Shown: positions 1 through 64,000 of the stretch, piece by piece
How the letters are laid out: each line of letters starts with the position of its first letter
Position numbering within the stretch: the first letter of the stretch is position 1
Assembly: GCA_002269645.1 (NCBI GenBank)
Contig: NIVC01000230.1
Location: forward strand, 62,001-126,000
Length of the DNA stretch: 64,000 nt
Direction: 5' to 3'
Source: Macrostomum lignano
Lineage: Eukaryota
Made by a program: the position numbers and the translations under genes
The notes under the pieces: generated by a model
Database searches by the model: none
What the model was told of the DNA's origin: nothing
The model's input: the letters and a program-made list of their open reading frames with translations, nothing else

Positions 1-663
1 CGCCCTGGAAGAATCGGCATGGAAGACCTAATTTCCCCAACCCGGCTTTCCTGCTATTCCAATATCATTCATCACGTATGAACGTATGTGCGTTTTAAAT
101 CGTTTCATAAGTACCAACAATTGAAATATAAAAAACGCATTGAGCCTTCATAGAAGCTAACTTTAGTTACCATGAATTAGTTAAACTCGCAAGAATCGAA
201 AGATTCAAGGTTCCTTTGGTTTGGTGAGATTTAAAGCATAATATCAGGAACTGCAAGTCTTTAAATTCGATGAAATCAATATTTCGCGCTTGTGATCTTG
301 AATGTCCAGGTTCACCCTTAGGGACTGCACTGATTGCAGAACAACTAAACAGAATGCCACTGTAAATGCTGTTATTAAATTTAGAAAGTCAAGCTAATGA
401 TTATTATCAGTTTGCCATCCAGGGTCTGGAGCTATCTAGCCATTTACTTGATGTTTTTGCGCAAATGGCGTTTCCTGTCATGCACGAATTTCTGCAAGCA
501 TCGCAAGTTTTTGTTTATTTCGCAGAACATTTCTGCCTATGAAAGTTTGGTGCTTCTTCGCAGATAGTTAAAGACAATAAGCTAACTATATCAGTGCCTG
601 ATGACGCCTTGTATTGAATCATTTTCTGGTTCCAAATCTTCTTTTTTAAAGCGTCACGTCGAA

Positions 664-1348
664 AAGGACGACTTAAGAAGGACGGGAAACCTCATTTCTA
701 GGAAATATTTTGAAGGCAGGCTTTTCCGAAAACATACACTACGGAGATAGGAAGTTTTCATTATTTCAACACAAAAATTGTTTTTGCTTTTGATAGGAGG
801 CAGATCCAGTGTTCATCTTTTGATATGTTGTGCTTGTCTTATTGCTCTATCGATATTTATAAAGCTTTTCGTTTAAAGAATTAGGATTCTATGTTAATTT
901 TTACTCTACGTAATTTTCCTGCACTTAACAATCATAAAATGCATGGCACAGCTCCAATCTTTGGATTTATGAATCTATTTTATCATCTCTGTTACACATA
1001 TTTGTTACACAGTCAGCTAAGAATGATAAAATAGACTCATAAAACCAAAGAGCTGAGCCGTGCCATTTTAATGGTTTTTTAGGCACAAGACACGTGCAAA
1101 TGTACGTAGAATAAAAATTAACATAGAATCCTAATTCTTTAAACGAAAAGCTTTACAAATATCGATAGAGCAATAAGACAGGCACAGCATATCAAAAGAT
1201 GAACACTGGATCTGCCTCCTATCAAAAGCAATAACAATTTTTGTGCTGAAAAAAAGAAAACTTCCTATCTCCGTAGTGTATTTTTTCGTGAAAAACCTGC
1301 CTCCAAAAATTTTCTAAGAAACGAGGTCCTTATACTTAAGTCGTCCTT
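664..1348. mobile_element. ~685-bp imperfect palindrome (foldback/MITE-like element)
   Basis: AAGGACGACTTAAG at 664-677 is the reverse complement of 1335-1348. About 700-905 pairs with about 1110-1320 at high identity, and the inner 906-990 pairs with 1020-1110 at lower identity. Centre about 990-1020. No TSD found. Confidence 0.75.
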
Positions 1349-2175
1349 GCACGTCGAGTGGGCTCAGTTAGCATTACTTTATTAACATTTCTGTATCCTC
1401 AACGAGACTTAAAAAGAAGCAGTGCTTGGACTGTGAAGCCTACATTGTTTCGCATATTCGTACAAAACGCGTACATTTGTTAGGGCTTGGCCATTCCTTC
1501 TTTGGTCAGCTCGAGCGCTGCGTCAGAGCGTAAATTTATAAGCTATTTAGTTGCTGCCTAGCAGAACTCCAGCCACCAATACTATCTTCATTTTGAGAGC
1601 TCGCTATTCGAGCAAAATAGCATTTCAAATTTGGAGTTGTCTATCTATCTCGGCTCAAGAGAGTCGTTATCTAACTTGGGTAGTTATATAGCTAGAGCTA
1701 TATACTACACTGCACAGATATGTGCGCTGGCACACGCCATTTACGCTTCGGGCTATTTGCTAATTTGTAAATATGTACGCGCTTGAAATGCTCGCAATTG
1801 TTCAATAGAGAGAGGGAGAGACCAGGTGGGGAGAGACGTAGAGAAGAGATCAGCATAGTTACGCTGTATGTAATTCGCAGGGCGTTGAGGCGGGTGGACA
1901 ACCATTCCGCAGCGCGATGGTTTATAGTAATAAAATGCATACAAGTCATTTATAGAACCCCTGTTTTCTTTTTGAATGCATTGGGTCTGCGCCCTCTGCG
2001 TGCGGCTGTGTGCGCGATATCAGAGAGTACTCACTCTGCAATAGCGAGAAGAGGGGACTCTTTCGTGCGGCTATTTCCACAACTATTTTCTACTGCGCAT
2101 ATTTACCGTATACGTTGCTTTGCTGCGTCTGTTGCGGCAAAATCTTATTAAACTGCTACGCCAGACTTGCCCTTG

Positions 2176-5100
2176 ATGTTCAAATCGTTTCGACAGCGGA
2201 TGTCGCAGTCAGGCGGCTCCCGACATAGCGTCATAGACGATGCGACCACCGAACGAAGTCGTGTCAACTCAGTGGAACTCGGCGACGGCCTGGACAGTTT
2301 GGAGGGCGACAGCGACGATCCGTTCGACTCCAGCCTGGACCGACGGACCAGGAGTCATTGGCGATCGTCCAGCGAAGAACGAAGCAAAGTTCGCCGACTT
2401 CACAGCGCCTCATCGGCTGTCACAGTTGACAGAATGGACCCGGCGACGGCCAGCAACACCGCGGCCTCAGGCCAGCCGCTCGGTTTGAAGCAGCGCGCCA
2501 AAAATTTTCTCTTCCGTCGACGATCCTTCAGCTCGCTGGACACGCACAAGATCGACGGCAGGCCGGCCCGCATCGACCCCAAGCTGGTGAGCAACTACGC
2601 CAAAAGGCATCACAGCGACGACTGCATGCTGGACGCCGGAGATCGCGAACCGGACAGCCGGACAGGACAGAGTGGCAGCGCAACTGGCGGCGAAGGCGGG
2701 CTCGGCCTAGACAGCAGCGCGTCGGCCGGAAAGAAGAAAAGCAAATTCAGCCGGTCATTGAATTTGTTCACCTCAATGCGGCATCGATCCAGGTCGCGCG
2801 ATGCGACGCATCGAAAACCTGAGAGCGGCAGAGTATCCACTAGCGGCGGCTCCTCGGACGGTGGCTGGACTGACGCCAGCGGGCCAGTCGACAGCGGCAG
2901 CGCCATCGGCAGCGAAGGCCCCGGACAAAGTGCAACTCTTGGACGGCGCGGACACCGCAACAGCGAGCAGTACATGGCGCCACCCCCTACGCAGCAAAGG
3001 CAGCAGAGGCAGCCGCAGAGGCCCTACCAGCCGCCGTATCCGCCATACCAGCAACGTCAGGTAAGCAGTGCGAGCGCCCTGGCAACTAATCTGGATGAAA
3101 TTAGCGGCTTCTGTCTAGAGAGGCACCAGCTGAGAAGTCGCGTTGGCGAGGTGCTGGCGAGCTGGCCAGTCGTGCCGCTGGAGGCCGTGTCGCCTTGGCT
3201 GGTTGGCGGCAGCGGCCGCGGCGGTGGTGGCAAGAGTAAACGCCTGTCCATGGCCTTCAAAAAGGGATCGATCTTTGCATCGGCATCGCCGTCTTCCTCA
3301 TCCGGCCCGTCAACACCGTCGGGCTCGTTATCGTCCGCAGTGTTCAGCGGCGGCACTGGCGGCAGCAACTTGTCAAGCGTGAGCCAGTTCTCTGGCAGCA
3401 CGGCGGAGCAGCTCAACCTGCTGTGCCAGCAGTTCAATCAAGCTGTAACACTGCGCAAGAGCTACCGCGGCAAGGATCATCTTGCGGCGCGTCTTCCTCG
3501 ACGGTCTAGCGGTGAGCTAACGATTTTTTGTTATAACACAGGCTCATCAACATTAAAAAGTCGCCACCTTGGAGAGTGCGCAGTAAACTCCAGCTCAGTA
3601 TTGACTTTTCAGTGACTCAACTTGCGCTACGCAACGCAGAGTTGGGCTGGGTGAGAAGGGATTGGGAAGAGCGGAGAGGGAAGATTGGATGGATTGAAGC
3701 TTCCACCCGGTTTTCATTGTTTTTTCAAGCATTTTTAAATATCAAAATGATTGGCCAGCTGATAAACGCTGATAAACTCACTGGGGCAAAGGGTGGCGAC
3801 TTTTCAATTTTGCTGAGTATAGATTTGCATGTACATAGCATTTTACATGCTAGTTAGTAATTGCGTGCATTCGTCAGATAAAGTCTAGAGAAAAGACGTC
3901 AATGAAGATTTGGAAGAAAAAATTCGCTCAAGTTTACTGGTTTACCTGTCACAGTTGGTGTTGGATATATGCCACCTTGTGATTTAAACTTGCAATGTCC
4001 TTAAACTTCTTTGTTGGCGTATAAAGTATAAATTTTCCTGGGATGTTGAATGCATCTTGGCTAAGAAATTGAGCAATATTAAATGGATTAAATATTCGAA
4101 AAACATGATTTTCTGCAAAGGTCAAGCAGCTCTTTCGACCTGAAATGCATTGTAAGAATGCTAGAGAAAAACCTGACTGACTGAATTTCAATTCTGATAA
4201 AGATTGCATCACAACAAGATGAAAACAGTGCCAAAGAAATGCACACACGACTTGATTTAAATTGCGTAACCATATTTCTAACTTAAATTGAGACTGATAC
4301 TGGCTGACTGAGAAATTGATTATGTCATAACTTTTTACTCTAACCGATTTGCTATAAGAATTGAATTATAAGGGCCACAATTCATGCTCTCCAATCGACA
4401 AGAGATAGCCTAGATGCGATCAGACTGGACTGCTAATTCAGCGACCTGGGTTCGAATCTTAGTAGTGCAAAATAATTTTTTTATTAAAACATCTTAAAAA
4501 CAAAATGCTGAACATAAAAGAGCCACCATGTCAAACAAAAGTGGCACCATTTCAAACATTAAAGGCCACAATGTCAAACATATATGACTCCATGTCTAAC
4601 ATTAAAGAGCCACCATGTCGAACATAAAAGAGCCACTATGTCAAACATCAACGAGTCACCATGTCAAGCGTACATACATGACTTCATTTCAGACATTAAA
4701 GTGCCACCATGTCAAATATTAAAGAGCCACCATGTCAAGCGTATAAGTGACTCCATGTCAGACATTAAAGAGCCATCATTGCATACATTAAAGTGCCACC
4801 AGGTCAAACATTAAAAAGCCACAATGTCAAACACAAAACAGCTACCATGTCAAACATAAATGGGGTGCCTACTATCTTGGAGTGCTTGCTATCTGGAGAT
4901 GCGTGCTATCTGGGGGTGCTTGCTATCTGGGGGTGCTTGCTATCTGGGGGTGCTTGCTATCTGGGGGTGCTTGCTATCTGGGGGTGCTTGCTATCTAAGG
5001 GTGCTTGCTATTAGGTGGATGCTTGCTATCTGGGGTGCCTGCTATCTTGGAGTGCTTGCTATCTGGAGATGCGTGCTATCTGGGGGTGCTTGCTATCTGG

Positions 5101-7524
5101 GGGGGGATGCTTGCTATCTTGGGGGTTCTAGCTATCTGGGGGTGCTTGCTATTAGGTGGATGCTTGCTATCTGGGGTGCCTGCTATCTGAGGGTGCTTGC
5201 TATCTGGGGTGCTTGCTATCTAAGGGTGCTTGCTAACTGGGGGTGCTTGCTTTCTAAGGGTGCTTGCTATTAGGTGGATGCTTGCTATCTGGGTTGCCTG
5301 CTATCTGGGGGTGCTTGCTATCTGGAGATGCTTGCTATCTGGGGGTGCTTGCTATCTGGGGGTGCTTGCTATCTGGGGGTGCTTGCTATCTGGGGGTGCT
5401 TGCTATCTGGGGGTGCTTGCTTTCTAAGGGTGCTTGCTATTAGGTGGATGCTTGCGATCTTGGGGTGCTTGCTATTAGGTGGATGCTTTGCTATCTGGGG
5501 TGCCTGCTATCTGGGGGTGCTTGCTATCTGGAGATGCTTGCTATCTGGGGGTGCTTGCTATCTGGGGGTGCTTGCTATCTGGGGGTGCTTGCTATCTGGG
5601 GGTGCTTGCTATCTGGGGGTGCTTGCTATCTGGGGGTGCTTGCTATCTGGGGGGTTGCTTGCTGTCCTAGGATGTTTTCTTTTTGCATTGCACTTCATTT
5701 GAGCAGTTTTTCTATTGTCTATGTGAAGACTTTTTTGGCCGTCTTTTTGATACTTGTAGAGAGCCAGAGATTCTATCTAGATGCCCCCCATCGGGGGGGG
5801 CGAAGATTGCTAGTTAAAACTAAAAAGTGAGCAGTTGCTACAAAATCCGACCATGAAATAATTTGGGAATTGTTTTAGTCTGTTGGGTTGTTATCTTGTA
5901 TCGTTGGATATCGTTGTTGCGACTGTTGAAGCAAAGTCCCCTCATGTTCGATTCCACTCATGCGCAAGGTAAAATCACGATAAAGGCAGAGCCGCTATCA
6001 GAAAGACTATAACATTCAATCTGTTGCTCCATTTCAAAGGCCACTGGAGCAGTTCCTCCGGATCGAGCAGTCGAACAACAGCGGAATCAAGGTCTTTCAC
6101 CAAGCAGGCGTCGAACTCTACCACTGCATCAAAGGATTCCGCGTTGGAGTTAAAGTGAGTCACTACTCCGCTCTCCTATCGATAAATTTCTACCGCCAGT
6201 TCTAACTAATTTACTGCCAATAATGCTGCACTATAAACTCTTCAGCAACAACAAATTCAGGTTCGATGAGCAGGGCGGAAACAGTCGCCGACAGAGTCCT
6301 TCGCAAGCCTCGTCGTCGCCAAATGAGGCATTCAGCCATCAGCATCAGTATCAGCAGCAGCAGCATCATCAACCTCATCAGCATCCAGACTATGCGGCGC
6401 ACCATCGCTTCAACAATAATCGTCATCATCAGCAGTCACCCAGCTTTCTCTTTCCACCATCCGGACTGAGTTCTCAAACTTCTGAAGGTCAACGAAACTT
6501 GGCACAGTACCAGGTGAACCGTTCAATACAGCAGCAGCAGCAGCAGCAGCATCAACAAGCAACCGCTGGATCATCAACTGCCCATGGATACGAGAACATT
6601 CCGCCGAATTTTTCCCTCGTCGGCGTCTCAAATGAACCACACGATGAAGTTCCCGCACCGATGCCACCCAGACGATCGACAAGTCTTCGTCAGAGCAACG
6701 AATCCATCAACAGGCTCGCGGTGCCGCCAACTGCCGCTGACGTGGCGCAGATTTCGCCCACCTACCTGAACCACATGGTGCTGAGCGGCCCGCCCTCGTC
6801 AATGCCAGCAGCCTCTTCTTCGGCCTCCTCTCAGCCGATGACGACATCAATGACGAGTTCGGTGACCGGAACAAAGCCGCAGTTAGACCAGATCTCGGAG
6901 TCTCCCGACGACGAAGCGGCCGAGGCGACTGTTCCGTCAGAGTCGTCACCGCCGATGCCGCCGCCTCAGCTGCCGGAGCGGACCTCCCTGAGGCTGCCAT
7001 ACAGCAGACTGCCTCGACCAGCGTCCATTTCTGGCGACGCTCAGCAGCAGCCCGACAGCCCCGGCAACGGCAGCTATCAAGTGTGGCGCGGAGCCCTGCC
7101 CTATTCTACCCAGTCGCCGTCGTCCTCCTCGTCCTCGCTGGCGCAGACCTCATCGGCGGCGCCTCCCCGGCCTCGGCCGCCGCTGTTGCCAACCGCCGAC
7201 AGCGCCAAGATTGTGCGCGAGGCGCGCGCCAAGCTGAGCCAGCTTAATCGGCTCAGCGCCGAGCTGGCCAAGCGGCAACAGCTGCCGGCGCCGCCGCCGG
7301 CCGTCTGTCCGTTTGACGCCCTGTCGATGGGCCAGGTCTCGTCGTCGCCGATATCGGCGGTCCCAAGTGCAGCGGTGAGGTCGTCGCCGTCCAACGCAAA
7401 TGGAGCAGCGAATGTCGGAGACGCGGCTGCGGCGAGCTGGCGGAACAGTCTGCTTCTGCAAGACGAGCTGGCAGTGCGGGAATACCTGAAGGGTCTGACC
7501 ACGGCTTGCTCTACTGACTACTAG
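2176..7524 (+). CDS. 3-exon gene for a ~904-aa Ser/Gly/Gln/Pro-rich low-complexity protein of unknown function
   Basis: Exons 2176-3511, 6040-6154 and 6261-7524. Donors G|GTGAGC (3512) and AA|GTGAGT (6155); acceptors TTTCAAAG| (6039) and AAATTCAG| (6260). Phases 1 and 2 join in frame (RSSG-HWSSS...ELK-FDEQ). First ATG is 2176 (the ORF track start at 2167 is TTG). No domain recognised. Confidence 0.7.
4500..4860 (+). repeat. 23-bp tandem array (ATGTCAAACATTAAAGAGCCACC) inside Helitron copy 1
   Basis: Degenerate repeats visible; reverse complement of the 32800-34260 array. Confidence 0.85.
4860..5660 (+). repeat. 16-18-bp G-rich tandem array (GGGTGCTTGCTATCTGG) inside Helitron copy 1
   Basis: Directly visible; source of the spurious GCLLSGGACYLGVLAIW ORFs. 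Confidence 0.95.
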
Positions 7525-7844
7525 ACAAGTAGCTCAATACGCGTGGCTGAATATTTATATCACTATCAGTTTTAGAATAGAAAATCTAATCCTTAAGTTT
7601 AGGGCCTAGTAAAAGTCGCTGTATTATGAACATAGCTTGGGATGTCTACTTAACAATCAAATTACTAGACTCTTAGCTACAGGGAACTCTGGGCGTTCGG
7701 CTGCACCGTGTGGAGGCGTCACTGCCCATTCCACTAAGCCCTGGCGATCAAGGGAACCAAATTCTGCGGTTTCCGCAGCGACTGTCGCCCCTCGGAGAAT
7801 CCAAGAGGTGAACGGTCGCTACCCCGGTAGCTGCTTGCCGCTCT

Positions 7845-8372
7845 GGGGGGTGTTTCTCGAAACTCACGTAAGTTCTATGGTAAGTTAGATCGTAAGAAAG
7901 AAATTTACGTGTTGCGTAAGTTTGCTCGTAAGACGCTTTCTCAAAACTCACTTAGACTTTGCGTGGCTTACGCTGTTCGTAAGTCGTATCTGAAACGAAA
8001 AGTTGCATGTCTATGGTCATAAATCTGCAAATATCTTTCCTTAGTCTATCGTAAGTTGCTTTCGAGAAAGACCCACCTTCGATAAAGTTTTACTTGACTT
8101 GGCTTGACTAAAGCTTCACGTACTATGCGATTAGTGCTTAAGTGCGTCTTACGACTGATACCGAGCAGTCGTAGGGTTAAGATCAACCTTACGAAAGACC
8201 ATAGACATACGAACGTTTCGAGAAACAGTCTTTTGCGCAAAGTTACGAACTCGTAAAGTTGCGATCAATCTTACGCATAGCTAACTTGCGAGCCCTTCGA
8301 GCAACCCGTAAGTGTAGCTTACCCAACTTACGTCTATGGTCGATCGTAAGTTGCTTTCGAGAAAGACCCCCC
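7845..8372. mobile_element. ~530-bp MITE with G-run terminal inverted repeats (possibly PIF/Harbinger-like)
   Basis: Left end GGGGGGTGTTTCTCGAAA (7845) matches the reverse complement of TTTCGAGAAAGACCCCCC (ends 8372). Internal CGTAAG/CTTACG motifs repeat, and a second right-TIR copy lies at about 8050-8070. TSD ambiguous (CTG/CTA). Confidence 0.65.
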
Positions 8373-9344
8373 TAGGAGCGGACGAGCTGGTACACAAAGA
8401 TTCTCGAGTCTTTTTAGTGATTTTATCCATTTTGAAAAAAATCAATGAACGGGGGACCTTTAAGAAAATTGTTTTTTTCCAGTGAAAAAGTCGTTTAGCT
8501 ATCTTGAAAATTATAGCGAAAGGTCAAAAGTTCGTATTGCAGGTCCTCTGCTTCAATTCTAATTCTATGGGTAGCTATATGCTTTTAATTGCTTTTTTCT
8601 CACACTTCAAATCAGAAAGCAGCTATATTTGCCTGTCGATGTGCCTCTTCTGCGTAGATATCAAGATCTAATCTTTTAGCATTGTGCGGCAAATAGTCAT
8701 TCAGTTTCTTAAAAAAAAGTACCCGTGCACTGCACTGACTCTTAAACTGTATTTCCTAGAAATAAATGATATACTTGTCATTGACATTAAGGACAATTAA
8801 AGCAATCATGTGAAAGTTAAACAACATTCATAAAATCAGCCACAAAAGCCTTTGAAAACTCTAGGAGCTACAGAATGACATAAATAGGTCGATCATAGTG
8901 AAACGCAAAGTCGTGAATTTAAAATAGCTGTAGCTGTTTCGTTTTAATTAGTAATAAATATCTTTTCTACTATCTAAATTTTACATTTTCAACTGTTGTC
9001 TCGCATGCAAACAATGCTGAATTTGCTCAACTATTTGTCCAAAAGCTTTCTGTGCATGTCAAAAAAACATGATTCCAGAATTCCAATTCTGCCATTAGTT
9101 TTTATACCGATTTGCTTGGCTACGCTGTACAGATCGCTTGCTTGTCTGTAGAAAATAAATTCCTTTTTTACTTTCTTCCAAGAATCAAGACTGAAAATTG
9201 TCAACTTTATATTTTAGCCACTGTTATTGAGTACGTGTTTTCATTTAAAATTTTAGACATTAGCTTTGTAATTATAGCTGGGTGTTCTTGGTAGAAAGTT
9301 AGCTGCTGCTCATTGCGGAAACAAAACCCGGTAAATTGGAATAT

Positions 9345-11201
9345 CTAGCTGGAATTAGAATTGGAACAAATGTAACTCAAATGTAGCTTTCTTGTACAGC
9401 GCGCGTCCAGCCACAACCCCAGCGCCTCGACGTCGCAATCCTCGGCGCTCATGTCGAACCCGCACTCCCCACTTTCTAGTCGCTGATTCGCCAGCGCCCG
9501 GTAGCGAGATCTCGACCGGCTGTCCAACTGCGAGTGAATAAAGATCGATATTGTATGTCTCACTCACACACAGCAGTGAGGGAGAGCTGTCTCACTCACA
9601 CACAGCAGTGAGGGAGAGCTGTCTCACTCACACACAGCAGTGAGGGAGAGCTGTCTCACTCACACACAGCAGTGAGGGAGAGCTGTCTCACTCACACACA
9701 GCAGTGAGGGAGAGCTGTCTCACTCACACACAGCAGTGAGGGAGAGCTGTCTCACTCACACACAGCAGTGAGGGAGAGCTGTCTCACTCACACACAGCAG
9801 TGAGGTACAGCTGTCTCACTCACACAGCAGTAAGGGAGAGCCGTCTCACTCACACACAGCAGTGAGGGAGAGCTGTCTCACTCACACACAGCAGTGAGGG
9901 AGAGCTATCTCACTCACACAGCAGTGAGGTAGAGCTGTCTCACTCACACACAGCAGTGAGGGAGAGCTGTCTCACTCACACACAGCAGTGAGGGAGAGCT
10001 GTCTCACTCACACACAGCAGTGAGGGAGAGCTGTCTCACTTACACACAGCAGTGAGGGAGAGCTGTCTCACTCACACACAGCAGTGAGGTACAGCTGTCT
10101 CACTCACACAGCAGTAAGGGAGAGCCGTCTCACTCACACACAGCAGTGAGGGAGAGCTGTCTCACTCACACACAGCAGTGAGGGAGAGCCGTCTCACTCA
10201 CACAGCAGTGAGGGAGAGCTGTCTCACTCACACACAGCAGTGAGGGAGAGCCGTCTCACTCACACACAGCAGTGAGGTACAGCTGTCTCACTCACACAGC
10301 AGTAAGGGAGAGCCGTCTCACTCACACACAGCAGTGAGGGAGAGCTGTCTCACTCACACACAGCAGTGAGGGAGAGCTGTCTCACTCACACACAGCAGTG
10401 AGGGAGAGCTGTCTCACTCACACAGCAGTGAGGGAGAGCTGTCTCACTCACACAGCAGTAAGGGAGAGCCGTCTCACTCACACACAGCAGTGAGGGAGAG
10501 CTGTCTCACTCACACACAGCAGTGAGGGAGAGCTATCTCACTCACACAGCAGTGAGGGAGAGCTGTCTCACTCACACACAGCAGTGAGGGAGAGCTGTCT
10601 CACTCACACACAGCAGTGAGGCAGAGCTGTCTCACTCACACAGAGCAGTGAGGGAGAGCTGTCTCACTCACACAGCAGTGAGGGAGAGCTGTCTCACTCA
10701 CACAGCAGTGAGTTACAGCTGTCTCACTCACACAGCAGTGAGGCAAAGCTACTCAAAACTCACACCTGCTCACTCAGCTGATTGCGAGAGTCTCACCTGT
10801 CCAACCTGAACTACCAGCAGGCGGCGTCTGAACGAGTTCGCAGCGAGGAAGGCTTGGAACTCGCACTGCAGCTCGGCCTCGTCTCTGAGCCAGCAGAGCA
10901 GGCCGTTGCTGAGCAGCAGCACGAACTGGCGAGTTCGCTTCATCAGGAAGCTGTTGATGCGGCTGGCTGGCGAGGCGCCCTCAAAGTTGTCAGGCCAGCG
11001 AGCAGCCAGGACCGCGTCGTTGGTGCCGAGCCGAACGCCTGAGAGGCGACGAACGATGAGCTCGACGACGGTGTTTGAGCTCGAATCTGGGTCGGCTCGG
11101 GACTCGGAGTCAGAGGCGGACTCAGGAGCAGACAGGATGAAGACCTCCGGCACTTTGTCCGAGTGGAACGGCGGCCAGTCCCGAATCGCGCTCAGGATGG
11201 C
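9345..11201 (-). CDS. Divergent TIR-domain protein, last two exons (5' part unresolved)
   Basis: Exon about 11201-10797 (donor CAG|GTGAG) and exon 9527-9345 (acceptor TCGCAG|, stop TAG) join in phase 0. Translation follows the TIR pattern: EVFILS...VVELIVRRL..VRLG...DNFEGAS..RINSFL..TRQFVLLLS...EFQAFL...RRLLVVQ. Domain assigned by eye. Confidence 0.55.
9558..10742. repeat. 30-32-bp minisatellite (GTCTCACTCACACACAGCAGTGAGGGAGAGCT) filling the TIR-gene intron
   Basis: Directly visible; occupies almost all of intron 9528-10796. Confidence 0.95.
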
Positions 11202-11689
11202 CTTTATAATGCTTAATGTTATAAATTTCGAGCTTGTCGTTTTATGATCTGTTTCACAACAGTGCTGCAATAATTTGTGTACTTACTTTGTGTAGAAACA
11301 ATAACAGCGACATTTAAAAAGACAAAAACAGTTGGAAACGACAGAACCTTAAGAAAATTAGTTACTCAGAAGTAGTATTTAAAGCATCCTCAGCATGCAT
11401 ACTTCTAGTAGTATGCTTAGATTGATATTCTTAGTCTATACACTATAAGTAATACATGTTTAGCCACAAACTAAGGACTTTGTTAAAATCAACTTATTAT
11501 GTAATATGTCATTTTTAAACCACCTGACAAGGCACCGCTAATCCTGCATCCTTTGTATTTACTCAGCTTTGAGGCCTTTCTCATAAGCTCCGTCATTATA
11601 AGACTTTACAAACAGCGCCTGCATGGGGTTATTTTAAAGCCAGAGTTGCCAACTCAACTTGCTTTTACAGTGCAAACATAACTATTGGC

Positions 11690-12570
<881 letters not shown>

Positions 12571-13171
12571 TGTGCATTAATCACATGCAGTTATTACAGG
12601 TGTACATCTGAGTCTTTGAGTTTCTCCCTTAGAAGTCCTCACTTCCCGTTATTATCCATCCTCAAGAGCCAGCCAGACCAGACAACTGACGAAGTTCTCC
12701 ATCCATTCTTCCCAGAACATCCGTCAGAGATGCTAATGAGCCGAAAAATTGAGCTCAAGAAAGCTCCACGCTCTGCCTGGAGGCAAAGTGATTTCCCATC
12801 TTTTTCCCTTTATCTCTATTTTTATAGATTTTGCCTGTCGAAGTCTCAAGCTTAGCATGCACTTTTACGGCCGAGCAAAATCGCCTGCTGCAGTGGACTC
12901 AGACAGATGGAGCTCTGGGAGATTTTTCTCCATCGTTGCTCTCCACTTGCTTCGATTGTCAAAGCAGTTTTTGCCTGAGCAATAATAATCCCCCAATCAC
13001 TGATCCTCTCACTCGAAGGGATTCGCTAAATTCCGGAACTAGTTAGTAATAGAAAAAATATATAATATAACAATAGTATTTAGTGTCAAGCTCTGCTCAG
13101 AAAAAGTACACAATTTTATACTTTCATTAAACATCACACTTTTTATCACATGCACTTTTTATCAAATGCTG

Positions 13172-13710
13172 TATGACATCTTTATGACTACTATGACTAT
13201 TCTATGGCCATTTTATGACTAATCTATGACTAGATTATGACGACTACATGACTACTATATGACTACCCAATGACTACTCCGTGATTAACCATTGATTAAT
13301 CTAGGATCAGTCAATTACTCATCTATGACATATCTATGACTTGTCTATGACTCATCTATGACTGCTCCATGACACATCTATGACTGCTCCATGACTTATC
13401 TATGACTGTTCTATGACTCAATCTATGACTGCTCCATGACTTATCTATGACTGCTCCATGACTTATCTATGACTGCTCCATGACTTATCTATGACTGCTC
13501 CATGACTTATCTATGACTCAATCTATATGACTGCTCCATGACTTATCTATGACTCAATCTATGACTGCTCCATGACTTATCTATGACTGCTCCATGACTT
13601 ATCTATGACTGCTCCATGACTTATCTATGACTCAATCTATATGACTGCTCCATGACTTATCTATGACTCAATCTATGACTGCTTCATGACTTATCTATGA
13701 TATCTATGAT
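13172..13710. repeat. ATGAC-based satellite, regular 22-bp unit ATGACTGCTCCATGACTTATCT from ~13355
   Basis: Directly visible; degenerate 5' flank built from the same ATGACT motif. Confidence 0.9.
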
Positions 13711-14325
13711 AAGGTATTACTAATCTACATAAAATTGACTAGTAATGTGTATTTTATGACTATAATAAAAATCAAATTTCTAACTATTTAATATTACCAT
13801 ACGATATGAAAGCCGGTCCATTTATAAAAAGTACTTTTGCATGAACTTGTTTTGCACTTTTAAGAACGAAAGCGCTCACCGACTGAACTAACAAACTAAG
13901 CAAATTAGTTATGCTTTATGCAGCCCAGATGTTTTATCGAATACCGAATACTGCCTCCAGCTTTAATATCCCCTGTCTCCCCCTTGCCTCTCTGCCGCCT
14001 GCCGCTAAATGCTTTCCAGTGTGCTGAGGCAAATTTCCATTAAGAGATCGAATTCCTTGAGAATATGCGATTCCATGCTCTCAGCAGCAACCCATTCTCC
14101 CTAACTCCCTCTCTCTCATCTCCTCCATCTCCTTCGCCTCAGCTCTTCCCAGCTGAAAAGTCAGTCTCGCACAGATCAGTAGCTCGAAGGAGGTAGCTTA
14201 GGGCACCCATGCATGCCCGGATGGCTTGAGAATTATATAGACTGCATGATTCATGCACTTGTTTAGCCTAGATGTATGAAGCAGTGAAATCTTCGCTTGT
14301 CTCGATTGAGCTGCTCTGTGACACC

Positions 14326-15280
14326 TGTATCTGCCTCTCCGCTGTCCCCTCAGAATCCTTGAATCTGCCTCTCCGCTGTCCCTCAGGATCCTTGAATCTG
14401 CCTCTCCGCTGTCCCCCCAAAGTCCTTGAATCTGCCTCTCCGCTGTCCCTCAGGATCCTTGAATCTGCCTCTCCGCTGTTCCTCAGGATCCTTGAATCTG
14501 CCTCTCCGCTGTCCCCCCAGGGTCCTTGAATCTGCCTCTCCGCTGTCCCCTCAGAATCCTTGAATCTGCCTCTCCGCTCTCCCTCAGGATCCTTGAATCT
14601 GCCTCTCCGCTGTCCCCCCAGGGTCCTTGAATCTGCCTCTCCGCTGTCCCCCCAAGGTCCTTGAATCTGCCTCTCCGCTGTCCCCCAGAGTCCTTGAATC
14701 TGCCTCTCCGCTGTCCCCTCAGAATCCTTGAATCTGCCTCTCCGCTGTCCCCCCAGGGTCCTTGAATCTGCCTCTCCGCTGTCCCCTCAGAATCCTTGAA
14801 TCTGCCTCTCCGCTGTCCCTCAGGATCCTTGAATCTGCCTCTCCGCTGTCCCCCCAAGGTCCTTGAATCTGCCTCTCCGCTGTCCCCCCAGGGTCCTTGA
14901 ATCTGCCTCTCCGCTGTCCCTCAGGATCCTCGAATCTGCCTCTCCGCTCTCCCTCAGGATCCTTGAATCTGCCTCTCCGCTCTCCCTCAGGATCCTTGAA
15001 TCTGCCTCTCCGCTGTCCCCCTAGGGTCCTTGAATCTGCCTCTCCACTGTCCCCTAGGGTCCTTGAATCTGCCTCTCCGCTGTCCCCCCAGGGTCCTTGA
15101 ATCTGCCTCTCCGCCGTCCCCTCAGGATCCTTGAATCTGCCTCTCCGCCGTCCCCTCAGGGTCCTTGAATCTGCCTCTCCGCTGTCCCCCCAGGGTCCTT
15201 GAATCTGCCTCTCCGCCGTCCCCTCAGGATCCTTGAATCTGCCTCTCCGCCGTCCCCTCAGGGTCCTTGAATCTGCCTCT
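14326..15280. repeat. ~31-33-bp minisatellite (TCCTTGAATCTGCCTCTCCGCTGTCCCCCCAGGG)
   Basis: Directly visible; explains the GQRRGRFKDP / ILESASPLSP ORFs. Confidence 0.95.
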
Positions 15281-16261
15281 AAGAGCATCGGCGCCTTGCA
15301 GGAAAATTGAATGCGATGAGCGTTGTACACGCCTCTGAGTGAGGTTTTACCATAGAACGGGGTGGAAATAGCATTTCAGGAAATAACTTCACCAATTTGG
15401 TGGGAATACGTATCCCATGGACCTTGTGAGGGCAGAACAAAGGAGAATCCAAAGGCTGTGAACTTCTTCTCAAACGAACTCTATGCTAATAACCAAATAA
15501 AATTTAATAAGATTAAAGCGGAGCGGCTCAAGGAAGTTCCTTCCTTCTGATAGGAATATTGAGGTCGCCCTGTTTACCACCTTCAATACCTTGCACTTAA
15601 GTGGCATGGCTGCTACGGAATAATGAAATCAATGACGGCATGCCTGGTGAGTGAGCCATGTGACCTTGCGTATTTAATGCACGCATTTCTTAAGCGCGAA
15701 ATGTCTCAACACTTGCATTTTTGAGCATCGTCTTTGTACATAATTCTAGCCAGAACTAGACAGCACATTGACGAGAAAACGTGGTTTTTCCAGAGAGGTA
15801 GGTGGATTAAAGAAATCGGCTTCAAATTTTCGTCTGTATTGGCAATATTCTGTACAAGACATATCCTACTAATTAAAAAACTATCTGGTAGTTACTATAT
15901 TTCTTCAGGCAAAGTAAACCTATAAAAATTACTTAAGTGTAGTACACATAATTATTAGTTTTCATTGCCAGTCTGAGTGAACGCAGTCTAAAAATAGATT
16001 TTGTAAACCCCACCAAGCGAGTCTGTCCCATCATTTTTCATCGATCTTCGCCACGAACGAACTGTCTCGATCCACAGATAAACATGAGCAGTAATTACAT
16101 GCACGTAGTTCGTATTAAGAGTTAAGAGATGCACGAGTAAGCCCTGACTTGTGATTGTCATAACAGGTGTCCCAAACGATGCTGCCTCATATTAGTTTGA
16201 GTTGTGGGCTGGCGGAAGTGGCTGAAAAGAGTCAGACAATGTGAAGCTTCAAAACTGAGAG

Positions 16262-16341
16262 ATCAAAACCTACATGTAGTTTATTCAAAACATTTTATTC
16301 CAGTCTTTGTTGCGTCCCCAACGGGGGGCGCTGATTGCTAG
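16262..16341 (+). mobile_element. Helitron-type 3' end (family B)
   Basis: Hairpin CGTCCCCAACGGGGGGCG, then CTGATTG, CTAG (16338-16341) and T. About 80 bp of homology to the reverse complement of 22020-22098. Confidence 0.65.
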
Positions 16342-16825
16342 TCCACTATACTATAACCTATATTACTACGTGCATGGTGGGACGCAGCTCATTTCAACAG
16401 CTCAACAAGGTTTTGGAGATTAAAAAGTGAGAAAGTGACAGGAAGCGAATGAAAAACAAGGCTCACAGGCCTCATAAAAGTGCACTTGCACTCAATCGCT
16501 GATTGGTCTAGCAGCTATGCAGCGAGCGAACCGCTCTTCACACCCGACCGTACAGAGAGAATCTCCTTAGTCCCGAAATTGGCAATGATATATAATACAC
16601 GTATACGGGTCTGAGAGAGAAGGGGAGAGAAAGCCAAGAGGGAGTATAGCTATAAGTAGACACCCAACTCAAAAAGTTCCCGCTGAGAGGAGAAAGTGAA
16701 AATCGTAGGACAGGCGCAGACTCCATGCAGCCCTTGTAGTCGAGCCATGCCGGCTCTTCAAACTTGAACAAGTTCCGCTTTGAACTTTCTTTCAAAAAGT
16801 CTATCTTCATCCAGCCATTCACGCG

Positions 16826-18019
16826 ATGGGCAGCGCCATGGCTCGTCTGCTGGCAGTTTGTGCCACTTCAAAGTGCCGCCATAGTGTCCATCCACGTCAG
16901 ACACATCCTGTACAGCCGCTAAATCCGCTTCCAAGACAGCATTGGAAGCTGCAGAATCGTCGTCATCAAAATCAGCATCACCGAGCTCCTCTGGCCCCGA
17001 TACCGTTGGAGAACTGGCGATTGACTCCGCCGCTGAGACAGTCGCTGCGTCAACGCAGGCAGGAGCCGCCACCTCATCAGCGTTCTCAAGAAGCTGCTTC
17101 TGCAGATTCTTCATCAACATTATCCAGCTTCGCAATCCGGCTGAGTCCCAACGGGGAGGATGACGGCTCTGACGGTGTCACCGTGAATTTGCGGCATCGT
17201 AAGTGCCGTCAGAAGTCTAGAGATCGGCGACAACGCAGTCTAGCAAGCGCGGTTGCGGGAGAGCTCAGCAACAGCAGCAGCAGCGGAGGCAACCAATGCC
17301 GAGTGAGATTGAAGCGAGCCACCGCTTCAGCTGACGGGCCAGCTCAGGTGATTGGCAAAGGGTTTGATTCTGTGCATGGACGCATTTATTTGGGGCTTTT
17401 ATTAGGGTTGTCGTACGATTCAGAACCCAATGCACAGAGAGTGTACATGCCTGTACACGCTTGACGATTAGAAAGTCAGGGCACCTGTTCACCCTGTGTG
17501 AGCGTGTGCACGAGTGCGCGCTTGCGTGTGCTCAGGAGTCAGGAGTACTGCGGGACGATGTCGTCAAATTCGTTGCGTCAGTATGCTCACGACTCTTCAA
17601 CGAATATCTTTTTTGATTTACAGGTGATTGACAGCTGGCCTCAGGTGCAACTGAGACTGCGTCACAAGCAACATGAGGAGCTGCTCAGTCAGCATCAACA
17701 TCGACCAGATCAACGAGGCAACGGTGCAGCAGCTTCAGCAACAAGGCAGCAGAAGCTGCACGCATTTTGTTGCCTGCCAGTCAGCCGATGGACCGTCGAC
17801 TGTCTGCGACGAAGTGCGGATAAAATTGCAGCTCTGGCGACCCGGTTCGACTGTTTGCTGAACGAGCCGGCGGCTTCAGTCGCGGACGACGCAGGAGAGT
17901 CAAGCGAATCGGGCTGCTGCCTGGAAATCTGGGGACCGAATGTGAGCAGAGTGAGGCAGTTTCACGATCGGCTGCTCATGCTGGCCGCTAGTGAGAATTG
18001 CCCCGGCATTAGATTTTGA
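16826..18019 (+). CDS. Putative 2-exon gene, ~305 aa, with a degenerate KH-like C-terminal region
   Basis: Exons 16826-17347 (ATG; donor CAG|GTGATT) and 17624-18019 (acceptor TTTGATTTACAG|), phase 0, GPAQ-VIDSWP. The C-terminus LPVSRWTVDCL...KIAALATRFDC...LEIWGPNVSRVRQFHDRLL resembles KH spacing but lacks GxxG. Exon 1 is less certain than exon 2. Confidence 0.45.
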
Positions 18020-18098
18020 GAGCAAGTAATAAACAGCTGCATGGACTATTTAGGATACGCTCGTACTGGTCGGTTCCCTATTAGAGCTAAATGCATGT

Positions 18099-19010
18099 GT
18101 CTACCCCATCTATCTCATCTACCCCATCTACCCCATCTACCCCATCTATCTCATCATCTACCCATCTACCCCATCTACCCCATCTACCCCATCTATCTCA
18201 TCTACCCCATCTACCCCATCTACCCCATCTATCTCATCTACCCCATCTACCCCATCTACCCCATCTATCTCATCATCTACCCATCTACCCCATCTACCCC
18301 ATCTACCCCATCTATCTCATCTACCCCATCTACCCCATCTACCCCATCTATCTCATCTACCCCATCTACCCCATCTACCCCATCTATCTCATCATCTACC
18401 CATCTACCCCATCTACCCCATCTATCTCATCTACCCCATCTACCTCATCTACCCCATCGACCCTAATCCACCCATCTACCCCATCTACCCTATCTACCCT
18501 ATCTACCCCATCCACCCCATCAACCCCATCTACCCCATCTACTCTATCTACCCCATCTACCCCATCAACCCCATCTACCCAATCTACTCTATCTACCCCA
18601 TCAACCCCATCAACCCCATCTACCCTATCTACCCTATCTACCCTATCTACTCCATCAACCCCATCTACCCCATCTACTCTATCTACCCAAGCTACCAGGG
18701 GCGTTGCCATGGATTTAATGTGGGGGACAAAGCTACGAATTCTACACGTACATGTGCATTATTTTCAGAGTCGGTGTTGTCAGCTGCTCATTTTTGCGCC
18801 GCAGGCACTCATTTTGGTGCCACAGACGCTATGTTTTGTCGCCCTGAAGCAAAATTATTGATTTCCATAACGCGTAACAAGGTTGGGTGAGGGGGGACAA
18901 AGCATTGGCATGCCCCCCACAGCTTTTACTGGGGGGGGGGGGAACATGGGTGGCGACGCCCCCGCAATCTACCCTATCTACCCTATCTACATGTACCCTA
19001 CCTACCCAGT
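18099..19010. repeat. 9-bp satellite (CTACCCCAT) interrupted by a MITE
   Basis: Directly visible at 18099-18695 and 18965-19010. Confidence 0.95.
18696..18964. mobile_element. 269-bp hAT-like MITE inserted in the 9-bp satellite
   Basis: TIRs CAGGGGCGTTGCCA and TGGCGACGCCCCCG. 8-bp TSD CAAGCTAC (18688-18695) / CAATCTAC (18965-18972) with one mismatch. An 8-bp TSD is typical of hAT. Confidence 0.75.
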
Positions 19011-21100
19011 CTACCATATCTAAGGAGGATCACATAGCTATAAAAATTCAGCTGATTTTTGCGTACAATCTATCTTTATAGCTGTAAAGCGGTAAAACCC
19101 AAGTGCAAGTGATTATCTTCGAGTTTTGTCTTCTTGCGCAACCCACAGCAATCAATGCAGCTCTATCAATCAGTTTTTTTGTATTCTTATTTGAATCATT
19201 TTGATTACTTGATTTTTTGTAGGCGTAAGTAAAACGAACATTTTGATAACAAACTAATAAGATTGAATTTATTTTTTTCTTGGAGCAAACAAGGTTTTCT
19301 ATTTGTTTTAACACGAATTTTTTTCTTAGAAAAAAACATGCGAAGCTCTTATACGGTAGCAATAATGTATCCAGAAAAATACTTTGCCATTCGAAACACG
19401 ATATCTACGCATTCGCAGTTTGGTTCTGTGCCACCTGCATTTTTTATCCAGTCAGGCAATATTGTAATATTATATGGGTAGTTCAGAGTGGATCTTCAAC
19501 TTTGCAAGGTCTTTTCACACGTACGTACCTGACACCAAATTAATTATTAGCTATAAAAAATTCCAGAAAAATATTTTGTCTCAATTTATATTCAACATGC
19601 AATCAATGAAAGATCAGAAAGTTTGTTTAAAATTATCAATTTTCGGAACTAATTTTTAATTAGTTATTCTTCAGATATCGAACTCCAGTGCAGAGAATAA
19701 ATTAAGCCTTTTATAACTCGATTCGATTATTTAATTAGCTCATTTGCATAATCTCACCCTCGAAGCTGCTGCAGAATGAAAAGTACAACCCATGCAGTCG
19801 GTACCAGCTTGTGTCAGGTTGGAAACAAAGTACACGGTTAAAAGACTGTAACCTAACAGGGTTTGGAGGGTTTGGATTTAGGAGAGGCAATCGAAAATGA
19901 GAGATTAGAGGGGAGAGGAGGGCAATAGATGGGATGAGAGAAGGGATACGATAGAAGATAAGAGGGTATACGCTCGTAGAGAGATGAGAGAGAGGGAAGA
20001 GAAGAGGAGGAGAGGGCTAAAAAGTGAAATTGTTTCAAAGGACCCGAGGGCCGGATACAGAGGCTCAGCGCTGGTTCGTCAGACGATGTCGCCCAAGGCG
20101 TTGCGTCAGGGTGTCTGCAGCAACCCTCCTGCAAATATTTAATGAATTTAGTCACACGGATATATTGACATTAACTACAGTCTCTTAATGAATTATCCTA
20201 AAGAGATATGTACTGCATTCCTATCCGTTAGTAAATTTTTGCAATATTATTTTCAATTATTTTCGGTTCACTGATTCGAGTTGCTGGTCGAAAAGTACAA
20301 GCCAAGTAGATTAATTATGAAACTCGAAGGCACCGCTCGTACACGAGGGACCAATATTTAATTAGCGCACCCGTATACGAAACTACTGACTGATTATACT
20401 AAGTATAGAACTATACTTAATAATAACACTGAATGTTTATACAATCGGATTGCTCGAATAGCGCACAGACATTTTACAGCAGGCGTCGATAAAATTGTCC
20501 CGATAAATTCCTCTGATTAATTTTGAACAAGTTATTAGAAATACTAAACTATATTTCAGATTCTGTGTATCTAGAAGAAGTCTTTGATCGAGAGCTCCAA
20601 GAAGTTCATCCCCGAAGCCCCCGGCCAAAGGGCACTGATTGGTAAAGCAGAGACGCACAGATAGAGCAAGTAAAAGACGTTTGAATTAACAAGCTCGCGC
20701 GTCAATTCAGCCGTGACTTCTGTGCTCATCCAGCGTCCTGTCCCGAGACTTAATCTGCCTTGTCAGCTTTGGCTTTTTAAGCCACGTTCGGTAGCTTGAG
20801 ATGGATTAGAGCTAAAGCCAGTAGGGATTAGGGATTAGCGCGATGCAGAGTCGACTGACTGCACCCGCCAGGAGGCTGCAGAAGCAGATGCAAAGCTCTG
20901 GAGCTGTTTGGCTCTCTTTTTGTTGTTGCATTTTATCGGCAGGAAATTTATATAAGACGAGTTTATTAACAACCCAAGGCGAGAGACTGTAGAAATAGTA
21001 GAACTATTTAAACAAAAATATTGCCAAAAAACTTATTCATAAGTCAGCAATTGAAGTTGCAAAATCTATAATGATAATATAGATATTTGCATATTCTACA

Positions 21101-21940
21101 GTACTCTGAGATTTGGATAATCTACTCTGAGATTTGGATAATCTATTCTGAGATTAGGATAATCTACTCTGAGATTTGGATAATCTACTCTGAGATTTGG
21201 ATAATCCACTCTGAGATTTGGATAATCTACTCTGAGATTTTGATAATCCACTCTGAGATTTGGATAATCTACTCTGAGATTTGGATAATTTATTCTGAGA
21301 TTAGGATAATCTACTCTGATATTTGGATAATCTACTCTGATATTTGGATAATCTACTCAAAGATTTAAATAATCAACTCTGAGATTTTTGATAATCGAAA
21401 TTGAGACTTGGATAACCTACTCTGATATTTGGATAATCTATTCTGAGATTTGGATAATCTATTCTGAGATTTGGATAATCTACTCTGATATTTGGATAAT
21501 CTATTCTAAGATTTGGATAATCTATTCTGAGATTTGGATAATCTACTCTGAGATTTAGATAATCTACTCAAAGATTTAAATAATCAACTCTGAGATTTTG
21601 ATAATCGAAATTGAGACTTGGATAACCTACTCTGATATTTGGATAATCTATTCTGAGATTTGGATAATCTATTCTGAGATTTTGATAATCTATTCTGAGA
21701 TTTGGATAATCTACTCTGATATTTGGATAATCTATTCTAAGATTTGGATAATCTATTCTGAGATTTGGATAATCTACTCTGAGATTTAGATAATCTACTC
21801 TGAAATTTTGATAATCTACTCTGAGATTTGGATAATCTATTCTGAGATTTGGATAATCTACTCTGATATTTGGATAATCTACTCTGAGATTTCGATAATC
21901 TACTCTGACAGTTGGAAAATTTACTCTGAGATTTGGATAA
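21101..21940. repeat. 21-bp minisatellite (TACTCTGAGATTTGGATAATC)
   Basis: Directly visible; source of the IYSEIWI ORFs. Confidence 0.95.
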
Positions 21941-22019
21941 ACTGTATTATTAGCATCACCTTCACTGAACTAATATGTATTTTTTATATTAAATTGGCTA
22001 CGAACATAAAATTATATTA

Positions 22020-22560
22020 CTAGCAATCAGCGCCCCCCGTTGAAGAGCCAAAAAATGGAATACTAATTTTTGAATAAACTACATGTAGCTTTTGACCTTA
22101 GCCTTGACGTCTCAGCAATTCCCCCCGTAAGCCTTGACATCTCAGCAATTCCCCCCGTAAGCCTTGACATCTCAACAATTCCCCCGTAAGCCTTGACATC
22201 TCACCAATTCCCCCCGTAAGCCTTGACATCTCAACAATTCCCCCTGTAAGCCTTGACATCTCAACAATTCCCCCCGTAAGCCTTGACATCTCAACAATTC
22301 CCCCTGTAAGCCTTGACATCTCAATAATTCCCCCCGTAAGCCTTGACATCTCAACGATTCCCCCTGTAAGCCTTGACATCTCAACAATTCCCCCTGTAAG
22401 CCTTGACATCTCAATAATTCCCCCCGTAAGCCTTGACATCTCAACGATTCCCCCTGTAAGCCTTGACATCTCAGCAATGCCCCCCGTCAACATTAACATA
22501 TCAGCAATTCTCCGCAAGACGCTTCTTTTATGTTTGACATGACGCTTCTTTTATTATTTT
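22020..22560 (-). mobile_element. Helitron-type element (family B) 3' portion carrying a 30-bp array
   Basis: CTAG at 22020-22023 followed by T on the minus strand, with a partly decayed hairpin. 30-bp array CCGTAAGCCTTGACATCTCAACAATTCCCC at about 22098-22490, then family-A-like TTTTATGTTTGACATG units at 22520-22555. Confidence 0.6.
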
Positions 22561-23723
22561 CAAGTTGACAGAAAATTTCTTAAACTTCGACACTAGTACT
22601 TTTTTATGAAAGTAGTAGCATTCAAACATTTTGTTTTTGTAGAAGAAAAATTCACAAATGATTTGATTGACATTTGAGAAATTCGGCTACAGCTTGGCTA
22701 GCATATTTTTGGGAGTCTTCAGAGTAGCAAAGCGGCTTATAAGAAGCTCTTAACATCTGTAATTATCTTCTCGTAGCATATCAGTGCTCAGCCAATAATG
22801 AGCAGCAATCTATAAGAAAATCAGTTCGTGCTATATAAGCCACTTCAAAAGCACACCATTTACAATTGCACCACTTCAATTGTAGCAATAGTGAGACTAC
22901 TTGAGCATTAAACTGTTGTGCAGTATTTCAAACAGACATATTTCATTTCAGACATATCTGCCTGCCAAGCAGCACAATGGATTACATAAGTGGCCAATTT
23001 TACATTGCAGACCACTTGTCTCGGTTCACTGCGTTGCATACAGCAATTCAACAGCTACTGTTGAAATTTTGGTTGGAGATGGTAAAAATTGCATAAAGAC
23101 ATTGCCCGCAATACCAGCAAAGAAACACATGTATAAAAAGCAGGCAGAAAACTAGCGTGTTCCTTTGTTTGTACATAGTCAGTTTTTACTGTTAAAATTC
23201 TTGGTGATGACACGTGTACGACCATAGCTACACATGAATCTTCTATTAGAAATATCACGACCGTTGCGTCATGACACATAAAAAAATTGTAACCATTTGA
23301 GTCATTGAAATTTTTAAGCTCTTTAAGGAAAAAAATCGATTTTTATAACGTTTTCAGAGTATCTCAATATTTTTTTTTTCATTTTGGTCGGATAGTGGTT
23401 TATTTGAAAGTTAGATATCAAACAATATAATACGAACTATAGACGTCAGTAACGCTACAAACTTATGAAAAATACTTAAAAGGCACAGATTTCTGAGGTT
23501 TGCTAATCGAAAAACCCCATTCAGCGCTACACGGGTTCTCTAAGAACGACAAATACGCGTTCCTTACCGACCTCCAGATCAATTCTAAGAAAATCGAGTG
23601 GCAGCGTTCTTTTACTGAAGTTGGTATATGTGCAGTGCTTGATTGTGAGGATACTTCAATTGTCATACGTTCTCTTACTATATCTGCTGATTTTAAGCTG
23701 CCTGCGAAGCACCCTAAAAACCT

Positions 23724-25808
23724 TCAAGATTGAGTCCGGTCGCTGTGCACTCTGGAGTGCTTACGCAACGATGACGGATGGCTGTAGGACTTGCCGCAGT
23801 TGGCCACCTGACAGCGATAGCCCTTGGCGCTGGCGTGCACCTGCGCGTGCTTCTTCCGATCCGAACTGTTGGCGAAGCGCCTGTCGCAGCCGGGGAAGTC
23901 GCAGGCGAAAGGTTTCTCACCTGCAATGCCCAGGTTGACGAATTCAAGACTCTTAACAAGGGGCTAAGTTAGGAATTTTTTATGGGAATTTCACATCTTT
24001 GAAGAGGCTTTTGACATGTCTTCGACTTGGCTGCAGGGCGATCCGAAGACGCAGCGACGAGGCGAACGTCGCCCATTCCGCTAATTCCTGATAAGCCGCA
24101 TTGGCTAGGGCGCTGGACCGGCAGGGAGGTCCGCCGGACCTGTCTGCAGCGTTGTCTTCGGTGGGGAAGAAAGGAGGCTCGTTGGTAGCCCGGAGGAATC
24201 GGATAAGACATGGAATGTTCTCGGGCCGGCAAGCGTCGTCCAGGGACGGGTTGGGCCCCGAGGTAGTGGAGCCGGTCTCAGTTGAAGGCCGGACTGCTAG
24301 CAGCTTTTGACATGTACTTAAACCAATTTTGAAGGAAGAGTTCGTTAATCAATCCTAATACATGTTATTAAAGACTACCAATTTGACGGAATCCACCAAC
24401 TACAGTAAGTTCAAAGCATTGTCTTTCAAACTTATCAAACTTTGTCGGTTATATTGTCTAAAATTCTTGTGCTTTTGAAAAGGTTGCTTCATTCAAAACA
24501 CAAGAGGCCATTATGGTTGCTCTTGAAAATGATTTACAACATCTTTACCTGTATGAATTCTTAGATGAATCTTCAAGTTCTCTGCCCTAGCGAATCGACG
24601 CCCGCAGTTGACGAAGTTGCACCGAAACGGTCGCTCTCCGGTGTGAACCCGGATGTGATTCACCAGCTTGTAGCGAGCGGTGAATGGCATACGCTGACGG
24701 GGCAATTCAGCCAGTGACATACGTGACGGTCTTTTCGTTCGTCAGCCTCATGACTGTCGTTTGCTGGGGGGGGGGGACAGCAAACAATATTGATCTTATC
24801 AGCCCTTAAGTTGCACGTCGATACACCCAAAAATAGCAGCAATAAGAGTAATAATATTAACAATAGTAGTCGCAACAGTTAAAAAGGCGTTTTGGAACCT
24901 AAATACAACGCAACTGTGCTACATCGTCCCAGCAGGACTGAGGCAATTCTTCTCACTCTGCAGACTCCTGAACGCATACAAGCGAGCCAATACTGTACTC
25001 ACGCACTCATGCACCCACTCACCAGGGTGCACAGCGGCCCTGACTTTCTAAACGTCCAGCATGTATGCTCTCTGAGCCTTTGGGGCTGGCCCTCATGGGT
25101 TCGAATCGCAGGACAACGCAAGGTATATTTTTTAAAAAAGGCCTCAAATTAGATCGCGCAAATGAAATCGAATCCAGGACTCGTGGACTGCTATAAGCTA
25201 CTCTGCCCCGGCACGCAACCGAAGGTGACTATTTTCAGTTTTACACAAAATTACATGCAGAAGTAAATATAATCCATGGTTACTCGGTGTCAGCACTTAC
25301 TGGAAGACTTTAGATGATCGCTGGTCACATGCTGCACAATATCGCTCACTCTATGAAAGAGTCGACCGCAGTAGCTTTGGTCTGATTCATCGTCGGTACA
25401 ACTCAGCCACAGGCATCGCAATTCAGATGAAGAGGAGGCTGTAGTGACGTTCTGTTCCGACGACGCTTTTGTAGACTTAGACAGTTGGGATTGATGCTGC
25501 TGCTGATGCTGCAGTTCTTCTAGCATGCAGGAAGACACATTAAACGCCGGTTTCTGCTGCTGCTGCTGTTGTTGATGATGATAATAATGATGATAGTGAT
25601 GGTGCTGAAAGTGATACGACTCAGCAGCAGGTTGAGTCAGCAGGGTGAGCTGTTGCTGCCGATAGCAGAGACAACAGCAGCAGTACTGACCGTGATGAGT
25701 CTGGTACTGCTGGTAATAGCACGAAGGCTGGTAAGGCACGTAACAGCATAGCGCTTGAGCTCCGGCGCTGTAGTACGGAGCAACCGCAGGCTCTGGTCCA
25801 ATGAACAT
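23724..25808 (-). CDS. zic: Zic / odd-paired C2H2 zinc-finger transcription factor (3 exons; 1-nt deletion in finger 2 as assembled)
   Basis: Exons 25808-25301, 24763-24549 and 23920-23724, with phase 1/1 introns. Five fingers: CLW...[62 protein letters not shown]|[24 protein letters not shown]. Summed length is 920 nt, one short of 307 codons. Confidence 0.92.
24007..24315 (-). mobile_element. 283-bp GC-rich insertion with 13-bp target-site duplication in Zic intron 2 (probable retroposed/non-LTR fragment)
   Basis: GCTTTTGACATGT at 24007-24019 and 24303-24315. One minus-strand frame is open across the insert (…[22 protein letters not shown]…). Confidence 0.65.
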
Positions 25809-26810
25809 TCCGCTGCGATATTAACTGATATAGTTGTGGGGTCGAATGACTTCTTGCAGAGCCGGACGGTAGGGTTCGATCTCTGCGGGAGGCTACTCAA
25901 CGGAAGGTTTTATTATTGGAATTCGATGTTACGCTGGCCTCTGTTCAACACACTTACGCTATTATTCTTCTTCAATTGTGTCTCCGTCCCCACCCGCTGG
26001 CCTATCTGCATCAATCCTGGCAGGGGGTCCGCTAGCGCCATTTACTCGTATTCGACAATTACAATTGTGTAACTGGCATGTTGTCGAATCTTGAGCCTGT
26101 ATTGCAGGGCCAATCATAGCTGATCATAGCTGTATTAGCACATTTTTACCATAAAGTCTGTAAGTTAAATTTCTAATAATATTTACCTCACAGCAATTAA
26201 AATAAACTGTCTGTATGATTGGAAAACAGTATGAAAGCAGCAGTTCGTGTACGTGTACATTTAACAGTACGTACAATAACGTTATCATGATTACATGTAC
26301 TTAAAGTCGTGCAGCTATAGATTATAAATAATTTTTATACGATTACCAATTAGATACATGCAGGATTAAATTTCATCACTAACAAATATATGCCGGCGGA
26401 CATCGGAATGATCGAGCGCCCTTTCAAGATCGACATATCTCGAGTGTGCATGAGTGCATGCTTAACTGACTGCCAGCAGGGCCATCAGCTGTGATCTTTA
26501 ATCCATTATTCTTACGCGCGTGAATGTTTTGAATCAGCTGGCAAATAATTGAAGACGGCAGATTTTTGCCTAAATTGTCTACATTAGTTTGGCACCGATT
26601 AGAATTCGGGCTCGAGATTCGTCATGGCTACTCGTACACATGTTATATATGCATGCTTATATGCATGGGAGATCATATTACATGTATCTTGTACAGGAAA
26701 TTCCCACCCCCTCCCTTAAATCCACCCGAGGGTTCTGGTTGGTGAAAATCCGATAGTTCATCCAAGGACTACTCAAGTGATGTTGAAGGATGGAAAACTA
26801 CGTTTCTTAG

Positions 26811-27100
26811 CAGGCGCGTCGCCACCGGGGGATGTCCCCCCCCCCCAGTAAAAGCTCTGGGGGGGGCATGCTGCGCCAAAATGAGTGTCTGCGGCGCCAA
26901 AATGAGTGCCTGCGGCGCCAAAATGAGTGCCTGCGGCGCAAAAAATGAGTGCCTGCGGCGCCAAAATGAGTGCCTGCGGCGCCAATGCAAAATGAGTGCC
27001 TGCGGCGCGAAAAAATGTGTGCCTGCGGCGCAAAAAATGAGTGCCTGCGGCGCCAAAATGAGTGCCTGCGGCGCCAAAATGAGTGCCTGCGGCGCCAAAA
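26811..27100 (-). mobile_element. Rearranged second copy of the 18696 hAT-like MITE with an expanded 21-bp array
   Basis: Starts CAGGCGCGTCGCCACC. CCCCCCCCCAGTAAAAGCT…GGGGGGCATGC matches the reverse complement of 18907-18942. GCCTGCGGCGCCAAAATGAGT is tandemly repeated at 26872-27100. Confidence 0.7.
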
Positions 27101-27400
27101 TAATTTTTATAAAGCTTTTCGTTCAGAAAATTAAGATTAAATGTAATTAACTTCTTTTTTACGTAATTGCATATCCTGCCTAAAAAACCATTAGAATTGC
27201 ACGTCTCGGTTCATTGGTTTTATGAATCTATTTAGCTGACTATTTAACAATATGTGTAGCAGCAGAAACGTAGTTTTCCGTCCTTCTAATTGAGTCGTCT
27301 TTGATCAAGTTCCTCTCGACCAGTTGTCGACAAATACAGTGGTGTCTCGAAATTTGGCTTCTGTATTAATTTAATGAGATTAATGAGATTAGTTTCTCAG

Positions 27401-27443
27401 GGGCCTGGAGCAAGCAGAAACAGTTTCTGCTTGCTCCAGGCCC
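27401..27443. repeat. Perfect 43-bp palindrome (21-bp arms, 1-nt loop)
   Basis: GGGCCTGGAGCAAGCAGAAAC-A-GTTTCTGCTTGCTCCAGGCCC. Confidence 0.9.
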
Positions 27444-28123
27444 TTTCTATCGCGAGTTTAAGAACTCTAGATATCAAAAAGTACAGCTGTGTTTTTAAGT
27501 TTGCTGGTTTATGCGAATTTGCACATGTTTGAAACTGCAGTTGTACAACAGATGTTGTATTGAAGCAAACGAAAAGCTGCAGGAAATCTCATTATAACAA
27601 TGATAACAAATTTTTTTATCAAGTTATACAATTTAAAGAAAGCAGTAAATTAAAAAACTTTAAATTTGCTTTTCTGTTTTATTTAATTAGAGGAAGTACT
27701 ACGTAGGCTACGTAGAGAATGCAGATTTTTTGAAAAATCGTTTTGCGGGAATTTCGTAGAAACGTGCCATATTATAGTTTGGGTGGCAGTTGCTATATTA
27801 TTATATCTGATAAGTGATAATCATTTTTTTAATTTTGGATAATATCGACTATCTTGCAAAATTTGCTAAAGCAACAACCAATCTGTAGGGCAAGCCATAG
27901 TTGTAAAAATCCAGTTTTCATCTTTGTCTTTATATCGCTTGTTGACTAGGCTAGGCCTAGAGTCTAGGGAGGCCCTAACCTAACTTGCTAATTATAAATA
28001 GGCCTAACTGATTCACTGATTGTTTAAGTTACATTTAATTATGCTGAATCCTGGATCTTATGTTGTATGATATCGAAACTAGGCCTATCGGCCAAGTACA
28101 TTGTTTGACATACATTGTTAGGC

Positions 28124-28858
28124 CCCATAGTCAGGAAGGTGGCAGTTTGGTCGGAAAATTCCGGCGCACACAAGCCCTTTTTGGGCACACAACGGCGCAC
28201 AGCGGCGCACAGCGGTGCGCCACAACAGCGCACAGCGGCGCACTGGCGCACAGCGGCGCACAACGGCGCACACCAGAGGACACCGGCGCATGGCGGCGCG
28301 GCGCGGCGGGCGGCGCGGCGCGACGGGCGCCGCGCCACATGCAGCGTTACCCTTGTGGCGATCCCATGTAACGATGTAAGTCGTTACTTGTTACAGTACA
28401 CTATTCACTGTTCTATCTAATGTAACACTGCATTCTACCAAAAAATAAAAAATAAAATAAAATATTTTCCTTTTCCTTTTTACCTTTGTTTTTGCCATTT
28501 GCTTACTTTTTATGTTTGTTTTGTTTTAAAAATTAGAAATTAAATTAAAAATTTTTTAAATTTCTATTTTCGGTTTAACGATCTCAATTTCTCATAATAT
28601 AGATAGCCCGTAACCGTCCCGTATTAACCATTATATTCTCTTGTCTCGTGACTCGACTCTCGTGTAACGTTTATTGAAAATATTGGCGCACAAAAATTGT
28701 TGCTATGTTGTAAAAAAAGGTATTTTATTGTCGCAAGGCAGGTAGTGGCGGGCGCACAACGGCGCACACGAGGGTTTTTGTGTCGGCGCACGGCGCACAA
28801 TTTTGGGAGAGGCCAAAATTTGTTCCGGCGCACACTCTGCCACCTTCCTGACTATGGG
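28124..28858. mobile_element. 735-bp non-autonomous DNA transposon, perfect 22-bp TIR, 6-bp TSD
   Basis: TIR CCCATAGTCAGGAAGGTGGCAG / CTGCCACCTTCCTGACTATGGG. TTAGGC lies on both sides (28118-28123, 28859-28864). Subterminal CGGCGCAC repeats at both ends. Confidence 0.85.
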
Positions 28859-30636
28859 TTAGGCCTACTGTAGCCGTGTAGGGGGTAGGCCTAAATTATG
28901 AAATTAAATCAACACAATGTATTTCAAAACTATATTGCTGGCCTACATGCGCTTGACACATTCTTGAGTGTCAGTGTAACTATTAGGGTATAACATTATA
29001 CATTAACAATTGGATCCTAGCCTAACAATAGTTCTTGGTTCAAGATAGTTCAACTAGGATCTAGACTATAGAAAGCTAGTAAATAGGCCTAGGCCTATTC
29101 AAAGCAGCAAAAATACAAAAAATGCTAGCAGTAGGCCTAGCAGACAAAAAAAGCAGCAGATGTAATGCCTGCACACTTTGTTTTGCATTATTTTAAATAA
29201 GTTAGTTGCTAAAACTGGAAATTTATTTCTTTAGGCCTATATATATATAGCTTCTAAGATACTAAGTTATAGATAGTGTTCCGCCATAGCTGTAGCCCAT
29301 TTTGCGGATGGTATGGTGTATGCCTAAAAATTCTGGCATATACTTGATTTCCGTGGCATACACCAGCATACATTTCTTACCTGTGTACAGTGTGGCATAC
29401 AGTGTGGTGTATGGCGACTGGCGTAGAAATTAATATAAAGAATTTTTTCATGCTTTTTTCTGTGTTAAGTTATTTCAAAAACCATTTTTTCTGCTACTAT
29501 TTTCTCATTTACCAATCATTTTAATTACCGGAATTGTCACGACAATTGTCATATTGTTATAAATTTTTATAGTTTAAATTTAAATTAAAATATTTGTTTA
29601 TTTTTTTACTGTTTTTTATGTTGGCATACATTTAAAATCTGTTGGCGTACAATTGAAAATTCAATAAAAATGTGTCCGGCGTACACAGAAAACCTTCTGC
29701 AATATGGGTTGTAGCTATAGCTATGGTGCCTATGGCACCTAAGTAAAATAGGTGCCTATGGCAGCTATGGATATGCCTACGATAGCTAGCTGCTCTTATG
29801 GCTACGACTACGGAAATATAGTAGTTGTTGTCACATTCTGTAGATTCCCATAACCATAGTTATTAATGTTAAAAATTAACAAAATATTAGAAACAGGTAA
29901 AGTAAAACAAAGATACTTTTATTAAACTGTATTATCAACTTAGAAACATGTAAAATATACCTAAAAAGTACATTAAAACACTAGCAAATTCTAATTTTTA
30001 TTAATGTGAAAAAGTTCAGCATTAGTACTTTCAATAACAATTAAGTATTGTTGCTCTGAAAAAAAGACGAAATATAATCTTACAAGGGCAATCAAGTATT
30101 TCTTTTATTTTCTAACTTAATTTGCAGTTGTTTAAGCACCAGGTTATCTTCTTGATTCAAAATATTTTGTTTTCTAGACCTTTTGTTAAAACTATGGCTA
30201 TAGCTATGGGAACTATGGGAATATAGTAATATTGGGGTTGGGGTCCCTACGGCTACAGAATATGGAGAATTAGAATAAGCCATAGTTTTGCTTACGGCTA
30301 CAGCTATGGTACATGGACCCTCCTTACAGTGGAACACTAGTTATAAATATACTATTATTTTGCTTTATTTATACAGAATAGGTCAATGGGCTCAATATCA
30401 TAATGGGTTATACCAAATTTGTCAATAGTTAAAACAAGCTAAGCAAATTCATTAACAACAAGACAAGACTTATTTAAAGTTATTTCTTAATGCAATAATG
30501 TAACTTTTTGTAATTCAATGATTAAACTATTGCTAAAGACTTTAACATGATTTCATGAATGTATAATTCTAGATGCTACTGTATATTATATGACTCAAAA
30601 TTGAACAAATTGGGCAATCAATACTATGTATACTAC

Positions 30637-31105
30637 ACTCCAGATCATGTAGTATATGCCCAAAAATTTGGGCGTGCATTGGCCTTGCATGCCAAAATTA
30701 GGCATGCAGAGTTGGCATGCATCACTCCCAAGAAAATAGTATATGTGCACACCTGGCATAACTTTATAAAATCACGCGTAAGAGTTATTGTAAAATAGAA
30801 AAAATAAAATCTTCATTTTAAGTGTAAATTTCAAGCTTTCCAGTTTTTTTAAGCTTGTAAAAATATTTAAACTAATATTTGTGTGTATCAATTTTCTGCT
30901 ATAAATGAAATTGCCAAAAAAGCATAAAAATTAACCAAATTAGTTGCTAATAAGGGTCTATTATGCAGTTTAAAACAATCATTTATTGTTGCAATGTAAA
31001 AAAGGTCATGGGCATATTTTGAGAATGGGCATGCAAAAAATTTTTTGGCATGCATTTGTTATTATTCAATTTTTGTTTGGGCGTGCACCCATCATGATCT
31101 AGACT
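30637..31105. mobile_element. ~470-bp MITE (copy A)
   Basis: Ends ACTCCAGATCATG / CATGATCTAGACT. Full-length inverted homology with 36747-37209. Confidence 0.7.
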
Positions 31106-32069
31106 ATGGTATGTATATAATACCATATTGTACAAAGGCCTAGTTAGAGTTTCCTAATGCAAGTATATCAAGAGTTAGTCTATCGGGGTATATTAGTTTA
31201 TTTGCTGCATAGGCCTATGCTTTATTATACTTTATTGCATCTTCGACTGAAGCAGGTCATTTTAATTCAAATTTAATTTCAATTTTTGTTTATCTCCTTA
31301 ACCATTAACAAGGTTTTGTTGGAGTTTGACTTTAAGTTTCAAAATGTATACAAAAATAGTTCCAGTAAATTTATTTGCGGGTTAAAAATCTATGGGTTTT
31401 AACAGCTTATAAAAAATAAAAATAAAATAATAACTATTCACCTTTATAATTGTATATGTATCTAGTATATTATCAGGTAACCAAATTTGTCAATAATGCA
31501 TAGTAAGATAAACCATGAAATTAGATGTTGACAAATTTGGTGGCACTTATTATAACAGTCTATGGCCTATGGGCTTCTATATTTATAATATATTGGATAA
31601 AACAGGCATTTCTAGCAGTTTTTGAAGCCTTCTATGAAATAAAGTAATTGAAGTATTATATAATGGTACTATAGCAATGTGGCTAAAACTTAAATTTAGG
31701 TTGCTCTAAATTATTCAAAGGTCTTTTTATACCTCTGCATACATGGCTTTTAGAAATTCTATAGTTTTATCCAAGTTTTATCTTTTCTGTTTCACCCAAT
31801 ATACTATCTTTGTCTTATTTATATATAGGGATGCTTATATTAATAGAATAGGCCTAAAATTTAAAAAGTATTGTGTTTATCTAATATCAATAATAAAAAA
31901 TCCTATCAAATGATAGCAAAAATATTGAAAATATTGGTATCCTATATATATAAGTACACAATAATAAAACACAAGTTTTCTAACAAAGCTAGGCCTATAA
32001 CATGATAAATTTTATTTTATTTTATTTAACCTATATTTTATTAACTTTTAAATACAAAATAGCAAAGTA

Positions 32070-34831
32070 CTAGCAATCTTCGCCCCCCGTTGGGGGACAT
32101 CCGTATAGAATCTCTGTTCTCTACAAGTAATAAGAAGATAGCCAAATAAAGCTTTCACAAAGAAAACAGACAAACTACTCAAATGAAGTGCAATGCAAAA
32201 AGAAATCATCCCAAGACAGCAAGCATCACCCAGATTGCAAGCATCCCCCGGATAGCAAGCATCCCCAGATAGCAAGCATCACCCAAATAGCAAGCATCCC
32301 TCAGATAGCAAGCATCCCCAGATAGCAAGCATCCCCCAGATAGCAAGCATCCCCAGATAGCAAGCATCCCCCAGATAGCAAGCATCCCCCAGATAGCAAG
32401 CATCCCCCAGATAGCAAGCATCCCCAGATAGCAAGCATCCCCTAGATAGCAAGCATCCCCCAGATAGCAAGCATCCCCAGATAGCAAGCATCCCCCAGAT
32501 TGCAAGCATCCCCCAGATAGCAAGCATCCCCAGATAGCAAGCATCCCCCAGATAGCAAGCATCCCCAGATAGCAAGCATCCCCAGATAGCAAGCATCCCC
32601 CAGATAGCAAGCATCCCCCAGATAGCAAGCATCCCCAGATAGCAAGCATCCCCCAGATTGCAAGCATCCCCCAGATAGCAAGCATCCCCCAGATAGCAAG
32701 CATCCCCAGATAGCAAGCATCCCCCAGATTGCAAGCATCCCCCAGATAGCAAGCATCCCCCAGACAATAAGTAGCTAGTGCGACATTTCCTTAGCATTAT
32801 AGTGGCTCCTTTAAAATTCGCTCACTTTTACGTTTGAAATTGTGTATCTTTTATGTTTGACATGGTGGCTCTTTTATGTTTGAAATGAAGTCACTTATAT
32901 GTTTGACATGGTGAATCTTTTAAATGTTTTACAGGTTGGCTCTTTAATTTTCAACATGGTGGCTCTTTTATGTTCAACATAGTGGCTCCTTTATGTTCGA
33001 CATGGTGGCTCTTTTATATTAGACATGGTGGCTCTTTTATGTTCTACATGGTGGTTCTTTTATGTTCGACATGGTGGCTCTCTAATGTTTGACATGGTGG
33101 CTCCTTAATGTTTGACATAGTGGCTCTTTAATATTCAACAAAGTGGCTCTTTAATGTTTGACATAATGACTTTTTAATGTTCAAAATGGTGGCTCTTTAA
33201 TGTTTGACATGGTGGCTCTTTAATGTTTGACATGGTGGCTCTTTAATGTTCAACATAGGGGCTCTTTAATGTTCGACACGATGGCACTTTAATGTTTGAC
33301 ATGGTGGCTCTTTAATGTTTGACATGGTAGCTCTTTAATGTTCGACACGATGGCACTTTAATGTTTGACATGGTGGTTCTTTAATGTTCGACATGGTGGC
33401 TCTTTAATGTTCGAAATGTTTTTTTTGTTTTACAGTGGCTCTTTAATGTTCAACATGGTGGCTCTTTTTTGTTTGAAATAAAGTCTCTTATATGTTTGAC
33501 ATGGTGGCTCTTAAATGTTCGGCATGATGGCTCTTTAATGTTCGACATGAAGTCACGTATATGTTTGATATAGAGTCACATATATGTTTTACATAGTGGC
33601 TCTTTTATGTTTAACATGGTGGCTCTTTTATGTTTGAAATGGTGGCTCTTTAATGTTTGACATGGTGGCTCTTTAATGTTTGACATAGTGGCTCCTTTAT
33701 GTTTGACATGGTGGCTCTTTTATATTAGACATGGTGGCTCTTTAATGTTTGACATGGTGGCTCTTTACTGTTTGACATAGTGGCTCTTTAATATTCAACA
33801 AAGTGGCTCTTTAATGTTTGACATGGTGGCTCTTTAATGTTTGACATGGTGGCTCTTTAATGTTTGACATGGTGGCTCTTTAATGTTCAACATAGTGGCT
33901 CTTTAATGTTCGACACGATGGCACTTTAATGTTTGACATGGGGGCTCTTTAATGTTTGACATGGTGGCTCCATTATGTTTACATGGTGGCTCTTTAATTT
34001 TTGACATTGTGGCCCTTTAATGTTCGACATGGTGGTTCTTTAATGTTCGACATGGAGTCACATATATGCTCGACATGGTGGCTCTTTAATGTTTGACATT
34101 GTGGCCTTTTAATGTTCGACATGGTGGCTCTTTGATGTTTGACATGGTGGCTCTTTAATGTTCGACATGGTGGCTCTTTAATTTTTGACATTGTGGCTCT
34201 TTAATGTTCGACATGGAGTCGCGTATATGCTTGGCATGGTGGCCCTTTTATGTTTAGCATTTTGTGTTTTGAAGGTGTTTTAACAAAAAAATTATTTTGC
34301 TCTACTAAGATTCGAACCCAGGTCACTACATTACCAGTCCAATCTGCTCGCATCTAGGCTATCTCTTTTTAATCTGAGAACATGAACTGTGGCCCTTTGA
34401 ATTCAATTCTTACAGCAAGTCAATTGGAGTAAAAAGTTATGACATAATCAATTTCTCGGTCAGCCAGTATCAGTCCCAATTTAAGTTAGCAATATGGTTA
34501 CGCAATTTCTATCAAGTAGTGTGTGCAATTCTTTGACACTGTTTTCAACTTTTTGTGATGCAATCTTTATCACAATCGGAATTCAGCCAGTCAGTTTTTT
34601 CTCTAGCATTCTTACAATGCATTTCAAGTCAAAAATTTGGCTTGACCTTTGCATAAAAGCATGTTTTTCGAATATTTAATCCCTTTAACATTGAGCAATT
34701 TCTTAGCCAAGAAGCATGTACCGTCCCAGGAAAATTTCTGATCGAATGGTGCAAGTTTGAAGAAAATCGATTGAGCCGTTTTTCTGAAATCCATCTCACA
34801 GAGACACACATTTCATTTTTAGTATATAGGA
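32070..34831 (-). mobile_element. Complete non-autonomous Helitron (family A, copy 2), 2762 bp
   Basis: The minus strand reads A|TCCTATATACTAAAAATGAAATGTG… (5' TC at 34831) and ends with hairpin GTCCCCCAACGGGGGGCG, AAGATTG, CTAG|T (32070). Insertion between A and T without a TSD is the Helitron signature. Internal 23-bp (32800-34260) and 17-bp (32215-32765) arrays. Confidence 0.85.
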
Positions 34832-35172
34832 TATTAATTAGTTTATTTACTAAAATGCTTATTAGAAATATAGTTTGAAAAGCTAATTTGAATGCTAGTT
34901 TTATTTGTATTTGTCTTTTTTGTTAGCTTTCTTATTGGATTTACTATTTGTAATTTTCAACTAAATCATTTTTGGCCTTAACCTATTTGACCTACCCTGA
35001 ATTATCATTTTATAGAAAAGAAAAGAAAGAGAATATCAAAATTTATTTAAGCAAAATATTGCTGCACATTTATACGTGTATAATTGCTTATAAAAATTGA
35101 AATTTAAAAAAATTATTTATTTAAAAATTGATATATATACAGAATGAAAAAGTTGCTGTAGTTTCTGTAGTT

Positions 35173-35959
35173 GGCTCATTCCATATAAGCATGGTCGTAA
35201 CATGACAGGTTATTTTTACTTATAAAATGAAATCTAATAATAGAATATACTAAACCAATATTTTAAATGAAAGATTATTTTGTCTAGAATATATTTATAG
35301 AGTTTCATATAGATATCATCATTAGTATAGATGCTATTAAACCTTAAATGACACTTATGGTCGTAACGACAGGATTTTTGACATATAGAAACTAAAAGGT
35401 AAAAGTCTTATAACATTTTTCATTTTTGATATTTTGCAATACATTTTTAAAATTTGACTAAGAACATCTTTAGAAATCATAACTCTTTTATTAGAATATA
35501 TAAACTCAAAAGGCAACAAAGATACAAAAGAAAAGGCAGCCTTATGGTCGTAACATTATGGTCGTAACATATTTTTTTCTGTCAATTCAGTAACTTTGAG
35601 GTACTAATACATTAAAAATATAATAGATTATTTGGTCACCAATGCTTTTATCTGATGATGCAAGTACTATACTTTTATCTATAGTTTGTTTCAACCTTCA
35701 AAAGCTTTCTATTTGTTTTTAAAAGGTACAAAATCTTAATGATGTCTTTTGCTTCGAAAAATGTCCAAATTTTTACAAAAATGACTTTTTGCCAATTGAT
35801 AACATACTAATCCAACATTTTACCATTCCTTTATTCTAAGATTGTATATATTGCACAATATAAACATTTGGTAAAAAAATAGGCTAATTAGGCAATGGCA
35901 AGCAAAAATATTGACTTTTTTCTATTTTCCAAATATGTCCATCTTATATGGAATGAGCC
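35173..35959. mobile_element. 787-bp MITE, 17-bp perfect TIR, 4-bp TSD (superfamily unassigned; Sola-like TSD length)
   Basis: GGCTCATTCCATATAAG (35173-35189) / CTTATATGGAATGAGCC (35943-35959), with AGTT on both sides. Internal repeated ATGGTCGTAAC motif. Confidence 0.8.
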
Positions 35960-36746
35960 AGTTGCTATATATTTAGTTCTAAAGTAGTAACTACTTTTAG
36001 ATCTCTAGGCTCTTGGTCCATTTAAAAATCAGCATATATTTGAATGACTATTTGCCTTTTAAAGGTAATTTGTGTTTTAATTTAATAAAATTGATAAACA
36101 AATATATAGATTCCTATAGAATATTTATATCTATTATTATAACTTACAAGTATATTAGCAATAGCTTATATTTTGCTCTACCTTGTCCCAAAAAGGCTTT
36201 TAATCAGTCAGTTTAATTGAAGTACATTTACTATGACTATGTAAAAAAGTGTTTATAACTCAAAAATTAAATAAAATGTAGGCATTGAAATAGGAGCATA
36301 AATGTTGATATTACTAATATAAACAAAATAAATGACAATATACATCAATATTATGGATCTATAGATAAAATTAGCAAGAAATGCATTAGTTACAAGTTTT
36401 ACAACAATTCTATAGTTTTCCAACTGATTTCAACAGTTATTAAAAGCAAGGAGGCTCCATAAATTTCATTGTCATGACTATAAAAAATATTTAGAAGCTT
36501 GATTTGTATTGTAGCTTTTCAATTTTTTGGCTACCTTTTTTGTATGCCATACTTAAAATGGGTGAAAAGGAAGGACCAATAGGATTGAGTTGGAGAAGAT
36601 GGTTGTCAACCTTAATTTTCATACTGGGCAATTTGTCAATCCCTGCAGCTTCTAACCTTCTTCCCTTAGTTTGACTTTGGTATTATTTTGAACTTGTTCA
36701 ATAGCAAAGGTGACAAAATTTTCAATTGAGTTGTTAGAAGTGAGAA

Positions 36747-37209
36747 ATCTGGATCATGCTGGGTCCATGCCCAAACAAAATTGAATAATTAGAAATGCAT
36801 GCTAAAAAAATTGAGTGCATGCATTATTCTTTAAACTACGCTGGTGTTGCAACAATAAATGACCTTTTATAAATTGCATAATGGACTGTTTTTGGCAGAT
36901 AATTTGGTTAATTTTTCTGCTTATTCCACAATACTATTCACAATGGAAAATCGATACACAAAAAATTGTTTCAATGCTTTATTACAAGCTTATAAAACCT
37001 GGAAAACTTGAAATATATGCTTAAAATGAACATTTTTTAATCTTTTTTTACTTCACAATAATTTCAACTTCAATTCTACTTCTACTTAGTAGTGTATACA
37101 CATACACTATTTTCTTTGGAGTGATACACTTAACTGTGCATGCCTACTTTTGGCAGGCAAGGCAAATGCATGCCCAAATTTTTGGGGGTATACTACATGA
37201 TCTGGAGTG
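36747..37209. mobile_element. ~465-bp MITE (copy B, inverted relative to 30637-31105)
   Basis: Ends TCTGGATCATG / CATGATCTGGAGT. The reverse complement of 37090-37209 aligns with 30637-30760. Confidence 0.7.
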
Positions 37210-37643
37210 TGGGTAAGAAAGTGTATTAGCCCTCTTACAAGCGTGTATAGCTATTCTCTTCATCATTAAACTGTTACAGACTGTCTAAAATTGTGCTAAC
37301 AGATAGCAAATAGTTTAAGCTTTTATTTAAGTCATCACATTTAAACTAATCTTTTAAACAATCATATAAAACTATAAAAGACCTTGTTATCTTAATTGGA
37401 AGACAAATTTTGATTTTTGTAACTAGGCATGTTGAAAATGTTTTTACCTATGCTTAATTCTCGAGTCTTAATCCCAATCATGAAAGACAAGTCTTTAGCA
37501 TAAATAATGTTTCTACATTTTGTCATAAGTCATTCTAGTCATTTTAGTTGTCTTATTTTTAATAGAAAGCAGTCAGTACTTTACAAACTTGTCTGCTTTC
37601 TACTCTAGTATTTTCTAACTTGCACTTTGTTGAAATTTTTCAG

Positions 37644-39584
37644 GAGGCGCAAAATAATCAAGTAGATTTTGCTGATCTACTAGACTCCAATGCCTCCAAA
37701 GGGTCCATTGCTGTAGCCTGCCTGAATTCAGAATCGGCTGCTTATCCAATTGACCTGCTGCTCCAGTTGAAAAATCGGATTGCTTATTTGGCTCTGGTTG
37801 ATGGAGCCTGCAATCTGTTCTATGATAATCAGATGCTATGCAAAGAATTTGAGCCTCAGTTGGTTACTGGAGACTTTGATTCAGTTAGGCCTGGTGAGGG
37901 TTTGGTTGGCTTTTCTTGACTAATTCTAACTATCCAAAGGTCTGGTAGGAATAGGATTAAGCTGCATATTGAAAATTTATAATTTAATTAGAAACATACC
38001 CTGAAGTTCCTGAACATTTGCCTGAAAAGGTGACTGGTACTTGAAGCTTTGATTGAGGTGACTGAAATCCCTGAAAATTTGACTGAAAGAATACCTGAAC
38101 TACCTGAAGATTGGGTAGGAAAATACCTGAACTTCCCAGAGATTTAACTGTGAAAATTCTTTGAACTGCCTGATGAACTGACTATGAAAATGCCTAATCC
38201 AACTGCAGATTTGACTTTGAAAATACCTAAACTACCTAAAGATTTGATTATAAATACCTAATAAGCTACCTAAAGATTTTATTATGAAAATACCTAAACT
38301 ACCCAAAGATTTGATTATAAAAATACCTAATAAGCTACCTAAAGATTTTATTATGAAAATACCTGAAATACCTAAAGATTTGATTATGAAATCGCCTGAA
38401 CTACCCGAAAATTTGAATGTGAAAATACCTGAACTACCTAAAGATTTGATTATGAAAATACCTGAACCTACCTAAAGATTTGATTATAAAAAAGCCTAAT
38501 AAGCTACCTAAAGATTTTTTTGAGAAAATACCTGAACTACCTAAAGATTTGATTATAAAATACCTAATAAGCTGCCTAAAGATTTTATTATGAAAATACC
38601 TGAACTACCTAAAGATTTGATTATAAAAATACCTAATAAGCTACCAAAAGATTTTATTATGAAGATACCTAAACTACCTAAAGATTTGATTATAAAAATA
38701 CCTAATAAGCTACCTAAAGATTTTATTATGAAAATACCTGAACTACCTAAAGATTTGATTATAAAATACCTAATAAGCTACCTAAAGATTTTATTATGAA
38801 AATACCTGAACTACCTAAAGATTTGATTATAAAAATACCTAATAAGCTACCTAAAGATTTGATTATGAAATCGCCTGAACTACCTGAAGATTTGAATGTG
38901 AAAATACCTGAACTACCTGAAGATTTGATTGTGAAAATACCTGAACTACCTAAAGATTTGATTATGAAAATACCTGAACCTACATAAATATTTGATTATG
39001 AAATTGCCTGAACTGCCCGAAGAGTTGACCACAAAATACCTGAAGTTATTTCAATCGCATCACCCGCAGAAGTGCTGCAGTATTATAAAGACCTACCCAG
39101 CACAGAAGTGATCCCAACGCCAGATCAGGACAGAACAGACTTTGACAAGTGTCTCTCCTGTCTCCTGGATTCTCAACGTTTGAATTTAAACAAAGAAATT
39201 GCCTGCATATTGGTGCTTGGCGGCCTAGGCGGCAGGGTAGATCACACGTTCGGCAATTTGCACACACTTGTGAAATGGTCTAGCCAGTGCAAGCCTAGGA
39301 TCTACTTTGCTACTCAGCATGATCTGTGGGTATGCCTGCCGCCGTGTCAAGAGTCTGTTGAGTGCCGCCTGTTGCGGCCGAGGCAGGGCAAATACGCCGG
39401 TCTGATCCCGTTAGATCAGCCTTGTCTGAACGTTCACACTAGCGGGTTGAAATGGAATCTTACTGGCGACACTCTCAGCTTCACTGGTTTAGTATCAACG
39501 TCTAACGAAGCTGTTGACGAGTTAATAATAGCTAGATGGAGTGGCGGTCACCTGTTGATTACGGTTACTTATGAGTTGACCTAG
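37644..39584 (+). CDS. TPK1: Thiamine pyrophosphokinase (2 visible exons; initiator Met not encoded in them)
   Basis: Exons 37644-37893 (acceptor TTTTTCAG|, donor G|GTGAGG) and 39070-39584 (acceptor CCCGCAG|); 765 nt, in frame. Motifs: LVDGACN, LVTGDFDSV, PDQDRTDFDKCL, LGGLGGRVDHTFGN, TSGLKWNL, VSTSNE. Confidence 0.93.
37995..39045 (+). repeat. 33/36-bp minisatellite filling the TPK1 intron
   Basis: Unit GAAAATACCTGAACTACCTAAAGATTTGATTAT plus a 36-bp variant; degenerate at both ends. Confidence 0.9.
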
Positions 39585-39844
39585 TTTTAGTTATTGTTTA
39601 TTACAATTTACAGAGGAAGATATGTTTTGGAAACAAATATATATGTTGCGAACATATAGTTGGATAGAAAGTCGGTAGAATAAGACTTGTTCTTTAGCCC
39701 ATACCGTTGATCTGCACTTTCAACACAAAAATATTTTTCACTTCTCACAAGTTCCTCGTTAATTTTGCTGATGTCTTGCATATTTGCTGTGGTTAGTTTT
39801 TTTAGAATACTTATACTTTTACTTAGTCTTAGACATATAACAGG

Positions 39845-40197
39845 AATACCCCTGGATACAGACTCTGGAATACCCCTAGATACAGACTCATGAATACCCC
39901 TAGATACAGACTCTGGAATACCCCTGGATACAGACTCTAGAATACCCCTGGTTACAGAGTCTGGAATACCCCTAATTACAGAGTCTTGAATACCCCTAAT
40001 TACAGAGTCTGGAATACTCCTAGTTACAGACTCTGGAATACCCCTGGTTACAGACTCTGGAATACCCCTGGTTACAGAGTCTGGAATACCCCTAGTTACA
40101 GAGTCTGGAATAGTCCTAGTTACAGACTCTGGAATACCCCTAATTACAGACTCTGGAATACCCCTAATTACAGACTCTGGAATACTCCTGGTTACCC
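39845..40197. repeat. 24-bp minisatellite (GGAATACCCCTAGTTACAGACTCT)
   Basis: Directly visible between TPK1 and SAP30BP. Confidence 0.93.
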
Positions 40198-40844
40198 TAG
40201 TTAGAGTTTTTTTTAGAGATTTTTAACCTTTGCAAAAAACTTTAAAAAATATTTTTAAGTTATTCAGTGTTTAAAAACCAGTTAGAAATTTTAACAGTCT
40301 TTAGATTTTTGACTAACTCATGGAATAGTTTTTTTGCGAGTATATGTTTTACTTCTATTTGCACCAGTTGCCACTCTAAGTAGTGTAGTTGAGATTTGCG
40401 TTTAGAAATTTGATATTACTTTTATTCGCAATCAGCTCTAGATTATCGTCTCTATCGATGTCTTACTTTGATATGGATTATTTTCCACGTTGTCGCTCAG
40501 CTAATTGAACTTGACAAAATATGCGTTATTTTGTTAGTTATTTTTTCCACATTTTGTTTCTATATTTAAGTAGTCTTTGATTCCTTTTTAAAGGCGTTGT
40601 CTTTGAATTTCGCAATTTCGCTAACTTTTATAATATCAATGTGAAGCATTCAATATAGTAGTATCCTTTTAATTACAAGCTATAGTATTGTTTTTTTCTG
40701 TATTTGTACCGGTACAGAAGTGCGGTGAACCTACAGTAAAACATTTTTTATGCTTTTTACAGTTATACCGAGTTTTTACGCAAATGTTAGCAGATACAGA
40801 TAGATACAAGCGTGAATAGTTAAATAGATACATAGATAGACATA

Positions 40845-40930
40845 ACACACAGACAGAAACACACAGGCAGACAGAAACACGCAGACAGGCAGACAGACAG
40901 ACAGACAGACAGACAGATAGACAGACAGAC

Positions 40931-41029
<99 letters not shown>

Positions 41030-41050
41030 AACAGACACAGACAGGCAGAA

Positions 41051-41090
<40 letters not shown>
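40845..41090. repeat. (GACA)n microsatellite immediately upstream of SAP30BP
   Basis: Directly visible. Confidence 0.97.
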
Positions 41091-41185
41091 TGACTCTCCG
41101 CTCCGCTCTCCCGCAGCTCCTGCAGGCCAGCACTCGCTAAGCACAGGAATCCAACAGAAAGCCTCATCAGCAGCCTCAGCCGGCC

Positions 41186-42574
41186 ATGTCCCGCCAAACG
41201 ATGCCGCCTCCCACCGGCTCCCTGCCGCTGCTCACCGCCTACGATGATGACGAAGAAGAGGATGAAGAAACTCAAGCGGAGGCTGCAGCAGCAGAATCTC
41301 CACAGGCTACTGCCAGTAGTGATGACAACAATTTCAACGATGATGCAATGGGAGAAGGTGAGGTCGGACCCGAACAGCAGGTGGGAAATTCTCCCTCAGC
41401 TGTCATCAAAGAAGCAGCGGACGAAGACGACGCTCAGATCTGGAGCGGGCCGCAGCCAAAACGGCAGCGCTCCAGCAGCAGCGGCCGCGGAGACGGCGGC
41501 GCCGGCGGGATGACCTTCGACATCTCCGACGATGAGGGCGGCGGAGCTCACAACGATGACGAAGAAGGCGACAGCAGCCAGGATGCTGATGCTGCTCCTC
41601 CACTTTCGGCTCCATCAGTCAAATCGGATTTGAAAAGTTCTCAAGACCAGCCGCGATTAGCTAAAGTGAGCAGTTTGGTCAACTACGGCTTGGGGCCGAA
41701 TGAGAGCGACTCGGAGAAGGAGGAAAATGATGAAGGTGGCAGTGATGCCGATCGGGATGTTTCTGATGATGAGGCTGAGGCGCCAGTCGATGCAGAGGAT
41801 GCCGAGGTTGCTAATGACAATCCCGACGCAAAACAGACTGGCTTGTCGACTCCGCCGGAGACTTCCAGTGCAGCCGCTGAAGTCGGAGTTGCCGACAGGA
41901 AAATTTCCGACAATGTTGACGTTGACGACATGGCCCGAGCCAATGCCAGGGCTAAAGCCGACGAGCTGCTGCTGTCGCTTGACGCTTCTTCCTCATCGTC
42001 GGCAACTCCGCTCGTGCAGTCCTCGCCGCTGAGTCTGCCTCCGCCGCCGAAGGAGCCGCCAAATCGTGAGGTGCAGGAGAAGGTGAACAAGCTGCTGCAG
42101 ATGAAGCGTCAGGGCGTCGGTATCAGCATGATGAACCGCATCACAAACAATAAGAAGTATAGAAATCCGTGCATGTACGAGAAGTTTATTATCTACCAGG
42201 GTATTGACGATAAAGGCACCAACTTCCATCCCAGCGTGTTCGATCCCTACATCTGGGACAAGCTCAGCTATTACGATGCGCTGCTTCAAGCGCAGGTGGA
42301 AGCGGAATCCAAGCGGGTACGGGCGACAGGCAATCGGGATCAGCAGCAGCAGCAGCAGCAGCAGCCTCCGCCATTGATGCAGATGGCTTCCAGGCGGCCC
42401 GCAGCTGCCGCTGGTGACGCGGCTTCGGTGGCAGCCGCGATGCTGGCCAGACGGTCCAGCAAGTGGGACAGCGGTGGGGGCGGAGGTGGAAGCGCACCCA
42501 CTGGAGCCGCCGGGGCAGCTGCGAATCCTTCATCGTCCACTGGTGTGGGAGCATTTATTCGTAGGAAGCCTTGA
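41186..42574 (+). CDS. SAP30BP: SAP30-binding protein / HCNGP-family protein, single coding exon, 462 aa
   Basis: Acidic N-terminus, then LPPPP.EP…VQEKV.KL…M..I…K.YRNP..YEK.I….IDD.GTNF…VFDP..W…SYYDAL..AQ, and C-terminal RRSSKWD, characteristic of the HCNGP family. Confidence 0.9.
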
Positions 42575-42754
42575 ACTTGTCAAAGGGCTTGTTGACAGCT
42601 CTATTTGTATTGATATCGTTATCAGATTAAAGTGCATTAATGCTTTCACTTTTTTGCTGGGGGATACCCGAGTCCTGATTTAAAATCTTTGTCTCTGAAA
42701 TAATATTCAAATCCTAAGCCATCGGTTTTATTTGTATTTATTCATATCCGAATC

Positions 42755-43515
42755 CCATCCTACAGACAGGGGATATTCATATCCGAATCCCATCCTACAG
42801 ATAGGTGATATTCAGATCCCATTCCCATCCTACAGACAGGGGATATTCAGATCCCATTCCCATCCTACAGACAGGGGATATTCAGATCCCCATCCCATCC
42901 TACAGACAGGGGATATTCAGATCCCCATCCCATCCTACAGACAGGGGATATTCAGATCCCCATCCCATCCTACAGACAGGGGATATTCAGATCCCATTCC
43001 CATCCTACAGACAGGGGATATTCAGATCCCATTCCCATCCTACAGACAGGGGATATTCAGATCCCCATCCCATCCTACAGACAGGGGATATTCAGATCCC
43101 CATCCCATCCTACAGACAGGGGATATTCAGATCCCCATCCCATCCTACAGACAGGGGATATTCAGATCCCAATCCCATCCTACAGACAGGGGATATTCAG
43201 ATCCCATTCCCATCCTACAGACAGGGGATATTCAGATCCCATTCCCATCCTACAGACAGGGGATATTCAGATCCCCATCCCATCCTACAGACAGGGGATA
43301 TTCAGATCCCAATCCCATCCTACAGACAGGGGATATTCAGATCCCAATCCCATCCTACAGATAGGTAATATTTATCCCATCCTACAGACAGGGAATATTT
43401 ATCCCAATCCCATCCTACAGACAGGGGATATTCAGATCCCAATCCCATCCTACAGACAGGGGATATTCAGATCCCAATCCCATCCTACACAAGGGATATT
43501 TATCCCATTCCCATA
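42755..43515. repeat. 35-bp minisatellite (GACAGGGGATATTCAGATCCCATTCCCATCCTACA), intergenic copy
   Basis: Directly visible; same family as the GPD2 intron 1 array. Confidence 0.95.
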
Positions 43516-43961
43516 TGTTTCTTCCTTATGAAAATGATGTGCAAATATTAAGGCTTTTCTCAAATTTTCAGTAGTAAGTAGTTCAAATGTTTGTAAGCTT
43601 TCTGACGATGTACATTTGACTGCTTTTATACTAATGGCCTGTTGTTAGTAATAAAAATTCCTAAGTACTTGTTATCCTCGTAAATAAAAATATCCCATGT
43701 CTAAATACCATTGTGTGCTAAATAAACAATTAAAACTTTGTCCGCTTAAGTGTTTATTGAGGTTTGCGTTTAGTGCTGATGCTGAAATTTGCAATGCTTT
43801 TCCATGCCTTTCCATGTCAGTTGTCTCATGCTTCTAATGATAGTTAATTAGATATTAGCGGTGATCAGAATGGTTATTCCATTTACACGATTAGTAATCA
43901 TATATAATTAATATTTGATTAAACCTGTCTTAATGGCCTGATGTGCAACCGACAGCTCAGC

Positions 43962-44200
43962 CGCAGCTATTGCGCGGCGCATCTGAAGGCTGCGTACGGC
44001 TGTTCAGTCCAAGGACTGGGGGGGGGGGTCGCCACACACACCCTCAATTACCCCAGCTAATGCTGGCACCCATTTTACAGCTGGGTGAACTGAAGCAATG
44101 CAGAGTTAAGTGTCTTGCTCAAAGACAGAAAATGCTCCGAGTAGTTCTAGAATCGAACCCCGACCTTTAGTCGAAATTCCAACGCTCTAACCACTAGGCT
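43962..44200 (-). mobile_element. tRNA-derived SINE with CORE-like central domain
   Basis: The minus strand starts AGCCTAGTGGTTAGAGCG (A box)…GGTTCGATTCT (B box). It continues CTTTGAGCAAGACACTTAACTCTGCATTGCTTCAGTTCACCCAGCTGTAAAATGGG, which resembles the CORE/V-type SINE domain. Confidence 0.75.
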
Positions 44201-44223
44201 TTCTTTACGATTAGATAAATCAT

Positions 44224-44350
44224 CATTAGCAATTAGTGGATTAGAGAAATCGACATTAGCAATTAGTAGATTAGAGAAATCGACATTAGTAATTAGTGGA
44301 TTAGAGAAATCTACATTAGAAATTAGGAAATTAGAGAAATGAAGATTAGC
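44224..44350. repeat. 30-bp short tandem array (CATTAGCAATTAGTGGATTAGAGAAATCGA x~4) just upstream of GPD2
   Basis: Directly visible. Confidence 0.85.
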
Positions 44351-44444
44351 AGTTAGACTTTATTTAAAAAATCTCTGATATTCGACAATTACTCGTCTGG
44401 TTTCTCACGATTGCATGACCAATAAATCAGTCAATCAATAAATC

Positions 44445-54635
<10,191 letters not shown>

Positions 54636-55319
54636 TTCTATGGTCAATTTTTACACATTCAGGCCTTCAAAAACTCGTCGAACCCATAGTTCTTAAAAAA
54701 TCGTATTAACCATGCTTAATTTATTCGACTTTGCTTATTTCAGTTTTAACCTGTTCACACCTGTGAATTATATTGCTTACTCTGCTAATTTTTGCCTATA
54801 TATGCCAAACATCCTACTTTTACGACGCCTCATTTGTTAGTAGTATAGTAGCTGTATGAAATAAAATATAGGATATATTTATTAATGATTTTGAATAATA
54901 ATTTTAACAAAAAATTCTGTGATTATTGATTCCTGATTAAATAGTTTTTTTAAATAAAATTATTGTCGTTAATTAATGACATCATCTACAGTTCAACTAA
55001 AAAGTTTGCATTCTGGATTGGCTCTGGAATTCTGAGTATTTAATTTGTTCTTGTCAATGCCCCATGTTTCTCCCTCATATAATGATAGTGTATTTCAATA
55101 TTTTAACCAATTTTGGTGGTTTCTAATAAAATTTGCATATTTTTATTGTTTAACTCATAAGCATTAATACTACGTATCATTGAAAATACAAGTAAGATAA
55201 AAGCACTACTCTGGATTTTTAAAAAATAATAATGTCCATTGAATTTATAAAATAGATTCTTATGAAAATATTAGCATGGACTGTTTTGTTCTTTTTTGTT
55301 TGTTTTAAACAGGATATCC

Positions 55320-56392
55320 AAATCATGGGATATAGATTAGCAATCCATTCTGTTCCTTCATCAATTGGAATATAGATTAGCAATCCATTCTGTTCCTTCA
55401 GCAATGGTGATATAGATTAGCAATCCATTCTGTTCCTTCATCAATTGGAATATAGATTAGCAATCCATTCTGTTCCTTCATCAATGGTGATATAGATTAG
55501 CAATCCATTCTGTTCCTTCATCAATTGGAATATAGATTAGCAATCCATTCTGTTCCTTCATCAATTGGAATATAGATTAGCAATCCATTCTGTTCCTTCA
55601 GCAATGGTGATATAGATTAGCAATCCATTCTGTTCCTTCATTAATGATAATATAGATTAGCAATCCATTCTGCTCCTTCATCAATTGGAATATAGATTAG
55701 CAATCCATTCTGCTCCTTCATTAATGATAATATAGATTAGCAATCCATTCTGTTCCTTCATCAATTGGAATATAGATTAGCAATCCATTCTGCTCCTTCA
55801 TCAATTGGAATATAGATTAGCAATCCATTCTGCTCCTTCATTAATGATAATATAGATTAGCAATCCATTCTGCTCCTTCATCAATGGTAATATAGATTAG
55901 CAATCCATTCTGCTCCTTCATCAATGATAATATAGATTAGCAATCCATTCTGCTCCTTCATCAATTGGAATATAGATTAGCAATCCATTCTGCTCCTTCA
56001 TCAATGATAATATAGATTAGCAATTCATTCTGCTCCTTCATCAATGGTAATATAGATTAGCAATCCATTCTGCTCCTTCATCAATGATAATATAGATTAG
56101 CAATCCATTCTGCTCCTTCATCAATTGGAATATAGATTAGCAATCCATTCTGCTCCTTCATCAATGATAATATAGATTAGCAATTCATTCTGCTCCTTCA
56201 TCAATGGTAATATAGATTAGCAATCCATTCTGCTCCTTCATTAATGATAATATAGATTAGCAATCCATTCTGCTCCTTCATCAATTGGAATATAGATTAG
56301 CAATCCATTCTGCTCCTTCATCAATGATAATATAGATTAGCAATTCATTCTGCTCCTTCATCAATTGGAATATAGATTAGCAATCCATTCTG
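55320..56392. repeat. 40-bp minisatellite between the convergent 3' ends of GPD2 and caveolin
   Basis: TATAGATTAGCAATCCATTCTG(C/T)TCCTTCA plus a 10-nt variable end (TCAATTGGAA, TCAATGATAA, etc.). Confidence 0.96.
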
Positions 56393-56861
56393 AAATCTAC
56401 AGGTAATTATTCACCAAATTTGAGACTTGACAATTCAGAAAGAACTGACATCAAACAACAGGTGTATTTAAGCGATATCTATCAGTATTACTGTTTAAAA
56501 AAAGCTTAGAAAATTGAAATAAATTGTTTAGATTTTTCTGTTTATGACTAGGATTTAGCCATATAACAATTTTTGCTGGTGAGGTGTTGCTTAGAAAAAA
56601 AGAAAAAAATCAAATAGCACTTGAAATTGTTCTCACTTTTGTGTCGACACAAGCAAATCGAACAGATTTCTAAGAAAAGTTATTTCGATTTTTTAGAATA
56701 TCCCAGGTTCCTTGTTGGTATTATTTAAAAGAACGCTGTTCTACACTTAAATTTGATTGGTTTACTTATAACAAAACATTATTGTCTGAGTCGTTTTCGA
56801 CCGTTTATTCTTAGCATCCAAGGTAAACTTCTCTCCGTTGGCATGCTGTTGTCATGGCAAC

Positions 56862-57389
56862 TTAGCCAGCCACCTGAGTCAGCCGCATCTTGGACAGGAA
56901 GAGGCCGCATGTCTCGCAGCACGGGCCGAGGCAGCAGTCAACGATAGACTTGGAGTACCTGCGCATGCAGGCCATGTTGATCTCCCAGACCTTGAAAGAT
57001 GGCGTGATGCACCAGATGTGCTCCATCGCCACCCAGGCGAACACGCAGCCCCAGTACAGGGCGATGAAGATGCCGCAGAACAGGGTGCACACCTTGTACA
57101 GGCAGTTCTTGCCGCAGTTGAAACAGCTGTACGAGTTGCGCCACACGCAGTCCATGCTGTGGATGCCGTCGGGTTCTCCGAGGACATCCTCGAACTTGGT
57201 CTGGAATTGGACGCGCAATTTTGGTCAAGGAAAACCAGGTGGATGTTTTAGTTTGGTCCAAAACATGCTGGGATAAAAAGTCAAACTTGTCAATTATCCA
57301 TTTTGCTTGCAAATCTACCATCTTACCGACAGATGCCCGTTCAGGGAGTTGGGATCCCTGTTCTCCATGTCGAGATCGGTGCTAGTCAT
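56862..57389 (-). CDS. CAV: Caveolin, 2 exons, 133 aa
   Basis: Exon 57389-57327 (MTSTDLDMENRDPNSLNGHLS, donor |GTAAGA) and exon 57200-56862 (acceptor AATTCCAG|), phase 0. Signature FEDVLGEP (cf. FEDVIAEP), DCVWRNSY scaffolding region, hydrophobic hairpin, Cys-rich tail. Confidence 0.92.
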
Positions 57390-60300
57390 GATCGATTTAT
57401 GGCGATCCTTGCTTTACGGAAGTTGAGCTTATTTTGCGATCTGTGCGAAAATGGGAGAATGTATCTGGAGTCGCTCCTCATATACTCTCGATGTTTTTTA
57501 TCCTGTGCAATCGGTTGCCAAGGTGCGGACAGCCGCGTTGCTGCATCATCTCTTTCGGTTGCCAAGGGCTCCAGCTAGGCATCTGTCGTGTATATTGTGC
57601 GCGCGTCCATCTGAGAACTGGCGTTGCTTCCTGTGGCGAGGGGCAGACCTTTTGGCTGTGGCTTTTATGTGTGGCTTTAGCAGCAGCACAAAGAAATTGT
57701 GCTCAGTGGATCCTATATGCCCTCTGTGTATGCGGTCGCTTCCTGTCGCAGGAGTTGCTGCTTGAGAACTCCCTATTGTGCGTCTAGGAAGGATCGGGAG
57801 GTCTCCTGCCTTTGCGCTTGGCTTTAGCTGGGCTTTATTAAATGAAAATAGGACTCATAAGCTCGTAGCTGCTATAGAAATGATTGAAGCTGTTTTGACT
57901 TTTAAAATATGCTTCAACTATGCGATTTTAGCGTCTTAGGCAATTATTTATATAAGCTGTGCTCAATTATGAGTACAATAATTATCAATAATTACTTTAT
58001 ATAGTCTCGAACAGTTTATCTGCCAACCAGGGCAAGATCTAGTTTGTAATCGTATCAAATCTCCAAGATTCACGTATAAATTTACAAAAATCAATTGAGA
58101 AATCTGAGAAAAGGCTGCTCCAAAATCACCAGGACATTCTTGAAAAACATTGATCAGGTTTTAAGATTCTCTTCAACAGCTGTTCATATCCTACCTTGAT
58201 GAGTCGCCGCGTATGTAATGTCTTGCGATAGACCACCTTGCTTATTCTTTTCATGCTTATACCTACCTGCTTATATAGCTACTAACAGTAGACAAATCGG
58301 TATTTTTGCCGATTTTTAAACTCAGTGCAGCTGTGGGGTGTAATGTTATTAATATTCTATTTAGTTAACGCACTCGTGACAAATTAAGGACTAGTTGATT
58401 TCTGAAAAAGCTTGAGTGAGTGACCTCTTTCGAGTCCACCTGAGATAGCGTTTTTACGAACGAAGCTGCGATGATTCGTAGGTGAAAATTTGAGCTGAAA
58501 ATAGGCTCTGGCCTGGAATATTTTCTCTTCTCCGTGTCTTGCAGTATCTCCTGGCTAAATCTGAAAATCGCCCCTAAAAAGCTCCCTGCCGTCACCCCAA
58601 AACCCGATGACTCTTATCCATAAAGCTGCAGTTTCCGAAGTTATAGATTGAAAATTTGGGGGTTCACCTCTTGAATTGTGATGCTGCAACCATATCTGCG
58701 CGTGACGGGACATATGGCCTGTCATCGGTATTTAGATCCTATCGAAAACGAAGTAACTCGATACTTTAAAACGACTCTCTTGATGTAGCATGCGGTGCAA
58801 CGAAATCAAGTGTCTGTACTTCTACGAGTATTGCATGTGGCGATTTCTTGACATGCAGGCATAATCTTCGGCTTGCTGAATGGCGTGTCTATTTTTTTAT
58901 TGAATTTACGAGTAAGCCACGCCTTCTCTTGCAGGCAGACATTGTCGTGTTGTACGAGTAAAAGGATCAATTTAGGATTTTCAACTGGCGTGGATTGAAG
59001 TGGATTACAGATACACGTGTGTCCAGCAGCTTAGCAGTATAGAAACACCAAGCCATTTTTCCGCCCGTCGAACTACATGTACGAATACCAAAGGAAAATC
59101 CCCCTGACAATTTTTTACTCAGCCAGAATGAAGCAACGAAGGCACACGAAATAAAAGAACACGGGCTAACTTTTGTTGTTATGAACCTTCTCAAGCAAGC
59201 ATGAATTTTCGCTCGCCAGTCTCCTGACCGTCAAGATATTCAACGATTCTGCCAGAAGGTCGGATTATTCCAATAAGCGACAGTGTATTCAGTACACCCC
59301 TGTGCGCCAATCAGCACTGCGCCTCAGTGCAGCCTTGCCAAGCCTCCAAATTTCATCAACACTTCGACAACGTGTGTCTGCATCAGCTCTGACTTTTTTG
59401 GTTCTTTTGCCCAGACGGAGCTACTGAACATTCAACAGGTGGCAACAGGTGACTATGGACACCCGTTGCGAATTTCTCTACTTTTACTGATCAAACCTCG
59501 ACAGTGGGCAAGCCTCAGCTGCCTGACATCCTGTGTACATGTGCACATGCCTATCGATAAATAAAAGTTAGGGTCGCTGTACACTCCTGTGCGAGTGTGT
59601 GCCTGTGCGTATCCGCGCGCTTGTGTGCCTGCTCAGGGGAGTCATGCCTCTCGCCGGATGTGTGACTGTTGCTTAAGTGCGCCCAAATGCACAGAGCCCC
59701 TGTCTTTAATAAATAATAAAAAGCTAGTATACTGCAGTCAAACAAGAGTGTACAGTGCCCCTGTTTTTCATCGTCAAGCATGTACACAACACTCTGTGCC
59801 GTAAATTTCGACCTTCCATGAGCGTTCATCGAACGACGAACCTGGCCGTATGCTGATTTTAATGCTTAAAACAAAAATTATAATACCCGAGAACCGTCTT
59901 TGTTGTAACTGCGAACTCATATGCTGGAGATGTTTTCGCACAGTTAATTAATAGTCTCTAGTTGGTTAAGAGACTCTACCTTGTTCCAACGCTATAGCGG
60001 GACTTTCCGAATTAGGAGTCTTTAAGCATTGATTCATCTTTCACATGCATTAATAACCATAAATGTGACTGTAAGCCAGATTTCCAGCTCAAGTCAGATA
60101 AGGCTAAAAATAGATTTTCGATAAGACATTTAGCCAACTAAGAAGATATCTACGTTTACGTACGATGAACGTGACTCTGTGACCTGTAGTCACATTTGTG
60201 CTGCCAGGCTAGGTACATGCTTTGAATAGAGATGGCGAATGCTGAAGAAAACTGATTCTATTATTAGTCGCCGTGCTGTAGAGACAGGAAAATTCTAGTC

Positions 60301-60908
60301 TTGGCTTTACCAGATCCTGTTCTGAGCGGTTTTCTGTCTCATGAGCGCTAGGTATGATGGATGGAAGATTCTCTGTTTTAGGTATAAAGTGTTCTGGAAC
60401 TGTGTGGAAACTTCCTGCCATTGTGTAGAATGTGCGTAGGCAATTAGTGCGTAAATGCCTGCCGGCTGCATACTGTACATGCATGCTAATTAAGCGATAG
60501 TGCTATAGACAATAGGTACTCTCTGCATGAGAGCTTTCTAGATTTTTCTCTGGCCATATATGGGTTAACAGAATATTAATTATGGGTGGGCGTACACAGT
60601 ACATACTGCAGTAGTTAAACTAAATTGCACTACCGTTTTTCAGCTTTCGTTTTATTATTTTTTTTAAACAGCGTGAAAAAGCAGCTCGGCAGCCATGCAG
60701 AACAGAAATATTGAAAGAACATAACAAAGGATGATAGTAAACATAGCTGGAATGGAGTACGGAGGTGCATTACAAGGCTACAGTTGAACTCGTACGATTT
60801 TTTTACAGAAAGCTCACACAGACACACGTAAAAATGCACCGACAAGTTTATCAAAAACAAGGTCAAAAGTTCAGTTTTGTTGATAGTCTTTCACATTTCA
60901 AATTAAAA

Positions 60909-61559
60909 TTATCGACCCAATCCAAAGAAGGCCCTCAGTCTGCTGACACCTGTGCCGCAGTTCGAGGTACCCGACGAGCGCTGCTGCTCAAGCCCGGTTG
61001 CCACGGACAGCGGCATGTAGTGCTCAAACTGGTTGTCAGTTTTCACGTAGAGAGCCACAGCCAGGGTGCCCCGGCCGTAGTACCTGCGCAGCAGTTGGCG
61101 CCGGCGCTCGGTCAGCTGGAAGGTCGAGCTTGAAGCTCCGCCGCGGTGCCCGGCTTCGAAGACGCGATAGGCGTCAACTCTACCAGATGTCAAACGGAAC
61201 ACGGCAACCAACTCGTAAGCTGATTGATCAGACACTTTTCGCCGGTACCTGACTTCCAGCTCGGCAGCCTCAGACTCCGACATCTGCTTCGGCGGCTTCA
61301 TCGGCTCTTCTCCGTTGTTCCTCTGCTGTTGCTTCTGTTGCTGGCTGCTCCTCCTTGCCAGTCGACGGTGGATCAGCGGCCAGGGATCCTCGGAGCTGGA
61401 CGCCGGTCCGCAGCTGCCAAACGAGCCGCGAGAGCTCAGATCCCACGAGGTGGCGCCGCTGGGCCGCTGAACGTCGAACTGGTAGGGCAGGCTGCACCGC
61501 CTGTGATGGTGCTGACGAAGATTGCGGCTTAGCAGACTTTTCTGGTTGCCTGAGGGCAT
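60909..61559 (-). CDS. Hypothetical 216-aa protein, unknown family
   Basis: ATG-initiated GC-rich ORF with coding-like composition: a Q/S-rich N-half followed by a globular-looking ~90-aa segment (ELEVRYRRKV…LYVKTDNQFEHYMPL). Confidence 0.55.
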   Translation of the reverse strand: MPSGNQKSLLSRNLRQHHHRRCSLPYQFDVQRPSGATSWDLSSRGSFGSCGPASSSEDPWPLIHRRLARRSSQQQKQQQRNNGEEPMKPPKQMSESEAAELEVRYRRKVSDQSAYELVAVFRLTSGRVDAYRVFEAGHRGGASSSTFQLTERRRQLLRRYYGRGTLAVALYVKTDNQFEHYMPLSVATGLEQQRSSGTSNCGTGVSRLRAFFGLGR

Positions 61560-62089
61560 GATTGGTCTGTCTGTGTTTGATGTAGCTTGTCTGATGAGTG
61601 CTTCGATTGCTGCATCATTTTCAGTATTTATAGACCCGGGAGCCCGGCGCAGTCATTGGCTGCAGCAGACTTTATTTTTCCACTGTCGGGGAAGCAACGC
61701 GTCTTGTTGGCCGGGATTCTCCCTGCACTGAGCCAGGGAGTTCTAGAAAGAGAATCTGGACTGGAATGACTCCGGGAAATGGAAGTTGTACTTCTCACAC
61801 CTGCAACGACACAATTCCGTGTGAATCAAAATTCATTTGGGGGCTGTTGTATGAATTTTGTCCGGGAGACACTGTTGTGCGATCCACACCCAGGGAGGGC
61901 TGGCCCAGGGAGGGACAGCTGAGAGTGTACATGCTTGACGATCAGAAAGTCAAAGGGCTGCTGTACACTGTGTGAGCGTGTGGGCGTGCCTGCATATACA
62001 GTATTGGCGCGCTTGAATGTGCTTAGCTACTGTAGGATTCAGCGGAATGGGCAGATCTTTATGGACGCTGAAAGTTGTACACTAAGACA

Positions 62090-62200
62090 CTTGGAGAAAC
62101 TAAGACACTTGGACACTAAGACACTTGGACACTAAGACACTTGGAGAAACTAAGACACTTGGACACTAACACACTTGGACACTAAGACACTTAGATACTA
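62090..62200. repeat. 16-18-bp short tandem array (CTAAGACACTTGGACA)
   Basis: Directly visible. Confidence 0.88.
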
Positions 62201-63372
62201 AGAAAAAAATTAATTTTTTTCAAAGCCTCACTTTTCTATCCAAATATTTACCTTCAAGCGTCCATGGCTTTACAGTTCCCTGATTGGGGAAGGGGCGCCT
62301 CGTTTACCTCGGCAACAAGAATTCAACGCCCATCTACTTGTACAATAATTCTACCCGAGCAACCCCGCCTTCTCAATTCCCAAAATTAGAGTCTTCATAT
62401 AGCCAGTCAACTCCCAAAAGCCTTGTCTGACGCCATGTGCGGCCTCCTCCATCCTCATGGTTGCTTATTAAGGAAACATAGATGGAAGGAGCTTTAGAAG
62501 GAATTGGAGAGAGTCGGAGTGCCTGGGTGTCTGCTTGTCTACAACACTCCAGCTGTCACTCTTCGCGTAATCCCTCTTCCTTCCCCAATTCTACTGCAGT
62601 AGCCACCGAGTCACTTCCACTTCCCCAACAAATTGACCGATAATCTAGAAAGCCTTCTAATTCTTACCTAACCGGTTCTTAATACCGCGGGAAGCATGCA
62701 CGCGGGAAGGAAATCAACCATATATGGCTTACTACTGAGGCAATGACTACCCGCAGGTGAAGAGTGGGATGGAATGATATAAAACTACACACTTGGTAGT
62801 ACAATCAACGATGAGTCATCGACAGTTCAAGTCTATCCCGCAACTCGTGTAGCACCTTGCTTGGGGAGGGCGTTTACGGATTGCACTCGTTGACCTCGAT
62901 GCAAGCTCCACATTTTATTTAGAGCTAGTATAATTTTTTGTTAAGCTAAGTTGCAAAGGGGGGGCATTTTACCAGCTCATTTTACAAGCTCACAAGCAAC
63001 ATTTTACAAGAAACACAAATCCACGCAAAAATAGGCTTCAATGGACGGCGGAATGAACATGATTGCGGCCTTGAAAAGTCATCTACAAAATTGAAGCATC
63101 ATTTAGAAGCAATTTTAGCCAATTCTGCGAAAGCCGCATGTGCAAAAATGATTTCGCTGATTGATTGGTGTTTAAACGGTAGAGCTTTTTGGGAATTGTG
63201 TATCGTGGTAGTAGCTAAGGCTTCTTGAGTAATGAGGTGGCGTGGGTGCTTGAAGTTTTCTGGGTCAGTGGTCGACACCGCGATCTTGCTGCAATTAGTA
63301 TGCAAACTCTAAGACAATTCGGTCCGTCCGGGAACGAACCATTGTGACCCTCTCGGTCATCGCCACCTCCAA

Positions 63373-63470
63373 GTGAATATCGGCAGTGAGGAACGCTCAT
63401 TCTGCTTCTCCAGTGTTGAGAACGCGGAGCACTTCATCTGGGACTGCCCCACTATTACTCGTGTGAAGGT
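63373..63470 (+). mobile_element. Degenerate non-LTR retrotransposon C-terminal zinc-knuckle fragment
   Basis: RSFCFSSVENAEHFIWDCP resembles the C..C….E…H….CP motif at the end of many LINE ORF2 proteins. Short and decayed. Confidence 0.35.
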
Positions 63471-64000
63471 CTTTTTTCTTTTGCTTTGCTTTGAACGCAA
63501 AATTAATCAATTAAATTTTTCAGGGCAGCATTGCAAGACTTCACCCATCGGCTGCAGCTAACTCCCACACACCTTTACTATATACTATAATAGTTTCGCA
63601 GTCATTCAATTCCTTCTCGTTGGGCTTCGTGTAGGATTCTTGCACCTGCTCACAAAGGACGTTGCAATTCCCATCCATTGGTGTGCGACTGCAATCAAAT
63701 AATTTTCAAAGTGTTATGATTCACCCATATTTGGTAGGATCTGGAAATCTGTTTGCAAGATACTATATCCAGGGAGAAAATCTGCTAAGGGCAATATTTT
63801 TGCTATAGCTTTGTGATAATTGGTATTAAAGGTCTGGAGCTTAAGGAGAGTACTTATAAGTAGGACGATGGGAAACTATACATGTAGGTTTCTTGAAAAA
63901 TTTTAGGAGATGTAGCTGTTCTTCCAAAAATGCATTACACTGTAGATACGGTTTTCATTTTTTTCATTACAAAAATTGTTATTGCTTTTAATTTGAGACA

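What the first reader, a model, noticed from the sequence alone, without database searches (positions are those of the whole stretch)
37630..37700. TPK1 has no ATG of its own and starts at a phase-0 splice acceptor: candidate for an AUG donated by a spliced leader
Seen: the first TPK1 exon begins right after TTTTTCAG (37643) with GAG GCG CAA (E-A-Q). The first in-frame ATG lies past the conserved VACLN and DGA motifs. By comparison with the human TPK1 N-terminus, only about a Met is missing. The upstream ~9 kb is AT-rich and transposon-filled, with no coding-like exon. Established: flatworm spliced leaders end in AUG, and this AUG can initiate translation of recipient mRNAs. Inference: SL-AUG|GAG would give M-E-A-Q…, in frame.
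Basis: partly seen in the sequence, partly recalled or inferred. Interest (0 to 1): 0.75.

Follow-up and report, generated by a model that had tools for sequence, protein, structure and literature searches.

The report
TPK1 start codon from spliced leader
In this flatworm (Macrostomum lignano) the thiamine pyrophosphokinase gene has no start codon of its own and most likely gets it from the trans-spliced leader, a mechanism known in flatworms since 2006, so this is one more example and not a new phenomenon.

Summary
The window is Macrostomum lignano DNA. A two-exon TPK1 gene (37644-37893 and 39070-39584, + strand) begins directly after a canonical acceptor (CTAAC branch site, T-tract, CAG at 37641-43). 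It has no in-frame ATG before residue 64, which lies past the invariant N28 and D53-G54. Its first residue aligns with the initiator Met of other animal TPK1s.

The M. lignano spliced leader is published as a 35-nt sequence ending in ATG. The published trans-acceptor motif [T/C]TNCAG fits this site, so SL-AUG|GAG would read M-E-A-Q in frame. All three database models of this gene lack a Met. No upstream exon was annotated or could be found. The two consensus donors within 2.6 kb upstream cannot supply an in-frame ATG.

I could not obtain RNA evidence, so a distant cis exon ending in ATG is not excluded. The mechanism itself is established: Cheng et al. 2006 found more than 40 Schistosoma cDNAs that need the SL AUG, and Macrostomum genome papers call the SL's final ATG a start codon. 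Schistosome and tapeworm TPK1 orthologues keep a genome-encoded ATG, so the dependence seems specific to the Macrostomum lineage.

Verdict: real, well supported, a new member of a known kind, modest interest.

The parts
37373..37380 (+). TATAAAAG, a TATA-box-like element 271 nt upstream of the acceptor. It is a possible core promoter that would give an outron of about 240 nt (speculative).
   Evidence: Pattern scan. The surrounding 37260-37459 is 97-100% identical in the homeologous locus L001. No transcription-start data were available.
37615..37619 (+). Branch-point-like CTAAC. The branch A at 37618 is 25 nt upstream of the acceptor G, and there is no AG between it and the acceptor.
   Evidence: Read directly. 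Assigning it as a branch site is an inference from the general consensus.
37620..37643 (+). T-rich tract and 3' splice acceptor ttgaaatttttCAG (AG at 37642-37643), the proposed SL trans-splice acceptor.
   Evidence: TTTCAG fits the M. lignano trans-acceptor motif [T/C]TNCAG (PMC8629364). The sequence is identical in homeolog L001.
37644..37893 (+). TPK1 coding exon 1 (250 nt). It starts in phase 0 with GAG GCG CAA (E-A-Q), has no initiator ATG, and ends in phase 1 before the donor GTGAGG.
   Evidence: Our 254-residue reading is identical to residues 4-257 of UniProt A0A1I8H8P1.
37833..37835 (+). The first and only in-frame ATG of exon 1 (residue 64). Starting here would delete invariant N28, D53 and G54.
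   Evidence: The first ATG of the exon (37690) is in the +1 frame and opens an 8-codon ORF (hand translation).
37894..39069 (+). Intron 1 (GTGAGG...CACCCGCAG), largely filled by a 33/69-nt tandem array at 38090-39028.
39070..39584 (+). TPK1 coding exon 2, up to and including the stop TAG at 39582-39584. It holds the rest of the catalytic domain and the thiamine-binding domain.
   Evidence: tblastn against human TPK1, E = 1e-25. Assembly. Pfam PF04263 and PF04265 are on record for the near-identical P0001.

Best explanation
This is the Macrostomum lignano thiamine pyrophosphokinase (TPK1) gene. The gene does not encode its own initiator codon. The primary transcript probably starts a few hundred nucleotides upstream, possibly downstream of the TATAAAAG at 37373. 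It carries an outron that ends at the acceptor CAG at 37641-37643. The spliceosome joins the 35-nt spliced leader, which ends ...UUGCAUG, to G37644. The mature mRNA then reads ...UUGC-AUG-GAG-GCG-CAA. The SL's terminal AUG becomes the first AUG of the mRNA, in frame, with G at +4. It initiates a 255-residue protein, M-EAQNNQVDF...YELT. Shown: the gene structure, the lack of any genomic in-frame ATG, N-terminal completeness apart from the Met, the organism, and the SL sequence and acceptor motif (both from the literature). Inferred: that the SL is actually joined at 37644 and that ribosomes start at its AUG.
For: (1) The acceptor is immediately followed by codon 2 of a conserved TPK1 ORF, with no Met in the upstream open frame. 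(2) E1 aligns with Met1 of 12 other TPK1s. Invariant N28, D53 and G54 precede the only in-frame ATG. (3) The organism is M. lignano. (4) Its SL ends in ATG, about 30-39% of its genes are trans-spliced, and the acceptor motif [T/C]TNCAG fits. (5) All three public models lack a Met. Two UniProt entries start IFQEAQ, reading 9 nt into the acceptor tract. GenBank PAA61383.1 is flagged 'partial' and starts 21 nt inside the exon. The Mlig_3_7 annotation was RNA-seq guided, with spliced mapping but end-to-end alignment. That procedure would recover a cis junction but lose SL-junction reads. (6) No gene is annotated in the 10 kb upstream of the homeologous copy, and no coding-like stretch lies upstream in the window. 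(7) The two consensus GT[AG]AG donors within 2.6 kb upstream cannot deliver an in-frame ATG. (8) Precedent: the flatworm SL AUG is in frame in 28% of S. mansoni trans-spliced mRNAs and is required by more than 40 cDNAs (Cheng 2006). A Macrostomum genome paper calls the SL's final ATG a translation start codon.
Against: There is no RNA evidence. No transcript-derived protein is in the collections. A search for the SL-exon junction in JGI metagenomes found nothing, as expected. Paper supplements do not list the gene. The GenBank transcript model does not start exactly at the acceptor, so the published pipeline apparently recorded no SL peak for that copy. Low expression or multi-mapping between identical homeologs could explain this. 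In parasitic flatworms 3' acceptors are extensively shared between cis- and trans-splicing, so an acceptor alone does not tell the two apart. Fifty-one ATG|GT sites lie in the 17.6 kb upstream. One of them, ATG|GTATGT at 31106, is conserved in the homeolog.
Confidence: 0.75

Rival explanations
1. This is ordinary cis-splicing. A short, unannotated 5' exon far upstream ends in ATG, or carries a longer N-terminal extension in phase 0. The candidate is ATG|GTATGT at 31106-31114. It is spliced to the acceptor at 37643.
For: ATG|GT sites exist upstream (51 in 17.6 kb). The 31106 site is retained in homeolog L001 at 5079. Cis and trans acceptors look alike and are often shared in flatworms. Some TPK1 homologues elsewhere carry N-terminal extensions (P0005, P0007, P0010).
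Against: None of the 51 sites has the dominant M. lignano donor GT[G/A]AG. Most lie in a 23-nt tandem array. The 31106 region is only about 88% identical between homeologs, no better than its surroundings. It would need a 6.5-kb intron, against a mean of 1.1-1.4 kb. RNA-seq-guided annotation found no such junction and left the CDS partial. The protein's N-terminus is already complete against homologues.
Confidence: 0.14
2. Translation starts inside the gene, at the in-frame AUG at 37833 (residue 64) or at a non-AUG codon, whatever the 5' end of the mRNA is.
For: ATG 37833 has A at -3. Non-AUG initiation is known in SL-bearing taxa.
Against: Starting at residue 64 removes invariant N28, D53 and G54 and the first strand of the catalytic domain. 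An out-of-frame AUG at 37690 precedes it. The 63 codons before it stay open and are identical in the homeolog.
Confidence: 0.04
3. The copy is a 5'-truncated or decaying pseudogene that has lost its start.
For: M. lignano is a hidden polyploid with many duplicated genes, so redundant copies could decay.
Against: At least two genomic copies share the same structure. They show 3 differences in 765 coding nt, against about 3% in flanking DNA. Splice sites are intact, there is no frameshift or stop, and all family-invariant residues are present. No other TPK1 from this species appeared in two exhaustive searches.
Confidence: 0.04

Closest known systems
Flatworm mRNAs that take their initiator Met from the 3'-terminal AUG of the spliced leader (Cheng, Cohen, Ndegwa and Davis 2006, J Biol Chem 281:733; Schistosoma mansoni)
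   Same: The SL ends in AUG. The recipient exon starts in phase 0 at the acceptor. There is no genomic in-frame AUG ahead of the conserved domain. The predicted N-terminus matches homologues once the SL Met is added.
   Different: The species is different: a free-living macrostomorph rather than a parasitic trematode. The gene is different. For this locus SL addition and initiation at the SL AUG are inferred, not demonstrated.
slORFs: open reading frames created by SL addition, in nematodes, ascidians and euglenozoa (slORFfinder, PMC9851317)
   Same: The start codon is contributed by the leader, and the ORF is invisible to genome-only annotation.
   Different: Most slORFs use non-AUG NUG codons inside the leader and are new or alternative ORFs. 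Here a canonical AUG would start the main, conserved ORF of a housekeeping enzyme.
TPK1 orthologues of parasitic flatworms (Schistosoma turkestanicum, S. japonicum, Hymenolepis diminuta)
   Same: Same enzyme family and a similarly short N-terminus. S. turkestanicum has an acceptor-like TTGCAG 6 nt upstream of its ATG, which would also be in frame with an SL AUG.
   Different: They encode their own ATG in the genome. The M. lignano gene does not.

Membership tests
SL-AUG-initiated flatworm mRNA (Cheng et al. 2006 class) | The organism has an SL RNA whose leader ends in AUG | tested here: met
   The organism was identified as Macrostomum lignano. The SL sequence ends ...TTGCATG (PMC8629364; PMC10468722). 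No SL RNA gene lies in the window itself.
SL-AUG-initiated flatworm mRNA (Cheng et al. 2006 class) | The first coding exon begins at a 3' splice acceptor of the trans-splice type | tested here: met
   TTTCAG|G, with a CTAAC branch site 25 nt upstream and no intervening AG. It fits [T/C]TNCAG. The motif does not exclude cis use.
SL-AUG-initiated flatworm mRNA (Cheng et al. 2006 class) | The SL AUG is in frame with the conserved ORF, with no stop in between | tested here: met
   The exon starts in phase 0 with GAG. AUG|GAG GCG CAA gives MEAQ....
SL-AUG-initiated flatworm mRNA (Cheng et al. 2006 class) | No genome-encoded in-frame AUG can give a complete protein | tested here: met
   There is no Met between the upstream stop (37563-65) and residue 64. 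Public models are all Met-less. A distant cis exon is not excluded.
SL-AUG-initiated flatworm mRNA (Cheng et al. 2006 class) | The SL is physically joined to the mRNA at this acceptor | not testable with these tools
   No M. lignano transcript or read data could be reached.
SL-AUG-initiated flatworm mRNA (Cheng et al. 2006 class) | Translation initiates at the SL AUG | not testable with these tools
   This needs ribosome profiling, N-terminal proteomics or a reporter assay.
Thiamine pyrophosphokinase (TPK1; Pfam PF04263 and PF04265) | Catalytic and thiamine-binding domains with the family-invariant residues | tested here: met
   Exon 1 hits PF04263. Both domains are on record for the 99%-identical P0001. 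tblastn against human TPK1 gives 1e-25. N28, D53, G54, G76, D77, D79, S80, Q103 and D107 are invariant in alignment A2.

The most novel reading that the evidence does not exclude
TPK1 lost its own ATG in the Macrostomum lineage, while schistosomes and tapeworms kept theirs. Synthesis of the only enzyme that makes thiamine diphosphate would then depend strictly on trans-splicing. This locus would be one of a sizeable, so far uncounted class of M. lignano gene models deposited as 5'-partial for the same reason. For these genes SL addition would be an obligatory coding step rather than a 5'-UTR exchange.
Probability: 0.35. Interest if true: 0.35.

Novelty: new member of a known kind. Interest (0 to 1): 0.25.

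Why it matters
The main value is practical. It explains why all three public models of this gene are 5'-incomplete, and it gives the likely true N-terminus (M-EAQNNQ...). Genome-only annotation of Macrostomum, and pipelines that trim the SL including its ATG, will consistently truncate such genes. It also gives a clean, conserved housekeeping enzyme as a test case for SL-AUG initiation in a flatworm that can be made transgenic. The comparison with parasitic flatworms hints that dependence on the SL AUG can arise gene by gene. It does not reveal a new mechanism.

Tried and rejected
- **Protein search with exon 1 alone:** no hit. The full-length query was needed.
- **Rfam scan of the window:** nothing found, and no SL RNA gene.
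- **Transcript-derived proteins:** none exist in the 5.8-billion or the 1.84-billion protein collections. The next-best hit is 37-38% identical.
- **Exact search for the SL-exon junction in JGI metagenome contigs:** 0 hits.
- **Paper supplements and full text, searched for Mlig029653 and TPK1:** nothing. Wasik 2015 is not held.
- **Comparison of the two homeologous loci:** uninformative for the acceptor, because 150 nt upstream and all of exon 1 are identical.
- **Donor GTAAG at 37213:** rejected. It lies in a repeat insertion absent from the homeolog, and the nearest ATG (37197) would join out of frame and hit a stop.
- **Donor GTGAG at 36740:** rejected. Its phase-0 upstream frame has no ATG before a stop (plus hand translation).
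- **Pfam scan of whole upstream frames:** I used the ORF listing instead.

Full report
**What is there**

Positions 37600-37650 read ctactctagtattttCTAACttgcactttgttgaaatttttCAG|GAGGCGCAAAAT. From 37644 the + strand translates without a stop to EAQNNQVDFADLLDSNASKGSIAVACLNSESAAYPIDLLLQLKNRIAYLALVDGACNLFYDNQMLCKEFEPQLVTGDFDSVRP. A donor G|GTGAGG follows at 37893/37894.

This exon hits Pfam TPK_catalytic and the human and mouse TPK1 structures 3s4y, 9hjc and 1ig3. A tblastn with human TPK1 finds the rest of the protein in one block at 39069-39506 (E = 1e-25). Joining 37644-37893 to 39070-39584 gives a 254-codon ORF ending in TAG. The 1.2-kb intron is mostly a 33/69-nt tandem array.

**The missing start**

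The open frame can be followed upstream of the acceptor to a stop just before 37566. That stretch (KAVSTLQTCLLSTLVFSNLHFVEIFQ) holds no Met. Exon 1 contains five ATGs. Only the one at 37833 (residue 64) is in frame. The first, at 37690, is in the +1 frame and opens an 8-codon ORF.

In an alignment with 12 TPK1s from other animals, E1 falls in the column of their Met1. Invariant N28, D53 and G54 all precede residue 64. A functional protein therefore needs an initiator immediately 5' of 37644.

**Organism**

The full-length query retrieves UniProt A0A1I8JJF6 (Macrostomum lignano) at 99% identity and full coverage. Its 90% cluster also holds A0A1I8H8P1. That entry is identical to the window's protein, apart from a three-residue prefix. 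The cluster also holds GenBank PAA61383.1, 'BOX15_Mlig029653g2, partial'.

None of the three models starts with Met. The two UniProt entries begin IFQEAQ, which means the model runs 9 nt into the acceptor tract (ATT TTT CAG). The GenBank CDS begins at DFADLL, 21 nt inside the exon.

The next-best proteins in both large libraries are only 37-38% identical. No other Macrostomum sequence and no transcript-derived sequence was available.

**The spliced leader**

Ustyantsev and Berezikov 2021 (PMC8629364) give the single M. lignano SL as CGGTCTCTTACTGCGAAGACTCAATTTATTGCATG. They report about 30% of genes as trans-spliced and [T/C]TNCAG as the top motif at trans-acceptors. The site here is TTTCAG.

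Because the SL ends in ATG and the exon starts in phase 0, the junction reads ...TTGC ATG GAG GCG CAA, that is M-E-A-Q, with G at +4.

Wudarski et al. 2017 (PMC5730564) report 38.8% of genes as trans-spliced. They state that SL sequences were trimmed and that reads were mapped end-to-end. That procedure recovers cis junctions but loses reads spanning an SL junction. This fits a transcript model that stops short of the acceptor and a CDS flagged partial. That link is my inference.

Wiberg et al. [quoted passage not shown]

The general mechanism was established by Cheng et al. 2006. As summarised in PMC9851317 and PMC12582326, all reported flatworm SLs end in AUG. [quoted passage not shown]

**Is there an upstream cis exon?**

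The homeologous locus from assembly Mlig_3_7 (NIVC01002037.1, locus L001) has no annotated gene in the 10 kb upstream of TPK1. It shares the downstream HCNGP-like and GPD2 genes with the window.

In the window, 28.4-37.6 kb is AT-rich. One + frame has 221 stops in 3081 codons. No stop-free stretch of 100 codons or more exists outside tandem arrays.

ATG|GT occurs 51 times in the 17.6 kb upstream, mostly inside a 23-nt array. None has the dominant donor GT[G/A]AG.

Only two GT[AG]AG donors lie within 2.6 kb upstream:
- The donor at 37213 sits in a repeat insertion of about 220 bp that L001 lacks. It would join the nearest ATG out of frame.
- The donor at 36740 has no ATG in its phase-0 frame before a stop (read).

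A cis exon is therefore unsupported, but it is not excluded.

**Orthologues**

A profile search retrieved TPK1 from Hymenolepis diminuta, Schistosoma turkestanicum, S. japonicum, S. mekongi and Trichobilharzia regenti. The genomic loci of the first two show a genome-encoded ATG directly before codon 2. The S. japonicum model even extends to an earlier in-frame Met.

Lacking an ATG is therefore not a general flatworm TPK1 feature. It belongs to the Macrostomum lineage, at least as far as sampled here.

S. turkestanicum has TTGCAG|AGAGAA just before its ATG. An SL AUG joined there would also be in frame. I did not follow this up.

**Is the gene alive?**

The window copy and L001 differ at 3 of 765 coding positions (2 non-synonymous). 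Flanking DNA differs by about 3%. Splice sites are identical, and all family-invariant residues are present. A pseudogene is unlikely.

**What could not be done**

No RNA evidence was reachable. The junction search in JGI metagenomes returned nothing. Supplements and full text hold no entry for the gene.

**Verdict**

Cis-splicing from a distant ATG-ending exon is the main rival (about 0.14).

The mechanism is well known in flatworms and already acknowledged for Macrostomum. The finding is a new member of a known kind. Its value lies mainly in correcting the annotation and in offering a convenient test case. Interest is 0.25.

Noticed in passing
window 37015-37233 (and 30635-30852, opposite strand): A short interspersed repeat of about 220 bp (MITE-like, with no ORF) is inserted 410-630 nt upstream of the TPK1 acceptor in this copy. 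It is absent at the same place in the homeologous locus L001. A 79%-identical inverted copy lies at 30635-30852, and a relative lies at L001 4725-4838.
   Followed up: partly
window 38090-39028, 39843-40195, 32207-32764, 32825-34255, 40845-41094: The TPK1 intron, its 3' flank and the upstream region are packed with minisatellite-like tandem arrays (units of 33/69, 24, 18, 23 and 4 nt; the 23-mer has about 62 copies). Translated ORFs suggest that the 18-mer array at 32.2-32.8 kb is related, in reverse orientation, to arrays at 4860-5827.
   Followed up: no
window 41141-42571 and about 44445-50900 (+ strand): The downstream neighbours on the same strand are an HCNGP-like protein gene and a mitochondrial glycerol-3-phosphate dehydrogenase (DAO, DAO_C and EF-hand domains). 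The HCNGP-like ORF has a genome-encoded ATG that fits the 462-residue annotated product, and the ORF before the DAO exons has an ATG at codon 2. The same gene order is present in NIVC01002037.1 (L001).
   Followed up: partly
L002 1489-1503 (Schistosoma turkestanicum OX103972.1): The schistosome TPK1 has an acceptor-like TTGCAG 6 nt upstream of its own ATG (cag|AGAGAA ATG). A trans-spliced SL AUG there would be in frame and would add M-R-E ahead of the annotated Met.
   Followed up: no
L001 10001 (GenBank PAA61383.1); UniProt A0A1I8JJF6 and A0A1I8H8P1: The public gene models of this gene are all 5'-incomplete. Two read 9 nt into the intron/outron (IFQ prefix) and one starts 21 nt inside exon 1. 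This is probably a systematic annotation artefact for SL-AUG-dependent genes.
   Followed up: partly
window 2152-3612, 6154-7521 (+ strand): Two long GC-rich ORFs (487 and 456 codons, GC about 0.6) have no Pfam match. They are probably exons of uncharacterised M. lignano genes.
   Followed up: no
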